A DNA stretch of 64,000 nt from Candidatus Nezhaarchaeota archaeon WYZ-LMO8 (GCA_004347965.1 QNVF01000001.1:43724-107723); one strand, 5' to 3'. Positions 1 to 64,000 are shown, counted from the stretch's first letter. The notes: a model not told the origin generated them from the letters alone. Program-made: numbers and translations.

Positions 1-111
1 AGTTACATCATGGATTAAAACTTTTTCTGGAAAATTAAGATTTTTTCTAATTTCTTCAACAAAATTGTAATGACTAACAAACCATTTATCTGTTTTCCAC
101 GGCTCGTTCAA
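1..111 (-). CDS. 5' part of a hypothetical protein; the gene continues beyond the window start
   Basis: Open frame on the minus strand running to the window edge (LNEPWKTDKWFVSHYNFVEEIRKNLNFPEKVLIHDVT...). Candidate TTG start at 111 with a GGGGGA Shine-Dalgarno-like motif 6 nt upstream. No family recognised. Confidence 0.3.
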   Translation of the reverse strand, partial: MNEPWKTDKWFVSHYNFVEEIRKNLNFPEKVLIHDVT

Positions 112-410
112 AGTTAATCCCCCAGATCTTCCGCAATATTTTCCAACAAACTACATGTGTGAAATATATAAATTTTTGTGAATATTCTCTCAAAACTAAG
201 ACCTTTAGTAGAGTTAAAATTTGGGATAAAACGCCCTGAAAGACATTTCAATTGACTCTAACTATATGGTAAATAAAGTTCTATTAGCGAATTTTGGCAT
301 AAAAGTTGGAAGGTGTGAGCAAGACCATTTTCTCAACGTCTTAGGAGACGGTGGCTTTTTAAGCTGATTAAAATTTATTTAGATGCCTAAAAGATATTAC
401 ATGGTTATGC

Positions 411-947
411 ATGGACGAAGGAAAGAATGACTTAATAAATGGAGCGCGAATGCGTATGCAGAAAATAAAGTTGACTATTAATGGAAAGCTTTACGAATTG
501 ATATTGGGTTATGAGGTTCAACCTTGGCATACTTTGGCTTTTACGTTAAGAGAAAAGTTGGGGTTGACTGGCACTAAAATAGGATGTGATAGAGGGGAAT
601 GTGGAGCATGCACGGTCCTCATGGATGGAAGACCGATTTTGAGCTGCCTAACTTTAACTGTTGAGTGTGATGGAAAGAACATTGAAACTATTGAAGGTCT
701 TCTCAACTCTAAAACCGGAAAGCTCCACCCAATCCAAGAGGCTTTCATTGAAAGTGGGGCTTTTCAATGTGGTTTCTGTACTCCAGGGATGATCATGTCG
801 GCAAAAGCCCTTCTTCAACGAAACCCAAATCCAACGCTAGAAGAGATCAGAGAAGCTATGTCAGGCAATCTCTGTAGGTGTACTGGTTACATACCCATAT
901 TTAACGCGATAATGAAAGCTGCAGAAAAAATGAGGGGTATGACATGA
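411..947 (+). CDS. Molybdenum-hydroxylase small subunit, [2Fe-2S] (CoxS/XdhC-type ferredoxin subunit)
   Basis: Two 2Fe-2S cysteine motifs, CDRGECGACTV and QCGFCTPGM...CRCTGY, typical of the small subunit of the xanthine dehydrogenase / CO dehydrogenase family. First gene of the S-L-M operon. Confidence 0.9.
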   Translation: MDEGKNDLINGARMRMQKIKLTINGKLYELILGYEVQPWHTLAFTLREKLGLTGTKIGCDRGECGACTVLMDGRPILSCLTLTVECDGKNIETIEGLLNSKTGKLHPIQEAFIESGAFQCGFCTPGMIMSAKALLQRNPNPTLEEIREAMSGNLCRCTGYIPIFNAIMKAAEKMRGMT

Positions 948-3340
948 GCTTTAAGATTATAAAGAGCGAGAAGGCAGAACAGAAATACAAGGAATGGAAA
1001 GTTTTAGGTAAGCCAATACCCTGTGTGAATAGCTACCTTAAAGTTACTGGTAAAGCAGCATTTACTGATGATATAATCCGGCCAAACATGCTTTACGGCA
1101 AAATCCTTCGTAGCCCGTTCGCACATGCAAAGATAGTGAAAATAGATGCAAGCGAGGCTGAAGCCCTACCAGGTGTATCTAGCGTGATAACTTATAAAGA
1201 TGTGGAGACAATGGGGGTTTCTCAAAAACCACCAGCCTACATTCTAACTGACAGAGTATTTTATGTTGGTGATGTTGTAGCAGCAGTAGCAGCAGAGGAT
1301 GAAGCTATAGCTGAAGAGGCTTTAGACCTTATTAAAGTAGAATATGAGCCCCTTCCATTTTGGCTTACCCCCGAGGAGGCATCATCCGCTCAACCAATGC
1401 ACCCCGAAGTCACTAAAGACAATATCGTTGTTGGTATGTGGCCTCCTTACTACAGGAGTGTAGGCGATATAAAGGAGGGATTTAAGGGGTCTGATATAAT
1501 AGTTGATGTGGAGTTTAGGAAGCCTAATATAAAGCATATGTTTTTGGAGAATTTTACGGCTGTAGCTGAGTGGAGAGGCGATGAACTACATGTTTGGTCC
1601 CATCCGCAAGTCGGTGCTGTGTCTTTTGCAATGATGCTTGCGTCAATTTTCAATGTACCGACAAATAAAGTCCATGTTTACCAATGCTTCATAGGTGGTG
1701 GCTTTGGAGGCAAGATGGGGGACGCTCCATTAAGGGTAGCGGCTCTGGCTGCAATGTTAGCCAAGAAATCTGGCAGACCTGTAAAAATTAGAACTAATAT
1801 TCGTGAACATTTTGTTGAAGGTGCTGTACTGGATCCAGGGATATCTACTTTCAAGTATAAAATAGGGGCCGATAAATTGGGTAATCTTAAGGCCATTGAT
1901 GCTACAGTATGGGCTGGTCAGGGCGAAAGGTCAATTAACCTTGGGATTGTATACTGCGGCGATACTATTTTCAACACTTATCGTATACCTAACAGATCTT
2001 TCAAGGCTTATCCATACTACACTAATACACCTATGTCGCAAGCTCTTCGCGCTTATGGCTCTCAGGCAGGTGTACCGCCTTTAGAAGAAGCTGTAAACGA
2101 AATTGCGGAAAAATTAGGTATGGATCCTGTAGACTTCATAATTAAGAATGGATTAAGGGATGGCGATATAGTTACCCAATACCTTCATAATGATTTTCAG
2201 CTTGCAGGGGGCAGCCTTCCTGAACTGGTGCAGAAAGCCGCGGAGATATTTAATTGGAAAGAGAAATGGAAAGGATGGAGTGTACCTACAGAAATTTCTG
2301 GTTCTAAGAGAAGGGGTATTGGGCTTGCTGTGGCAACGCACACGGCATGGGGGGTTCCTCAACCAGATAGGGTAAAGGATACGGTGATTATTAAAGTAAA
2401 CGTGAATGATGGCACGGTTGAGTGGGTGACTGATGGCAGAGATATTGGATCAGGATTCGATACGGTTGTAAGCCAAGTTATTGCGGAAGTATTAGGAATC
2501 GACATTAAAGACATTATACACGCACCACCACAATCAGTTGGTCAACCAATTGGAGGTTGGACATTTGCAAGCAAGGCCCTTCAATCAACAGTTTTCGCAG
2601 CATATAATGCGGCTAATAACTTAAAGCGAAATATAATTACGGCAGCAGCTTCTATCCTAAACGTTGATCCCAATAGGCTAGTATTAGATTTAAAGGGTAC
2701 TCGCATATATGTTGCAGGCGATCCAACACGCTATGTTAAGCTTTCAAAAATTGGAGAGATATATGGTGGCATATTGATAGGAATAGGTTCATGTCCCTCT
2801 CACTATGAGGGGCCGGAATCCTATATGGACCCAGTGACTGGCAGAAGACTTGGCATGAAAGGTATGTTCTGCTCATTTGCTGAGGTCGAAGTGGATATTG
2901 AAACCGGAAAAATAGATGTTATTAAGTTAATGGTCGCAACTCAGCCTGGCATGATATTAAATCCATTAATGGTTTATGGCCAACTTATTGGTTCAGCGGT
3001 GCATGGTATGGGTTGTATGTTGTGGGAAGGAATAATATATGACGAGAAGACGGGTACGCCATTAAATGCAAGCTTTATTGAGTATCCTATCCCAACAGCC
3101 CTTGATGTTACTGAAGATCAGTTTGTTTGCGTCACAATAGTTGACCCAGATGATGCAAAACTTACACCTTATAGAGCCAAAGGTATTGCGGAAGGAATAT
3201 TTGCCGCAATGTGGCACTCAATCCACATGGCTGTTTATAATGCAATTGGTAGAAAAATAAGGGAATTTCCGCTACGACCTGAGAAGATATTGAGGGCTTT
3301 AGGAAAGGCTCCGTTCCCCCAGACGAAGGGGGTTGTGTGA
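944..3340 (+). CDS. Molybdenum-hydroxylase large (molybdopterin-binding) subunit, aldehyde oxidase / xanthine dehydrogenase family
   Basis: 798 aa with the GGGFGGK motif and Ald_Xan_dh_C-like architecture. Start overlaps the small-subunit stop (ATGA). No VAYRCSFR CODH form-I active-site loop, so the substrate is unknown. Confidence 0.9.
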   Translation: MSFKIIKSEKAEQKYKEWKVLGKPIPCVNSYLKVTGKAAFTDDIIRPNMLYGKILRSPFAHAKIVKIDASEAEALPGVSSVITYKDVETMGVSQKPPAYILTDRVFYVGDVVAAVAAEDEAIAEEALDLIKVEYEPLPFWLTPEEASSAQPMHPEVTKDNIVVGMWPPYYRSVGDIKEGFKGSDIIVDVEFRKPNIKHMFLENFTAVAEWRGDELHVWSHPQVGAVSFAMMLASIFNVPTNKVHVYQCFIGGGFGGKMGDAPLRVAALAAMLAKKSGRPVKIRTNIREHFVEGAVLDPGISTFKYKIGADKLGNLKAIDATVWAGQGERSINLGIVYCGDTIFNTYRIPNRSFKAYPYYTNTPMSQALRAYGSQAGVPPLEEAVNEIAEKLGMDPVDFIIKNGLRDGDIVTQYLHNDFQLAGGSLPELVQKAAEIFNWKEKWKGWSVPTEISGSKRRGIGLAVATHTAWGVPQPDRVKDTVIIKVNVNDGTVEWVTDGRDIGSGFDTVVSQVIAEVLGIDIKDIIHAPPQSVGQPIGGWTFASKALQSTVFAAYNAANNLKRNIITAAASILNVDPNRLVLDLKGTRIYVAGDPTRYVKLSKIGEIYGGILIGIGSCPSHYEGPESYMDPVTGRRLGMKGMFCSFAEVEVDIETGKIDVIKLMVATQPGMILNPLMVYGQLIGSAVHGMGCMLWEGIIYDEKTGTPLNASFIEYPIPTALDVTEDQFVCVTIVDPDDAKLTPYRAKGIAEGIFAAMWHSIHMAVYNAIGRKIREFPLRPEKILRALGKAPFPQTKGVV

Positions 3341-4335
3341 TGAAGAGGTTTGAGCACTTCAATGCAAAAACTATTGATGAGGCCATTCTGCTACTCGAAA
3401 AGTATGACGGGGAAGCAAAGGTTATTGCTGGTGGAACAGACTTGATCAGAGTCTTGAAAGATGATATCTTGCCTAAATATCCAAAGGCTATCATCAATTT
3501 GAAAACAATAGCGAACTTAGAATACATCAAAGAGGAGAACGGAGTTTTAAAGATCGGATCTCTCACAAGGTTGAGTGACGTAGCGTCTTCCTCTCTTATA
3601 AAGACTAAATATAATTTACTTTCTGAAGCATGTCGTTCTGTTGGAACGCCGCAGATTCGAAATATGGGAACTATCGGGGGGAACTTATGCCAAGACGTCC
3701 AATGCTGGTATTATAGGGCATCAAAATCGCTTGGAAAAGTTTTTCATTGTCTTCGAAAAGGCGGAAACGTCTGTTATGCAGTTTCAGGTGATAATCGCTT
3801 CCACTCCATCTTTGGGGGCAAAGGATGCGTAGCCGTATGCCCATCTGATGTCGCTATCGCTTTAACAGCTTTAGATGCATTAGTAAAAACTAAAGGCCCT
3901 TTAGGCGAGAGAGTTTTTCCAGTTAGTGAGCTCTATAAAGATGCTGCACTAAATCTTGGGAGAAGTGAAATAGTTACGGAGATTCAGGTTCCAGAACCTC
4001 CCCCAGAAGCTAGGCAAATATGGATCAAATTTAGACTACGTAATTCTCTCGATTTCGCTATAGTTAGTGTTGCGGTGATGTTAACGTTAGAGGAAGGTGT
4101 GTGTAAAGATGTAAGGATAGCGCTAGGTGGAGTGGCTCCAACACCTAAAAGGCTAAAGGAAGTAGAAGATTTTCTAAAAGGTAACTATATTAATAGTGAG
4201 ACGGCAGAGAAGGCTGGTAAAATGGCCGTAGCTAAAGCATTTCCCCTTTCTCATAACGCGTACAAGATTCCTATAACAGAAAGTCTGGTGAAAAGGGTTA
4301 TTTTGATGGCAAAAGATCATCGCACATTGACCTGA
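3337..4335 (+). CDS. Molybdenum-hydroxylase medium FAD-binding subunit (CoxM-like)
   Basis: FAD_binding_5 signatures (AGGTDL, GTIGGN). Start overlaps the large-subunit stop. Confidence 0.85.
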   Translation: MMKRFEHFNAKTIDEAILLLEKYDGEAKVIAGGTDLIRVLKDDILPKYPKAIINLKTIANLEYIKEENGVLKIGSLTRLSDVASSSLIKTKYNLLSEACRSVGTPQIRNMGTIGGNLCQDVQCWYYRASKSLGKVFHCLRKGGNVCYAVSGDNRFHSIFGGKGCVAVCPSDVAIALTALDALVKTKGPLGERVFPVSELYKDAALNLGRSEIVTEIQVPEPPPEARQIWIKFRLRNSLDFAIVSVAVMLTLEEGVCKDVRIALGGVAPTPKRLKEVEDFLKGNYINSETAEKAGKMAVAKAFPLSHNAYKIPITESLVKRVILMAKDHRTLT

Positions 4336-4364
4336 AACGCTAAAGGCTCTTTGGTGAAGAGAAC

Positions 4365-5168
4365 GTGGTGACAGATGTAGAGACTTTAGAGATACTATTA
4401 CGTCTTCTAAAGAGGGGGAAGAGAGTTGCTTTATCTACTATTATAGATAAAAAAGGCTCTGGGCCGAGAGAGCCTGGGGCAAAAATGATTGTATGTGAAG
4501 ATGGCCAGACTTTTGGGACGATTGGTGGGGGAAATCTTGAAAGAGCTATAATTAATGAATCGTTAAATGCCTTGAAGCTAGATAAGCCAATGAAGGTTGT
4601 TCTCTCATTATCTAATAGAGATATCGAGGAAGGTATAAAAACTGGGTTAATATGCGGAGGTGAATTGACAGTGTTTATCGATATATTCAGACCAAACCCA
4701 AAAATAATTCTTATAGGCGCTGGCCATGTATCTCAGGCTATCGCAAGAATAGCGGAGATTATTGGTTTTGAGATAATTGTATTGGACGATGATGCCCAGC
4801 TTGCTAATAAGGAACGTTTTCCAATGGCTAAGGAAATACTTGTAGGCGACTTTAGTGAGATATTGGATAATTTGAAAATTGGCCCCTACGATTTTGTTGT
4901 CATAGCGCATGGAGAACCTGGACATGATTATTTGGCATTGGAGAGGGTTCTCAGAAAGAAGCCAGTATATGTGGGTTTGCTTGGAAGTAAAACAAAAGCA
5001 TTAAGACTCATAGAAAGGCTCAGAGAGACAGGGCTAGAGGAGAAAGATCTAAAGCCATTGCACGCTCCAGTAGGATTAGATATTGGGGCTCAAACGCCTG
5101 AAGAAATAGCAATAAGCATTCTCGCCGAAATAATACTCAAGAGAAGGAAGGACCTACCACATCAGTAA
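4365..5168 (+). CDS. XdhC/CoxI family molybdenum-cofactor insertion/accessory protein
   Basis: XdhC_CoxI N-domain plus Rossmann-like C-domain (IILIGAGHVSQAIARIA). Position immediately after the S-L-M genes. Confidence 0.8.
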   Translation: MVTDVETLEILLRLLKRGKRVALSTIIDKKGSGPREPGAKMIVCEDGQTFGTIGGGNLERAIINESLNALKLDKPMKVVLSLSNRDIEEGIKTGLICGGELTVFIDIFRPNPKIILIGAGHVSQAIARIAEIIGFEIIVLDDDAQLANKERFPMAKEILVGDFSEILDNLKIGPYDFVVIAHGEPGHDYLALERVLRKKPVYVGLLGSKTKALRLIERLRETGLEEKDLKPLHAPVGLDIGAQTPEEIAISILAEIILKRRKDLPHQ

Positions 5169-5176
5169 TTTCAAAT

Positions 5177-5809
5177 TTGAAGGCGAAAACTTTGATTTCT
5201 CTTATTGTGTTAGCTGCAGGTTCATCAATAAGATTTGGTAGAAATAAATTGTTGGAGAAAATAGGTGGAATCTCCATAATTGAAAGGGTAGTTAAGAGCG
5301 CTGTCTCTTCAAAAGCTGATGAAGTTGTAGTCGTACTTGGATATGAGTCAGAAAAAATTAGAGCGGTTCTTAAGAATTTTAATTGTAAGTTTGTGTTTAA
5401 TGAGAACTTTAGAGAAGGGCAAAGCTCCTCTGTTAAGGCTGGAGTTAGATCTGTTATGGGATACGCTGACGCGGTGATGATACTTCCAGGGGATTTGGCA
5501 TTGATTACACCAGCATCTATTAACAAAGTTATTGAAGAATATGAGAAAAGCGGAGCCCCGGTAGTAGTTGCAAGTTATAGAGGATTTTTAGGACACCCAA
5601 TACTCTTCGATAAATCACTTTTTAATGAAATAATGAAAATAAGTGAGGAGAAGGAGGGCTTAAAGGCTATTGTAAACCAATATAGGGATTTAATAAAGAA
5701 AGCGGAAGTAAACTCAGATGAGGTCTTAATTGATATTGATTATGAAGAGGATATTTTAAAAATTCTCCATCGTTTTCAATCATTTAATAAAGGCTTAATT
5801 GAAAATTAA
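5177..5809 (+). CDS. MobA/MocA-like molybdenum cofactor nucleotidyltransferase (probable CTP:molybdopterin cytidylyltransferase)
   Basis: N-terminal LAAGSSIRFG-NKLL motif of the MobA-like NTP transferases. Apparent TTG start. Co-located with the Mo-hydroxylase genes. Confidence 0.7.
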   Translation: MKAKTLISLIVLAAGSSIRFGRNKLLEKIGGISIIERVVKSAVSSKADEVVVVLGYESEKIRAVLKNFNCKFVFNENFREGQSSSVKAGVRSVMGYADAVMILPGDLALITPASINKVIEEYEKSGAPVVVASYRGFLGHPILFDKSLFNEIMKISEEKEGLKAIVNQYRDLIKKAEVNSDEVLIDIDYEEDILKILHRFQSFNKGLIEN

Positions 5810-5961
5810 AATCGATGATTTTTAGCAGTACAACTTGGCATGTAGCATTAGTTAAGGGCGGATAATATACTAATCCATTGCTTAAATAAAACTTGCCTAA
5901 TTTTTTGAGATAAATTTTTAAAATTAACTATAAATATGTTCCTTCCTAAGGAGGGTCGTGC

Positions 5962-7203
5962 TTGGAAGATGGTGATTTATTCGGCTTAATTCAGGCGAAG
6001 GTTTGGAGAAGCAAGTTTTCACCTTCACCTGAGCTTCCGGAGGAAGAATATCAAAGAAAGCCCTTCATATTTGATATTGAAACACATGTGTGGGATGGAA
6101 GACATAGATCGAGGGTCCCGCTACTGGATGATTTTCTAAAAGGCGTCGAGTTAAGGGTTGCATGGTACCGAATGGAGAAGGAATGTGACCTCACGCACAT
6201 AACTTTAGACCGATATATGCGTGAGTTATACGTGGAAAGTGAGTGCGACATGGCTTTTGTTTGCTCACTTCAGTCCTTTGGAGTAAGAAAGCCGGAGATA
6301 GAACGCTATATAGCTGAACCTGAAGATGTAGCAGCAGCTCAGAAAGCGTACCCCCATAGAAATATTGCTGCAGGATTGATCGCTCCTGTAATTGCGGGAG
6401 ATGAAGGAATAGAGTATATCGAATACCAAGTGAGGAGACTTGGTATAAGAGTCTGGTCAGAGACTTATAACTATGTACGGAGACCCAATGCGCCTCGCGG
6501 GCAACGTGTGGTGAATTGGCGTTATGACGATGAAAAACGCGTATATCCTATCCTAGAAAAGCTTGTTGAACTAAATGCCCCCATTCTTTGTCTCTCGGGC
6601 CCCCGTCCTGGTGATGGAAGATGTGACTGGAGCGACGTTGATATTGCCGCTAAAAACTTTCCAGAGTTAACCTTCATAATTTACCACTTTGGAGGGATAT
6701 ATTACAAGTCCGCTGCGCATGCCGCTGCCAGCAATAAGAATGTTTTTATAGGATGGAATGTGAAACATGATCCACTTCGGAGCGTGCCAGAGCGATACAT
6801 AGAACGCTTTGGCGAAATCTTCGCGATTACTGGTCCAGAAAAGATTGTATGGGGCACAGATTGGCCAGCAACTGGGTATATGCAATTTCAGATAGAGATG
6901 TGTAAGGCTTTTCAATTTCCAAAAGAGATAAGGTTGAAGTATGCATTGCCAGAACTTACTGAGAAAGATAAGAGAAGAATGTTTGGCTTAAACATGGCTG
7001 AGATTCTCAAGAAACACGGCTTTATAGAGAGCCTTGAGGAGCATCTTAAGAAGATAAGGGAAGACGAATTTAGTCGAGAAGCCGCCAGAATCTTACCCAC
7101 GCTTAAGGCGAAATACAAGAAATTACTTATGGATTTGCATCCATGGTGGAGAGATCAGGAACACTGGTTAATTTGGAAATATGAAGAGAGCCCCTTTCAA
7201 TAA
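5962..7203 (+). CDS. Amidohydrolase-2 family (TIM-barrel metal-dependent hydrolase/decarboxylase) protein
   Basis: FDIETHVWD metal-binding motif near the N-terminus and WGTDWP near the C-terminus. The N-terminal ~30 aa and the start codon are uncertain. Confidence 0.65.
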   Translation: MEDGDLFGLIQAKVWRSKFSPSPELPEEEYQRKPFIFDIETHVWDGRHRSRVPLLDDFLKGVELRVAWYRMEKECDLTHITLDRYMRELYVESECDMAFVCSLQSFGVRKPEIERYIAEPEDVAAAQKAYPHRNIAAGLIAPVIAGDEGIEYIEYQVRRLGIRVWSETYNYVRRPNAPRGQRVVNWRYDDEKRVYPILEKLVELNAPILCLSGPRPGDGRCDWSDVDIAAKNFPELTFIIYHFGGIYYKSAAHAAASNKNVFIGWNVKHDPLRSVPERYIERFGEIFAITGPEKIVWGTDWPATGYMQFQIEMCKAFQFPKEIRLKYALPELTEKDKRRMFGLNMAEILKKHGFIESLEEHLKKIREDEFSREAARILPTLKAKYKKLLMDLHPWWRDQEHWLIWKYEESPFQ

Positions 7204-7352
7204 GATAAGTCAATTTTACTTTGATCTGCAATAAGGAGGAGCAATAGGCTCCCTTTAATTTATCTCCAACTATGCCGAAAGAATTAAATATGTTACATAT
7301 ATTGCTTATGAGTATACGTATAATGGTTATCCCTCAAAAAGAGGGTTGGTCC

Positions 7353-8396
7353 ATGATAATTGATATAGATATGCATTGGCTTCCAGAGAATCTGTTTTCT
7401 GATAAAAAATTGTTAAGGCAGCTGCTAGAGATTGTTCCACGGGCTTACGGTGAGTATGCCTCAGTTACCACGATACCTGGAACCGATAAAATGCAAATAA
7501 TTATAGAGAAGCCAAAGGGATATGTAAACCTAAATTACACCGAACTTGATGTAAGTCCTAGCAAGAGATTGGAGGATATGAAAGAAGCTGGCGTTGATAA
7601 AGCAATTCTTAGGATAACCTGCTGGCAAGAATGGTTAACGTTAGACTTATGTAAAAAGTTTAATGATCTTTTAGCAGCCTACATAAATGAGCACGCTGAT
7701 AAATTTCTAGGTCTTGCCGTTGTGCCTCCATGGGGGAATGAAGAATCCCTTGAGGAAATGGATAGGTGCATTAAGGATCTTGGGTTTTCAGGAATACAAT
7801 GTGTTGCCCGTTATGGAACGCTTTACTTAGATGAAGAAGAGTTTAGACCGTTCTTCAAAAAGGTTAATCAGCTTGGCGTGCCACTAGTTGTTCATCATAC
7901 CCCGCTACCGGTGGAATACAATAGCATTTATAAGTACACTAATCTCCGTCGGCAATATGGAAGATGTATGGTTCAAATGATATCCTTAAGCAGGATTCTT
8001 TTCAGCGGATTGCTTGATGATTTTCCTAACCTGGTATTGATTTTCACAATGTTGGGAGGAGGCTTCTTTGCCTATACTAAAATGCTTGCAGGGGAAAGAT
8101 CAAAAACATGGGAGGAAATTGAGCGTTTCGACCCAGCAGCTGAGAAAGTCAGAAAATATTTGGATAAGAACATTTACTTTGAGCTTACCGCACCAACTAT
8201 CTGGTCAAAACATCAACTAGAGTGTGCTGTGAAAGAATTGGGTGCAGATCATATCTTATTCGGAAGCGGTTATCCTGTTAGACGAGAATGGCTGCTTAAA
8301 GGCGTGGAGTATATTAGAAGTCTAGACGTAAGTGAAAAAGAGAAAGAACAAATTTTAGGTGAGAATGCCATCTCTCTTTTTAAAATAAAGGTTTAA
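7353..8396 (+). CDS. Amidohydrolase-2 family protein
   Basis: MIIDIDMHW motif at the N-terminus and HILFGSGYP near the C-terminus. ATG at 7353 preceded by GAGGGT 7 nt upstream. The ORF track's longer start at 7272 is probably upstream read-through. Confidence 0.65.
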   Translation: MIIDIDMHWLPENLFSDKKLLRQLLEIVPRAYGEYASVTTIPGTDKMQIIIEKPKGYVNLNYTELDVSPSKRLEDMKEAGVDKAILRITCWQEWLTLDLCKKFNDLLAAYINEHADKFLGLAVVPPWGNEESLEEMDRCIKDLGFSGIQCVARYGTLYLDEEEFRPFFKKVNQLGVPLVVHHTPLPVEYNSIYKYTNLRRQYGRCMVQMISLSRILFSGLLDDFPNLVLIFTMLGGGFFAYTKMLAGERSKTWEEIERFDPAAEKVRKYLDKNIYFELTAPTIWSKHQLECAVKELGADHILFGSGYPVRREWLLKGVEYIRSLDVSEKEKEQILGENAISLFKIKV

Positions 8397-8516
8397 TCCC
8401 CCTATCTTTTATGCTGATAACATGAAGCGATGCTTATGTTAATTAGTGCTTGGAAGTTTTGCGAAAAATTTTTAGTAGTTGTAATGTAATTATAAAAAGC
8501 ATCAATTGGGGGGGTT

Positions 8517-9269
8517 ATGACGAATAACCTCATCTTAAAGACGGAGGGTTTAAGTAAATCCTTTGGTGGGATTAAAGCGTTAGATAACGTTTCTGTAGAC
8601 GTCAATAAGGGCGAAGTTATTGGCATTATTGGACCTAATGGTTCAGGAAAAACAACGCTTTTTAGGCTCATAATGGGCATTTATAGGCCGGACTCCGGAA
8701 AGATTATTTTTGAAGGAGAAAATTTGACTGGTCTACCCTCCTATCGTGTATGTCAGAAAGGAATTGCACTTGCACATCAGATTCCAAAGCCCTTTTCAAG
8801 GCTAACAGTAATGGAGAACCTTTTAGTGGCAGCTCTTTCTGGTGGAAGAATGACTAGAAAAAGTGCAGAAGAATATTGTCAAACAGTGTTAAAACTTACC
8901 GGGTTATATAAAGTTAAAGATAAGCTTGCCGGAAGTTTATTGCCCCTTGAACTTAAAAGGCTTGAGATCGCTCGTGCACTTGCCTCAAAGCCTAAGCTTA
9001 TACTTCTTGATGAACCTGCAGCCGGGATGCGTGAAAAAGATGTAGATGAGCTACTAGAGATTATTAAGTTAATAAATTCCGAAGGTGTGACGGTTATGCT
9101 AGTTGAGCACAGAATGGAGGTTGTTGTTAAAGCTGTAGAGCGTTTAATTGCTTTAAACCGGGGAACCATTGTAGCGCAGGGTCCTGTAAAGGAAGTTATG
9201 AACTCCAAAATTGTTTCAGAGATTTATCTTGGCAGAAGGTTTCGTGAGTATGTCGGAGCTTCTACTTGA
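8517..9269 (+). CDS. livG: ABC transporter ATP-binding protein, LivG-like (branched-chain amino acid / hydrophobic substrate importer)
   Basis: Walker A GPNGSGKTT, signature and Walker B motifs. First of a G-F-H-M-K gene set. Confidence 0.85.
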   Translation: MTNNLILKTEGLSKSFGGIKALDNVSVDVNKGEVIGIIGPNGSGKTTLFRLIMGIYRPDSGKIIFEGENLTGLPSYRVCQKGIALAHQIPKPFSRLTVMENLLVAALSGGRMTRKSAEEYCQTVLKLTGLYKVKDKLAGSLLPLELKRLEIARALASKPKLILLDEPAAGMREKDVDELLEIIKLINSEGVTVMLVEHRMEVVVKAVERLIALNRGTIVAQGPVKEVMNSKIVSEIYLGRRFREYVGAST

Positions 9270-9966
9270 ATTAAAAGATATCAGCGTATCTTACGACGAA
9301 ATACAGGTTATATGGGATGCCAATTTAAATATTAAAAGAGGTGAATGTGTCTCTCTCATTGGTGTAAATGGTTCTGGAAAGACTACTCTTCTTAAGACAA
9401 TAGCAGGCGTTGTCCATCCATTCGAGGGTGAAATATGGTTTAAAGGAACCATTAGAATAGATAAACTTAGTGCACATCAAATAGCTGCTTTAGGAATAAT
9501 TTATGTTCCAGAGGGTCGTAGAATTTTTACTAAAATGACTGTAAAAGAAAATCTATTGGTTGGAAATCATCTTAAAAAAAGTAAAAGAAAAGAGATGTTA
9601 CAGAGAGTATACGAACTTTTTCCAGTTCTAAAAGAAAGGGAGAATCAGATGGCTGGCACGCTTAGCGGTGGTGAACAGCAGATGTTAGCTATTGCTAGAG
9701 GCTTAATGGCGGATCCAGAAATTTTGTTGCTAGATGAAATCTCATTGGGATTATCCCCCATAGTCGTAGAACAGCTTTACGAAAAGATAAAAGAAATAAA
9801 CGAACAAGGGGTCAGTATTTTGGTTGTGGATGAGATCCCCTTACGTTGTCTACAAGTTAGCCATAGGGGCTATATCATTAGGTCAGGGCGGATAGTTTTT
9901 GAAGGGGATAGTAGTGATTTATTAAATAACAAAGACCTTAGGAAAATATACCTTGGTACTGATTAA
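9250..9966 (+). CDS. livF: ABC transporter ATP-binding protein, LivF-like
   Basis: Walker A GVNGSGKTT, LSGGEQQ signature. ATG at 9250 with GAAGGT upstream. The ORF track start at 9211 is likely read-through. Confidence 0.8.
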   Translation: MSELLLELKDISVSYDEIQVIWDANLNIKRGECVSLIGVNGSGKTTLLKTIAGVVHPFEGEIWFKGTIRIDKLSAHQIAALGIIYVPEGRRIFTKMTVKENLLVGNHLKKSKRKEMLQRVYELFPVLKERENQMAGTLSGGEQQMLAIARGLMADPEILLLDEISLGLSPIVVEQLYEKIKEINEQGVSILVVDEIPLRCLQVSHRGYIIRSGRIVFEGDSSDLLNNKDLRKIYLGTD

Positions 9967-9981
9967 TTTGGAGAGGATGAT

Positions 9982-10851
9982 ATGGCTCCGCCTGAAGTAA
10001 TATTGATGGGCACGTTTACTGGCGCGATTTATGGGCTGATAGGTATCGGTTTATCACTAATCTTTACCGGCATACGAAATATGATCAATCTTGCACACGG
10101 ACACTTAGCTGTATTGGCAGCTTATTTAGCTTTAACTTTAAGCAGTAATTCTATGCTTGACCCTCTCATCTGTGCTTTGTTGGTTGTTCCTATAGTTTTT
10201 GCCTTAGGAGCTATCATACAGTATGGGGCTGTAAATAGGTTGATATATAGGTCGCCTACAATTCCGTTAATCCTCTTTGCAGGAATAGCTTCTATTATTG
10301 AGAATGTTGCGCTTTTAGTATGGCATCCTGATCCAAGAAGCCTAGCCCCTCTAGCACCTTACTCTCTCTTGACGGTATCTCTTCTTGGCGTACGATTGCC
10401 TTTGATTTACCTGGTTGGATTTTTAATAAGCCTTGGCAGTATGCTTATTCTTTATACGTTTCTTAAGCATACGGATATCGGGAGAGCTATAAGAGCAGCT
10501 TCAGAGGATCCCGAGTATGCTGAATGCTTAGGAGTAGATACCAAAAAAATTTATGCTTATACTTTTGGCATTGGTGGAGCTTTGGCAGCCATTGCAGGGA
10601 TTATGGTGGGCTTAATTTACCTTTTCGTTCCATCTGATGGCTGGCCTTATACAATCCTTTCATTTGGTGTCATAGTGCTTGGTGGTGTAGGTAGTATGAG
10701 AGGAGCGTTTGTTGGGGGTGTGATTTTAGGCATCTCTCAACAACTTTCTGCCTATTACCTAGGTGTTGCATACCAATATTTCGTCGGTTATATCTTAATA
10801 TTAGCTGTACTTGCTCTGAGACCTCAGGGAATATTTGGTATGAGGGTGTAG
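9982..10851 (+). CDS. livH: ABC transporter permease, LivH-like
   Basis: Multi-pass hydrophobic protein in operon context with the Liv-type ATPases. Confidence 0.8.
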   Translation: MAPPEVILMGTFTGAIYGLIGIGLSLIFTGIRNMINLAHGHLAVLAAYLALTLSSNSMLDPLICALLVVPIVFALGAIIQYGAVNRLIYRSPTIPLILFAGIASIIENVALLVWHPDPRSLAPLAPYSLLTVSLLGVRLPLIYLVGFLISLGSMLILYTFLKHTDIGRAIRAASEDPEYAECLGVDTKKIYAYTFGIGGALAAIAGIMVGLIYLFVPSDGWPYTILSFGVIVLGGVGSMRGAFVGGVILGISQQLSAYYLGVAYQYFVGYILILAVLALRPQGIFGMRV

Positions 10852-10855
10852 TGGT

Positions 10856-11785
10856 GTGGACAAGAAGAACAGATATATTATTGGAAGCTCCATAGTAGCG
10901 ATAGCCCTACTTACTTTAGCACCATATTTCATCCCACTTTATTGGATGGCTTTCCTGTTCTTCTGCTTTATATATTTAGTTCTTACTGAGATGTGGGTTT
11001 TGGTTGCAGGTTTTACTGGAATGGTATTGTTAGGTATCGGGGGGTTTGTTGGTATCGGAGCCTATTCCTTCGTTATTTTCTCTACTTGCCTAAATTGGCC
11101 TCTTTGGCCAAGTCTGATACTTTCAGGGATTATTGGGGTTATCATCGCGTTGGCTGTGAGCTCTACGATCTTTAGAATGAGGGGAGCGTATTTTGCAATG
11201 AGCACCTTGGTGATCGCAAATGCCCTTTTTGCATGGTTTTCAACATGGTCCTATACGGGAGGCGGAGCTGGAATAGTTGTTAACGTTAAGCTTCCAATTG
11301 CAATAGTTTACCATATTGCGCTTATATTAGCATTTGCCTCAATAATTATCGTAACTTTTGTTGTGAGAAGTAATCTTGGTTTAATGCTCAAAGCTATAGG
11401 AAGTGACGAAGATGCCGCTTTAACGGTAGGCGTAAATACTTATACTTGCAAGTTGTATTGTTTTCTTATCGCAAGCTTTATGATTAGTTTAGCTGGAGCC
11501 ATATATTTTCTCTATCCAGGATTCGTTACACCAGACGCAGCTTTTTCCCCCATATGGCTTATTAATACACTTACGGCGGCATCTGTTGGAGGCTGGACAA
11601 ATATTGGAGGAGCTATAATTGGGGTCATATTTATTATCACGTTACAACAATTTTTCTATGTAAATTATCCTGGCTTATCAATGTTGATCAATGGTATAAT
11701 AATAGTGGTCATCTTCTTGATATCTCCTAGGGGGTTATGGCCCGCAATTCGCAGTCTTATTGAAAAAAGATTAAAAAGGTTCTGA
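10856..11785 (+). CDS. livM: ABC transporter permease, LivM-like
   Basis: Multi-pass hydrophobic protein, paired with the preceding permease. Confidence 0.8.
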   Translation: MDKKNRYIIGSSIVAIALLTLAPYFIPLYWMAFLFFCFIYLVLTEMWVLVAGFTGMVLLGIGGFVGIGAYSFVIFSTCLNWPLWPSLILSGIIGVIIALAVSSTIFRMRGAYFAMSTLVIANALFAWFSTWSYTGGGAGIVVNVKLPIAIVYHIALILAFASIIIVTFVVRSNLGLMLKAIGSDEDAALTVGVNTYTCKLYCFLIASFMISLAGAIYFLYPGFVTPDAAFSPIWLINTLTAASVGGWTNIGGAIIGVIFIITLQQFFYVNYPGLSMLINGIIIVVIFLISPRGLWPAIRSLIEKRLKRF

Positions 11786-11863
11786 AAAGCTCTTTGAGAG
11801 TAAGGTCTGGCTAAAAGTTTTAGTAAGTTTTATAAAATAAGAGCATTTTAATACTAAAGCAAT

Positions 11864-13177
11864 ATGAAGGGTATAGCTAGAGGGAATGGTATGCCTTGTT
11901 GTAGGTCTGCGATAACCAAGGTTCAGGGTGCGGTCATCGCCATCATCGCCATCATTATTGTTGCAGCTTTGGTTTCAGGCATATATTACTATTATACGAG
12001 CATCCCGACACCAACGCCTCCTCCACCAGAGAAGATCAAAATTGGGATGATAGCCTCCCTCTCCGGCGGTCTAGCAACTGTTGGGCGTTTGCAGAAAATA
12101 ACAATAGAAGAGGCGGTCAAGATGATAAACAGCGAGGGAGGAGTATTCCTAAAACAGTATCAGGCTAAGGTACCAATAGAACTAATCATATACGACGACG
12201 AAAGTAACCCGGCAAGGGCAACAGAACTCGCCGGACGCCTAGCAGCCGAAGGAGTCGTCGCAGTAATCTGCTGCAGCTACGCTCACATAGTTACCCCAGC
12301 AGCAAAAGTCACAGAACGATACGGCATTCCCTTACTAAACGGAGGAACTCCAATAGAATTTGTTGCGGCGGCAGGTCCATGGAACTATACATGGAGCTAC
12401 GGCATGTCGTACAAAAAAATCATAGATGACTTCTTAGCCTTCTTAGAAGGCTATAAAAACAGAACAAACATGAAATTTGCCGTCATATTATCTGATGATA
12501 TTATTGGGCGGACACAGAAAACACTGCTTGTTCCTGAACTTGAAAAGAGAGGGTACTCAGCCTTTGTTCCGGATCTCTATCCACCAGGAACAACTGATTT
12601 TACTGCATTAATAACGAAAATGAAGGAGGAGAAGTGCGAAATACTTTGGATGCATGGTACTGCACCTACATTTGCTACCTTCTGGCGTCAATGTCTCGCA
12701 TTGGGATACAAGCCTAAGATAATTTATCAGTCTGGAGGTTTAGCGCGACTAGAAGAGGTACAAGCTTTAGGTGGGGATCTGGCATTGGGCGTAATAACAT
12801 TCTTATGCTGGCATTATGATTATCCATTTCCAATGAGCAAAACATTTAGAGAGATATGGACAAAATACCTAGTTGAGAAGAACATAGACCTCTCACCGGT
12901 AGCAGCCTACTACTTTACAGTCCCATTCATACTAAAGGATGCGCTCGAGAGAGCCGGTAGCCTAGACAGAGAAGCACTCAACAAAGCTATAGGAGAAACA
13001 AAAATGATTGGAGCACCAGGACCAGTATCATTTGACTCAGTAACCCACGTAGGGACAGGCTACATGTGCTTAGGACAATGGATGAAAACAGAATACGGCA
13101 CATGGATCCTCCAACCAATATGGTCAAAAGAAGTACCAGAAGTAAAAACAGTAGAACCAATATTCCCACTTCCATAA
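11864..13177 (+). CDS. Substrate-binding protein, type I periplasmic-binding fold (LivK-like), with an N-terminal TM anchor and Thr/Pro linker
   Basis: N-terminal hydrophobic helix, TPTPPPPEK linker, then a PBP1-like domain. Last gene of the ABC operon. Confidence 0.75.
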   Translation: MKGIARGNGMPCCRSAITKVQGAVIAIIAIIIVAALVSGIYYYYTSIPTPTPPPPEKIKIGMIASLSGGLATVGRLQKITIEEAVKMINSEGGVFLKQYQAKVPIELIIYDDESNPARATELAGRLAAEGVVAVICCSYAHIVTPAAKVTERYGIPLLNGGTPIEFVAAAGPWNYTWSYGMSYKKIIDDFLAFLEGYKNRTNMKFAVILSDDIIGRTQKTLLVPELEKRGYSAFVPDLYPPGTTDFTALITKMKEEKCEILWMHGTAPTFATFWRQCLALGYKPKIIYQSGGLARLEEVQALGGDLALGVITFLCWHYDYPFPMSKTFREIWTKYLVEKNIDLSPVAAYYFTVPFILKDALERAGSLDREALNKAIGETKMIGAPGPVSFDSVTHVGTGYMCLGQWMKTEYGTWILQPIWSKEVPEVKTVEPIFPLP

Positions 13178-13270
13178 ACACCCCCATTTTTACTTAACAA
13201 AGCTGCTCTAAAAAGAACAAGTTTATGTACATATCCGATGATTTTTTGCCTTCTATTAGAGGTTTAGGAT

Positions 13271-14134
13271 TTGAGAAAACGTAACCTGATTTTTCTATTT
13301 TGTATGGTCATTATGCTTAGCTCTACATGGCCGGCAATGAAGGTTGCATTAATGTTTGTTAGTCCTCTTATTTTCCTTATGCAAAGATGTCTTCTGGCCT
13401 CAATGGTACTTCTACCTCTCATAGCTTTTTTGAATAAAAAATTTCCAACTGATGGAAGAACATGGCTTCATCTTTTTATATACAGCATAATTATAGCCAT
13501 TGGCATGACCATGTCTACCATCGGTTTAGTGTATGAAACTACCGGGTTAAGCTCTCTTTTAACTTGTACCCACCCAATATTTGTTTTCTGTTTAGCTAAA
13601 CTCTTTCTTAAAGAAAGAGTTACCCCAAATAAAATTTTTGGGATGTTGCTAGGCCTTTTAGGTATAATCATACTTTATGCCGAAAGAATTTCGTTTGCTA
13701 CTAGATCTATCTCTCCAATTTTATTACTAACTTCAGGGGCTTTTCTTTGGGCGGTTTCCATGGTCTATTTTAAAAAGTTTTTAAAGAATATAGATCAATT
13801 ACTCGTGACATGCATTCAGTTCTTCTTTGTATTCATTATTATTTTTGCGGTAACATTAATGTTCAATGAATTAACTTTTCCAATTAATCCACCTATACTA
13901 TATATCCTCTCTCTCCTCTACACGTCAATTGTCGGAATGGCTTTAGCGATAGCTTTAATGCTGTCTATCTTAAAAGAAGAAGAGACAATAGTTGTGTCAG
14001 TTTCAAGCCTTATTGTCCCGGTACTTGCAACATTTTTCGGTTGGATCTTTCTACATGAAACTGTAAGTTTCTTCTCTTTCTTAAGTTTCATATTCATATT
14101 AGCTGGCATATACTTAGTTAATAAGGAACGATAA
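13271..14134 (+). CDS. EamA/DMT-superfamily transporter
   Basis: About 10 TM helices in two repeated halves, typical EamA topology. Confidence 0.7.
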   Translation: MRKRNLIFLFCMVIMLSSTWPAMKVALMFVSPLIFLMQRCLLASMVLLPLIAFLNKKFPTDGRTWLHLFIYSIIIAIGMTMSTIGLVYETTGLSSLLTCTHPIFVFCLAKLFLKERVTPNKIFGMLLGLLGIIILYAERISFATRSISPILLLTSGAFLWAVSMVYFKKFLKNIDQLLVTCIQFFFVFIIIFAVTLMFNELTFPINPPILYILSLLYTSIVGMALAIALMLSILKEEETIVVSVSSLIVPVLATFFGWIFLHETVSFFSFLSFIFILAGIYLVNKER

Positions 14135-14202
14135 CTTTTACAATCGCTCTTTATACTATTTAAAAATAAAATTATGGTTTAAAATAAAGATTCTTGTTGT
14201 AA

Positions 14203-15153
14203 TTATAGTCCTATTGTCTTCTCATATCTTAATCTAACTTCTTCAGAGGGCAGGAACTTCTTCTCATATTCTTGTATCTTGTCATATCCTGTGAAGTCAA
14301 ATAGTTTTTTCAGGCCAAATAGTGGGTGGTTTTTATACTTATTCTCAAAATCAATCTGTGCCTGTGTTCCTCTCTTCTTAAGATCTTGCAAATAATCCCA
14401 AACAGCGATTACCGCTGGCTCTAATGACGATCCTGGGAATACAACAATAGCTATTCCTAACTCTTGGCATTCCTCAAGTGATAACCTGGGATGAAGCCCG
14501 CTTGGATGGTACAGCATTGGCGCTCCAACCTCTTTAACGGCCCTCTCTATTTCTTCTTTACCTTTCTCTATGCCTAAGCCGTCAGCAAAGACTACATCAG
14601 CTCCCGCTTCGGCGTAAGCTTTCATTCTTTTTATGGCCTCATTTAATCCTCCACCCACAGCATTTCTCGCATCAGTCCGGGCAATTAAAACAAAATTAGG
14701 ATCTTCATCCTCTATCACTTTTTTAGCAGCCTTAATTTTTCCTATCATCTCCTCCATTGGTATTACCATTTTTCCCTTCAACATTCCACATCTCTTGGGC
14801 ATTACCTGGTCCTCTATATGGATTGCTGCCACTCCAGCCTTTATGTAATCTCTTACTGTGCGCATCACATTAATTGCATTGCCATATCCATTATCAGCAT
14901 CAGCGATTACTGGAACACTCACAACATCCACTATGTACTTTGCATTTTGTATCATCTCTGTTGCGGTTATTAGATTAACATCACACCACCCTATTCTTTC
15001 CATCGATGTACAGCCTCCAGAAATATAAATTGCTTCAAAGCCTACAGCCTCAGCGATCCTTGCAAAAAGTGGGTTATGAGCGCCCGCAGCCACTATCATC
15101 TTCTCGCGATAATTATCCAACATCTTCCTAAATTTTGCTGTCATACTTGTCAT
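14203..15153 (-). CDS. Isocitrate lyase / PEP mutase family enzyme (methylisocitrate lyase / carboxyvinyl-carboxyphosphonate phosphorylmutase-like)
   Basis: ICL/PEPM family signature around IHIEDQVMPKRCGMLKGK. About 300 aa TIM-barrel length. Confidence 0.8.
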   Translation of the reverse strand: MTSMTAKFRKMLDNYREKMIVAAGAHNPLFARIAEAVGFEAIYISGGCTSMERIGWCDVNLITATEMIQNAKYIVDVVSVPVIADADNGYGNAINVMRTVRDYIKAGVAAIHIEDQVMPKRCGMLKGKMVIPMEEMIGKIKAAKKVIEDEDPNFVLIARTDARNAVGGGLNEAIKRMKAYAEAGADVVFADGLGIEKGKEEIERAVKEVGAPMLYHPSGLHPRLSLEECQELGIAIVVFPGSSLEPAVIAVWDYLQDLKKRGTQAQIDFENKYKNHPLFGLKKLFDFTGYDKIQEYEKKFLPSEEVRLRYEKTIGL

Positions 15154-15403
15154 TTTATTGCCCTCCTTCTCTTATGTAAAACTGTAATTACATTAGCTGA
15201 GCCCTTCATAAAGTTTTTGTTAGAACTTTGGGACCAATGATAAGCGACTATTGAACTATATTTAAGTGGGATAAATATTATTAAGCAGAACACGGGATCC
15301 TCAGTAGCATAGTTGCTAACAAAAAATGTTGCTAAAACAAAAGCTTACGTACAAAGATTTATATAAGACTATAAGTGACTTCAATTAAGTTTGAGGTGGG
15401 GGT

Positions 15404-15838
15404 ATGAGTCTATTTGCGCGAAGAGAAGAAATTCCAGAAAAAATGAGGGGGCACGTAATTGTTACTGGAGAAACATTGATGATGCAGATTGTGACCATAG
15501 TGCCAGAACCAGGCAAAGAAGAGGTTCCACCTCATCGACATAACGAAGAGCAGCTAGGATACATATTAGAGGGAGAATGCGAGCTTGAAGTGGAAACAAA
15601 TCATCCTCCCACAGCCAATTGGGGCTCTTGCCCAGACAAGTTTGCGGGACAACCTTCTGAAAAGCGTATACTCAAAGCGGGAGACTTCTTTAGAATACCT
15701 GCGGGGGCTCTTCATAGGCTAAAAATACTTGGGAACAAGCCTGTGTCTTGGATAGCCGCATACCATCCCGTTAGACCTGACTATCTGCCTAATGCAATCA
15801 AGCTTGAATCTAAACATAGACCACTGCCATTTAAATAA
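15404..15838 (+). CDS. Cupin-domain protein
   Basis: Small beta-barrel cupin motifs (PPHRHNEEQLGYILEG ... GALHRL). Confidence 0.5.
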   Translation: MSLFARREEIPEKMRGHVIVTGETLMMQIVTIVPEPGKEEVPPHRHNEEQLGYILEGECELEVETNHPPTANWGSCPDKFAGQPSEKRILKAGDFFRIPAGALHRLKILGNKPVSWIAAYHPVRPDYLPNAIKLESKHRPLPFK

Positions 15839-15967
15839 CTAAGTAATTGTATGTCACTTTTGGAAAATGCTTCTCTTTTTATTTCCCTTTTTCTAACAAC
15901 TTCATACCACAACTTTTATATTTAATCTATCTTTTGAAGGTGAAAGAAACTAACGAGGGGGGCTTAA

Positions 15968-17692
15968 ATGGTTAAGGTTTTAGAAACTGATGTTTTAGTG
16001 ATAGGAAGTGGTGCAGCGGGTCTTTGGTCAGCTATTAAAGTATTTGATTCTGGAATTGACGTGATGATAATAACAAAGGGAATGCTATCCCGAAGCGGGT
16101 GTTCACGTCTCTCTGGCTTTCATTGGGGACCCTACAACCCAGAAAATATCTCTTTAGCCGATATAGATCATTTAGGTACTCATATCAGATTATTTAACAG
16201 CAAGATACTGCGCTCCATACTTGAATATAGTCCAGTGGTTGTTAGAGAATTAGAGCGGCTTGGAATATACTGGAGACGAAGGTCTGATGGCAAAATTGCT
16301 GAACATAAGCCAGACATACCTTATCCACTAGCATGGAAAGCCGGTGAAACTGGTCAAAGAGTTATGGACATTTTATATAGTGAAACTTTACGCAGAGGAA
16401 TTAACTTCATAGAAGATACTATGGCAACTTCATTATTGCTGTCTAATGGTCGATGTGTAGGCGCTACAGCTCTAAATTATATGAGAGGCGAATTTTTCGT
16501 GATAAAGGCAAAAGCCACGATCCTTGCAACCGGGCATCCAGGGGTATATCGCTATAGCACCCAGTCAAGAGAGAATACCGGAGACGGCATCGCTATGGCC
16601 TATAGATGCGGTGCCGAAATTGTTAACATGGAATTCCAGCACTGGCATCATAGTGACACGCAATATCCCGAGTCTGCTAGGCGACTTGTACATAACGTAC
16701 CCTCATGGTCAGAATGCTTCTTTGGGAAGGAATTCTTGGCGAAATTTAAGGGTATCCCAGAGGGTACTGAAGTTTGCACTATTGTGGATAAGGAAGGAAG
16801 AGATGTTATGAAAGAATTGAAAAAACTTGCGGCAACTGTCGACACATTTCATTCTCCGAGTGTTCAACAAATAATAGCTCTACTCTATGGGAAGAGAGGA
16901 GGACTATTTATGCGCTACAACCAGGCAATATTAAAGACCGGCGTACTTGCCGACTCGTTTTATAATTATAGGCCACTCACCAACTTTTATCATCTAGAAA
17001 AGGAATTAGTGCCCCTTGGAACAACTGCACACACCCATGCTGGAGGGGTTAGGATAAACGAGAGATGTGAAACCACTATACCAGGTCTCTATGCCGTTGG
17101 TGGTGTAGCTGGTATTTATCCAACGGTTCTCACCTGTCTATGGGGTGGAGCTACGGCTGCTAAGTATGCTGCGGAAATAGTTAGAAAAACACCATCACCC
17201 GAATTAGATTGGAGTCAAGTGGAGGCTGAAAAAGAAAGAGTTGAATCCTTTTTAAGGTTAAAGCCGAGCGACGGCTTCACCCCACTTCAAATACAGAGGA
17301 AAATAAGAGATTTGATGTGGGATAAAATGTGGATAATAAAGACCGTTTCTGAAATGAAGGAGGCTCTTGTGGAGCTATCGAGAATTGAAAAGGAGCTTGT
17401 TCCAAAGATGGGCTTAGAGACTACTGTAAAGTCTGGCAACTTTGGTTGGGCGCATGCCTTAGAAGTAATTAATATGATCACCGTTTGCAGGCTCATGATA
17501 TGGGCGAGCCTTACACGCAAGGAGACACGCCCCCCTCATATAGTTAAGGACTACCCCAGACAAGACGATGAAAATTGGCTAAAGATCGTAGTCTTGAAAT
17601 ATAAACCCGATAGACCTGATGAGCCGGAGATAAAAATTGAGCCTCTTTCTGATCCTGCCTATTTATATTTAAGCAGTAGAGGGGGACATTAG
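15968..17692 (+). CDS. FAD-dependent flavoprotein of the succinate dehydrogenase/fumarate reductase (SdhA/FrdA/TfrA) family
   Basis: N-terminal dinucleotide fold VLVIGSGAAGLWSA, HTHAGGVRIN (the H-x-H-MGG equivalent) and GLYAVGGVAG. No obvious covalent-FAD histidine motif. Confidence 0.75.
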   Translation: MVKVLETDVLVIGSGAAGLWSAIKVFDSGIDVMIITKGMLSRSGCSRLSGFHWGPYNPENISLADIDHLGTHIRLFNSKILRSILEYSPVVVRELERLGIYWRRRSDGKIAEHKPDIPYPLAWKAGETGQRVMDILYSETLRRGINFIEDTMATSLLLSNGRCVGATALNYMRGEFFVIKAKATILATGHPGVYRYSTQSRENTGDGIAMAYRCGAEIVNMEFQHWHHSDTQYPESARRLVHNVPSWSECFFGKEFLAKFKGIPEGTEVCTIVDKEGRDVMKELKKLAATVDTFHSPSVQQIIALLYGKRGGLFMRYNQAILKTGVLADSFYNYRPLTNFYHLEKELVPLGTTAHTHAGGVRINERCETTIPGLYAVGGVAGIYPTVLTCLWGGATAAKYAAEIVRKTPSPELDWSQVEAEKERVESFLRLKPSDGFTPLQIQRKIRDLMWDKMWIIKTVSEMKEALVELSRIEKELVPKMGLETTVKSGNFGWAHALEVINMITVCRLMIWASLTRKETRPPHIVKDYPRQDDENWLKIVVLKYKPDRPDEPEIKIEPLSDPAYLYLSSRGGH

Positions 17693-17693
17693 T

Positions 17694-19235
17694 ATGAATA
17701 GTGGCTCCACGGTCAGAGTCAGGGTTTTCAGATACCATAAGGGTATGGACAAGCCTAGATATGAAACCTATGAAGTCCCGCGCCTTCCAAAAATGACTGT
17801 TTTAGATGCATTAGAGTACATAACGGAGGTTCTCGGAGTTGATTTAGCTTATCGGAGTAGCTGTGGAATAATGCGGTGCGGGCAGTGCGGTGTTTTAGTT
17901 AACGGTAAGGCTGTCCTAGCATGCCAACATAAGATAGAAACTGATGAGATAACAGTTGATCCATTGCCAAACTTCCCTATAATAAGGGATCTTGTTGTGG
18001 ACTTCAGTCAAGCTCGAAACGATCTTCAAAGGATACTCCATTTTGTTAGAGGAAAAGCTGCAGAATTTCCGGAGCCCATTGATGATGAGAAGATGAAGAA
18101 GGTACGAGATTTCTCTCAGTGCATTGAATGTAGACTCTGTATGAGCGTTTGTCCAATAATCACAGGATATAAAGAGTGGCTTGGACCTACCTTTTTCGTA
18201 TGGGTTTCAAGATTTAACATGGATGTACGTGATGCCGCCAAAAATATGCGCCTAGAAAAAATAAGGGACGAACTTTGGTACTGTGCTGCATGTGGTTCAT
18301 GTGAGATTATTTGTCCGTGGGAAGTACCTGTCTGGGAGGGAATTAACGAGTTACGTAGTGAAGTTGTAGAGAGCGGCTTTATACCTAGGACGCTTAGGGT
18401 GGCTCTAACAAACGTAATTAACTATAAGAATCCATGGGGTCTTCGTGGAAAAAGAGATCAATGGGCTCAGGGTATGAAAATAAAGAGGCTGCCCGGTGAG
18501 AAGGCTGATGTACTCTTTTTTGTGGGATGTACAGCTTCATATGAAACAAGAGTTCAAAATGTCGCTCGAGCTGGAGTTATGGTTCTTGAGAAGGCTAATG
18601 TTGATTTTGGTATTCTCGGGGACTATGAATCCTGCTGTGGTGAACCGTTTCTGAGAATTGGTGAAAAGGGTCTTTTTGAATTGCTGGCTAATGAGAACAT
18701 AGAGAACTTCAAAAGATGTGAGGTAAAGACAATCGTTACAATATGCCCGCATGCATACGACGTATTTACAAAGGAGTATCCCAAACTTGGCATTTCATTC
18801 ACAGCTTTGCATCACACGCAATTTCTCTCTGATTTAATAGATAGAGGTAAACTGAGGATTGCTAGGAGGTTAGATAAAGTAGTTACATATCATGATCCAT
18901 GCTTTCTCGGAAAACGTAACAAGATCTTCGAAGCACCTAGAAAGATCCTAGAGAGTATTCCAGGGATAAAACTTGAGGAAATGCCCAGAAATAAAGAAAA
19001 CAGTTTTTGCTGTGGTGGAGGTGGTGGCAGAATGTGGTTTGAGGAAAGCTCGTTAAAGGTGAAGGAGAGTCCATGCGTTATCCGCGCTAAGGAGGCTGCT
19101 GAGCTTAAACCAGATATAATAGTGACTGCCTGTCCATTCTGCCTAACAAACCTTGAGTACGGCGTCAAAGTGATTGAAAGGGAAAACGAAATCCAAGTAA
19201 TGGACATAATGGAGCTACTGACTAATGTGATTTAA
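17694..19235 (+). CDS. Fused iron-sulfur (SdhB-like 2Fe-2S + 2x[4Fe-4S]) and CCG-domain (HdrD/SdhE-like) subunit, TfrB-like
   Basis: SdhB-like N-terminal 2Fe-2S region (CGIMRCGQCGVLVNG), ferredoxin motifs CIECRLCMSVCP / CAACGSCEIICP, and two CCG motifs (ESCCGEP, SFCCGGGGG). Start 2 nt after the flavoprotein stop. Confidence 0.75.
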   Translation: MNSGSTVRVRVFRYHKGMDKPRYETYEVPRLPKMTVLDALEYITEVLGVDLAYRSSCGIMRCGQCGVLVNGKAVLACQHKIETDEITVDPLPNFPIIRDLVVDFSQARNDLQRILHFVRGKAAEFPEPIDDEKMKKVRDFSQCIECRLCMSVCPIITGYKEWLGPTFFVWVSRFNMDVRDAAKNMRLEKIRDELWYCAACGSCEIICPWEVPVWEGINELRSEVVESGFIPRTLRVALTNVINYKNPWGLRGKRDQWAQGMKIKRLPGEKADVLFFVGCTASYETRVQNVARAGVMVLEKANVDFGILGDYESCCGEPFLRIGEKGLFELLANENIENFKRCEVKTIVTICPHAYDVFTKEYPKLGISFTALHHTQFLSDLIDRGKLRIARRLDKVVTYHDPCFLGKRNKIFEAPRKILESIPGIKLEEMPRNKENSFCCGGGGGRMWFEESSLKVKESPCVIRAKEAAELKPDIIVTACPFCLTNLEYGVKVIERENEIQVMDIMELLTNVI

Positions 19236-19328
19236 ATTAAAGCAATTAAGAAATTTTTCTTATTTTATCACTTATTTTTCAAAAGTTTTATATAGACTTA
19301 GAAAATTAGATTCTCGAGATGATGGAGC

Positions 19329-20657
19329 ATGGTTTTTCATAAAGCAAGTGATATAATCATCGTGGGTGCTGGAACTGCTGGGCTTTCGGCAGCCGTTAGA
19401 GCTAAAGAAGTGGATCCAAATGTTCAGGTAGTTGTTTTAGAGGCAATGCCAACATATGCTAGCAGCCTTCTTATGAAGCCATATTTTGCCCTAGGTTTCC
19501 CAGATGAAGAGTGGTATCGTGAAGGCGTGAAAGCAGGTGGAGACCCTGAATTATGGAAGGTTTATACAGAACGCGGCCGCTGGCTTTATGAGTGGTTAAA
19601 AGAAAAAGGTATTCGACCAATAGATGACGAGAAATGGGAAACGTTGCGGAGAAAACATGAAGTTCCTGGAAGACAGATCATCGAAGTTTTTGATAAGATT
19701 GCTAGAGAAAAAAATGTGGAGATATTATTTAATCACAGGGCAACCAAGCTAATTACGCAACCTGAAACTAGAAGAGTTATAGGCGTTAGAGTCCAAACGA
19801 GGATAGGAGAAGTTAGATTTAAAGCTAAGAGAGCAGTGATCTTGGCAACCGGAGGGTTTGGGCGTAATGAGGAGCTGATAAAGGAGTTTGGCCCATGGTG
19901 GATTGGATGTATTCCGATTGTGCCTCCAGGGCACCAGGGAGACGGGTTAAAGATGGCTTTAGATATTGGAGCGGCAACTAAGTATATAGCTGGGGCGGTC
20001 GTGCCCTCACGAACTGTTTGCGTAGATAACAAGCAGATAACACATATGGATACAGCAGGATCCATTGCGGTTGATCCCCGCGGAAAAAGATTCGTCGATG
20101 AATCAGATCCATTCTATGGTACCATGACCAAAAAATGTTTAGAGATGATTCCAGAAAAATACTTCTACATAGTTTTTGATGAGAAGATAAGGCTAGATGC
20201 AAAGCTAGAATACGAAAAGCCAGTAATTTATAAGGGAAATACTATTGAGGAGCTCGCGATGAATGCGGGAATAGATCCGAAGGGACTTAGAGAGACTATA
20301 GAGAAGTACAATCATGATTTAGAAACTGTAGGATATGACACGGTATTTGGGAGAAAGTGTATATGGCAAGGAGCTGACCCAAGACCCCCGCCAAAGATAG
20401 ATACTCCTCCATTCTATGCTATTAAGGTCACAGGATCTTTTACTTCATTTAAGGCAGGGATCCGAATTAACAGTAAAGCTCAAGTGTTAACTTGGTTCAA
20501 TGAAGTCATACCTGGACTATATGCTGCAGGTGAGGTAACAGGTGGTCTCTTCTATAAGGGGTATTATCATCCAAATCCGTCTATGGTAACAAGTGCTATG
20601 ATATTTGGATGCATCGCCGCTGAAAATGCTGTAAAAGAGTCACCCATTGACTGTTAA
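19329..20657 (+). CDS. FAD_binding_2 family flavoprotein (soluble fumarate reductase / KstD / TcuA-like dehydrogenase)
   Basis: IIIVGAGTAGLSAAVRA dinucleotide fold, ATGGFGRN, and C-terminal PGLYAAGEVTGG motif. Confidence 0.7.
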   Translation: MVFHKASDIIIVGAGTAGLSAAVRAKEVDPNVQVVVLEAMPTYASSLLMKPYFALGFPDEEWYREGVKAGGDPELWKVYTERGRWLYEWLKEKGIRPIDDEKWETLRRKHEVPGRQIIEVFDKIAREKNVEILFNHRATKLITQPETRRVIGVRVQTRIGEVRFKAKRAVILATGGFGRNEELIKEFGPWWIGCIPIVPPGHQGDGLKMALDIGAATKYIAGAVVPSRTVCVDNKQITHMDTAGSIAVDPRGKRFVDESDPFYGTMTKKCLEMIPEKYFYIVFDEKIRLDAKLEYEKPVIYKGNTIEELAMNAGIDPKGLRETIEKYNHDLETVGYDTVFGRKCIWQGADPRPPPKIDTPPFYAIKVTGSFTSFKAGIRINSKAQVLTWFNEVIPGLYAAGEVTGGLFYKGYYHPNPSMVTSAMIFGCIAAENAVKESPIDC

Positions 20658-20716
20658 TCCTAACATTCGCTAGCTAACTTTTATGGTTTTTAAAATTACA
20701 GCGGTTGGTGGTTAGG

Positions 20717-21604
20717 ATGATAATCGATTCCGAAACTCATCCCATAGGCATTAATAATAGAGGTGAGGTTATGAATTTCTGCGCAAAGCTTCTAATGTAC
20801 ATGGATCAACGTGGTGTGGACGCTGCTTGTGTTCTTCCAGCACCTGTAATGGGCTGCAATGTAGCGGGAAGAATAATTGAGCAAGCCACTAAAATAGCTC
20901 CTAAGAGATTAATCCCATGGTGCCGACTTTTTTACAGAGAGCCAGTTTTACCGAACCCTTGGACCTTATCTCCATCTCTGGAAGAAGAGAAGGAAAGAGC
21001 TCTAGAGGAACTAGAGGAAATGTTGAAAAGTGGAGTATTTAAGGGTGTAGGCGAACTTGATTTTACTGAAACTGGTTGCGAGGACCCACGTGACTCAGTA
21101 AAAATGTTTTATCCATTTATGGACATAGTAGCTAAGTTCAAGGTTCCTGTTCACTTTCACACGGGTTTTGGGAAAGGACCTTGGATGTACTATGATCCTA
21201 TGCTGTTTGACACTATAGCTGATAGATATCCTGAAATACCACTAATTATAGGTCACAGTGGAGGAATGTTGCCTCACTTTGGAGAGGTTTGCTTTGCATT
21301 AGCAGTGAGATATGATAATGTCTTTCTTCAGGTTGCAAACATTGACCTCATAATGTGTGAGTCCGGAAGAAGGCTCTTCAAAAAATTCATTAGAAAGGCC
21401 CTAAAGACCTTCAGAGTAGGCGCTGAAAAGCTGATTTTTGGATCTGATATTAGACCAAGCGAGTTAGTGGGAGATACACCAGAAGCGCGTAGGCGTGAAG
21501 GGGTAGCCAGCATGACAATCGAAGTCTTAAAAGAGGTTAAGATGAGTGAGCAAGAACTCTTACTTATTCTAGGCGACAACCTTAAGAAACTTCTGAAAAT
21601 ATGA
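20717..21604 (+). CDS. Amidohydrolase-2 family protein
   Basis: MIIDSETHP N-terminus and IIGHSGG motif. ATG at 20717 with GGTGGTTAGG upstream. Confidence 0.6.
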   Translation: MIIDSETHPIGINNRGEVMNFCAKLLMYMDQRGVDAACVLPAPVMGCNVAGRIIEQATKIAPKRLIPWCRLFYREPVLPNPWTLSPSLEEEKERALEELEEMLKSGVFKGVGELDFTETGCEDPRDSVKMFYPFMDIVAKFKVPVHFHTGFGKGPWMYYDPMLFDTIADRYPEIPLIIGHSGGMLPHFGEVCFALAVRYDNVFLQVANIDLIMCESGRRLFKKFIRKALKTFRVGAEKLIFGSDIRPSELVGDTPEARRREGVASMTIEVLKEVKMSEQELLLILGDNLKKLLKI

Positions 21605-22009
21605 TCTCACTTAAGCATATGCTTTAAAGCACTTACTTCTTTTGATCATTTTGATTTTAAAATAACCAAAGCCTATGTTTGAAAATATAGCATTATACTA
21701 GTCTACTAGTTATACTCCTTAGAGCTTGATGAGATCATAGTAATACCAGGACTATGCTAGTAATATCTTATAATCGGTTATTTTGTGAAGGAGGTTAAAA
21801 GTTAAAAATCATGAGCCGATTCTATTTAGATCTCTATTTTGAACTAAATGCCAGCTTTAAGGGTCACTGATAGGGCTTTTAAGCTTTAAATACTGTTATA
21901 ATTTGATAAACTTTTACAAAGTGAAGAGCTTCTGCAGGGCAATGGATGACGCATGCAGGAAGTAAACCTCTTTCCATTCTATGTATATATTGCGCACAAA
22001 GTATGCTCT

Positions 22010-22236
22010 CTTAGCGATGTCTTCTCATGGTTAAATGCTATTGCTGCAAAGGGGCATTTTTAATATAAGCTTTGCAACCGATGCATAGTTCCGGGTTTAT
22101 GTACGATCCCATTATCACGTTTTATTACAGCATTTGTTGGACATACTTTAGCGTAGGATGGATTACCACAACGCTTACACATAACGGGGATATAATTAAT
22201 GGTTAGTCGCTCACTGATATTGTAAGGTCTCTTCTC
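22010..22236 (-). pseudogene. Remnant of a 4Fe-4S ferredoxin-type iron-sulfur subunit of a molybdopterin oxidoreductase (DmsB/PsrB/FdhB-like), disrupted by a frameshift and stops
   Basis: Minus-strand translation gives ...IEVIEKRPYNISERLTINYIPVMCKRCGNPSYAKVCPTNAVIKRDNGIVHKPGT, then (+1 frame) LCIGCKAYIKNAPLQQ*. This follows the C-x2-C-x7-CP / GIV-x-C-IGC pattern of beta subunits. Stops flank it and no ORF of 60 aa or more survives in the 1.2-kb region. Confidence 0.45.
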
Positions 22237-22625
22237 AATAACCTCAATTCATTTAGGGCCAACCAGTTTTCTAATAATCATCTTCAATCCATGCTTAGTC
22301 CACTCCCTACGAGCTACCTGTTAATCTAGGCGATAGCGCACTTAATACCATGCCTAGTTGCATTAGCCGGATCAAAAGTAGCGTGCCGGAGGATCTTGCA
22401 TAGGTAGTTTGCGTGCTTCAGAACTCTCGCTGAAGATAGACTTAAACTCTCAAGGTGATTGATGAAGCCGAGTAGGAGCTGCTGTGAGACAGCTCTCTAA
22501 GCTTAATTCTAGGCTCTCTCAAGACTCTCAGCACATTATGGATATCCGCTTTTCACATTAAACCCTATACCTGAGACTTAAAAGGAAGAGACTATGTGTA
22601 GTACCCCCAGGACTAGGGGTACTGA

Positions 22626-22744
22626 TGCCGGGGGCGGGATTTTCGGGGTTTAACCCATTCGAACCCGCGATAACCGGACTCCATCTCTGGCCTCCCCTTT
22701 AGAGATTATGAGTCCGGCGCCCTAGGCCCCTAGGCGACCCCGGC
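22626..22744 (-). tRNA. tRNA(CAU), elongator Met or Ile2, with two introns: 27 nt at 38/39 (22679-22705) and 18 nt in the T-loop at 59/60 (22640-22657)
   Basis: Minus-strand RNA reads GCCGGGG-UC-GCCU-AGGGGCCUA-GGGC-G-CCGGA-CUCAUAA-[27-nt insert]-UCCGG-UUAUC-GCGGG-UUCGAA-[18-nt insert]-U-CCCGC-CCCCGGC-A. Acceptor, D, anticodon and T stems pair once the inserts are removed. The T-loop insert forms a canonical BHB (UUCG:CGAA 4-bp helix flanked by AAU bulges, inner GGGU:ACCC). No CCA encoded. Confidence 0.75.
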
Positions 22745-22791
22745 ACCTATTTTGCTTAGTCTTCTCAACCCCTTTAAAGTTTATCTAGCAA

Positions 22792-23496
22792 TCAACTATT
22801 AGTTAAGACCTCTAAGCCATCGGGTCTCCCAACGTAGACCACGTCAGCAATACCACAGAACAAGCCCACCTCAACTACACCAGGTATCCTTTTTATCTTT
22901 GATTCAAGCTCATGTGGATCATCTAGTGGCTTGAAGTGCACATCGATTATGAAGTTACCGTTGTCCGTTATGAGTGGCCCGTCCTTAAATCTTCCAGCTT
23001 CTCTAAGTTCAGGTTCTCCTCCAAGCTCCCTAAGCTTCTTCATTACGTAGTTGTAGGCGAAGGGTAGAACCTCGATTGGCACTGGCTTTGTTGAACAAAG
23101 TTTGTCGACGACCTTATCGTAACTAACTATGTAAACTCTTCTCAAAGCCATGTAGGCAACGACTTTTTCTCTAGCTAGAGCAGCTCCTCTTCCTTTAATC
23201 ATGTTAAGTTTTCGATCAACCTCATCGGCTCCATCAACTACTAGATCCACCTTATCCACAGTCTCTATCGGTAGGACTTCGAAGCCATACTTTAGAGCCA
23301 TCTGAATTGAGTGATACGACGTAGGGACTACCTTGATTCTCAAACCCTTTTTGATTTCGCTACTTAAAAGCTCTGCAAAGCGCTCCACGGTGGAGCCAGT
23401 CCCAAGTCCCAATACCATTTCATTTAACACTTCAGCCAAAGCGGCTCTAGCTGCTATTTCCTTACATTCCTCAATACTCAATTTTTTAACACCCAA
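22792..23496 (-). CDS. rpiA: Ribose-5-phosphate isomerase A
   Basis: GLGTGST phosphate-binding motif, DGADEVD, and typical ~230 aa length. Confidence 0.85.
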   Translation of the reverse strand: MGVKKLSIEECKEIAARAALAEVLNEMVLGLGTGSTVERFAELLSSEIKKGLRIKVVPTSYHSIQMALKYGFEVLPIETVDKVDLVVDGADEVDRKLNMIKGRGAALAREKVVAYMALRRVYIVSYDKVVDKLCSTKPVPIEVLPFAYNYVMKKLRELGGEPELREAGRFKDGPLITDNGNFIIDVHFKPLDDPHELESKIKRIPGVVEVGLFCGIADVVYVGRPDGLEVLTNS

Positions 23497-23590
23497 CCTT
23501 CTAGTAATCGATTAATGCCCTCATAGCCTTAAATCGTTAATGGTGTAGCATCCTCAATAAGCTATTTTTTCTATTGATAGTGTATAAAAA

Positions 23591-25024
23591 GTGAGGTTTA
23601 TGAGCTTAACGTCACTAGATCCATTATTTAATCCGAGAACAATCGCTCTAATAGGAGCCTCAGAAGATAAACTGAAGTCTGGAGGAATGTTCTTAGAGAG
23701 CTTTATTCGATGTGGTTTAAAAAGCAAGCTCTTTCTGGTTAATCCGAAGGGCGGTGAGATACGAGGCTTAAAGGTTTACAAGAGCGTACTCGAGATACCT
23801 GAAGAAATAGACTTAGCGATATCAGCCGTACCTTCTCACGTTACATTGAGAGTTGTTGAAGACTGCTCTAAGAAGAGGGTTAAGTTCGTTATAGTTCACG
23901 CTGCTGGATTTAGAGAAGTAGGCGAAGAAGGTAGGCGCGTAGAGGAAGAGATCGTTAGGACAGCACGTAAGCAGGGTACACGCGTTGTGGGTCCAAACTG
24001 TATGGGCATTTATCGGCCAGCTCTAGGGCTAAACACGATACTACCTTACGTTAAAGATTTAACCGAGGAGAGTGGAGATGTCGCGGTCATCTCTCAAAGT
24101 GGATGGGTTTGCGAGTACATAATATTCGTAGGCTATCAACTAGGGTTGCGTTTCAGCAAAGTGCTAAGCATTGGAAATCAATCCGACTTGACATTCGTTG
24201 AGATCCTCGATTACCTAGCTTCAGACTCAGAGACTAAGATAATCTCCGCGTACATCGAGAGTACGAAGGATGGAAGGAGCTTCATGAAGGCGGCGAGAGA
24301 GGTTACTAGGAGCAAGCCAGTAATCATCTGGAAACCAGGTAAAACAGAGACTGCGATGAGAGCTATTCTATCTCATACCGGGTCGTTAGCTGGAAGCTAC
24401 GCGATTTACGAAGCTGCATTCAAGCAGTGTGGAGTAATTCCTGCTTGCGGAGTTGAAGAGCTGCTTGACTTCACAGTAGCCTTCAAATCTCGCTACCTGC
24501 CTGAAGGAAATAGAGTCGGAATAATAGTTGGAGCTGGAGGAGCTGGCGTCGCAGCTTCAGATGCCTGTGAGTCTCTAGGCCTAAAAGTTGAGAAGTTACC
24601 AGAGGGGGTTACATCAGAAATAAGAGACTTGCTTAGAGGGCTGGTCCCACCATCTTCTGGCTTATCTAATCCTATTGATCTAGTTTGGCCCCCTCTAGGA
24701 CAAGCCTCCACAATTCACACGCAGATAATTGAAATAACATCAAAGTTCGTCGATGCCTACATAATAATGGATTACGAACCCTTCGCTGTGATATCACGAG
24801 AGGTATTTGGAGATCAATACCGCAAAGCCATACTCAAGACCATGGAGAAAGTTAGGAAGCCAATAATATTCATCCCGCCACATCCAACAAGGGACTTAGA
24901 TGTTAGCTCTTGGATTAAGAGTGGATTACCAGTGTACCCAACACCGGAAAGAGCTGCAAAGGCCCTCTCAGTTCTACTTCAATATTCTAAACACATCAAA
25001 TCTCAAACATCAAAGTCTCAATAA
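23591..25024 (+). CDS. ADP-forming acyl-CoA synthetase (acetate--CoA ligase [ADP-forming]) alpha-subunit-like protein
   Basis: N-terminal CoA-binding domain (IALIGASEDKLKSGG) followed by a succinyl-CoA-synthetase-like flavodoxin domain. No beta subunit adjacent. Confidence 0.75.
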   Translation: MRFMSLTSLDPLFNPRTIALIGASEDKLKSGGMFLESFIRCGLKSKLFLVNPKGGEIRGLKVYKSVLEIPEEIDLAISAVPSHVTLRVVEDCSKKRVKFVIVHAAGFREVGEEGRRVEEEIVRTARKQGTRVVGPNCMGIYRPALGLNTILPYVKDLTEESGDVAVISQSGWVCEYIIFVGYQLGLRFSKVLSIGNQSDLTFVEILDYLASDSETKIISAYIESTKDGRSFMKAAREVTRSKPVIIWKPGKTETAMRAILSHTGSLAGSYAIYEAAFKQCGVIPACGVEELLDFTVAFKSRYLPEGNRVGIIVGAGGAGVAASDACESLGLKVEKLPEGVTSEIRDLLRGLVPPSSGLSNPIDLVWPPLGQASTIHTQIIEITSKFVDAYIIMDYEPFAVISREVFGDQYRKAILKTMEKVRKPIIFIPPHPTRDLDVSSWIKSGLPVYPTPERAAKALSVLLQYSKHIKSQTSKSQ

Positions 25025-25323
25025 GCAGTTGACCCCAATAGCTCCTCACATCAATTGATAGCTCACATTACGTAATCGAGGATCTGAGAGAAAATAGCAT
25101 GCTTAGAGCCAAAAGCACACTTTTACGTATGGATTCGCCCTCTTCTTCAATAAGGCATTTCTTCGTTGTGTTGTAGGGCAATAAGCCATCTTGACCCACG
25201 ATAGAGATAATTGACGGATGATAATTAAAAGATTAAGGAACGCTAAAGGATTACTAGGGGCTGATTAACGCTTTTTAAGATCGCAAATTCATGAACGTTA
25301 TCTACCGTTTCCACCTTAAATGA

Positions 25324-26775
25324 CTATAGTATCGGTGTTATCTTAATTTCTGATCCCTCCTCATCCGTGTGTAGTTCGATGTTTAGTAGCGGCGTTCTTG
25401 GCTTTATTCCTTGTAGGATTATTGCACCGCATATCTCTCTAACGACTAGGTATATGTCGGCTAAGGCCCTCAGGTGCTCTGCTATGGCGCACCCAGGTCT
25501 GACGAGGTTAAGCCTTACATCACCGAAGTTCCTTGTCTTCGCTAGGTCCTCGCCAATAACTTTTAGCAGCTCATCCTTGCCGTATATGTATTCTAGTGTG
25601 TCGAAGCCGACGATTGAGAAGACTGGCTTATCTCTCTGTCGTCTGAGCTCTGAGATTGCATTCCAGAAACATATCATGTCCTCCCTTATGGACCTACCTT
25701 CAAACAGTACTACGTATGGCTCAACAAGCTCTACAGCAGTGGCCTTAAAATCAACAATCTTGAGGTTGTGCTTTAAAGCGTCTTCATAGACGTATGGCTC
25801 TAGAGACCTCCAAACGGTTAAGGCGCTTAAACCTTGAGGTGGGAGGATTATGACTTGTCCTCCCTGGTTCAGAACATTTGAAACGGTCACTCGAAAGAGA
25901 CGCTCCGGTGTTAGCGATACATTCCTCTCAAACTCCAGTAGATTGTAGCACCCTCTCCTAAACACTGTGCCGATCATAGCGTCTAGGTCTCGGATACCTG
26001 AAGAATAATGCTCTTTGTTGTGTGGAACGAGCTTAAATCTCTTCGTTGGCTCTGGAAGCCCACCCATGATTAGCGGCCTGAAAACCTTGAAGCCACCCTT
26101 TAATGTGAAAGCCAATCGTGGCTGCCGTACCTCCGTTCCACGAGCCTTAAGTATGTTCAGGCATCTTAGGAGTGCCCCATCAACCTCAGTCTTAGAGAGG
26201 TGAATTATGTGGTCTGATAGGAATTCTGTTGGCTCATAGGTTTCCTCAGCCTTCATCTTCTCAATTATTATTACTGTTGTGCAGCCCATCTCCCTAACAA
26301 TTTTGCTCAAGACGGTATGAACGAGTATGCGAGCGTCATACGATTTCTCTATAACCTGCAATATGGCTGAGAAAGAGTCTATAACGAGTATGTCTGCTCC
26401 CATATCAGCAATTTCACTCAGAATTTGCTCAATAATAGCTGGGATGCCTATCTCCTTAAGTGTAATCATTTCTAGAAATCTAAACTTTCCAGCGCGTTCA
26501 AGTTTCTCGAAATTCAAGCCTAAACCACGCATATTCTCAATAAAGTTCTTTCGTCCCTCAACGAAACTGACATACAAGCCTTTCAAACCAAGCTTCTCAA
26601 TATTATTGTAAACCCAGTTTGCTGCAAAAATGGTCTTACCAGAACCTGGAGGACCAGTAACTGCTACTAGGCTGCCAGCTGGAAAGCCACCACCAACAAC
26701 CTCATCTAAGACGCTTGCCCCCGTGGGAACCTTATTAATATTGTCCTTCACCGCGCCTACCCCTATACATCTCAA
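25324..26775 (-). CDS. KaiC-like RecA-superfamily ATPase with a tandem, C-terminally degenerate second domain
   Basis: Walker A GPPGSGKTIFA and Walker B ILVIDS in the N-terminal half. The second half is KaiC-like but has a degenerate P-loop. Confidence 0.75.
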   Translation of the reverse strand: MRCIGVGAVKDNINKVPTGASVLDEVVGGGFPAGSLVAVTGPPGSGKTIFAANWVYNNIEKLGLKGLYVSFVEGRKNFIENMRGLGLNFEKLERAGKFRFLEMITLKEIGIPAIIEQILSEIADMGADILVIDSFSAILQVIEKSYDARILVHTVLSKIVREMGCTTVIIIEKMKAEETYEPTEFLSDHIIHLSKTEVDGALLRCLNILKARGTEVRQPRLAFTLKGGFKVFRPLIMGGLPEPTKRFKLVPHNKEHYSSGIRDLDAMIGTVFRRGCYNLLEFERNVSLTPERLFRVTVSNVLNQGGQVIILPPQGLSALTVWRSLEPYVYEDALKHNLKIVDFKATAVELVEPYVVLFEGRSIREDMICFWNAISELRRQRDKPVFSIVGFDTLEYIYGKDELLKVIGEDLAKTRNFGDVRLNLVRPGCAIAEHLRALADIYLVVREICGAIILQGIKPRTPLLNIELHTDEEGSEIKITPIL

Positions 26776-27118
26776 CTATTTTCGTTATTAATGAACGTAG
26801 CTCTTCAATTGAGTGCTGATCGTCGGCACACATAAGCTCGAGGAAGCGTTCGGGGCTTATGTTTAATCCGAGCTCGCTATTTATTCTCGACACCAAAAGT
26901 TTAATTAGAATTTTAGCACCAACACCAAAGACCTTCTCTAGCTCGCGATAAAAGGATTTAGGGTCATCCCAAAGCACCTCAAACGAGTCTCGACCCAAAC
27001 TCCTATGCATATAGAACAAGGTGGCTTCACAAGCAGAGTCGCCAAGCAAAGAATAGAGTATCAGCTTACAGACCTCGCGAAAAGCCTTGGTTGCAGCAGA
27101 ATGATCTGGCATTGACAT
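26735..27118 (-). CDS. Hypothetical protein, overlaps the KaiC-like start by 41 nt (probable co-transcribed partner)
   Basis: 127-aa ORF with no recognised domain. 41-nt overlap with the downstream KaiC-like gene. Putative TATA element 30-40 nt upstream. Confidence 0.45.
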   Translation of the reverse strand: MSMPDHSAATKAFREVCKLILYSLLGDSACEATLFYMHRSLGRDSFEVLWDDPKSFYRELEKVFGVGAKILIKLLVSRINSELGLNISPERFLELMCADDQHSIEELRSLITKIVEMYRGRRGEGQY

Positions 27119-27149
27119 GATACTCTAACAAAAGATATGTAGTCCTAGC

Positions 27150-27162
27150 ATATATATAGTCA
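27150..27162 (-). promoter_or_regulatory. Putative archaeal TATA box (TATATATA) for the 26735-27118 / KaiC-like operon, consistent with a leaderless transcript
   Basis: TATATATAG on the coding (minus) strand about 32-44 nt upstream of the ATG at 27118. Confidence 0.3.
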
Positions 27163-27419
27163 ACTAAAAATTATTGTCCTGTAGTTCACAACTCAAATCG
27201 AATGAGGTGCGTCTTTGGGGTTGTTCTATCTAACTAATAGTACCTAAAATAAAAAACGCTTGAATATGCAATACCATTATTCATTTAATAACTTAGTGGA
27301 GAATCCTCGTTTTGTCATCTAGCCTATACTCGAAAGTGTCAAAGTGATGTCATGATGAAGTCACGTATGTCGATCTAGACTTAAAATAGGAGGTATAAGA
27401 AGCTTGAACTCGAAGAGAC

Positions 27420-27509
27420 TGGAGCCCCGGGCGGGATTTGAACCCGCGACCCCTGCCTATTTGTCCAGAATACCAAGGCAGTGCTCTAACCAGACTGAGC
27501 TACCGGGGC
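27420..27509 (-). tRNA. tRNA-Thr(GGU) with a 12-nt anticodon-loop intron; CCA encoded
   Basis: GCCCCGG-UA-GCUC-AGUCUGGUUA-GAGC-A-CUGCC-UUGGUA-[UUCUGGACAAAU]-A-GGCAG-GGGUC-GCGGG-UUCAAAU-CCCGC-CCGGGGC-U-CCA. Confidence 0.9.
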
Positions 27510-27682
27510 TTGGCTGACTTAAGCATAAAAGTCTAAACAAGTTTAAACTTTTCTCGAACAGATATTAGCTTAGACCTTGATGGTTAACTACTTAACCACG
27601 AGTTTCTTTTCATGTCGACGAGCTTCACAGATGGAGTTACCGTCTCACAAAAGCCTTCTTTTTAGTCCATTTGTCTTCGAGT

Positions 27683-28147
27683 CTACTTCAACCTCTTCAA
27701 CTCTCTTATTAACCTCTTTAACCTATGAGACTGGTACAGTCCAATTACTACAAAAATTGATGTGAAGATTAAGCCTAGAGGCAATAACATTAAAGCTTGT
27801 GGGTACATCGCGATAAGAATGAGTAGAAACACTAAGTAAGCAATGGCACCCAAAAATCCTCTAGCAATGATTCTATTGCCAATCTTAGCGTAGTGTTTAA
27901 AGATGAAGTTTACGGCCTCAGCAATTAGTCTAGGTACGTAATACTTGTCGCCTTGTTTGTCCACTACGCCAAGTCTCCTTAGCTCTGTGAGACATCTATT
28001 TATTACAGCCTTATTGGAGAAGCCACTAAAGTATCTAATTTCCTCGATCGTGTACCCGCTAATCCTCTTGTTCAAGTAGAAGAAGAGTCTCAGCGCTTCT
28101 CCTCTAAGCTCTCTCCTTATCTTGACTAGGTCCAAGCCCTCCTTCAT
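27683..28147 (-). CDS. Winged-helix (wHTH) DNA-binding domain protein with a C-terminal transmembrane helix
   Basis: Central wHTH-like region (YTIEEIRYFSGFSNKAVINRCLTELRRLGVVDKQGDKYY) and a C-terminal hydrophobic helix. Confidence 0.45.
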   Translation of the reverse strand: MKEGLDLVKIRRELRGEALRLFFYLNKRISGYTIEEIRYFSGFSNKAVINRCLTELRRLGVVDKQGDKYYVPRLIAEAVNFIFKHYAKIGNRIIARGFLGAIAYLVFLLILIAMYPQALMLLPLGLIFTSIFVVIGLYQSHRLKRLIRELKRLK

Positions 28148-28215
28148 GACAAGCCCTCAAGCGCAGTAGACATATATCCTACAATTAACGCTTAGATGTC
28201 GAGAAGGGATTAAAG

Positions 28216-29094
28216 TTGTCTTTCATACCGGCACCAGATGATTTCGTCGAGCTTGCCATTAAAGTAAGAGATTTATTGAAAGAGGAAAGGATGAAGGTGG
28301 ACGTTGGAAAATACGAATCTCATGGTTCTCTAGCTAAAATAAAGAGCGAAGTAAATAGGCTAATCATAGTTGGCGACATACATGGTGATTACGAGAGCTT
28401 AATCACCATACTTTCAAGCATAGACTTAAGCCAAGCTATCTTGGTTTTTCTCGGAGACTACATCGATAGAGGTGACCAATCACCTCACGTGGTCTACGAG
28501 GTCCTTAACGTTAAACTTAGAAATCCATCATCGGTAATCCTATTAATGGGCAATCATGAAGGTCCTCCTGAACTACCAGTGTATCCACACGACTTTCCAA
28601 TGCACCTTAGTCTCCTCTACGGATCCTCATGGAAGAGAGTTTACCACCCAATCATGGATTGTCTCAGTCAATTTTATGCGTGCTCTCTTCTTGAGTACTC
28701 AATCTTCATGGTTCACGGAGGAGTTCCTACTCGCACAGTAACATTAGACTCACTAGCCAACGCGCACCAAGACATAGAGCTCTTAGAGGAGCTTTTATGG
28801 AATGACCCCATGCCATTTAAGGGCATAAAGGCATCACCAAGAGGGGCAGGAAACCTCTTTGGTCCTGACGTGACTGAGAGGTTTTTGAAGTCATTGAACG
28901 TCAAGGTGGTGATCAGGTCCCACGAACCCTGTGAAGAAGGCTACGAGGTACACCATAACGGTAAATTAATGACAATATTCTCTAGAAAGGGTCCTCCTTA
29001 CTTTAATACTCTTGCAGCCTACTTGGATATAAGAGACCCTAAGAACATCACTAGCACACATCAATTAGCTAAAGAGTACGTGAGAACGTTTTAG
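28216..29094 (+). CDS. PPP-family serine/threonine protein phosphatase (calcineurin-like metallophosphoesterase)
   Basis: GDIHGD, GDYIDRG, GNHE and HGG motifs of PP1/PP2A-type phosphatases. Confidence 0.8.
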   Translation: MSFIPAPDDFVELAIKVRDLLKEERMKVDVGKYESHGSLAKIKSEVNRLIIVGDIHGDYESLITILSSIDLSQAILVFLGDYIDRGDQSPHVVYEVLNVKLRNPSSVILLMGNHEGPPELPVYPHDFPMHLSLLYGSSWKRVYHPIMDCLSQFYACSLLEYSIFMVHGGVPTRTVTLDSLANAHQDIELLEELLWNDPMPFKGIKASPRGAGNLFGPDVTERFLKSLNVKVVIRSHEPCEEGYEVHHNGKLMTIFSRKGPPYFNTLAAYLDIRDPKNITSTHQLAKEYVRTF

Positions 29095-29131
29095 CCATGA
29101 TCCCATAATATTATGCACATGAAGTTGAATC

Positions 29132-29863
29132 TTAGAGAGTGACTTTAGTGAATCTAAAGAAGCCCCTGAAGTTGCTTTCTATGATAGCTTTCAACTCCTG
29201 AAGTTTAAGACCCCTAACATTAGCTAAGACTTCAAGAACCTTGGGTATGAGCTTTGGAGTCAAGTTGAGACCCCTATACTCATAGGGAGCGTCGCTCTCA
29301 ATCAACACGCGCCTTAAGTCTACCTCCATTGCCACTACCATGTGTTTTTTCTGAACCTTCAGGGCAGGGTTTATCGATATGAAGTACCCCTTACCTGTCA
29401 ACTCCTCTAGTAGATCAATTGGTCCCGTGTACCAGTGGAGCATTGCTCTCTCCACATCTCTCTTTACAAGCTCCTCGTAGACCTCACGCCAGGCACCTGC
29501 TGCATGTAAATTCATTGGAACGTCGTGCTCCACTGCAATCCTTACAAACTCCTTAAAGAACTTCAGCTGCCTATCAAAGGTTTGAGGTACAAACTTCCTA
29601 TCAAGACCTACCTCTCCTAGAGCGCATAGATTAGTTGTGGACACTAGCTTCTCCACCTCGTTAATGCAGCTCATTGCAATCTTATCAACGATCCAAGGGT
29701 GTACTCCGATGCATGGCACTATGTTATCCAGTTTTTCTGCGATCCTCAAAGTCTTCTTGGAGGTTTCTAGGTCATCTGATACTGCTGCTATCACGTAATC
29801 CTTAAACTCCCCAATCTCTCTCTCACTAAACTCATGAAGATGACAATGAGCATCAAAGTACAT
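29132..29863 (-). CDS. tatD: TatD-family metal-dependent hydrolase/DNase
   Basis: MYFDAHCHLHEF N-terminus and TIM-barrel TatD motifs. Confidence 0.85.
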   Translation of the reverse strand: MYFDAHCHLHEFSEREIGEFKDYVIAAVSDDLETSKKTLRIAEKLDNIVPCIGVHPWIVDKIAMSCINEVEKLVSTTNLCALGEVGLDRKFVPQTFDRQLKFFKEFVRIAVEHDVPMNLHAAGAWREVYEELVKRDVERAMLHWYTGPIDLLEELTGKGYFISINPALKVQKKHMVVAMEVDLRRVLIESDAPYEYRGLNLTPKLIPKVLEVLANVRGLKLQELKAIIESNFRGFFRFTKVTL

Positions 29864-30020
29864 GAGTACGAACCTCTATATGCACTATGAGAGTATAGCT
29901 TGGACCTCTTTATTATTCCCAGGTCTACAACCAACTACACTATGTTCCCCTGAACGAAATAAACTTTTTAAAGCTTTGGTCTAAGTTTTCAAGATTGAGA
30001 CTTTGATAGGGTGACCCTCT

Positions 30021-30119
30021 ATGTCACATGTATGCGATATATGTGGTAAAAAGTTTGGAAGCAAGAGAGGTTTATCCGTCCACAGAGCTAGGTCTCATAA
30101 GGCTGGAAGTAGGCCTTAA
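30021..30119 (+). CDS. Small (32 aa) C2H2 zinc-finger protein
   Basis: MSHVCDICGKKFGSKRGLSVHRARSHKAGSRP has a canonical C-x2-C-x12-H-x4-H spacing. AGGGTGA Shine-Dalgarno-like motif 7 nt upstream. Below the 60-aa cutoff of the ORF track. Confidence 0.5.
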   Translation: MSHVCDICGKKFGSKRGLSVHRARSHKAGSRP

Positions 30120-30150
30120 GGACCCGATTGCTTACATGAGGTGAAACAGT

Positions 30151-30279
30151 ATGAGGTGCTACATATGCAAGTACTATAGCATGGGGAGGTGTAAATTAGG
30201 GCTAGAGATGAGACCTAACTGTGCTTTCTACAAGCCTAGTAAGATGAAGGCTATAGCCGTAAAGATGAAGAGTCAATAG
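30151..30279 (+). CDS. Small (42 aa) Cys-rich protein (C-x2-C ... C ... C), possible zinc-binding
   Basis: MRCYICKYYSMGRCKLGLEMRPNCAFYKPSKMKAIAVKMKSQ. GAGGTGA Shine-Dalgarno motif 8 nt upstream. Lies 31 nt downstream of the C2H2 ORF on the same strand. Confidence 0.35.
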   Translation: MRCYICKYYSMGRCKLGLEMRPNCAFYKPSKMKAIAVKMKSQ

Positions 30280-30491
30280 ATTTCATCAAACTTCTCTCCT
30301 TAATATTCCGTTACCAATAGAAACTCAGTTTTAGAGCTAATGCATTAATATTAAGAAGGGAAGTAATTGAAAGCCGTATAGGATGAGCGTTACCAAGCTC
30401 GATTTCTCGATGTCCTTTAACGCTAAACCTTAGTAACTCTGCCTAGAGAAGGTGGGATAAGTATTGACTAATTGCAGCATGACTTTGTAGG

Positions 30492-31763
30492 TCAAGCATC
30501 ATTAAGCTTCTCAACGTCCTTCTTTTGCAAGTATTCACGCACCTTCTCTGCTACCTTCATGGCTAAAGACATTATCAAAAGTAATGGCGGCTTACCTAAT
30601 GGAGGTGGTATTAGGCTGGCATCAGCCACGAACACTCCATCACAACCATTTATGGTCAAGTCTCGAGAAACTACATAACCTATTGCTGCTGTTCCGCCTG
30701 GATGAGCCCCCCTCACGTGGGTTGCAACGATTTCTTCATCTTTAACACCCAACTCTAAAAGCAGTTTCTTAGCTTCTCCAATACCATTCTCCAAGATCTT
30801 TAAGTCCTTCTTGGTCATGCGGGTTTCTATGATACCGTTAGGCCATACGATTCCCTTACCCTCATCAGCAACCTTGATCATTATGGAAGCTATTCCTCTG
30901 TCCTTATGGTCTACACCTTTTGCTGCTAGCTGAAACTGTAAGAGACCTGAATAATGAGGTGAAAGCATGAAGTCATCGTAATCAATGTAAGCGGCCATCT
31001 GAATACCGTAGGCAGCAGAAGGTCCATTATAGGGACCGCCTAACGTAATAAAAGGATCTACAAATAGATTTCTCCCTATTTTCTCATCATCATGAATTTG
31101 AGTTAAAAGCTTAGGAGTTTCAAGAGCGCCAGCAGCCAAGACCAAAGCCTTGCACTTAGCTCTAATCTTGCTTCCATCCATGACCCCCTCGATAATGACC
31201 CCATCGTGCTGACGATGAAGCCTTTTCACTACGAACCTGCTCAACAATACTAATCCTCGTTGCAAGCACATTCTAATGAGGTTTAGAGCTGTATACTTGG
31301 CATTTTTAGGACAACCATAAGCACACTTACCGCAACCAATACACTGGCTGAAGTCAATAGACTTGGGCATAATTTCTACTCTCAACGAACTTTCCTTGGC
31401 AACCTCTATGAACCTCTTAGCGAACGGTGGAAGTTTGTCCTGTGGAACCTTAGTTACTCGCATAAGTTTACAAACCTCATCCACCTCATTCTCCAAACCT
31501 ATGCCAAGTGCTCTGATCCTCTCAATAATCGCATTGGTTATAAGCATGTTTCCGAGAGAAACGAGCGTTGTTCCTCCTACGCACATACATCTTAGCACTT
31601 CAATTGATGATAGTGCTGGGTGAAAACTTTCTCTAGCTCTCTCTGACCCTACATCTCCACCAGCATCAACTAGTACTACTTTAAACCCTTGATTAACAAG
31701 ATTATATGATACAACGCTACCTCCAGCACCACTACCTACAACAATTACATCAGCACTTATCAT
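30492..31763 (-). CDS. FAD-dependent oxidoreductase with an internal Cys cluster (GMC-like C-terminal region)
   Basis: N-terminal VIVVGSGAGGSVVS Rossmann motif and an internal CIGCGKCAYGCP ferredoxin-like motif. The C-terminal region is GMC-oxidoreductase-like. Confidence 0.6.
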   Translation of the reverse strand: MISADVIVVGSGAGGSVVSYNLVNQGFKVVLVDAGGDVGSERARESFHPALSSIEVLRCMCVGGTTLVSLGNMLITNAIIERIRALGIGLENEVDEVCKLMRVTKVPQDKLPPFAKRFIEVAKESSLRVEIMPKSIDFSQCIGCGKCAYGCPKNAKYTALNLIRMCLQRGLVLLSRFVVKRLHRQHDGVIIEGVMDGSKIRAKCKALVLAAGALETPKLLTQIHDDEKIGRNLFVDPFITLGGPYNGPSAAYGIQMAAYIDYDDFMLSPHYSGLLQFQLAAKGVDHKDRGIASIMIKVADEGKGIVWPNGIIETRMTKKDLKILENGIGEAKKLLLELGVKDEEIVATHVRGAHPGGTAAIGYVVSRDLTINGCDGVFVADASLIPPPLGKPPLLLIMSLAMKVAEKVREYLQKKDVEKLNDA

Positions 31764-31887
31764 GGTGTGTTACCCATTGCACTCAATTCTAACGTCACAA
31801 ATCAATAATCAGCCTGCATATTTACTCTTAAATTTTAGCCATAGAATTCATTTAATGAATGACGTCTTTCATAAGCTCATGTAATGT

Positions 31888-31923
31888 ATTTATGAATGAG
31901 ACTTAAGGGTCTCATTCATAAAT
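31888..31923. promoter_or_regulatory. Perfect 15-bp inverted repeat with a 6-bp spacer (ATTTATGAATGAGAC-TTAAGG-GTCTCATTCATAAAT): candidate operator
   Basis: Exact reverse-complement arms read directly from the sequence. Lies ~125 bp upstream of the FAD oxidoreductase start (minus strand) and ~65 bp downstream of tRNA-Ser. Confidence 0.4.
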
Positions 31924-31987
31924 ATATTACACTCCGAGATATTATTCACTATACTTAGGAAGGAAAATGGGTGAAGTACGATATCCT

Positions 31988-32091
31988 TGGCGCCGGGAGC
32001 GGGATTCGAACCCGCGCGGCCCAGAGGGCCACAGGCTTAGTGGGGTATACATCCTCTCCAGGCCTGCCCCCTACCACTAGGGTATCCCGGC
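31988..32091 (-). tRNA. tRNA-Ser(GGA) with a long variable arm and an ~18-nt intron in the anticodon-loop region; CCA encoded
   Basis: GCCGGGA-UA-CCCU-AGUGGUA-GGGG-G-CAGGC-CUGGAGA-[~18 nt]-GCCUG-U-GGCCCUCUGGGCC-GC-GCGGG-UUCGAAU-CCCGC-UCCCGGC-G-CCA. The exact splice junction (37/38 to 39/40) is ambiguous by eye. Confidence 0.8.
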
Positions 32092-32123
32092 TCCGAGTAT
32101 ATTGATGGAGGAGCCCCCTTTAA

Positions 32124-33129
32124 TTACCCTTTCCCCACAAACTTAGAGCTCTTCCAATGTCTCGGGTAGGTCCCTGGCTTCATGATGACTCTAACAGGTT
32201 TTGCTACTATGCCTTGTGATGCCTCGACCATGTCATGTGCCCTCATTAATGCTCTAGCTATAGCAACGAGCTCACCCTTTAACGTCATTATCGCAACAAG
32301 CCCGCCTTTCATAACGTCATCTGTAAGGTGAAGCACACCTGGTGCTGCCAAAGGCGCTCCATGACATATAGAGTCTACAGCTGAATCTCTTATGTATATC
32401 TTAGGCAAGTTCCTTACAGCATACTCTACCGGCAATATAACTTTCCTTAAGAGTTTCTCATCTCCATACTCCCTCAATGCAATTACAGCTTCATGGAGCT
32501 CATGCATCGTAACCAAGTTCTCATCCTCAGTGAAGGGTCCAGTATGTATTCTTCGAAGCTCAGCCATATGAGCTCCAACTCCCAAGACCTCACCTATATC
32601 GTGACACAACTTCCGAATATAGGTCCCAGCTTCGCAGTGAATGACCATCAACACAAGCCTACCAATAATTTCTTGGACCTCTATGGAAAAAATTCTCCTA
32701 ACCCTTAATCTCCTCTCAACTGAGGCCTTAAGTGGGGGTTTCTGATATATGTCTCCCACAAATTCTCGACAAACCTCCCTTATCTTGTCCTCTGGGACAG
32801 CTTCGTGGAGTGCCATTACGCAGACGTAAGTCTTATCAGAGTGAATTATGTGCTGGAGAACATTCCGTGCCCTACCCAAAGCTATGGGTAAGACCCCTGT
32901 AACTTTAGGGTCTCCCCGCCCTTCAATTGAGCTCTAGGGTGCCACCATGACCAGCTTTTTCAACACCAAGAAGCTTTTTAACCCACGACGTTACCTCATG
33001 GCTTGTGGGGCCGGGAGGCTTGTCCAAGTTTATCACACCTAAGTCTATGTGCTGTTCTATGGGTCTCTGATCTGGAGGGCATCCGTAACTATAATCTGTC
33101 GTGTCTTCAGCCTTTATTAGTATGCCCAA
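32124..33129 (-). CDS. cbf5: tRNA/rRNA pseudouridine synthase Cbf5 (H/ACA RNP catalytic subunit), interrupted by a 22-nt BHB-type mRNA intron (32912-32933)
   Basis: N-terminal part ...KAGHGGTLE-stop and, in another frame, DPKVTGVLPIALGRARN...YVCVMALH...PUA domain. Removing 22 nt restores GHGGTLDPKVTG, including the catalytic Asp of the TruB motif. The intron folds as AGA bulge / CCCU:GGGG 4-bp helix / AGA bulge with an inner GCUC:GGGC stem. Confidence 0.85.
32912..32933 (-). other. Bulge-helix-bulge pre-mRNA intron within cbf5
   Basis: mRNA sense: CCCU-AG|A-GCUC-AAUUGAA-GGGC-GGGG-AG|A-CCCUAAAG. Cleavage 2 nt into each 3-nt bulge gives the in-frame junction CUAG|ACCCU (codon GAC, Asp). Confidence 0.7.
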
Positions 33130-33164
33130 AATTCCCCACCAGAAAACAATTATTTAAGTGGGGT

Positions 33165-33458
33165 TTATGGAGCTATCGGAGCGACTTTCTCTTTCATGAA
33201 CTCTAGCTTACCAGCCTTCTCTAGAGCATCCTTTACTTCTTCGTCACTAGCCCCCCTACGAATATCTATCTTTTCAGGTGTCGGAATTAGGTGCTTGATG
33301 TTAGACCTCTTCCTCTTAACTCCCGTCACATCCTTTGGTCCGGTCACCAAAACGAAGTTCTCATCTATTATGTCTACTATAACGCACTTTCTTCCAGCAA
33401 GTCTACCAGAATTCTTTACACATATCCTACCTATCTCGATGGCTGGCATCTCTACCAC
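33165..33458 (-). CDS. rpl14e: Ribosomal protein L14e
   Basis: KOW-containing ~97 aa protein ([21 protein letters not shown]) in the conserved position between cmk and cbf5. Confidence 0.85.
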
Positions 33459-34002
33459 CTGTGGTTCGGTGTTCTATGAACTTTGAGATGAGGGTTTTTA
33501 ATGTTTCGGCTATAACCTCTTTGGTGAGCCTATTCGTATTAAACACTACGTCAAAGGTTGAAAGATCGTCTAGATCAAAGCCGTACACGATCTTTGCCCT
33601 AAGCTTATTACTCTCCTCCCTGAACCGTATTTCTTTAAGCGCTTCCTCATATGGTATGCCGTCCCTCGCAGCAACTCTCACTGCCCTAACTTCAAGCGGA
33701 GCAGTAAAGAAGATTTTGATGTCGGCTACGTCACGTAGAATCCAACCGGCAAGATGACCCTCAATTACAACGTTCCCCCTCTTCGCTTCTTCAAGAGCTT
33801 TAAAATCAACAACCTTATCTATTTCATAATCCCTCTCTGCGAGCTTATGAAGTTCTAGTAAGCTAACTCCTTTTTCACTAGCTATTTGCCTAAACAGCAT
33901 TCCAGAAGACACATACCTCAAATTAAATGAGTTAGCAACCTCTCGAGCAAAGGTAGTTTTACCAGCACCTGGTTTGCCACTTATAGCTATGATAAGCCCC
34001 AT
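33427..34002 (-). CDS. cmk: Cytidylate kinase (archaeal type)
   Basis: P-loop [11 protein letters not shown], ~190 aa, in conserved L34e-cmk-L14e order. Confidence 0.85.
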
Positions 34003-34073
34003 AACGATTACATCAATCTAAGATGCTTATAAATCTATTGAACTACAAACCTTAGCATTGTAATTGCTAACTC

Positions 34074-34349
34074 CTATCCCATTAAAGCCTCCTTAATTGC
34101 AGCTCTGATAAGCCCCATTTTTAGGCACTTTGGGCATACATAGCCCCCATAAGGCCTCTCAGGCCTCCTACTACTCTTAGCTAGTCTCCTTATCTTAGCT
34201 CTAGGTAGGGCTGGTGTTCCATGAAGTTCTTGGTGACACCATGCACACTTAGCTTTAGCTTTCTTGAACTTTACAGGCCTCCACACAAGCCTTCCGCTGG
34301 GAGTCCTCACGAGTTTATGGGCCTTCCCCCTCAGTCCAGGTCTTACCAT
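34074..34349 (-). CDS. rpl34e: Ribosomal protein L34e
   Basis: Basic 91-aa protein with a C-x2-C ... C-x2-C zinc ribbon (CAWCHQ ... CPKC). Conserved neighbourhood. Confidence 0.9.
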   Translation of the reverse strand: MVRPGLRGKAHKLVRTPSGRLVWRPVKFKKAKAKCAWCHQELHGTPALPRAKIRRLAKSSRRPERPYGGYVCPKCLKMGLIRAAIKEALMG

Positions 34350-34360
34350 AGCCCCTCCCC

Positions 34361-34855
34361 TTAGTCTGAGGATTGGAAATCAACATTTAGAACTCTTTGC
34401 AGTATAGGGGAAACTCCTAAATAAGTTATAAGGTACCAAGCCCAAAAGGGTATTGGTACTCCTATTAATGGTAAGTAGGCGACGGGGCCATGAAAGACCC
34501 CCATAAAGAGCCAGTATAGGAAGAGGAGTGGAATGAAGTACACGATCATAGGCTTCATAGTTTGAGCCATGTACATCGCTTGCAACTTATCCATGTACGG
34601 CTTCTTTCTCATCAGCTTCTCGATAGCCTTTAAATCCCTAGCTCTATGAGCTTCAAGCAGCTCATTTCTCCATCTTCTAAGCTCCTGAGCTTGTTGCCTA
34701 ATTATCTTCACGTCAAGCATGAGCCTTTGGGCTCCCGTGGCTATTAAACTAGCGGCAAGGGCGAGAATAAGCACAAATGCTGCACTAAGCGGAGGCACTA
34801 TGAAAAGCCCTAGAGCATCTCTAAGCCACTCCGTTAACCCTTCAAACCAGCTCAT
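34361..34855 (-). CDS. DUF106/EMC3-TMCO1-like membrane protein (Oxa1-superfamily insertase homolog)
   Basis: 3-TM protein with a coiled-coil cytosolic loop, in its conserved position next to secY. Confidence 0.7.
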   Translation of the reverse strand: MSWFEGLTEWLRDALGLFIVPPLSAAFVLILALAASLIATGAQRLMLDVKIIRQQAQELRRWRNELLEAHRARDLKAIEKLMRKKPYMDKLQAMYMAQTMKPMIVYFIPLLFLYWLFMGVFHGPVAYLPLIGVPIPFWAWYLITYLGVSPILQRVLNVDFQSSD

Positions 34856-34861
34856 TCATTA

Positions 34862-36223
34862 TCACCTCTCAACCCCTAAGAACTGCTTTAGTGCAGGATA
34901 CATCTCTAATGCCCTCTCCCTAGCCATTATCTGGTAGTACTGATATAAGATGCCAATTAATAGGAGGATCCCTATACCTCCACCGAGAACCCCAAAAATG
35001 TCACCTAGAGCAGCTATCATACCCACTATCACACCACTAACCCAAGTCAAAGTCTGAATGTATCTAGCCAAGTATCGCTCAATAACTGAAGGTGAGCTCC
35101 TAAATCCTGGTATCTGAAGTCCAGATTTCACGATATTCTCAGCTTGTGTTCTAGCAGACATGCCTGAAGCCTCGACCCAAGCAAGGGCCAAGAGCCCACT
35201 CATGGAGCATATTAGCAGTGTGTAAGCCAATGCGTGTAGGGGTCTTTGAACAGTATCTATAAAGCCCAGCGGCGCCGAAAAGGCGTGGCTCATGCCTATT
35301 ATGAATGGATTGTGGGTCAAGTTAGCGAGCAAATGAAAGTTTGCTCCTACAACACCAAAGAATATGACCGGGATGTTGGATACGTAAAGAAGCTTTAACG
35401 GAATTTTTGCCTTAAGCCCTCCATACTTCGAGTAAGCTATTGGGATCTCAACCCTCATGCTCTCTAAGTATATTATCGCAATCAACATTGCCACCATAGT
35501 TGCGAACCCTATAAGTGTTGGTAGTTGGGGGGCCTTAGGAGAACCCACAATAACACTCCATATATCTCCTCCGTTAATGGCGTATGATATTAAAGCTGGG
35601 AATACGCCTAGAGGTCCACCACCCTCCCTAACTGGTGCTGGACTGAAGCAGAACCAGAAGATGTGTTGAGCTACGCCAGCGGCAATGAATAAGCTTATGC
35701 CGCTACCTATACCCCATCCCTTGTCAATGAGTTCGTCTAGGAGCATGAGTATTAGAGTTGCAACAAATAGCTGAGCAAAGACCAATACTATTGTTAGCGT
35801 AGTTCCTACAAACCTATACGCTAAGGCAGCAGCTGCTGCCTCCACCATCGTTACGATCACTGTCAAAATCTTTTGAGAACTTGTGAATAAAGCTCGATCA
35901 CTAGGATTAGTTAAATCAAGCCTTATGATCCTGGTCCCAACCAGGATCTGCATGATCAATCCAGCAGTTACTATTGGACCTATACCAAGCTCAAGCAGCG
36001 TACCTCTTCTAGCAGCAAAAACTATATTGTATATTGTTAGCTCTTGAAAAGATTGACTTTCTCTAGGTATACCATAAAGGGGTACTTGCCCCATTACTAA
36101 GAAGATTGTGAGGACTATAGCAGTCCATACGATTCTCTCTCCAAATCCTACCTTCCTAATTGGCTTTTGAACTCTCGGAACGAAACTTGCAGCTTTCTCT
36201 ATTACGCTGCGAACATCAACCAT
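34862..36223 (-). CDS. secY: Preprotein translocase subunit SecY
   Basis: 453 aa, 10 TM, SecY signature regions. Follows uL15 as in the universal spc-cluster order. Confidence 0.9.
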   Translation of the reverse strand: MVDVRSVIEKAASFVPRVQKPIRKVGFGERIVWTAIVLTIFLVMGQVPLYGIPRESQSFQELTIYNIVFAARRGTLLELGIGPIVTAGLIMQILVGTRIIRLDLTNPSDRALFTSSQKILTVIVTMVEAAAAALAYRFVGTTLTIVLVFAQLFVATLILMLLDELIDKGWGIGSGISLFIAAGVAQHIFWFCFSPAPVREGGGPLGVFPALISYAINGGDIWSVIVGSPKAPQLPTLIGFATMVAMLIAIIYLESMRVEIPIAYSKYGGLKAKIPLKLLYVSNIPVIFFGVVGANFHLLANLTHNPFIIGMSHAFSAPLGFIDTVQRPLHALAYTLLICSMSGLLALAWVEASGMSARTQAENIVKSGLQIPGFRSSPSVIERYLARYIQTLTWVSGVIVGMIAALGDIFGVLGGGIGILLLIGILYQYYQIMARERALEMYPALKQFLGVER

Positions 36224-36229
36224 CTTCCT

Positions 36230-36688
36230 CTACCTTTTTTCAAGAGTCTCTACTACAACTTTACCTCCAGCTTCCTCGATCTTCCTCTTTGCTTTCTCAG
36301 TTATTATAGGTGCTATCACTTGGAGAGGCTTGGTAACCCTACCTTCGCCTAGGACTTTGTTGTAGCCTAGTTCTCGCACGTTAATTACGTAAACTCCACC
36401 ATCAATTCTCGCTAAGCCAGTCTCAACGAGCTTATCAGCCACTTCGCAAAGCTGACCAACATTTACGGCCCTAGAGATCTTAACTAGACACCTGGGCCTC
36501 GTAAAGCCTCTCTTACCAAAGTAGTCTGGAGCGTACTTGATTATGTAGGTCCACTTATGCTTATGTAATCCTGACCCTCTTCTACCTCCTTTACCACCAT
36601 GCTTCCTATGCTGCCCAGTTCTACCCCATCCACAAACTCTTGATCCCCTCATCTTCCTACTCTTCTTGCCTTTACGCTTCGTAATCAT
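36230..36688 (-). CDS. rpl15: Ribosomal protein uL15 (L15p/L27Ae)
   Basis: Gly/Arg-rich N-terminus (GRTGQHRKHGGKGGRRGSG), conserved position upstream of secY. Confidence 0.9.
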   Translation of the reverse strand: MITKRKGKKSRKMRGSRVCGWGRTGQHRKHGGKGGRRGSGLHKHKWTYIIKYAPDYFGKRGFTRPRCLVKISRAVNVGQLCEVADKLVETGLARIDGGVYVINVRELGYNKVLGEGRVTKPLQVIAPIITEKAKRKIEEAGGKVVVETLEKR

Positions 36689-36726
36689 TGTGGACCCAGC
36701 CTAGCGCTTGAGCTTAGGATAGCGCT

Positions 36727-37260
36727 CTACTCCACTGTTATACTTTTCCCCTTCTTCTCAACCTTCTCTAATACTACTTCGAGCACACCATTCCTATAGG
36801 TAGCCTTAGTCTTCTCCGGGTCAACTTTTGCAGGCAGCTCTACTTCTTTGTAGTACTTCCTCTGTGGAGTGTCAACAGATATTATCAATCTATTGTCATC
36901 GGTCAGCCTAACTTTAATGTCCTCTTTATCCACGCCGGGTATCTCAGCACACACCTTAATGAAGTCTTTCTCCTCAAATACATCAACTAGAGGCTCAAGT
37001 TCCTCCTTAACGACTGGGCCACGAGGTGAAGGCTTAACGTTACCAAACTCTCTAATAATTGGCTTACCATCGGGACCCATGGTTACACTAAAACCATAAA
37101 CATATGACTTTACGCCACCCTCTCTTGACAATCTCTCAAAGTCCTTCATAAAGTCCTCAAACATACGGTCAAGTTCCTCAAAGTCGCTAAAAAACGCATC
37201 CCAGAAGCTCTTACGTCTCCTCCTTCCAAACCATCCACTTTCAAACCAGTCTTCACTCAT
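36727..37260 (-). CDS. hsp20: Small heat-shock protein Hsp20 (alpha-crystallin domain)
   Basis: Alpha-crystallin domain (FEEKDFIKVCAEIPGVDKEDIKVRL...NGVLEV). ATG at 37260 is the likely start. The longer ORF-track start is N-terminal read-through. Confidence 0.85.
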   Translation of the reverse strand: MSEDWFESGWFGRRRRKSFWDAFFSDFEELDRMFEDFMKDFERLSREGGVKSYVYGFSVTMGPDGKPIIREFGNVKPSPRGPVVKEELEPLVDVFEEKDFIKVCAEIPGVDKEDIKVRLTDDNRLIISVDTPQRKYYKEVELPAKVDPEKTKATYRNGVLEVVLEKVEKKGKSITVE

Positions 37261-37368
37261 TTTTCGCAGCACCCGAGACAACACACAAAGCTGCAAAGAT
37301 AAAAACCTAGCTAAACAATCATCAAAGCAAAACTTAAACCACACCTAACCTAAACTTAAAGAGCAGGA

Positions 37369-37443
37369 GCGGCCGTCGTCTAGCCTGGACTAGGACACAG
37401 GCCTCCCGAGCCTGCGACCCGGGTTCAAATCCCGGCGGCCGCA
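37369..37443 (+). tRNA. tRNA-Gly(CCC), no intron, CCA not encoded
   Basis: GCGGCCG-UC-GUCU-AGCCUGGACUA-GGAC-A-CAGGC-CUCCCGA-GCCUG-CGACC-CGGGUUCAAAUCCCGG-CGGCCGC-A. Confidence 0.9.
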
Positions 37444-37933
37444 CTTTAACCTCTTAAAACAGTAATCTGTACTTTCTACTTCAAAGAACTGGAGATAGAC
37501 GTAAAGGACTATGTTTGTTTCTTCCACGAAAACTAACCAGCTCCTATTCTAAGCCTTTTCTTATTAAACATTGTTAGTACATCTTGGATCTTTTGTCTTA
37601 CTTGGATTCAACTCTTTCTCATGAAACGTCAACGTAATCACTCGTCTCACCAATTTACGTATCTCATTAAGGACAAATAGTGTATGGTAAATGCATCAAC
37701 TTCATGGCATTTTGTCGTACATAAACTGTGTCACATCACGATACGTTCCTCAACTGGATGATCTAAAAGCTGAGGGCCTTTAAATATTTTTATTAAGAAC
37801 AAATAATTCTTCACAAATTCTATGGCTACAAAGGTTGAGGGAGGGAAAAGGACTTCTAGGATAAAGCCGAGGTCTTGAGTTCTAAACACATAAAATTTAT
37901 TACACCTCTCAACCCCTTCTCGGGGGGCTAAGC

Positions 37934-38434
37934 TTGTCTTCGCGCCAAGTGATATGTTCTGGAAAGTGTATTCTCGGCTTGACTAAGTGTTTTAAAGACT
38001 TAATGTCTAAGCTAGCTTTAAGTAAAGAGGCAAAGATATCGTTCTTCGGCACACCATCCGTATGTTTACCTTTTGTAGAGCTATTGGCCTACGCTATAAG
38101 AGATTTAACTAATAATATGCTGTACATCCCTAACACATCCATCGATATGGCCGTCAAGCTTAGGTACATTGAAGGTTACGGTTTCCAAATAGGTGAAAGA
38201 GCTGACCCACGAAATTCTGATGTAGCAGTACTACTAGGAGGACTAGCAATGCCTAAATCAAAGATTACAGCCGAGGACGCTATGAGAGCTGCGACAGCAA
38301 TACTGAAGAAAGAGGGCACTATAATAGGGGTAGACTTCATGGGAATCTTTGATCAGAACGAATGGACCAACAAAATACCATTCAGCTACGTTCTAGATTG
38401 CTATTGCGAGTCAAAGGTCGAATCGTTGAAATAA
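37934..38434 (+). CDS. Hypothetical protein
   Basis: 166-aa ORF with no recognised motif. The N-terminal start is uncertain. Confidence 0.4.
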   Translation: MSSRQVICSGKCILGLTKCFKDLMSKLALSKEAKISFFGTPSVCLPFVELLAYAIRDLTNNMLYIPNTSIDMAVKLRYIEGYGFQIGERADPRNSDVAVLLGGLAMPKSKITAEDAMRAATAILKKEGTIIGVDFMGIFDQNEWTNKIPFSYVLDCYCESKVESLK

Positions 38435-38550
38435 ATGAAGCTCTTACATATCTCCTCTTCATACTTAAACTATGGTCTCTCTTAGAGTCTTAATCATTTT
38501 GTCTTCGAAATAAGAGTCTCAAAACTACTGAGAGGGTATTATAATTCAAA

Positions 38551-39135
38551 TTAAATCACCCCAATCATGGCTCTAATTCCGTTTACAACTAGCTCAACTG
38601 CTGTTGCAGTTATTAGGAGACCCATAACTCTCGATATTATGTCGATCGTACTCCTTCCCAAGACTCTCTCCATAAAGCTTGAAGCTCTAAGTACTAACCA
38701 ACTTAAAACTAGAGATGCTATACCAGCACAGACCGTCACTAGATAACCTTGCTCTTGCGTAAGTATCATGGTCATAGTTATGACTCCAGGTCCTGTAAGC
38801 ATAGGGGTTCCTATCAAAGTAAGAGCTGGAGGAGCTCTCTCATCCGCTTCTCTCTCTACAAGACGTAGACCTAATACGAGCCTTAAGCCCAGGATTCCAA
38901 GTATCAGTCCACCAGCAACTCTTAAAGAATTAAGAGTTATGCGAAAGGCCATGAGGAGTGAAGGGCCAAAGAATAGGAACACAAAAAGTACTACACCAGC
39001 TACAAGCACAGCTTGAGTTGCAGCACTCGCCTTCTTTTCCCCAGCAACCTTTAAAAATATTGGGATGCTGGCAAAAGGATTCATAATCACAAAAAGTGAT
39101 ACGAAAGCTCTAGCAACATCGTTCACATCGATCAA
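38551..39135 (-). CDS. MarC/UPF0056 family integral membrane protein
   Basis: About 195 aa, 6 predicted TM helices, and a Gly-rich AGGLILGILGL segment typical of the MarC family. Confidence 0.65.
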   Translation of the reverse strand: MIDVNDVARAFVSLFVIMNPFASIPIFLKVAGEKKASAATQAVLVAGVVLFVFLFFGPSLLMAFRITLNSLRVAGGLILGILGLRLVLGLRLVEREADERAPPALTLIGTPMLTGPGVITMTMILTQEQGYLVTVCAGIASLVLSWLVLRASSFMERVLGRSTIDIISRVMGLLITATAVELVVNGIRAMIGVI

Positions 39136-39423
39136 CTTAACTCACCCCACACTTACAATCATAGTTAAAGAGTACCTTGCCTAGGCTATGCACAGCACGC
39201 TATTTTAGTCTATGTATATTTAAAGTATTTTTCCTGAAAATATACATGCGTTGAAAGCATGTTAAAGACATGCTTTTTTAAGAGCTGAGCAACACAACTC
39301 TAATAGCAGGCAAGTTAAGCTACGAAGCGTACTTAGAATGGTTTGAGTCCAACAAATTGACGCAAGGTACTTCGAAATTGTAGTAGGATGACAAGGCTCA
39401 AAGGTTGAGCATGAAAGATCTAA

Positions 39424-39498
39424 TGCCCCCGCCGGGATTTGAACCCGGGCCGCAGGCTCGAGAGGCCTGCATACTTGACCGGGCTATACTACGGGGGC
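39424..39498 (-). tRNA. tRNA-Glu(CUC), no intron, CCA not encoded
   Basis: GCCCCCG-UA-GUAU-AGCCCGGUCAA-GUAU-G-CAGGC-CUCUCGA-GCCUG-CGGCC-CGGGUUCAAAUCCCGG-CGGGGGC-A. Confidence 0.9.
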
Positions 39499-39738
39499 TC
39501 TTTTTCCTATTTAGCCTAGACAGGTATAAAGGTAACCCATGTATTCTCTAATCAAATAAATTTAGATGACCTCTTCCTTCAGAGCACATCAACTTTTTCT
39601 TTCCTCATTTAAATTTCTCGAATATTAAGTTTTCCTCCTATGACCATTTACTCAAGGCACGTGACCTTTTACCAACAGTTTCACGTTTTAACACAAAATT
39701 TTAGAGTATTGCTATTAGCTATTATTGATAGAATTATT

Positions 39739-40065
39739 ATGAGCATACGAGAGAAGATGCTTACTATGGACTTTGAGGACGTGTGGTCCTTAATGTCAGC
39801 TCTCTTCGCTAAGCCCGTTGAGCTCTCTTCGCCAAGTGGTAGGTCTAAGTTTACTGTATGGATTGACGGCGACGCCATCTTCGTAAAGCTAGGATCTAGT
39901 GGTAGTGTGCGGGTCATAACGAAGAAGGTCTTAGAGAAGTGCTGGAAAATGGCTATTGACGTGGCCAGTAAGGGTGAGGATCCATTTCAACCAGCATGGT
40001 ACTATAAGACCACTAATGGCACATATATTGCTAGAATTCTAAGATACGTAGTCGAAGGAGTCTAG
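39739..40065 (+). CDS. Hypothetical protein
   Basis: 108-aa ORF from an internal ATG (MSIREKMLTMDFEDVW...). No recognised domain. Confidence 0.35.
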   Translation: MSIREKMLTMDFEDVWSLMSALFAKPVELSSPSGRSKFTVWIDGDAIFVKLGSSGSVRVITKKVLEKCWKMAIDVASKGEDPFQPAWYYKTTNGTYIARILRYVVEGV

Positions 40066-40090
40066 CATCCAATATCTTAGCTCTTAGAAG

Positions 40091-40852
40091 CTACCCCTCC
40101 CTCCACCTGGCTCTGAATATCAATAGGAGCACGAATAACGTCATGTAGCCTATCAGCGATGCTATTGACGTCATAATGGCTGAGGTCTCAAGTTCTATCA
40201 AGCCTGAGACTTGATGAAGGATCATGGCAGCAGCTCCCGTGGGGGCCAATGCACCAATCCACTGATATCCTTGTGGGAGAATGGTGGCTGGATAATACAC
40301 TGGTGGTAGTATTGCAAGCACAAGAGAGAGTATTGATGCGACTGGCCATACATGTCTTAGTCTATTAAACAGCGTTGATACAATAAAACCCATGAACGAT
40401 GACGAAGCCCAGACCATTATTAAACAGATAGCTAAGATCAGTGTAAAGGATGGAGTCATCATACTTAGAAGCCACGCCAACACCAGAAAGAGCATTAATC
40501 CTGGACTAGCGAAGACGAGCATGGACAGCGACAACCCGAGTATGTAGCTAATGGGTCTTAGAGGGGTTGCAATTAGGAGATCTTGATATTTAACGTAGAT
40601 CCTGTAGAACGCAGCGTCTCCGAGTATTGATATGCCGTTGCTCATAGCTATCATTATGATCCCTCCTATGATCGATATCTTCATCATGATAGGATTCCCG
40701 TAAATTGAGAAGAAGAATAATAGAGCTAGGGGCATCAATAGATAGGAGACAACCCACAGTGGAGCTCTTCTTAGAGATAGGACGCCGTCTATCCAAGATA
40801 TTGTGAGAATCGCAATAAGTTGTCTGCTAAACCCCTTCCTCAATCTTCTCAC
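40091..40852 (-). CDS. ABC-2 type transporter permease
   Basis: 6-TM hydrophobic protein overlapping the upstream ABC ATPase gene by 26 nt. Confidence 0.75.
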   Translation of the reverse strand: MRRLRKGFSRQLIAILTISWIDGVLSLRRAPLWVVSYLLMPLALLFFFSIYGNPIMMKISIIGGIIMIAMSNGISILGDAAFYRIYVKYQDLLIATPLRPISYILGLSLSMLVFASPGLMLFLVLAWLLSMMTPSFTLILAICLIMVWASSSFMGFIVSTLFNRLRHVWPVASILSLVLAILPPVYYPATILPQGYQWIGALAPTGAAAMILHQVSGLIELETSAIMTSIASLIGYMTLFVLLLIFRARWREG

Positions 40853-41723
40853 CAGTTAGCTTAATGAACAGATCCTCGAGACTAGTGGTCTTTACAGTAG
40901 CATCATAGCCTTTAGCTATGGCCATCTTGAGGATATCCTCCGTCTCATCTTCGCCAACATAGAAGATGGTCATCCCCTTAAGCTTTATGCGATCGTAGCC
41001 ATCGATTTCCAAATCACCATAGACTTCAACCCTAAACCTATGGTTGGTGGCCTTTCGAGCTTCCTCCAAAGATCCTGAGAACATGACTTTACCTTGATGA
41101 ACTATTATGACCTCATCGGCTAAGCTCTCAGCCTCATCCATGTAATGAGTTGTTAAGAGCATTGTTCCACTCATCTTCTTAGCTTCTCTCAATGCTCTCC
41201 AAACGCTTCTTCGAGCTAAGGGGTCAAGTCCTAAAGTTGGCTCATCGAGGAACAGAACCTCAGCTCCCGAAGCTAATACTGTTGCAACTAGCACTCTCCT
41301 CTTTAACCCTCCTGAAAGCTCACCAATAGTGGTCTTTATGTAAGGTTCGAGCTCCAAGAGGGCTAGGGCTTCACGAGCTCTCTTCTTAGCTTCACTTCTA
41401 CCGTAACCTCTAATGAGCAAATAGGAGTAAACGAATTCGAAGGGAGTTAAAATATCTAGAGGAGCTCCTTCTTGAGGAATCATAGCGATAAGCTCCCTCA
41501 CACTCCAAGGATCAGAGACCACATCAAACCCCAAGACTTCAACCGTACCCTTAGTCGGTAAGAGTTGCGTTGAAGCTATCCTTATCCAAGTGGTCTTACC
41601 AGCACCATTCCTGCCCAAAAGAGCGACAAGCCTGCCCCTCTCAACACTAAAAGACACCCCTCTAAGAGCTACCACTCCATTCCCATACCTCTTCCAAACA
41701 TCCCTCGAAGCTATGGCACTCAC
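40827..41723 (-). CDS. ABC transporter ATP-binding protein (ABC-2/DrrA-like exporter type)
   Basis: Walker A GRNGAGKTT, LSGGLKRR signature, Walker B VLFLDEPT, and a C-terminal extension typical of ABC-2 ATPases. Confidence 0.85.
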   Translation of the reverse strand: MSAIASRDVWKRYGNGVVALRGVSFSVERGRLVALLGRNGAGKTTWIRIASTQLLPTKGTVEVLGFDVVSDPWSVRELIAMIPQEGAPLDILTPFEFVYSYLLIRGYGRSEAKKRAREALALLELEPYIKTTIGELSGGLKRRVLVATVLASGAEVLFLDEPTLGLDPLARRSVWRALREAKKMSGTMLLTTHYMDEAESLADEVIIVHQGKVMFSGSLEEARKATNHRFRVEVYGDLEIDGYDRIKLKGMTIFYVGEDETEDILKMAIAKGYDATVKTTSLEDLFIKLTGEKIEEGV

Positions 41724-41783
41724 AACTACTACGTCTCCTCACAGCTTAAAAACAAAAATAAATATCAACTGCTGTACAAACAA

Positions 41784-41881
41784 CAAGAGAAAAGCGGGGG
41801 TGGCCGAGTCAGGTCAAAGGCGCAGGGCTTAGGACCCTGTGGCGTAGGCCTGCGTGGGTTCAAATCCCACCCCCCGCACCA
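41784..41881 (+). tRNA. tRNA-Leu(UAG) with a long variable arm; CCA encoded
   Basis: GCGGGGG-UG-GCCGAGUCAGGUCAAAGGC-G-CAGGG-CUUAGGA-CCCUG-UGGCGUAGGCCUGC-GUGGG-UUCAAAU-CCCAC-CCCCCGC-A-CCA. Confidence 0.9.
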
Positions 41882-42106
41882 ATACCCTAGTTCTGGTGCC
41901 TTCATTTTATGAGCAGTTTCACTATTTATATCTAGGCGTCTCAAATAACATTTTGTTATCTTTCTGATAATTAAAGGTTAGGAAAGAGTTTGAAAACCGC
42001 ATCTGTGGAATCAAAAATTTAATAGTGGTTGATGGCTAGGTCTTTTATGTGAAAGGTCTTATTCAGTTTTATTTGTAGGGTTAAGATGCACTCTCTTCAA
42101 TTTCTT

Positions 42107-42430
42107 CTAGTATTTTGAAATCTGCTCTTTGAGTCTTAGTAGATCTCTCTTTACGGTCTCCCAAACTAAGTTTAGGTTTACGCCAAAATACTGGTGGATT
42201 AATTTATCCCTATTCCAACATTCTCTTTTCATGGAACCTCTGAATATCTTAATTAGTTTCTCCGTTAATGTTCTTTGCTGCCTCTCCAAACATTTCGAGC
42301 TCTCTTAAGACCGCGTACTGCCTCTTAACGTTGGCAAGAAAATCCTCTATTGGAGCGTTTACCTTTTCCACTTTCAACAAATTCCTCCAAGCTTTTACAA
42401 AGAAGATTGAGGAGTGCTCATAGCAGGAAC
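42107..42430 (-). pseudogene. Frameshifted remnant of a HepT/DUF86 HEPN-domain toxin (HEPN-MNT toxin-antitoxin family)
   Basis: Minus strand: ...[30 protein letters not shown], then in another frame ...[39 protein letters not shown]. Together these match the DUF86 consensus (iGEAakn...RNrliHeYfgvdlelvWetv..dLp.L), including the R-x4-H-x-Y HEPN motif. The upstream region (42430-42700) that should encode the MNT partner is full of stops. Confidence 0.5.
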
Positions 42431-42698
42431 TTTAAACGCATAGTAACTATGATTATTAAGAATAGAAGAAAGATGTGAACTTAACACCATAAAGATAAGT
42501 TGATTGGTCGCATTTTCGTTTACAATTTTAAACAAGTTTGTATCTACAGCAAGTATTGAAGTGAAGAATCGAATTCCCTCTCACGTCTACTTCCTTCTCT
42601 TACGAAGCGCTACTAGTATAGGGTTCAATCTCTCAACGAGAATTTTTAAATTTCCTTAGAGAGAATTTTCGGCTGGAACAATAGAAGGCGAAACTTTT

Positions 42699-42893
42699 AT
42701 GTCCGAGATAAGTAGAAATAGGGGTTCGAGGAGAAGGCTTTGGCACTATGTGTCCGGTGGGGTCTTCCTGATAGGGCTTGCTGTACTCTTTTACGTTGGC
42801 TTCTGGCCTTGGCTACTCGCACTATTGGGTTTAATAGCAATAATTGAAGGTATCGGCGAATATTATTCCAGGGAAGTGGAGAAGAAAGATTAA
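42699..42893 (+). CDS. Small hypothetical membrane protein (64 aa, 2 TM)
   Basis: Only ORF in an otherwise decayed region. Hydrophobic core (VFLIGLAVLFYVGFWPWLLALLGLIAII). Confidence 0.25.
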   Translation: MSEISRNRGSRRRLWHYVSGGVFLIGLAVLFYVGFWPWLLALLGLIAIIEGIGEYYSREVEKKD

Positions 42894-43807
42894 TTCTTGG
42901 ATACTAGCGCTATGTTAGGCCTTAAGTAGCTATGGAATATTTGCTACCCCTCTATTATCTCATTAAAGTTTTCTTAATCACTTCCTTCTCGTCTATTGTT
43001 TCAACTTAGGTTCAGTACATTTGCTTCGATTTTTACAGCTTCTATAGTCCTGTTTGTTGTTTCAGCTTCCTCTAATAGACGCTCACTGTCCAAGTATACG
43101 ATCCATGCAAAGGAGAAGTTGTGTAGGGGCTAGCTATAGCTCCTTTAATTATGGTCAAAGTGTATGGCTATGGGGACTAAAAAGCGCTAAGAGGAGACTT
43201 TCGTTCCTCAACTGTGAGGGTTTCGAAGTATGCAAATCACATCTGCATATGAATGAGGAAGCATCTTTTCGACTTAAAAAGCCACTAAAAGAGATGTTGA
43301 GGAATTTATTGCTGGATAAACAGCCAGTCCTACAAGTCCTCGACGTAGGAGGATTTGAAGGTCGCTGCGAGGAAGCTTGTCTAAACACTAGATACAGCAG
43401 TTGTGGACTGTTTTGGATACATTAATGTTTAGGATGAGCCTCATAATCTGCAGATAAGCTTCCAGTGACACCTAACATTTATGAGAGACTGATCATAGCA
43501 TCGGTCATAATATGAGTAACTCAAAATCATCTTGTATTTAGTAACACTTTTAACAGGAAGATGACGAAAGAAAAGGGAACTTTAATTAGGTAATTAAGCG
43601 ACCAAGTTAGGTTAACTAAATCTTTTAAAATTTCAAGAGAAGCTATTTTGTTATAACACTACATTATTTTAAGCTAAAACGTTAATGGAGGACCCCCGTA
43701 TTAAAACTCAGCTTCTTCAAGGACTCATAAGATGTAATTCAAATCGCATATTGCATCGCGATTTAATTAAGCGTCAAAATTGTAAATAAAAGTAGGTCAA
43801 TTAAAGG

Positions 43808-44236
43808 TTAAAGCTCCTCTAAGAGTGATGTGAAGAAATCATGGTGCTCCTCTTCGTCCTTTAATATTCCTTCGAAAATAGTCGCTGTTGTTACATCGTT
43901 CTCTTTTCGAGCTTTCTCTATTATCTCCTTGTACAGCTTTATTGCATTCTCCTCGTCCTTTGCATCCTGTTCAATCATCTCTCTCAACGTTTTACCAACA
44001 ACTATCTCTTTAGGCTTAGTCGTGGGAGTACCGCCAAGATAGAAGATTCTCTCAGCAATAGCTTCTGCATGCTTCATCTCCTCTATAGCTATCTTCCTCA
44101 ACTCCCCTTGTACCGCGAAGCCCTTAACCCCCCTCCATTGAACATGCTGCCACATGTACTGAATTGATACTTGTATCTCTCGTGCAAGAGCATCATTTAA
44201 CAAGTCCAGCAGCTCTTTGGAAGCCATATTTCTCAA
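43808..44236 (-). CDS. Ferritin-like di-iron protein (bacterioferritin-like)
   Basis: Four-helix-bundle metal ligand pattern (E...EEMKHAE ... E...DEEEHHD) resembling the Bfr/rubrerythrin-type ferritin-like fold. Confidence 0.7.
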   Translation of the reverse strand: MRNMASKELLDLLNDALAREIQVSIQYMWQHVQWRGVKGFAVQGELRKIAIEEMKHAEAIAERIFYLGGTPTTKPKEIVVGKTLREMIEQDAKDEENAIKLYKEIIEKARKENDVTTATIFEGILKDEEEHHDFFTSLLEEL

Positions 44237-44470
44237 TACTATTTTTCAACCTTTACTTTTAAATATGTACCTCGCTTTTTAATTCAAACTTAAAAGCAAT
44301 CATCACGAAATGAATCTAGGTTTTTAATGCATCCTAAACTCAGTCTTGAAAAGTCATTGCTGCGATCATAGCGGGCACCATCAGCAGTTATGCATATTTT
44401 AGTTCAAGAAAGATTTAAATATAACTTAAATGAACAGTTTTCTACATTAACATTCAGGAGTGTACACAAT

Positions 44471-45850
44471 ATGAGAAAAGTTATTCTAAGTGAAGATGAT
44501 GTGCCGAGGCAATGGTACAACATCTTACCAGATCTTCCGAAACCCCTACCTCCACCAATAAATCCAGTAACAAGGGAGCCCGTAAAGCCAAAGGAATTGA
44601 TGGCGCTCTTCCCTAAGGAGTGCATTGTTCAGGAGCTTAGCCAAGAGAGGTGGATAAACATTCCAGAGGAAGTTCGTGAAACTTACATGCTTTGGAGACC
44701 AACACCTCTATACAGAGCTATCGGCTTAGAGAGGGCACTCAAGACCCCTGCAAAGATATACTATAAGTACGAGGGTCTTAGTCCACCCGGTAGCCATAAG
44801 CCCAACACTGCTGTGGCGCAAGCTTACTACGCAATGAAGGAGGGAATTAAGAGGTTAACGACTGAGACTGGCGCTGGACAATGGGGCTCAGCCCTCGCCT
44901 TTGGTTGTATGCTGTTTGGGCTTAAAGCAACAGTATACATGGTTAAAGTTAGTTACAACCAGAAGCCGTATAGACGCATCCTAATGGAGTTGTGGGGTGC
45001 TGACGTCCATCCAAGTCCAAGTACAAATACTGAGAGTGGAAGAAGGGCTCTTGAAGACGATCCAAATAACCCAGGTAGCCTAGGTATAGCTATTAGCGAA
45101 GCAATAGAGGACGCCTTAGCACACGAAGATGCTAAATACTCTCTTGGAAGCGTCTTAAACTTCGTACTGCTACATCAGACAGTTGTTGGGTTAGAAGCTA
45201 AAAAACAGATGGAGCTTATCGATGACTACCCAGACCTAATTATTGGATGTATTGGTGGTGGAAGCAGCTTCTCTGGGCTTTTCTGGCCATTCTATTACGA
45301 TAAAGTTTCAGGTAAAGCTCCAAAGGACATTAAGTTCATAGCTGTTGAGCCCACAGCGTGTCCAAGCATAACTAAGGGCTTCTACACATACGATCATGGT
45401 GATACAGCTCGATTAACACCAATGCTAAAGATGTATACCCTTGGACACATGTTTATCCCGCCACCAATACATGCAGGAGGCTTAAGGTACCATGGAAAAG
45501 CCCCAACATTATGCTTACTGAGTAAGGAAGGAATGGTTGATGTAGTAGCATACAATCAAGTCGAGGTTTTTCAAGCAGCCCACTTATTCGCTAAAACTGA
45601 AGGTTTCATACCAGCTCCCGAGCCTAGCCACGCAATAAAGGCTGTTATAGATGAAGCATTAAAGTGCAGAGAAACTGGAGAGGTGAAGACCATACTGTTC
45701 TTATTATGTGGACACGGTCACTTTGATATGCAAGCCTTTAGCGACTACTTAGCTGAAAAGTTACCACCTTACGAGTACCCCGAAGAAAAGATAGAAGAAG
45801 CTATGAAAAAACTAAAAGAGCTTTATCCATGGCTTGAAGTAGAGCACTAA
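44471..45850 (+). CDS. trpB2: Tryptophan synthase beta-chain paralog TrpB2 (PLP-dependent)
   Basis: About 460 aa from the ATG at 44471. TrpB2-type N-terminal extension ([15 protein letters not shown]), PTPLYRA motif, and a stand-alone position (no trpA nearby). Confidence 0.85.
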
Positions 45851-46026
45851 ACCTCAATAAATCAATTTAAACCTCTCACGTCCACTAGCTCTACATTTAA
45901 ATCGTGCAGCATTCCTCTACCTCTCAAGTCATCACTTATCAAGCTTCATTACCAGAGAAAGTGATAATAGAGCCTCCTTTGAAATACGATGTGGCAGAGG
46001 AATGTGTTCTAAGATGAGCTCAATGA

Positions 46027-47010
46027 GTGGTCGACCTTGAGGTAATAGACTTGCAAAATGTTGAGTTACTGGCCTTTGGCCCGATTCCTTCAAGGCGCTT
46101 AGGGAGAAGCTTGGGTGTAAACAATGTTCCATTGAAGATGTGCACTTACTCTTGCGTCTATTGTCAGTTGGGAAGGACTAGCTGCATGATTGTTGAAAGG
46201 ACTGTCTTCTATGAACCGAAGTACATCCTAATGCAAGTTGAGAAGAAAATTAAGGAGGCCAAATTAAGGGGCGAAAGAATAGACTACATAACTTTTGCAC
46301 CTAGTGGAGAACCCACTTTAGATGTTAATCTAGGTAAAGAGATATCACTCTTAAAATCTCAAGGATACCCCATAGCAGTCATAACGAATGCTTCTCTGCT
46401 ATGGCGAAGAGATGTAAGGGAAGATTTGTTGGACGCTGACTACATTTCATTCAAAGTGGACGCAGTCAGCCAAGATGTGTGGAGACACGTAAATAGACCT
46501 CATAGAGACTTGAAGCTGAGTGACATTTTAGATGGTATAAGGGAGTTTTCAAAAACTTTTAGGGGAACACTCGTTAGCGAGACCATGCTTATTGACTCCC
46601 TAAACTACGAAGGCGAATTATTAGGAATAGCGAACTTTCTCAGAAGCTTAAGTAAACTTGATAAAGCATACATCGCCATACCTACAAGACCTCCTGCTGA
46701 AAGATGGGTTAAGCCAGCTAAGGAGACGGTTATAAACAAAACACTTCAAACGTTCGCTGAAAATCTTGGAGGAAGCAAAGTAAAGTGCTTAACAAGTTAT
46801 GAGGAGGGCACATTCGCCTTTACCGGAGATATTGAGCATGATTTACTAAGTATAACAGCGGTTCATCCCATGCGGAGAGAAGCATTGGTAGAACTTTTAA
46901 AGAAGGCAAACGTTGATTGGAAGGTTGTGGAGAGACTTTTAAAGGAGGGCAAGCTCGTAGAACTTGTGTATGAAGGAATAAGGTACTACGTGAAGAAGTC
47001 TCGTAGCTAA
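46027..47010 (+). CDS. Radical SAM domain protein of unknown function
   Basis: CTYSCVYCQ (C-x3-C-x2-C) cluster motif preceded by GPIPSRRLGRSLGVN. Start codon uncertain. Confidence 0.65.
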   Translation: MVDLEVIDLQNVELLAFGPIPSRRLGRSLGVNNVPLKMCTYSCVYCQLGRTSCMIVERTVFYEPKYILMQVEKKIKEAKLRGERIDYITFAPSGEPTLDVNLGKEISLLKSQGYPIAVITNASLLWRRDVREDLLDADYISFKVDAVSQDVWRHVNRPHRDLKLSDILDGIREFSKTFRGTLVSETMLIDSLNYEGELLGIANFLRSLSKLDKAYIAIPTRPPAERWVKPAKETVINKTLQTFAENLGGSKVKCLTSYEEGTFAFTGDIEHDLLSITAVHPMRREALVELLKKANVDWKVVERLLKEGKLVELVYEGIRYYVKKSRS

Positions 47011-47627
47011 CATGATCAAGCTGACGAAGCGCGATGTGTTCTAAGTATATGTAACTTAGCTTCGCATAGACCATAAGCTTAGCTTCTTAATTCTTCCTGG
47101 AACTTGAGATGTAAACGATCCTCTATTTGCTGAGATCTACCATTAATCTTTTAATCTTTAGAGCATTTCGATGGGCTTTTCACATCGTATAGTTGTTGAA
47201 CTTCATGCATAAGCTCATGGTTTCAAGCCCTAACATTAATGCTGAAAGCATACATGTATTGCTTTGACTGATATTCAAAAAACTGTTTAAGACGATTAAA
47301 GCTCTTCTTAAAGCCTTCCTTAGTTATGAACGTCTACAGAAGTACCTCTAAGTTCTTTATGCGCTCACCCTTCGAAGTACTCTAAGACATGTCCATCACG
47401 ATAACGTTGAAGCTAGAAAGAGCAAGTAGAGAGGAAGTTTGACGTCGTAATTCAAGCATCAATAACTGCCACATGATTAACCATCATTAATGGCGATGAA
47501 TAATATCGTTGGCTTCTTACGTTTCACACTTTAATTTAAGTCACAAGATAAGTGTTCATGACAGCTTAATTAAGTGCTCTTAAACTTATAGACTCAAAAT
47601 TATTCACAATCTAATGAGAGTGATAGA

Positions 47628-48929
47628 ATGAACTTCCTAGACCTTGATGAATTGAGTGAAGAAGATAGGTTGCTTAGAGAGGAGGTTCATAGATTCGCCG
47701 CCGAGGTTATACGCCCTGCATCAATAGAGCTCGACAGGATGCCTGCTACGGAGAGGATCAAACCAGACTCACCCTTTTTCAAAGTTATGAAAGAGATGAA
47801 GAAGCTCGGCTTCCATAAGATCATGCTTCCTCCAGATAAGGGGGGAATAAAGATGACCCCACTGCAAAGGTACATAGTCCTTGAGGAAATTGCTTGGGGT
47901 AGTGTTGGCTTCGCAACTGCACTAGGAGTAGACATTATTCCATTTTCATGTGCAACCCTTTTCGGCGGTAAAGAAGTATACGAAGAGCTTGTAGTTCCCT
48001 GGCTTGAGAGAGATGACTGGTACGGTTGTTGGGGAGTTACTGAGCCTCAGCATGGGAGCGACTACCTCATATTCCTTAGAGAGGAGAAGGAGCTTGTTGA
48101 GAAGATGGGGGCTGGCAATGTCATCGCTGAAAAGGATGGTGGTAAATGGGTCATAAGAGGGCAGAAGTCTGGATGGGTCTCTTCAGCACCAATTGCAACT
48201 CACTGCGGCCTTCATGCTCAGGTCAAGGGTGGAAGAACGCTTGCTGATGGGCTTTTCGCGATAGTTCCTCTAGACCTAGAAGGGGTTGAGAAGGGAAAAC
48301 CTGTAGAAATGCTTGGGATGCGCGATAATCCCCAAGGAGAGCTATTCTTCAATGACGTTAGAATCCCGGAACACTATGTGATCGTAGCCCCCGGACCCTT
48401 CTACGCAATATTCTGCGATCAGCTATTATGTCTCACAAGCTGTGGAATGGGAGCGTTTGCTGTTGGACTTGCAAGAGCTTGCTTTGAACTTGCACTCGAC
48501 TATGCGAAACAAAGAGTACAAGGGGGGGCTTCTCTCGTGAAGCATAAGAACATAAAGCTCAAGCTTTATGAAATGTTCGAGAAGATTGAGACAGCACGCT
48601 ACTACGTTAGGAAAGTCATGGAGTACACGTGTAGGAGAATACTTGAGCTTAGAACGAATGATGCATCTCCGAGGCATGCTAGGGCTGCACAAATTTACGC
48701 AAAGAAAATAGCATTCGAGGTTGCGAACAACGCCTTACAGATATTCGGCGCTTATGGATTAAGCAAGGACTTCATAATTGAGAAGTTCTTTAGAGACTCT
48801 AGAGCAATGCTAATAGAGGATGGGACAGTTGAAGTCTTAAGTTTAGATGCAAGCGACGACGTTATCGAAAACTATAATAAGGATTATTACGATGTGAGCT
48901 TCTTGAAGAAGTTCTATGAGGTGGTTTGA
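47628..48929 (+). CDS. Acyl-CoA dehydrogenase family protein
   Basis: ACAD N-terminal, middle (GCWGVTEPQHGSD) and C-terminal domains. About 430 aa. Confidence 0.85.
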   Translation: MNFLDLDELSEEDRLLREEVHRFAAEVIRPASIELDRMPATERIKPDSPFFKVMKEMKKLGFHKIMLPPDKGGIKMTPLQRYIVLEEIAWGSVGFATALGVDIIPFSCATLFGGKEVYEELVVPWLERDDWYGCWGVTEPQHGSDYLIFLREEKELVEKMGAGNVIAEKDGGKWVIRGQKSGWVSSAPIATHCGLHAQVKGGRTLADGLFAIVPLDLEGVEKGKPVEMLGMRDNPQGELFFNDVRIPEHYVIVAPGPFYAIFCDQLLCLTSCGMGAFAVGLARACFELALDYAKQRVQGGASLVKHKNIKLKLYEMFEKIETARYYVRKVMEYTCRRILELRTNDASPRHARAAQIYAKKIAFEVANNALQIFGAYGLSKDFIIEKFFRDSRAMLIEDGTVEVLSLDASDDVIENYNKDYYDVSFLKKFYEVV

Positions 48930-49663
48930 TGATAAGAGGAATACCATTTGATTCTCCTCTTTACGAAATCGATGAAGAGAGAGGGATCGAATATGTGAAC
49001 TGCAGGGCCATCACTACCTTCTTCACCATTAAGAGTGACGTCAGAGACTTAATTCCAGAAGGCTTAAAACCCCTAAACAGTGGTGGGATATGGATTGCTC
49101 ACTATGGCTTCAGTACACTTGGAACTTACAACGAGTACATTACGGCCATTCAAGTCGAGGATGAGGTTGGAGACATTGGATACTACATCCCGTACATCTA
49201 CGTAACGAATGATGCTGCCCTTGCAGCTGGAAGAGAAGTTGTTGGAGCACCTAAGAAGCTTGCTAAAATAGAGTTAGATCAATATCTTGACTTAATTCAG
49301 GGAATACTTGAGAGACCACACGGTAAGAGATTAGCAACGCTCACTATGAAGCCGAGCTATAGAGCTAAGGAGCTAATAGATCAAATACTCCCAAAGCCCA
49401 CATACTTGTACTCTGTAAGGCATCTTCCACCGTTGAAGGGTAAGGGAGGTGCTACGCAGTTAATAAAGTGGTATGCAGAAATAGACTTTCACGTCGATTC
49501 AAGAGGGGAGAGGATAATTTTTGTAGGACCGGCTAATGTGACCTATGACTCGCCATCATTAAATGATCCAGTGCATAAGGTGGAGATAGACAAAATCATC
49601 TTCGCAGCCTACTTCGAGTTCGACATGAGGCTCGGGTTCGTTGACATAGTTAAGAGTCTTTAA
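48926..49663 (+). CDS. Acetoacetate decarboxylase-like (ADC family) protein
   Basis: ADC-like beta-cone pattern (YEIDEERGIEYVNCRAITTFF ... AHYGFSTLGTYNEY). Start overlaps the acyl-CoA dehydrogenase stop (ATGA). Confidence 0.55.
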   Translation: MMIRGIPFDSPLYEIDEERGIEYVNCRAITTFFTIKSDVRDLIPEGLKPLNSGGIWIAHYGFSTLGTYNEYITAIQVEDEVGDIGYYIPYIYVTNDAALAAGREVVGAPKKLAKIELDQYLDLIQGILERPHGKRLATLTMKPSYRAKELIDQILPKPTYLYSVRHLPPLKGKGGATQLIKWYAEIDFHVDSRGERIIFVGPANVTYDSPSLNDPVHKVEIDKIIFAAYFEFDMRLGFVDIVKSL

Positions 49664-50171
49664 GCAACCATTAAAGGGCATTAACCGATGGATAAGCCTC
49701 ATCACTTCATCGATCGCTTAACTCGTATACAGAGTATGAGGGCATGACTGGGTAGGCAGTGCTGGCGTCTACTAATGTATTTATAGGCTTTGTCTAAAGC
49801 TTCGCTTAAACTCCTAGCAACTCAAACACCATTTTCTCCGGAACTCTAGGGTTTGAGAAAGCAACGAGCAACGTTTATGATCACCAGGCTTTGCTCCGAA
49901 GTTGGTCTTATAGCGTGTCAGAGGAAGAATGAATGAGCTCTATGATGAGCATAACCATACCTGTACTTCTTGACATATCCCTTACTTTTTGTGAACTTTC
50001 TCTCGTTCTCTCTAAAAGCCTGTAGAAAGCGAATTTTAGCGTAAAAGGATTAACAGATAACCTTTGGGCAAGCATATAGAGTAAGAACATAATCTCTCAG
50101 GATATTCAAAATTCTCTCTAAATTAATGTATGGTCGTTTAGGAAGATTTATATTTACAAAGAACATAACTA

Positions 50172-50549
50172 TTGCTGAATATCAGCGTTGAAGGTAATTG
50201 CATGAGGGCATCTGCGAAATCCAAGAAGATAAGTTATGGCTTAAGCGCGCTTTTCGTCATCATTACTTCTCTAGGCGTAGCTGCAATAGTTTATGGTGAA
50301 GGTCTCCTAGTATTCAACCCATTGAACCTAGTAGCATTTGTCATAGGCCCCTTTGGAGTCTACACCATCATCTACGCTTTAATATCACGAAGAGACCGTC
50401 TCTATTACCTTAGCTGGGGGTTGATAATGTCTATTACGGGTCTGTCCTTCGCCCTCTACGAGCTTGTGAACGTAATAGTACTGGTTGGCTTGCTTCTCAT
50501 CCTTCTTTCATCCTTAGGTTTACTTGAATATTGGAGGAGGAAGGAATGA
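50172..50549 (+). CDS. Small integral membrane protein (4 TM)
   Basis: 125-aa hydrophobic ORF. Its stop abuts the ATG of the next gene. Confidence 0.5.
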   Translation: MLNISVEGNCMRASAKSKKISYGLSALFVIITSLGVAAIVYGEGLLVFNPLNLVAFVIGPFGVYTIIYALISRRDRLYYLSWGLIMSITGLSFALYELVNVIVLVGLLLILLSSLGLLEYWRRKE

Positions 50550-51092
50550 ATGAACGAGAGGAGGAAACAGATACCAGAAAAGGTTCGTGAAGAGTTAGGG
50601 TTGTTGGAGAGAATAATTAGTTACGTCCCCGGTTACCGAGGATACAAGGAGAAAGAGCTGCGTAGAGAAAGTGATAGGCTTGTTAGGAGCGAGATTGCCA
50701 ACAAGCTTAGGGCGGCTAAAGACGCTATGAGGAGGAGCCTAGCTAACCCAATTATAATGCAGAAAATTTCTAGTGAAGACGCTTGGAGGATTAATACTCT
50801 CATGTCTCGCCTTGATAGGGTGATACAGCGTATAGATAGAGCCGCTGCTGGATACGCTGGCATGTTCGATGCAGTCAAGGTTAGGGAGAATATGCTCGAC
50901 AAGGTCATTCAACACGACTTGAGCTTGATAGAAAATGCTGAGGCAGTTAAGGCAAGCGTCGAATCCTTAGTTAAGGTGGAGCCTGGAAAAGAAGAGTGGA
51001 AGAGGCTCATGGACGATTTGATGCTTAAGATCGATGAACTGGATTCGCTAATTGATAGAAGGATTGAAATTCTTAGGGGGTTAGTTGACTAA
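50550..51092 (+). CDS. Coiled-coil protein of unknown function (possible PspA/ESCRT-III-like helical protein)
   Basis: 180 aa, almost entirely heptad-like helical and charged. Translationally coupled to the flanking genes (TGA-ATG on both sides). Confidence 0.45.
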   Translation: MNERRKQIPEKVREELGLLERIISYVPGYRGYKEKELRRESDRLVRSEIANKLRAAKDAMRRSLANPIIMQKISSEDAWRINTLMSRLDRVIQRIDRAAAGYAGMFDAVKVRENMLDKVIQHDLSLIENAEAVKASVESLVKVEPGKEEWKRLMDDLMLKIDELDSLIDRRIEILRGLVD

Positions 51093-52136
51093 ATGCCTAA
51101 AGTTATTGAATGGGTTGGTGCAAGGGAAGGCGACATAGTCTGGAGATACCCTAATGAGGAGATTGCTTGGGGAGATAACTTAATAGTTCACGAGTATGAG
51201 GCAGCCGTCTTCCTCAGGGACGGTAAAGCATACGACGTCTTTAGGGCTGGAAGGCACGTCCTGACAACAGCAAACTTACCGTTGCTCACAAAAATTTTGT
51301 CTCTTATAGCAGGATTTGACAAAGTTCCTTTCCGAGCAACGGTGATATTCGTTTCACTGAAGCAGTTCCAAGGGAGGTTCGGGGCTCAAGGCCAGACTAA
51401 AGAGCTTGCTCCTCTGAAGTTTTATGGTAGCTTCTGGTTTAGAATTGAGGATCCTAACCTCTTCGTGAACGAGGTAGTTGGCGGGCAGGAAATATATACT
51501 ACAAGTAGTCTCCAAGACTTTCTTAGAGGATACTTCAATGAGAGATTAATCGACGTATTGAGCCAGTACTCGTTAGCCGAGGTTTATGGGAAGCTTGACG
51601 AAACTAGCTTCTTGGCTAAAAACGTCCTATACGACGCCTTTAAGAGGATAGGACTAGAGCTAATCGATGTGAAGTTTGAAGGAATTGATACGACACCTGA
51701 GTGGAGAGACAGAATATTCTTCCTGAGAACAGGAGTTTCAGCAAACGAGGTTTTAAGGATGCAGACAGTTCAAAAGGCTGCTGAAAGCTTATCGAAGAGC
51801 CCTGGTGCAGCTGTGGGTGCAGGTGTAGTGATGATACCGCCATTATTCCAACCGCCACCAGCCCCAGCTACACAAGCACAACGATTTACATTATGTCCAA
51901 AATGTGGCTTCCAAAACCTGTCGACAGCAAGGTTCTGCAGCAATTGTGGTACATCTCTACAGGCAGCCACGACTACTCTAACATGCCTGAAATGCGGAAT
52001 GGCAAACCCAGCAGGAGCAAAATTCTGCATAAATTGCGGTTCACCAATACAACCATCAGTTAAATGCCCCAAGTGTGGAAGCGAAGTTCAGCTAGGAGCA
52101 AAGTTCTGCTCAAACTGTGGGGAAAAACTAACTTAA
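51093..52136 (+). CDS. SPFH/Band-7-like (Band_7_1/YdjI-type) domain protein fused to three C-terminal zinc ribbons
   Basis: N-terminal about 250 aa with an SPFH-like pattern (AAVFLRDGKAYDVFRAGRHVLTTANLP...). The C-terminus carries 3 C-x2-C-x10-11-C-x2-C repeats (CPKCGFQNLSTARFCSNCG, CLKCGMANPAGAKFCINCG, CPKCGSEVQLGAKFCSNCG). Confidence 0.6.
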   Translation: MPKVIEWVGAREGDIVWRYPNEEIAWGDNLIVHEYEAAVFLRDGKAYDVFRAGRHVLTTANLPLLTKILSLIAGFDKVPFRATVIFVSLKQFQGRFGAQGQTKELAPLKFYGSFWFRIEDPNLFVNEVVGGQEIYTTSSLQDFLRGYFNERLIDVLSQYSLAEVYGKLDETSFLAKNVLYDAFKRIGLELIDVKFEGIDTTPEWRDRIFFLRTGVSANEVLRMQTVQKAAESLSKSPGAAVGAGVVMIPPLFQPPPAPATQAQRFTLCPKCGFQNLSTARFCSNCGTSLQAATTTLTCLKCGMANPAGAKFCINCGSPIQPSVKCPKCGSEVQLGAKFCSNCGEKLT

Positions 52137-52232
52137 TATATCTAAAACATGATAACGAAGCTAACCCAGAGAATAACATGAGTGCTAGCACGATCTCACA
52201 TATTTCATCTTACAAAGTTTAGGGAAGACAGC

Positions 52233-52901
52233 CTAAATTGTTCTTCTAGCACCGCAATGAGGACATATGGTCTCTGTTTGTGGAAATAGTGTTCCACAGT
52301 ATTTGCATGGAACCATAACTACTTCACGGATAACCTCCCTCTCCTTTACAACTGGAGTGGTTACTGGCTGGGCAACTTGTATCTCAAGTGTCGGACTCAC
52401 AGCATCTGGCCTACCTTTAATTGCCACGACACCCTTAATCGTCCACGTAACCCTTCTATCTAATCCCTTCGAGGTTGGCTTCATGGTTACTGGAATTGGA
52501 ATACTGAAGGGAAAAGTGCTTGAAAAACCTTGTGAAATATGTATAGGCCCACTAAGACTTGGGTTCGCGGAGTATAGTGTGGTAGATTCCCAAACCTCCC
52601 TGAAAACCTCCCTCTTTAGGGCATGGTCATAGAACCGCTTTTGAACCTTAGCGGACTCAACACAACGTATCTCGCATCTAACGTCTTCTGCGTCAAAGTC
52701 TTCATAAGAAATTACAGTGAGCTCTCCTTTAATATCATCACCGAGATAAAAAACACTTCCACTAAGATTTAACTTTAAACTGACTTTTGGAGGTGTAACC
52801 TTCTCAGCCAGCTTCTTCAGAAACGACAATATCGATCCTCCAACATCCTCTACTGTAAAGAATTTAAACTTAAAATATTTTACGACTCGAAAAAGAGTCA
52901 A
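52233..52901 (-). CDS. Arrestin-like/Spo0M-like beta-sandwich protein with a C-terminal zinc ribbon
   Basis: N-terminal SLKLNLSGSVFYLGDDIKGELTVISYEDFDAEDVRCEIRCVE pattern resembles Spo0M/arrestin-N domains. C-terminal CKYCGTLFPQTETICPHCG ribbon. Confidence 0.45.
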   Translation of the reverse strand: MTLFRVVKYFKFKFFTVEDVGGSILSFLKKLAEKVTPPKVSLKLNLSGSVFYLGDDIKGELTVISYEDFDAEDVRCEIRCVESAKVQKRFYDHALKREVFREVWESTTLYSANPSLSGPIHISQGFSSTFPFSIPIPVTMKPTSKGLDRRVTWTIKGVVAIKGRPDAVSPTLEIQVAQPVTTPVVKEREVIREVVMVPCKYCGTLFPQTETICPHCGARRTI

Positions 52902-53017
52902 TAAACATCTCTCTTCTTAGATGCTTAATCTTCTGAGTAAACATAACGTTAACTTCATCTAAAACCATCTCTAAACTAAGTTATGGAATTTTCCCGCATA
53001 ACTTCATATGAAGGCAA

Positions 53018-53752
53018 TCATCTTGACGGTGGAGGTGAAGGTGATGGAGGTGATGGCGGAGGAGACCTTAACGATATGTAGAAGTATGTTGCTGAAGCCG
53101 TGAAGACGGCGTTCAGCAACCAGCTCACCAATGTCCCTACGTATGGTCCGACTATTGGAATCAATGAAAAACCATAGGAGAACGCCATGCCTATAACTAT
53201 CACGAGGACTATGAAGACTATGACTTCACTTAAATTTTTTGACACGAAAGTGAAGGCTCTCTTTATGCTTTCAATAACGTCGACGGTCTCAATTATGGCT
53301 ATAACAACTATGAATATAGCTATTGGAAGCAGTATCACCGTTATGCTTAGTAAAGCTGCAACTATAGCTGTAACAATTAATGTGCTAATTCTACTAACCA
53401 CGAAGTTTAAGCTCTTGCTAAGACTTATTGACTGGTTATTTAAGACGTCGTTAACCATATCTATAAGCATGCAGGCAGCTATGAAGCCCAAAATTGCAGC
53501 GATAAATGAGCCGAACATGAGTATAAGCGTATTCGGTTCTTCGATAAAGTAGTATCTTATGGGGAACAATTGAGCAAGCATGGAGAAAACCCATTGAACA
53601 ACGACTGGGGCAATGAAAGGAACTAGCAGTATCGGTCTCTTAATCGAAATATTTAAACCCTTAGAAATGGATTCTAATGATTTTGGCATGCTTCTTCTGT
53701 GATCTCCTAGCTTTATTAATTTTTTGCCATTTAAAAATAGGGCTTGGATCAA
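53018..53752 (-). CDS. Integral membrane protein with a Pro/Ser-rich C-terminal tail
   Basis: About 6 TM helices. The tail PPPSPPSPSPPPSR is encoded by GGTGRNG-type short repeats. Confidence 0.5.
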   Translation of the reverse strand: MIQALFLNGKKLIKLGDHRRSMPKSLESISKGLNISIKRPILLVPFIAPVVVQWVFSMLAQLFPIRYYFIEEPNTLILMFGSFIAAILGFIAACMLIDMVNDVLNNQSISLSKSLNFVVSRISTLIVTAIVAALLSITVILLPIAIFIVVIAIIETVDVIESIKRAFTFVSKNLSEVIVFIVLVIVIGMAFSYGFSLIPIVGPYVGTLVSWLLNAVFTASATYFYISLRSPPPSPPSPSPPPSR

Positions 53753-53930
53753 TCACATGTCCAAAAGCTCAAGGCTAATGTGTAGCTTGGTGATGAGAGT
53801 GAAAGATTGTAGGGTCTAATTAGATTATTGTGAGAAGTCGTCATAAAAGGAGCTCTTAATTTTGTGAAAAGCTTGAAGCTTGAGAAGAGGATTTTATGTA
53901 GTGATCGTAGCTAAGCCTTACTTCACGAAT

Positions 53931-54218
53931 TCACGAAGCTGATCCTCCCAGCATTAGCACTAAAGAGATCAATATTACAAGCATGACTAGAGCAGCTGTC
54001 ATTAATCCGCCATAATTCCTCCTCTTAGCCTCCTCCATAGCTATGAAGACGACGCTCGCGAGAGGTGTAAGCGCCAATACAAGCGTCGCGAAGAGCGCCG
54101 CTAAGTCCTTCAATAACCTATTCTCGAGGAGACTTAGCACGAAGCTTAAGGCGAAAGCAATTAAGCTGATCGCTAACCCTATGGTGAATAATTTCTTTAA
54201 TGCATTGTAAACCATCAA
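53931..54218 (-). CDS. Small membrane protein (3 TM)
   Basis: 95-aa hydrophobic ORF upstream of the TauE/SafE gene. No recognised family. Confidence 0.35.
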   Translation of the reverse strand: MMVYNALKKLFTIGLAISLIAFALSFVLSLLENRLLKDLAALFATLVLALTPLASVVFIAMEEAKRRNYGGLMTAALVMLVILISLVLMLGGSAS

Positions 54219-54229
54219 GCCAAATCCTC

Positions 54230-55114
54230 CTAGCCACTAAGGATTATTTGAACCCCCTTGCTCAGGGCTGTGTAGGCCAAGTAGATCAATAAGATGGCGA
54301 AGGCGAATAACAGCCTTGAGCTCCTAACCCTACCCATGATCCTTGAGCCTAGAGTGGAGCCGATCATCGTCCCTACAACCATTAACGGTAGGATCTCAAA
54401 GTTCAGTAGCCCAAAGGAGAGGTAAGCCATCACGCCTATCGAGCTTGTAAGCCCAATCATGAATGCGCTAGTGGCCATTGAGACCTTTATTGGTACCTTC
54501 ATGATCCTATTCATTATGGGAACCTTAATGGCACCTCCGCCAATACCAACAACACTTGACAAAGTGCCAGCTAATAGTACTGTAGCTAACCCCCAGTAGC
54601 TATTGGTTACTTGATACTCTATGGTTCTATGAAGGTTAAAGTCGTAGTAGTTAGAGGAGAGCTTTAAGGCTTTAGCTAAAAAGTCTTCATTACTCTGAGA
54701 TTTGCTCATGCTTACCATGTCATCCTCTGCTTGCACATTTTTCAGTTGAACTACGGCTATAGCTATCAATGTCAAGCCCAAGACTATGTGTAGCACACCT
54801 TGTGATGCAATAATCGCCAAGAAGGCCCCTAAAATAGCTCCTATAGTCGCGTTTGTCTCTAAGAATAGTGCTAAACGTAGGTTTACAAGCTTTTGTGCTA
54901 TGTAGCTTCGACTACTAGCAATACTAGTAGCTACGACGCACACAAGACTTGCTGCAACAGCTTCTTTAATTGGTATCCCTATGATTGTGGATAAAATAGG
55001 GACTATTATCGCTCCTCCACCAATACCAAACATAGCTCCTAAAAAGCCCGCAGAGAAAGTCGTTAAGAAGAGTGCTAAAGGTAATAAAGCTAAGATTAGA
55101 ATCACCTCACACAT
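54230..55114 (-). CDS. TauE/SafE (DUF81) family sulfite/anion exporter
   Basis: Two internal repeats, each with a GIGGGAIxVPIL motif. About 8 TM. Confidence 0.8.
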   Translation of the reverse strand: MCEVILILALLPLALFLTTFSAGFLGAMFGIGGGAIIVPILSTIIGIPIKEAVAASLVCVVATSIASSRSYIAQKLVNLRLALFLETNATIGAILGAFLAIIASQGVLHIVLGLTLIAIAVVQLKNVQAEDDMVSMSKSQSNEDFLAKALKLSSNYYDFNLHRTIEYQVTNSYWGLATVLLAGTLSSVVGIGGGAIKVPIMNRIMKVPIKVSMATSAFMIGLTSSIGVMAYLSFGLLNFEILPLMVVGTMIGSTLGSRIMGRVRSSRLLFAFAILLIYLAYTALSKGVQIILSG

Positions 55115-55298
55115 TAGTTGGAGGAGCTTAGCTCCTACCGATTAAGATTAAGCTTAAATTTTAAGTTTATGGCAAGCTCGACATAATTTTTTAAGCATCG
55201 CTGAGCAGCACAAAATACTTCACTGACAATCAGCGTTCAACTCAAAGTGTTAGGAAGTAAAGTTTAAACCTTAGATACTCAGACTAAGCAAGACGGTA

Positions 55299-56528
55299 AT
55301 GGTGGAGGTAAGTCTATCTAAGTGCCCTAAGAAGTACTTCGTGGGTACTCATCGAGCTCTTGAACCGGAAGATACCCTGAGGCTCATAGAGCCGAAGATC
55401 AAGACTATAGGTGTAACTCGAATCTCCGACATAACTGGATTGGATAGAGTAGGAATTCCGATATACTCGTGTGTAAGGCCGAGAGCGGCTGAAGGAGCTG
55501 TCTCTGTGTATTCAGGTAAGGGTATCACGGATACGTTAGCGAAGATCTCTGCGATTATGGAGGCAATTGAAAGGTACTCAGCTGAAGTGAGCCCTCAGGA
55601 CGAAAGTGTGATGGTAAAGGGATCGTACAGAGAACTGTCATCGAAATACTCTGTTTTAGACCCTACAACCCTAATACTCCCAAACTTATCGTCATACGAT
55701 AGATCCTCGATACTGAGGTGGATTAGGGGGCATGACCTAGTTCAAAGAGAAGATGTTTTAGTGCCAGTTAGCGCAGTCTTTCATCCTTATAGCCCTAAAG
55801 ATGATCTACACTTATTTAGAACCAGCACAAACGGTCTTGCATCGGGCAATACTATTGAAGAGGCAGTGCTTCACGGATTGATGGAGGTAATAGAGAGAGA
55901 TGCGTGGAGCATAGCTGAGCTGTCTAGAAATGGTGGCAAGATAATTGAGACCCCGATGAAGTACAAGCTGGTTCGAGAGTTAATGGAGAAGTTTGAGAAA
56001 GCATCAATCGAAGTATACCTACGAGATATAACGTCAGATATAGGGATACCGACCATTGCTGCTGTCTCAGATGATACTCTATTAAGGGATCCAGCCCTCC
56101 TAACAATAGGGTTCGGCACCCACTTAGACCCAGAGATAGCAGCTATAAGAGCACTACTTGAAGTTGCTCAAAGCAGGCTTGTTCAAATTCAAGGAGCAAG
56201 AGAGGATACTCATAGAGCTAGCCTAATGAGAATGATGGGTTACGATAGAATAAAGCGTATCAATAAACATTGGTTCTCCAAGTCTGATGAGATCGTGAAG
56301 TTGAGTGAATTACCCTACTTAGCTAAGGACGACATACTCGATGAAATATTGTTCGTTATAGATGTCTTGAGGAGAAGGGGCTTTGATAGGGTTGTAGTGG
56401 TTAATTTAACAAGACCTGAGGTTTCAATTCCGACGGTTAAGGTTGTGGTTCCAGGACTTGAAGTCTATGCTATAGATCAAGATAGGGTAGGTCCGAGGGG
56501 TAGAGCATGCTTGAGAAGCAGAAGATAG
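55299..56528 (+). CDS. ycaO: YcaO-domain protein (ATP-dependent peptide backbone-modifying enzyme; TfuA-associated type)
   Basis: YcaO ATP-binding region pattern and ~400 aa length. Immediately followed by tfuA with a 22-nt overlap. Confidence 0.8.
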   Translation: MVEVSLSKCPKKYFVGTHRALEPEDTLRLIEPKIKTIGVTRISDITGLDRVGIPIYSCVRPRAAEGAVSVYSGKGITDTLAKISAIMEAIERYSAEVSPQDESVMVKGSYRELSSKYSVLDPTTLILPNLSSYDRSSILRWIRGHDLVQREDVLVPVSAVFHPYSPKDDLHLFRTSTNGLASGNTIEEAVLHGLMEVIERDAWSIAELSRNGGKIIETPMKYKLVRELMEKFEKASIEVYLRDITSDIGIPTIAAVSDDTLLRDPALLTIGFGTHLDPEIAAIRALLEVAQSRLVQIQGAREDTHRASLMRMMGYDRIKRINKHWFSKSDEIVKLSELPYLAKDDILDEILFVIDVLRRRGFDRVVVVNLTRPEVSIPTVKVVVPGLEVYAIDQDRVGPRGRACLRSRR

Positions 56529-57190
56529 TGGTTTTTACGGGGCCTAGCTTAAGACATAAAGAAGCACGCATTATATTTGAGCATGCAATCTACATGCCTC
56601 CAATAAAGCGTGGAGATGCAACAAAAGCTTTTGAGAGCGGGGCCAAGATCATAGGCGTAATAGACGGAGTCTTTTTTCAAGACGTTGCCGTCTCACCCAA
56701 AGAACTGCTAAACCTCCTTGATAGGGGAGCGATAATAGTTGGAGGTGGAAGCATTGGAGCTCTTAGAGCCGCTGAATTAGACGAGTTTGGCATGATAGGT
56801 GTGGGTGAGGTATACCGTATGTACAAAAGGGGGGAAGTATTCTCTGATGACGAGGTCGCGTTAATATTTGACCCATACACCTTTGAGCCTCTATCGGAGC
56901 CATTGATCAACATACGCTACAACGTGAAGAGACTTGCAAATGATGGCCTCATAGATTACGTGATAGCAGAGAAGCTAATTCAAATAGCTAAAAGCCTCCA
57001 TTACTCTGAAAGAAGTTACGAGAAGGTTTTAGCAGAAGCTCTGAGACAAGGTATTTTGAGCCTCATGGAACATGATCGCCTAGTTCGCCTAATCCTAGAG
57101 CGAAGAATCGACTTAAAGAGACTTGACGCTATAGAAGTGCTAAAGAAAATAGCAGAACTAGCGTATGTTCACATAAAATCTCCACCTTAA
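56507..57190 (+). CDS. tfuA: TfuA-like protein
   Basis: N-terminal VVFTGPSL motif typical of TfuA. About 225 aa. Overlaps the ycaO stop. Confidence 0.75.
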   Translation: MLEKQKIVVFTGPSLRHKEARIIFEHAIYMPPIKRGDATKAFESGAKIIGVIDGVFFQDVAVSPKELLNLLDRGAIIVGGGSIGALRAAELDEFGMIGVGEVYRMYKRGEVFSDDEVALIFDPYTFEPLSEPLINIRYNVKRLANDGLIDYVIAEKLIQIAKSLHYSERSYEKVLAEALRQGILSLMEHDRLVRLILERRIDLKRLDAIEVLKKIAELAYVHIKSPP

Positions 57191-57309
57191 CGTGCATCTT
57201 CCCGATAACGTTAATGAACAAGACGCATTAATTCACGTCTTGCAGCACCTTATCGTAACCTTAAATTTTAGGTGTCTACGTATCCTCTTTGCACCTACAG
57301 GTTCTTTAA

Positions 57310-57642
57310 GTGAAGCTCATGAGTCTTAATGAAACTGTTAGGGAGAGGATTATCAAGGTCTTAAGAGATAGCTTAGAGCCACTAACTGTAGAAGATATAG
57401 TTGCAATACTAGGCTTAACTGATCTCAAACCAAGAGATATGTATGAACACTTAAAACACATAGCCAAGAGCGTGCGAGCTAAAGGGCATGAGGTCTTAGT
57501 GATGATTCCACCGTCATGTCGATCATGCGGCTTTACGTTCACTAACCTCGATAAGCCTAAGAAGCCGAGCAAATGCCCTAAGTGCAAGAGTGAGAGAATA
57601 GCTCCTCCAGCATTCAAGATAATTTCAAGAGATCAAGTTTAA
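57310..57642 (+). CDS. Winged-helix DNA-binding protein with a C-terminal C4 zinc ribbon (putative transcriptional regulator)
   Basis: N-terminal wHTH-like segment (LTVEDIVAILGLTDLKPRDMYEHLKHIAKS) and C-terminal CRSCG ... CPKC ribbon. Confidence 0.55.
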   Translation: MKLMSLNETVRERIIKVLRDSLEPLTVEDIVAILGLTDLKPRDMYEHLKHIAKSVRAKGHEVLVMIPPSCRSCGFTFTNLDKPKKPSKCPKCKSERIAPPAFKIISRDQV

Positions 57643-58284
57643 TAGCTCTAGGAGCTCTATTAGATTCTTTACATGAGGGTAAGTCGTGGTGCCATCCCTC
57701 CTCACTAAAACAGCATTCATTCCTACTCTAACCGGATTCTCATAATCCCTTTCGTAATCATCCCCTACATGGAGCACCTTCTTCGAATGAACCCCCAATC
57801 TTTCCACAACAAATCTATAGAACTCCGGAGTCTTGCTTGTGAGACCTAGATCAGATACGCAAGAGAAGATAGCTTTGAACCCTTGAAAGCCTACGACTTC
57901 TAAAGCGACATCTATAAATTCTCTGCTTAAGTTACTTGAAATCACTAGATCGTACTTGGTTGATAATCTCCTTAAAGCTTCCCTGACATCGTTATAAACC
58001 TCAACTTCGCTTCGAATTAGCTTAAGTGCTTCACTAACCTCAATCTTCAAATCAAAGAGCTTAAACCAGTAGCTCGGGATGTACCACCTTATGTCGTTTC
58101 TACTAATTCTGTCATAGCTTAAGTAGACAATTCTCTTAGCCTCGTCAACACTTATGTCATGTCTCTCTGCAAAGAGCTTCGGTATAAGCTCAAGCCAAAA
58201 AGAGTCTACAAACTTTTCACTAACAAGAGTTCCTGTAACGTCAAGCGAAATGACTTTGATGTCTTTAACTCTCAGCATTACCAT
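57625..58284 (-). CDS. HAD-superfamily hydrolase
   Basis: Motif I DVTGTL near the N-terminus and HVGDDYERD motif IV. About 220 aa. Confidence 0.7.
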   Translation of the reverse strand: MVMLRVKDIKVISLDVTGTLVSEKFVDSFWLELIPKLFAERHDISVDEAKRIVYLSYDRISRNDIRWYIPSYWFKLFDLKIEVSEALKLIRSEVEVYNDVREALRRLSTKYDLVISSNLSREFIDVALEVVGFQGFKAIFSCVSDLGLTSKTPEFYRFVVERLGVHSKKVLHVGDDYERDYENPVRVGMNAVLVRRDGTTTYPHVKNLIELLELLNLIS

Positions 58285-58534
58285 AGAAGTATAGCGTAAG
58301 AGAAAAAGGCGTTTTCCTAACTAGCGCTCTCAAAAAAGCGAAAGGTGAAAGTATGATAGCTTAAATTAAACATTCATTCAATAAATACCAATATCTATTG
58401 AACATTCATTCTTAAAGAGTAATTTTTAACCTGAAATTAGTTTAAAGAGATTGAGAGAATTCTCTCCAAATGTTTGGATCGACAAAGCTTATAAGACCAT
58501 TCTCTACGAGAGTAAGAGTGTTTGGTGAAAGATC

Positions 58535-60010
58535 ATGCCATATCGGAGGAAGCCTGATGGCTCCTTTGAGCCTATCACGAGAAGTCTTTCTGAGATCTTA
58601 GAGTCATTAGATAAGGATGAAGTGAGCTTCTTAACTTTTCAGTTTACAGGCTTAAACGGTAGGTTTCATCAAGTCACGGTACCAAGGAGGGTTCTAGAAA
58701 AGGAGAAGATAAACGAAGGAGCGGCTTATTTTGACGGCTCTTCGATAAAAGGCTTTGCTGAAGTTCAAGATTCAGACATGGTGTTAAAGCCTGATCTCAA
58801 CACTTACGCCGTAATACCATGGTCCAACAAGGGATCAAGAGTCGCTCGCTTCATATGTGACGTTTACTGGGGCTTTGGCCGTGGGAGACTCGAGAAAGAC
58901 CCAAGGCACATTGCTCAAAAAGCTGAAAAGTACTTGATGGAGGAAGGCTTCAAAGCCTCATATTGGGGCCCTGAAGTAGAGTTCTTTGTTTTTGAGAAAG
59001 CAGGATGGGATGTACTTGACACTTACAAGGGCCAGTCCTACTACATTGTATCTAGAGAAGCCTCTTGGAATGCTGAAGCGCAAGCTGGTTATCCGATAAG
59101 GTTCAAGGAGGGCTACTTTTCAATTCCACCACAAGACACTCTGATAGACTTCAGGTGCGAGGTTGTAAGGATACTTGAGGAGAACTTTGGGATTTTAGTG
59201 GAGGCCCACCACCACGAAGTTGCAACGGCGGGACAGTGCGAAATAATCATGTATAGAGATACCTTAACCAACATGGCTGACAACGTCATGACCTACAAGT
59301 TTGTGGTGAAGAATGTAGCTAAATCGATGAACCTCGTGGCAACCTTCATGCCAAAGCCTATATTCGGTGATAACGCATCGGGAATGCATGTGCATGTAAG
59401 TCTTTGGGGAAACGATAAGAATGCATTCTACGATCCTAACGACAGCTACGCTGAGCTTAGTCAAATAGGCAGGTACTTCATTGGGGGGCTGATGGAGCAT
59501 GCAAGATCACTGGCAGCAATCACCAATCCAACAACGAACTCCTATAAGAGGCTTGTACCAGGCTATGAGGCTCCGGTGTACATAGCTTGGAGTAGGTCCA
59601 ATAGATCGGCATGCATAAGAGTTCCTGTTTATCATAGGGGAAGTGCTAAGGCCATTGCTGGTAAGAGAGTAGAATACAGACCTCCAGATCCATCAGCAAA
59701 CCCGTATCTATGTTTTGCAGCCATATTGGCTGCAGGCTTGGATGGAATAAAGAAGAAGATAGATCCAGGAGACCCAATAGATGAGAACATATATCAGTTG
59801 ACTCCTGAAAGGAGGAGGGCGTTGGGGATAAAGGAGCTACCAGGCAGCCTTAAAGAAGCCGTTGAGGAATTACAGTCGGATAGGGACTTTTTAAAACCGA
59901 TTTTCACTGATGAGACTATCGACAAGTATATTGAGATAATAATGAAGGGTTACGTTGAAGTGGCAATAAGACCACACCCCTACGAGTTCTTCCTGTACTT
60001 TGATGTCTAG
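58535..60010 (+). CDS. glnA: Glutamine synthetase (type I family)
   Basis: KPIFGDNASGMHVHVS, NPTTNSYKRLVPGYEAP and SRSNRSACIRVP catalytic-domain signatures. Confidence 0.9.
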   Translation: MPYRRKPDGSFEPITRSLSEILESLDKDEVSFLTFQFTGLNGRFHQVTVPRRVLEKEKINEGAAYFDGSSIKGFAEVQDSDMVLKPDLNTYAVIPWSNKGSRVARFICDVYWGFGRGRLEKDPRHIAQKAEKYLMEEGFKASYWGPEVEFFVFEKAGWDVLDTYKGQSYYIVSREASWNAEAQAGYPIRFKEGYFSIPPQDTLIDFRCEVVRILEENFGILVEAHHHEVATAGQCEIIMYRDTLTNMADNVMTYKFVVKNVAKSMNLVATFMPKPIFGDNASGMHVHVSLWGNDKNAFYDPNDSYAELSQIGRYFIGGLMEHARSLAAITNPTTNSYKRLVPGYEAPVYIAWSRSNRSACIRVPVYHRGSAKAIAGKRVEYRPPDPSANPYLCFAAILAAGLDGIKKKIDPGDPIDENIYQLTPERRRALGIKELPGSLKEAVEELQSDRDFLKPIFTDETIDKYIEIIMKGYVEVAIRPHPYEFFLYFDV

Positions 60011-60020
60011 TGCACCTTAA

Positions 60021-60470
60021 TTAAGTCTTAACTCTGCTAAGTACTACTTTCACCATCTTTCTTCCATTACAATTCACGCTCTCTTTCTCAACCTTTAGAA
60101 CCTTGTACTTCGTCCCATCCTTTACGTATGGACTCTGACATGTGCTCCAAAACTTGCAGCTTGTTTTCTCACAAGCCTTTCGCTTGAATGTTATTATGGC
60201 GTCTTCAATAGCTACTTTCGCGTCGAGCACGGCTTCAACCTCAGCTTCTACTACCCTAGCTACTACAACCCAACCTTCTCTTAGGGGGCATTTGTGTTTC
60301 TTTCTTAATACTTCGACAACCTTGTACATCGTGTTCTGTTCTAACTTCATTACGCAAGCTTCTCTCAGCTTACATTGGCTACAAACATCCGCACCTCCTT
60401 TGAACACAAACTTAAATCCAGGTTTTGCCTGCAGTTCGCCAATGAGGGTTGTTATGAGCTCTTGGTTCAT
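60021..60470 (-). CDS. Cys-rich hypothetical protein (UPF0179-like)
   Basis: 149 aa with several C-x2-C/C-x-C motifs. Family assignment is from memory only. Confidence 0.4.
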   Translation of the reverse strand: MNQELITTLIGELQAKPGFKFVFKGGADVCSQCKLREACVMKLEQNTMYKVVEVLRKKHKCPLREGWVVVARVVEAEVEAVLDAKVAIEDAIITFKRKACEKTSCKFWSTCQSPYVKDGTKYKVLKVEKESVNCNGRKMVKVVLSRVKT

Positions 60471-60494
60471 CCAATCGCCTCTTGGCTCTGCATT

Positions 60495-61595
60495 TTAGAG
60501 ACAATCAATCACCCCTGTAATCCTAGCAACGCTCTCAGCTGCTTCCCACGTTAAGCCAGTATCACCTAGAATCGTATACCTATCCCTGATTTTATGAGCT
60601 TCAACTAATGCTCTCACTACATATTCGTCTTCTATGCCGAGCTCCTTAGCTGTGGTCGGAGCCCCTATGATCTTAAGTGCCTTTCTGATCTTCCTCCAAT
60701 TTATCCCGTGAAGGTAGGCCATCATTATCGTTCCAATACCGCATTGTTCACCATGAAGGGCAGGTCTTGGAGCTATCATGTCCAAAGCATGCGAAAACAT
60801 GTGTTCTGAACCTGAGCAAGGTCTTGAAGAGCCCGCTATACACATAGCAACTCCACATGATACCAAAGCTTCGATAACTGTTCTCACCCCCTCCTCCTTA
60901 TGAGCTCCTATGAGCCTAGCGCACTTCATGACAAGCCTTGCAGACATCTCAGCAAGCGATGCTGCATACTCACCGTAATACTCATTCTTCAGCTTATGCG
61001 CAAGTCTCCAATCTCTGACAGCAGTGAGCTTAGCTAATACGTCTCCACATCCACTAGCCAAAAGCTTATGCGGAGCGCTCATTATTACGTTTACGTCAGC
61101 TATGATTGCTACTGGTGGTCTTGCTTTAATCGAGTATGGAGATCCAAGGCTCTTTAGAGATACCATCGGTGAAGCTATGCCATCGTGAGAAGCAGCTGTT
61201 GGAACGCTTATGAATGGGGCATTCAGCTTAAAAGCAACGTACTTGCCTAGATCTATGGTTGTACCACCGCCAATTGAAATCACTAAGTCAGGCCTCCTTT
61301 TAAGCATCTCTCTAAGCATCTCCTCCTCTGCGTTGTAATCAACGACATCGTAGTTGCAAGCTGTAAGAGAGTTTAGCACATTTTTTGCTGCGAGATTGCG
61401 TCCAGTTTTTCCGAGTAGGACATAAGCTTTCCCTGAAAGGCCAAGGGACTTGGCTATATCTCCAACATTGTTTATAACGTTCTTACCGATCAGAATCTTC
61501 TTTGGAAGCTCTATGTCATGAGGATCGAGCAAGATCGATACCCCACTCGCTCTCCGTAAAACTTTTAAATATGCATACTTTTCTCTTGTTCGCAC
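60495..61595 (-). CDS. egsA: sn-glycerol-1-phosphate dehydrogenase [NAD(P)+] (archaeal membrane-lipid backbone synthesis)
   Basis: Fe-ADH/DHQ-synthase-like fold with the G1PDH-characteristic N-terminus (IELPKKILIGKNVINNVGDIA ...) and GGG-x-DL and H-x-SHAL-like motifs. The first ~25 aa may be read-through. Confidence 0.8.
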   Translation of the reverse strand: MRTREKYAYLKVLRRASGVSILLDPHDIELPKKILIGKNVINNVGDIAKSLGLSGKAYVLLGKTGRNLAAKNVLNSLTACNYDVVDYNAEEEMLREMLKRRPDLVISIGGGTTIDLGKYVAFKLNAPFISVPTAASHDGIASPMVSLKSLGSPYSIKARPPVAIIADVNVIMSAPHKLLASGCGDVLAKLTAVRDWRLAHKLKNEYYGEYAASLAEMSARLVMKCARLIGAHKEEGVRTVIEALVSCGVAMCIAGSSRPCSGSEHMFSHALDMIAPRPALHGEQCGIGTIMMAYLHGINWRKIRKALKIIGAPTTAKELGIEDEYVVRALVEAHKIRDRYTILGDTGLTWEAAESVARITGVIDCL

Positions 61596-61657
61596 ACAGT
61601 CTTTTAGCTACTCAATCATCTCTTCGTAAGGGCCGCTTGTTTGTGGTGTGTTATCAA

Positions 61658-62299
61658 ATGGTGATGATGAAAGATATGGGAAAGCCAGTATTCAAGGGGA
61701 CCACGACTATTGGAATTAGATGCGTTGATGGAATAGTACTGACAACGGATAGACGGGTTACCGCAGGATTTTACGTAGCTAACAAGAGGGGTAGGAAGAT
61801 ACTCCAAATAGACGACAATGTATATGCAACGATAGCTGGTGTTGTAGCTGATGCGCAAATGTTAATTGATAGCATTAGAGCACAAGTCAAGTATCTAAAA
61901 GTCGCTACAAAACAACCGCCATCGGTCAAGGCCATAGCAAGCTTATTATCCAACCTTCTCTTCTCTTCAAGGTTCTTTCCATACATAGTTCAAGTAATAG
62001 TTGCAGGGATAGACCGAGAGGGCCCTAGAATGTTTAATATCGACTTCTTCGGGACACTAACTGAGGAGAAGTACATAGCAACAGGCTCAGGCTCTCCTTT
62101 AGCCTTAGCCATACTCGAAACTAGGTATAAGGATGATCTTACAGTTAAGGATGCCATCCCAATAGCTATTGATGCCGTCAAAGCAGCTATGAAGTGGGAT
62201 CCAGGTTCTGGAGAAGGGTTTGACATAGTAGTCATAACTAAGGAGGGTGTTGAAGAGATTCCTCAAGAGAGGTATGAGAAGGCATTGTACAAGCCATAA
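61658..62299 (+). CDS. psmB: Proteasome subunit beta (with propeptide; active-site Thr after KG|TTT)
   Basis: MVMMKDMGKPVFKG-TTTIGI... Ntn-hydrolase fold. ATG at 61658. The ORF-track extension to 61502 overlaps egsA on the opposite strand and is not credible. Confidence 0.9.
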   Translation: MVMMKDMGKPVFKGTTTIGIRCVDGIVLTTDRRVTAGFYVANKRGRKILQIDDNVYATIAGVVADAQMLIDSIRAQVKYLKVATKQPPSVKAIASLLSNLLFSSRFFPYIVQVIVAGIDREGPRMFNIDFFGTLTEEKYIATGSGSPLALAILETRYKDDLTVKDAIPIAIDAVKAAMKWDPGSGEGFDIVVITKEGVEEIPQERYEKALYKP

Positions 62300-62336
62300 C
62301 TCTATGCACCCTAAATGTTAATGGAAGGTAAGAGGC

Positions 62337-64000
62337 TTGGCGCAACAAAACTACTTAACGACTTTGAGGGAAGGGATACTGAAGAGCATACCAGCAGAGG
62401 CAGGTGTAACTAAGATAGAGTTTGAAGGACCTGAGATAGCAGTGTACGTTAAAAATCCATCAGTCCTCTTATCTAGTGGAGATATAGTTAAAGCCGTAGC
62501 GAAAACTTTGAGGAAAAGAATTGTTCTAAGACCTGACCCAGAGGTTAGAAAGGACAAAGAAGAAGCTAAGAAGTTGGTCTACGAGCTTGTTCCACCTGAG
62601 GCTGGCATATCTAACGTATACTTCGACAACGTCATGGGGGAAATGATAATAGAGGCTAAGAAGCCAGGGCTTGTTATAGGGAAAAACAGCTCTCTCCTTA
62701 AACAGCTTCTAGTCTCTACCTTGTGGAGACCGGTAGCCCTCAGGACCTCGCCCTTAAAATCTAGGTTTATCGAATCTGTCTCAGCCCTCTTCTACAAGAA
62801 TAGTAGCTATAGACTTAGGATGCTAAAGGAAGTTGGAAGAAGGATCCATAGACCCCTGCTTTACAAGGTCGATAACATAAGGATAACATCTCTGGGAGGG
62901 TTTAAAGAGGTTGGGCGCTCAGCCGTATTGGTAGATGTGGGTGAGGACAAGATACTGCTTGATTGCGGGGCTAAACCTGGTGTTAGGGATTACATGAATG
63001 AGTTCCCAGCATTTTGGATCGACGAATTCGACGTGGACTCGCTAAGTGCTGTCGTAATAACGCATGCTCACCTAGATCACTGTGGAGCTCTACCATTACT
63101 CTTCAAGTACGGTTACCGTGGACCAGTTTACTGCAGTGAACCAACTAAAATGCTCATGGCATTAATATTGAAGGACTATCTAGACGTAGCTGAGAAGGAA
63201 GGAAGAACACCAATATACGGTATAAGAGAGGTTAAGATGGCCCTCCTACACACTATATCCTTAAATCACGGGGAGGTCACTGACATAGCTCCAGGAGTGA
63301 AATTAACGCTGCACAATTCTGGTCACATACTCGGCTCATCCATGGTCCACTTACACATAGGTGAAGGCCTGCACAACATAGTGTACACGAGTGACTTCAA
63401 GTATGGTAGAACAAGACTACTGGAACCGGCAACGTATGTGTTTCCTAGGCTTGAAACACTAATAATGGAGTCGACTTACGGTGGACCAAACGATGTGATG
63501 CCGTCAAGGGAGGAAACTGAAGCAAAGCTCATAGAGATCGTGAACAGGACTCTTGAACGGGGAGGTAAGGTGCTAATCCCAGTACTAGCTGTAGGTCGAG
63601 CTCAAGAGATAATGTTGGTACTAGCCAACGCTGTTGAAAAGAAGCTCATACCCTCAATTCCAATATACATAGAAGGTATGATTCAAGAGTCGACAGCAAT
63701 ACATACAGCTTACCCAGAGAGCTTGGCTAAAGAGATTAGAGATAAGATATTCTACGAAGATGTGAATCCCTTCTTAGCTGAGAACTTTGTTACCTTATCT
63801 AGAGGGCACGAGCGTCTCGACATAGTTGAGGGCGAGCCCTGCATTATACTGGCAACATCAGGTATGCTGAATGCAGGGCCAGCATTAGAGTACTTTAAGC
63901 TAATGTCGGAGGACGAGAGGAACTCCTTAATCTTCGTTTCATACCAAGTTGAAGGAACTCTCGGTAGGATAGTCCAAGAGGGGGCTAAGGAGGTAATTGT
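62337..64000 (+). CDS. aCPSF1 / FttA beta-CASP ribonuclease with N-terminal KH domains (3' end beyond the window)
   Basis: Open frame to the window edge: KH-like region (TKIEFEGPEIAVYVKNP...KLVYELVPPE...), then metallo-beta-lactamase motif ITHAHLDHCGALP and a beta-CASP region. No in-frame ATG after the upstream stop at 62319-21, so a TTG start at 62337 is proposed. Absent from the ORF track because no stop falls inside the window. Confidence 0.85.
   Translation, partial: MAQQNYLTTLREGILKSIPAEAGVTKIEFEGPEIAVYVKNPSVLLSSGDIVKAVAKTLRKRIVLRPDPEVRKDKEEAKKLVYELVPPEAGISNVYFDNVMGEMIIEAKKPGLVIGKNSSLLKQLLVSTLWRPVALRTSPLKSRFIESVSALFYKNSSYRLRMLKEVGRRIHRPLLYKVDNIRITSLGGFKEVGRSAVLVDVGEDKILLDCGAKPGVRDYMNEFPAFWIDEFDVDSLSAVVITHAHLDHCGALPLLFKYGYRGPVYCSEPTKMLMALILKDYLDVAEKEGRTPIYGIREVKMALLHTISLNHGEVTDIAPGVKLTLHNSGHILGSSMVHLHIGEGLHNIVYTSDFKYGRTRLLEPATYVFPRLETLIMESTYGGPNDVMPSREETEAKLIEIVNRTLERGGKVLIPVLAVGRAQEIMLVLANAVEKKLIPSIPIYIEGMIQESTAIHTAYPESLAKEIRDKIFYEDVNPFLAENFVTLSRGHERLDIVEGEPCIILATSGMLNAGPALEYFKLMSEDERNSLIFVSYQVEGTLGRIVQEGAKEVI

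Follow-up and report, generated by a model that had tools for sequence, protein, structure and literature searches.

The window, which is the whole 64-kb stretch of DNA that we analyzed, carries three abutting genes on its + strand (g1, g2 and g3) and two genes on its - strand (g4 and g5) that converge on them. We performed an ORF check of the window and found all five ORFs at the coordinates given by the initial annotation, with the starts shifted for g1, g4 and g5. The features of the locus are listed below by coordinates and strand.

50148..50162, + strand: candidate archaeal operon promoter, TATA-box-like TTTATATTTACAAAG, about 40 nt 5' of the g1 ATG, as read from the sequence
50202..50549, + strand: g1, 115-aa membrane protein with about four TM segments (ORF; gene-caller start)
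50550..51092, + strand: g2, 180-aa soluble all-helical protein of an unnamed family (ORF; family searches)
51093..52136, + strand: g3, 347-aa YdjI-type SPFH protein with three zinc ribbons (PF13421, PF01145)
51138..51716, + strand: SPFH (Band_7_1) domain of g3, aa 16-208 (Pfam)
51786..51851, + strand: Gly-rich hydrophobic stretch of g3, about aa 232-253, SPGAAVGAGVVMIPPLF (invariant alignment columns)
51894..52118, + strand: three tandem C4 zinc ribbons of g3 (regular expression on the translation; PF13240, PF12773)
52233..52829, - strand: g4, 198-aa protein with predicted arrestin N-lobe and a zinc ribbon (Arrestin_N; AF2; Foldseek)
53018..53689, - strand: g5, polytopic membrane protein of 223-244 aa (ORF; hydrophobic segments)

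The initial annotation had described three coupled genes with stop and start abutting at 50549/50550 and 51092/51093, and both junctions are exact: g1 ends in TGA at 50547-50549 and g2 starts with ATG at 50550, while g2 ends in TAA at 51090-51092 and g3 starts with ATG at 51093. A Shine-Dalgarno-like GGAGG/GGGGG run is found 5' of each junction. We compared the neighborhood in 80 species-level archaeal genomes (Bathyarchaeia, Nitrososphaeria, Caldarchaeales-type and Nezhaarchaeota). g3 lies 3' of g2, in the same orientation, in 78 of them and g1 lies directly 5' of g2 in 76, an arrangement far beyond chance, although the 80 loci represent related lineages, so that common descent, and not independent selection, accounts for part of this synteny. 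Where both g1 and g2 were called (65 loci), the two genes overlap by 4 nt (ATGA) in 50. The true unit, directly observed in these junctions and in their conservation, is therefore the three-gene operon g1-g2-g3 at 50202-52136 on the + strand. The genes flanking g1-g5 in the window are metabolic according to Pfam and include ACAD, ADC, TauE and YcaO, none of which is co-conserved with the triad in the 80 loci.

The same comparison, which the initial annotation had proposed, did not extend the unit to g4 and g5, and its grouping of all five genes as one module did not hold. g4 adjoins the triad in 19 of the 80 g2-centred loci, in three arrangements, and in 9 of the 19 g4-centred loci with 2.5 kb or more on either side; most g4 homologues under 60% identity lie away from the triad, and near the very divergent triad of locus L180 there is a 37%-identical arrestin-like gene that has no ribbon. 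Found beside the triad in about one quarter to one half of the loci, and in varied arrangements, g4 is an optional accessory. As the initial annotation had it, g4 is Spo0M/arrestin-like, which its fold confirms, and ends in a zinc ribbon. g4 matches Arrestin_N PF00339 (E 9.7e-7, 29.3 bits, cutoff 24.9), and its AF2 model (pLDDT 90.5) retrieves the ARRDC3 N-lobe in Foldseek (E 2e-10, TM 0.73 on the target), along with the TXNIP N-domain, Spo0M of B. subtilis (E 3e-8) and Vps26. The protein consists of a single beta-sandwich (aa 1-155; aa 16-153 in the AF2 model), a linker and a C-terminal zinc ribbon (aa 199-216 of the 222-aa ORF). The Foldseek alignments cover just the N-lobe of two-lobe targets, and the model has one beta-sandwich and not the two lobes (N + C) of the arrestin architecture. 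Judged by its predicted structure, g4 is thus a genuine single-lobe arrestin-N fold with a zinc ribbon. It shares the beta-sandwich with the alpha-arrestin N-lobe, Spo0M and Vps26, and it differs from alpha-arrestins in having one lobe (about 155 aa) rather than two, a C-terminal zinc ribbon, and an archaeal-only family (about 117 clusters, typically 196-198 aa). No PPxY-type motif was found in g4 and no ubiquitin machinery nearby. We place its start at TTG 52829, giving 198 aa, because homologues have 196-198 aa and a GGAGG lies 8 nt upstream.

g5 has 4-5 hydrophobic segments and the Pro/Ser-rich C-terminal tail SPPPSPPSPSPPPSR, as the initial annotation had it, and gave no Pfam, NCBIfam or PADLOC match. 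Its start is probably ATG 53689 (223 aa). It was present in 5 of the 80 g2-centred loci and in 2 of 80 g4-centred loci. In close relatives it goes along with g4, probably as a bystander.

The third gene had been correctly assigned as an SPFH protein of the YdjI type bearing three zinc ribbons. The suggested comparison of g3 with PF13421 (Band_7_1) gave E 1.6e-27 and 97 bits over profile positions 1-198 of 211, that is, above the gathering score (24 bits) over most of the domain, and PF01145 matched with E 2.6e-19 (envelopes aa 16-203 and aa 31-208, respectively). The SPFH domain is followed by a short helical region, the Gly-rich hydrophobic stretch, a Pro-rich linker and the ribbons, whose CxxC...CxxC patterns occupy aa 268-285, 298-315 and 325-342 and are matched by PF13240 in three stretches and by PF12773 in two. 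g3 is soluble: it has no TM segment, and no hydrophobic segment reaches threshold. YdjI itself is soluble, has no TM anchor and carries zinc ribbon(s) at its C-terminus after a low-complexity linker (PMC8581546, PMC11237479), and g3 fits this description with its Gly/Pro-rich low-complexity linker and C-terminal ribbons. G238, G242 and G244 are invariant in an alignment of archaeal and bacterial partners, and the Gly-rich stretch is a candidate membrane-contact or oligomerisation element. The g3 proteins of Bathyarchaeia, Nitrososphaeria and Nezhaarchaeota are 70-89% identical. When the PDB was searched with a g3 profile, only weak matches came back, to stomatin (2e-3), HflK/C and prohibitin, and therefore no Band_7_1-type structure has been solved.

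For g1 the gene callers choose ATG 50202, the more likely start, which gives 115 aa. A hydrophobicity scan found segments at aa 12-30, 43-61 and 88-106, and a weaker fourth near aa 67-86 was judged by eye; the loops between these roughly four helices are very short. No significant Pfam or NCBIfam match was found for g1. It was undetected in 4 of the 80 loci. A g1 profile located the Thermofilum homologue (E 2e-8) relocated 3' of the SPFH gene, and the same approach did not find g1 at L180, where the downstream position is held by a 119-aa 4-TM protein of no detectable g1 homology. We propose that g1 may serve as a membrane anchor.

The second gene, g2, belongs to a large family of uniform length. 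A word-indexed search gave 1475 matches, and an exhaustive search (E<=1e-3) gave 1253 clusters at 50% identity. Two motifs are invariant: aa 27-46 read PGYxGYxxKExRRxxDxxxR and aa 101-107 read GYxGxFD. The AF2 model (pLDDT 76, pTM 0.71) consists of an N-terminal helix, possibly amphipathic, a conserved loop of low confidence and four helices, each some 30 residues long. In this monomer model the two motifs, the most conserved of the protein, map to loops of low pLDDT, as one would expect of segments that bind a partner. g2 is soluble, having no TM segment, and Foldseek returned nothing at E<0.05, only generic helical bundles, so that the predicted fold is itself a generic helical bundle that offers no functional clue. 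Pfam gave no match for g2 and no recurrent family among 62 diverse members. The sole library match was NCBIfam NF047596 (LIMLP_15305_fam; E 4.7e-15), which covers the full length (g2 aa 11-174, model positions 10-172 of 175) at 55.9 bits, far under the equivalog cutoff of 210 bits. By this profile comparison g2 is homologous to NF047596 and yet outside the curated equivalog. Since NF047596 describes a Leptospira hypothetical protein, Leptospira has a g2 homologue; the NF047596 family has no assigned function, and the only paper we found mentioning the locus tag LIMLP_15305 does so as the neighbour of a small RNA (PMC7567364). Tblastn found no match to g2 in 72,556 plasmids or in 50,697 phage records, and PADLOC-DB gave no match for any of the five proteins at E<=0.1, and this speaks for a housekeeping role on the chromosome.

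What accompanies g2 throughout is the SPFH domain. All 9 divergent members of the g2 family for which genomic context was available lie beside a Band_7_1 SPFH gene, a pairing that is directly observed. The domain was conserved in 11 of 11 diverse aligned partners, and the C-terminal module of the partner differs among homologues (three zinc ribbons, two, HTH_17, GYF_2 or none). Because the pairing holds whatever this module is, the constant partner of g2 is the SPFH domain. The pair is also found in Anaerolineae and other bacteria, and hence, contrary to the initial proposal, the system is not specifically archaeal. A membrane protein is always close to the pair: g1 in archaea and, in three bacterial lineages, a conserved protein of about 175 aa with 2TM, winged-helix and zinc-ribbon regions. 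Relatives of the triad may further have a 250-aa protein (zinc ribbon and globular part) 5' of g1 (about 33 loci) or a 410-aa paralogue of it between g2 and g3 (17 loci). Some of these proteins have a C-terminal TM segment, and Pfam and NCBIfam recognise only the zinc ribbon in them.

A close counterpart of this operon among known systems is the membrane-stress module PspA-YdjG-YdjH-YdjI (renamed SamGHI) of B. subtilis, to which the initial annotation had likened the locus. Both have a soluble PF13421-type SPFH protein with low-complexity linker and C-terminal ribbon(s), and in both the SPFH gene shares an operon with genes of small membrane proteins. In Bacillus the membrane proteins of the operon are required to bring the soluble SPFH protein to the membrane (PMC8581546; bioRxiv 10.64898/2026.02.06.704340). 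Two bacterial loci strengthen the link. One operon (L089) reads g2-like::DUF4178 - PspA_IM30 - Band_7_1 with zinc ribbon, PspA being a separate gene beside the g2-like gene, and at another locus (L181) the g2-SPFH pair is inside a DUF4178/DUF350/spermine-synthase operon, a type described for PspA (PMC11237479). YdjG-type proteins combine N-terminal zinc ribbons, an NTF2-like/YpeB-related domain and a TM segment (PMC11237479), and the layout of the 250- and 410-aa proteins recalls them, as compared by description only. The likeness stops there, and the analogy is partial. Pfam found no PspA_IM30 match in g1-g5 and no TPM-domain (YdjH-like) match in g1, g2, g4 and g5, g1 being a bare 4-TM protein; PspA was absent from 160 archaeal loci (tblastn, +/-6 kb) and from the six-frame translation of the window (phmmer, PspA query). 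The window has no YdjG-like gene, g3 has three ribbons instead of one, and the constant partner of the triad is the g2 family, of which we found no mention in papers on the Bacillus PspA-YdjGHI operon.

We lean, with modest confidence, towards reading g1-g2-g3 as an operon for a YdjI/SamI-type SPFH scaffold beneath the membrane, in which g1 would be the anchor, g2 an adaptor or regulator of the SPFH protein, and g3 the scaffold. Binding partners, oligomerisation and physiological role of the triad are here inferred from the analogy with B. subtilis YdjG/H-YdjI-PspA. As a soluble scaffold, g3 would be unable to reach the membrane alone, and the tiny 4-TM protein g1 would provide the anchor. The invariant and probably flexible PGYxGY...RR..D segment of g2 may be a docking motif, by which g2 would bridge g1 and g3 or control how the SPFH domain oligomerises. 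Once assembled, the complex might organise or stabilise a patch of the cytoplasmic membrane and so function in membrane homeostasis or stress, while the C-terminal module of g3, which varies among homologues and in the window consists of three zinc ribbons, would recruit further factors, with g4 as a candidate client adaptor in some lineages.

Alternatively, g2 may itself be the effector, a non-homologous functional analogue of PspA that is recruited by the SPFH protein to stressed membrane and coats or seals the bilayer with its N-terminal helix and bundle. YdjI in B. subtilis recruits a helical effector to the membrane (PMC8581546), the archaeal loci have no PspA nearby, and the pair at L181 fills the slot of the CesT/Tir-PspA dyad in the operons of PMC11237479. 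Like PspA, Vipp1 and ESCRT-III (about 180-230 aa), g2 is all-helical, with that possibly amphipathic first helix, and is genomically linked to a YdjI-type SPFH gene. However, the L089 operon contains a bona fide PspA as well as a g2-like gene, so g2 is no mere substitute for PspA, and the four g2 helices of similar length, about 30 residues each, predict a compact bundle and not the long hairpin of an ESCRT-III polymer. No similarity of g2 to PspA/ESCRT-III was found in sequence, profile or fold, and we consider this explanation unlikely.

Another reading would make the operon a regulator of proteolysis or quality control in the manner of HflK/C-FtsH or stomatin-NfeD, with g1 and g2 linking the scaffold to a membrane protease encoded elsewhere and g4 delivering substrates. 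In stomatin-NfeD, flotillin-YqiJ/YuaF and HflK-HflC an SPFH gene adjoins a dedicated partner gene, and the g3 gene does likewise. Among solved structures, stomatin, HflC/K and prohibitin come closest to the g3 SPFH domain in profile comparison, arrestin-fold proteins of eukaryotes are substrate adaptors in membrane-protein turnover, and at L180 rhomboid and M48 peptidase genes are found about 3-4 kb upstream of the triad. That neighborhood was seen only once, however, and Pfam found no NfeD, second SPFH paralogue or FtsH-type protease among ten genes from 47628 to 56528, the operon included, nor do any of these, or any protease, recur as neighbours in the 80 loci. In contrast to the cage-forming SPFH proteins, g3 has neither TM segment or hairpin nor a long coiled-coil stalk, and g2 is predicted to be a soluble helical bundle rather than an NfeD OB-fold/protease or a second SPFH protein. 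We give this reading little credence.

The initial reading of a five-gene archaeal membrane-remodelling module, in which g2 is a PspA/Vipp1/ESCRT-III-like coiled-coil protein, had tied its case to a structural similarity of g2 to PspA/ESCRT-III and to conserved co-occurrence of the genes; the latter is strong for the triad, and the former was not found. Four independent tests speak against the relationship: neither g2 nor 62 members of its family have a Pfam match to these proteins, hhalign against PspA gave a probability of 0.3%, a profile search of the PDB returned none of PspA, Vipp1 or ESCRT-III, and the best ESCRT-III match in Foldseek was CdvB2 at rank 27 (E 0.41, TM 0.19). The YdjI type of the SPFH protein, the arrestin fold of g4 and its 19 adjacent loci agree with such a module, but the rarity of g5, the dispersal of more distant g4 homologues and the bacterial g2-SPFH pairs leave it very improbable. 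It is scarcely credible that the genes serve in anti-virus defence or belong to some other mobile accessory system: operons rich in zinc ribbons that encode uncharacterised proteins are common in defence islands and a TIR_2 gene lies about 3 kb downstream at L180, but g3 is highly identical across archaeal classes and operon order is fixed in 265 species-level genomes, where defence genes are fast-evolving and patchy, the flanking genes are metabolic, and neither PADLOC models nor the plasmid and phage collections gave a match.

The YdjI-type SPFH membrane-stress scaffold is known, and the new element is the unnamed g2 family as its partner. Since this family adjoins this very type of SPFH protein, g2 may be a missing partner of a known membrane-stress scaffold.

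Three forward-strand genes, g1, g2 and g3, make up a triad that recurs across archaea, and two reverse-strand genes, g4 and g5, lie beyond it. All five open reading frames of the initial annotation are present in the sequence. Gene callers and homologue lengths suggest corrected start sites for g1, g4 and g5, which are used in the following list (window positions).

50202-50549 (+): g1, 4-TM protein, 115 aa, start at ATG 50202
50550-51092 (+): g2, 180-aa protein
51093-52136 (+): g3, SPFH protein with three zinc ribbons
52233-52829 (-): g4, arrestin-like protein with a zinc ribbon, 198 aa, start at TTG 52829 with GGAGG 8 nt upstream
53018-53689 (-): g5, polytopic membrane protein with a SPPPSPPSPSPPPSR tail, 223 aa, start at ATG 53689

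The TGA of g1 (50547-50549) abuts the ATG of g2 at 50550 and the TAA of g2 (51090-51092) abuts the ATG of g3 at 51093, as had been annotated, and a purine-rich Shine-Dalgarno-like run precedes both the g2 and the g3 start. The TATA-like TTTATATT about 40 nt 5' of the g1 ATG is a candidate promoter; a scan for sigma-70 promoters and terminators is uninformative for an archaeon. g2 and g3 share a reading frame with a lone TAA codon between them (51090-51095), and nothing points to read-through.

A g2 relative is encoded in 265 genomes of a scan that used one genome per GTDB species. From these we retrieved 80 loci, mostly of Bathyarchaeia and also of Nitrososphaeria/Caldarchaeales-type archaea and Nezhaarchaeota, and counted co-occurrence by tblastn of the window's proteins against them. 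The initial annotation had joined all five genes into one archaeal membrane module resembling PspA-YdjG-YdjH-YdjI, and by gene-neighbourhood conservation the triad alone forms a unit: g2 is directly followed by g3 on the same strand in 78 of the 80 loci and directly preceded by g1 in 76. Of the 65 loci with both g1 and g2 called, 50 have the two genes overlapping by 4 nt (ATGA); from g2 to g3 there are usually 0-66 nt. Across archaeal classes g3 is unusually conserved (70-89% identity), followed by g2 (58-79%) and g1 (34-74%); the last contains about four hydrophobic helices and matches no family in Pfam or NCBIfam. The window's locus is also present on hot-spring metagenome contigs. g4 is nearby in 19 of the 80 loci and g5 in five. 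The latter has no family match and follows g4 in close relatives only; on co-occurrence it was rejected as a part of the module, and it is most likely a bystander. A 5.6-kb contig labelled Candidatus Acidoferrum sp. (DASPTR010000006.1, locus L080) carries an archaeal-type g1-g2-g3 operon 58-67% identical to that of the window, and its place in an acidobacterial MAG is probably due to a binning error rather than horizontal transfer.

The g2 family is large and lies outside Pfam coverage. A word-indexed search found 1475 relatives. When 1.84 billion cluster representatives were searched exhaustively, 1253 clusters matched at E<=1e-3 and 564 at E<=1e-10, which puts the family at about 1250 clusters (50% identity). 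The 150 best matches listed are mostly 165-180 aa long. The family signature consists of PGYxGYxxKExRRxxDxxxR near the N-terminus and A..GYsGfFDavkv.E..Ld..y.fD in mid-protein. In the AF2 model (pLDDT 76, pTM 0.71) an N-terminal helix is followed by four helices of about 30 residues, with the first motif in a low-confidence loop and the second in another low-confidence stretch. The sole library match is full-length and sub-threshold, to NCBIfam NF047596 (LIMLP_15305 family, hypothetical proteins of Leptospira); the Leptospira paper naming LIMLP_15305 gives neither a function nor a product name for its neighbours. Rare members are fused to an N-terminal double zinc ribbon (P0217) or a C-terminal DUF4178 (P0213), and another representative, P0255, has a Gly/Ser/Thr-rich tail of about 260 aa.

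For the 180-aa protein a comparison with PspA/Vipp1/ESCRT-III had been suggested, and four tests speak against a relationship. Foldseek against the PDB returned nothing below E 0.05 and generic helical bundles only, with the best ESCRT-III match, CdvB2, at rank 27 (E 0.41, TM 0.19). hhalign of the family profile against bona fide PspA gave a probability of 0.3%, the profile search of PDB sequences gave coiled-coil noise only, and in Pfam g2 itself had no match and 62 diverse members shared no recurrent family. Since none of the four revealed a relationship, we conclude that g2 is not a PspA/ESCRT-III homologue. A LemA-like identity, prompted by DUF2207 upstream in two Anaerolineae-type loci, was likewise rejected, as LemA was neither among the Pfam families listed for the 62 members nor in the top 50 Foldseek matches.

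Beyond the main archaeal set, a PF13421 gene (Band_7_1, the YdjI-type SPFH subfamily) adjoins the g2-family gene in 9 of 9 divergent members on contigs with context. The partners at these homologous loci are as follows.

L087, L097: SPFH partner carries HTH_17
L098: SPFH partner carries GYF_2
L093/L094 (Anaerolineae): SPFH partner without an extra domain
L095 (Thermofilum), L180, L181, L182: SPFH partner carries zinc ribbons
L089: 174-aa membrane protein, g2-like::DUF4178 fusion, PspA_IM30, Band_7_1 with zinc ribbon, in this order

g2 is kept whatever C-terminal module the partner has, so its constant relationship is to the SPFH domain. In three bacterial lineages g2 is preceded by the gene of a conserved protein of about 175 aa, which combines two TM segments with a winged-helix-like region and ends in a zinc ribbon, and in Thermofilum a g1 homologue is found 3' of the SPFH gene (profile E 2e-8). 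In the bacterial locus L181 (110-6767) the g2-SPFH pair stands at the end of an operon that also encodes ZnR-DUF4178 (687 aa), DUF350, a spermine-synthase-domain protein (522 aa) and a zinc-ribbon protein (184 aa). The ZnR-DUF4178/DUF350/spermine-synthase operon class carries a CesT/Tir-PspA dyad or a band-7 protein (PMC11237479), and the L181 layout links the g2-SPFH pair to such polyamine-type envelope-stress operons. At L180 (89-2515, 9334-9834), M48 peptidase, rhomboid and arrestin-like genes lie on one side of a very divergent triad and a TIR_2 gene on the other, an arrangement seen once.

The identification of g3 as a YdjI-type SPFH protein with three zinc ribbons holds (PF13421 E 1.6e-27; C4 ribbons at aa 268-285, 298-315 and 325-342). 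YdjI-type SPFH proteins are soluble, and g3 has no hydrophobic anchor. When eleven diverse SPFH partners are aligned, the SPFH domain is conserved and is followed by a Gly-rich hydrophobic stretch with invariant G238, G242 and G244, then by a linker rich in Pro and Ala, and last by the C-terminal module that varies. The PDB copy searched contains no Band_7_1-type structure, and the solved structures closest to g3 in a profile search are those of stomatin (E 2e-3), HflC/K and prohibitin.

In B. subtilis the SPFH protein YdjI is soluble and depends on YdjG and YdjH, membrane proteins of its operon, to reach the membrane, after which it recruits PspA (PMC8581546). In a later preprint the operon is called samGHI and presented as a complex that senses membrane stress (bioRxiv 10.64898/2026.02.06.704340). 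Conservation, pairing, solubility and domain identities are results of the present analysis. From the analogy with B. subtilis and the anatomy of the proteins we infer contacts between them, their oligomeric state and a physiological role: g1 would be the membrane anchor, g2 would bridge or regulate, g3 would oligomerise beneath the membrane, and the g3 ribbons and g4 would be recruitment modules. The main rival to a bridging or regulating g2 is that g2 itself is the membrane-acting effector. Protease-regulator and defence readings of the operon find little support. The defence reading was rejected, as none of the five proteins matched PADLOC defence models and g2 had no match in plasmid and phage collections.

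The arrestin-like fold assigned to g4 is agreed upon by Foldseek and by an Arrestin_N match above the gathering score, with the correction that only one lobe is present. In the confident AF2 model (pLDDT 90.5) a single beta-sandwich is joined by a linker to a small zinc ribbon, the only one of the protein, at the C-terminal end. Foldseek matches the model to the ARRDC3 N-lobe (an alpha-arrestin; E 2e-10), the N-domain of TXNIP, Spo0M of B. subtilis (3e-8) and Vps26. The small family of about 117 clusters is confined to archaea, and its members are typically 196-198 aa long. Next to the triad g4 occurs in three arrangements: it is convergent and downstream, divergent and upstream, or co-directional. 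In the reverse test on 80 g4-centred metagenome loci, 19 had at least 2.5 kb on each side, and the triad was present in 9 of these, mostly with close homologues of g4 (at least 64% identity) and two at 52-53%. The arrestin-like gene of L180 is 37% identical to g4, has no ribbon and lies 2.5 kb from the triad. We read g4 as an optional accessory of the triad.

Many relatives of the operon contain one or two extra zinc-ribbon genes. In about 33 loci neighbour clustering found, 5' of g1, a protein of 250 aa that combines an N-terminal zinc ribbon with a globular domain, and in 17 loci a 410-aa paralogue inserted between g2 and g3. The globular domain ends in a ...DGxTGxV(I)xG motif, and some versions have a C-terminal TM segment. 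Examples are L015 (4820-5527 and 6525-7769), L024 (4829-5581) and L057 (3520-5420). In layout these proteins recall B. subtilis YdjG, as compared with its published description only (PMC11237479); the window lacks such a gene, a search for it having given only zinc-ribbon noise.

The flanking genes of the window (acyl-CoA dehydrogenase, acetoacetate-decarboxylase-family, TauE and YcaO) were absent from all 80 loci by tblastn. The acyl-CoA dehydrogenase (433 aa) and acetoacetate-decarboxylase-family protein (245 aa) genes, directly 5' of the operon (47628-49663, +), overlap by 4 nt (48926-48929), and this pair is co-conserved with the operon in 0 of 80 loci. The genes of a TauE/SafE-family exporter (294 aa) and, 11 nt further on, of a 95-aa membrane protein that weakly matches DUF1634 (53931-55114, -) probably form a transporter unit of their own, with no relation to the SPFH operon. 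At 55299-57190 (+) there is a 22-nt overlap between a YcaO gene (409 aa, PF02624 E 2.7e-98) and a 227-aa ORF, which is TfuA (PF07812) in the NCBI annotation. YcaO-TfuA is a thioamidation pair known from methanogens, and its presence is notable for a Nezhaarchaeales genome. Rfam finds a 101-nt tRNA at 31991-32091 (-) missed by ARAGORN, and the two programs place tRNA-Leu(CAA) (-) 34 nt apart (27389-27475 versus 27423-27509); both discrepancies suggest intron-containing archaeal tRNAs.

The SPFH component and the general logic are already known. What is new is the large unnamed partner family g2, the strict association of its genes with Band_7_1 genes in archaea and bacteria alike, and the form that the operon takes in archaea, where it has a 4-TM anchor and an accessory of arrestin fold; no description of the family or operon was found in the literature searched, whose journal coverage is partial, so an earlier description is possible. 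We consider it improbable, on a far wider reading, that g2 is a universal, unrecognised core subunit of Band_7_1 SPFH assemblies in archaea and bacteria, that a minimal machine of anchor, g2 and soluble SPFH protein is older than the archaeal/bacterial split, and that g4 selects membrane cargo in TACK-related archaea. If true, the links that eukaryotes have among arrestin-fold adaptors, SPFH microdomains and ESCRT-type membrane remodelling would have a forerunner in this prokaryotic system.

To our knowledge, targeting and assembly partners of YdjI-type SPFH proteins are known for one Bacillus operon only. The g2 family, whose members sometimes co-occur with PspA or polyamine/DUF4178 stress operons, is a new and concrete component that researchers on SPFH and Psp proteins can examine, and Leptospira, for which genetic tools exist and which has a g2 homologue, is a possible test organism. 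We know of no experimental membrane-stress biology in Bathyarchaeia, Nitrososphaeria or Nezhaarchaeota, and for archaeal cell biologists the operon offers a conserved membrane scaffold in these three groups. The recurrent, optional arrestin-fold neighbour g4 is a lead on the deep history of arrestin-type adaptors.
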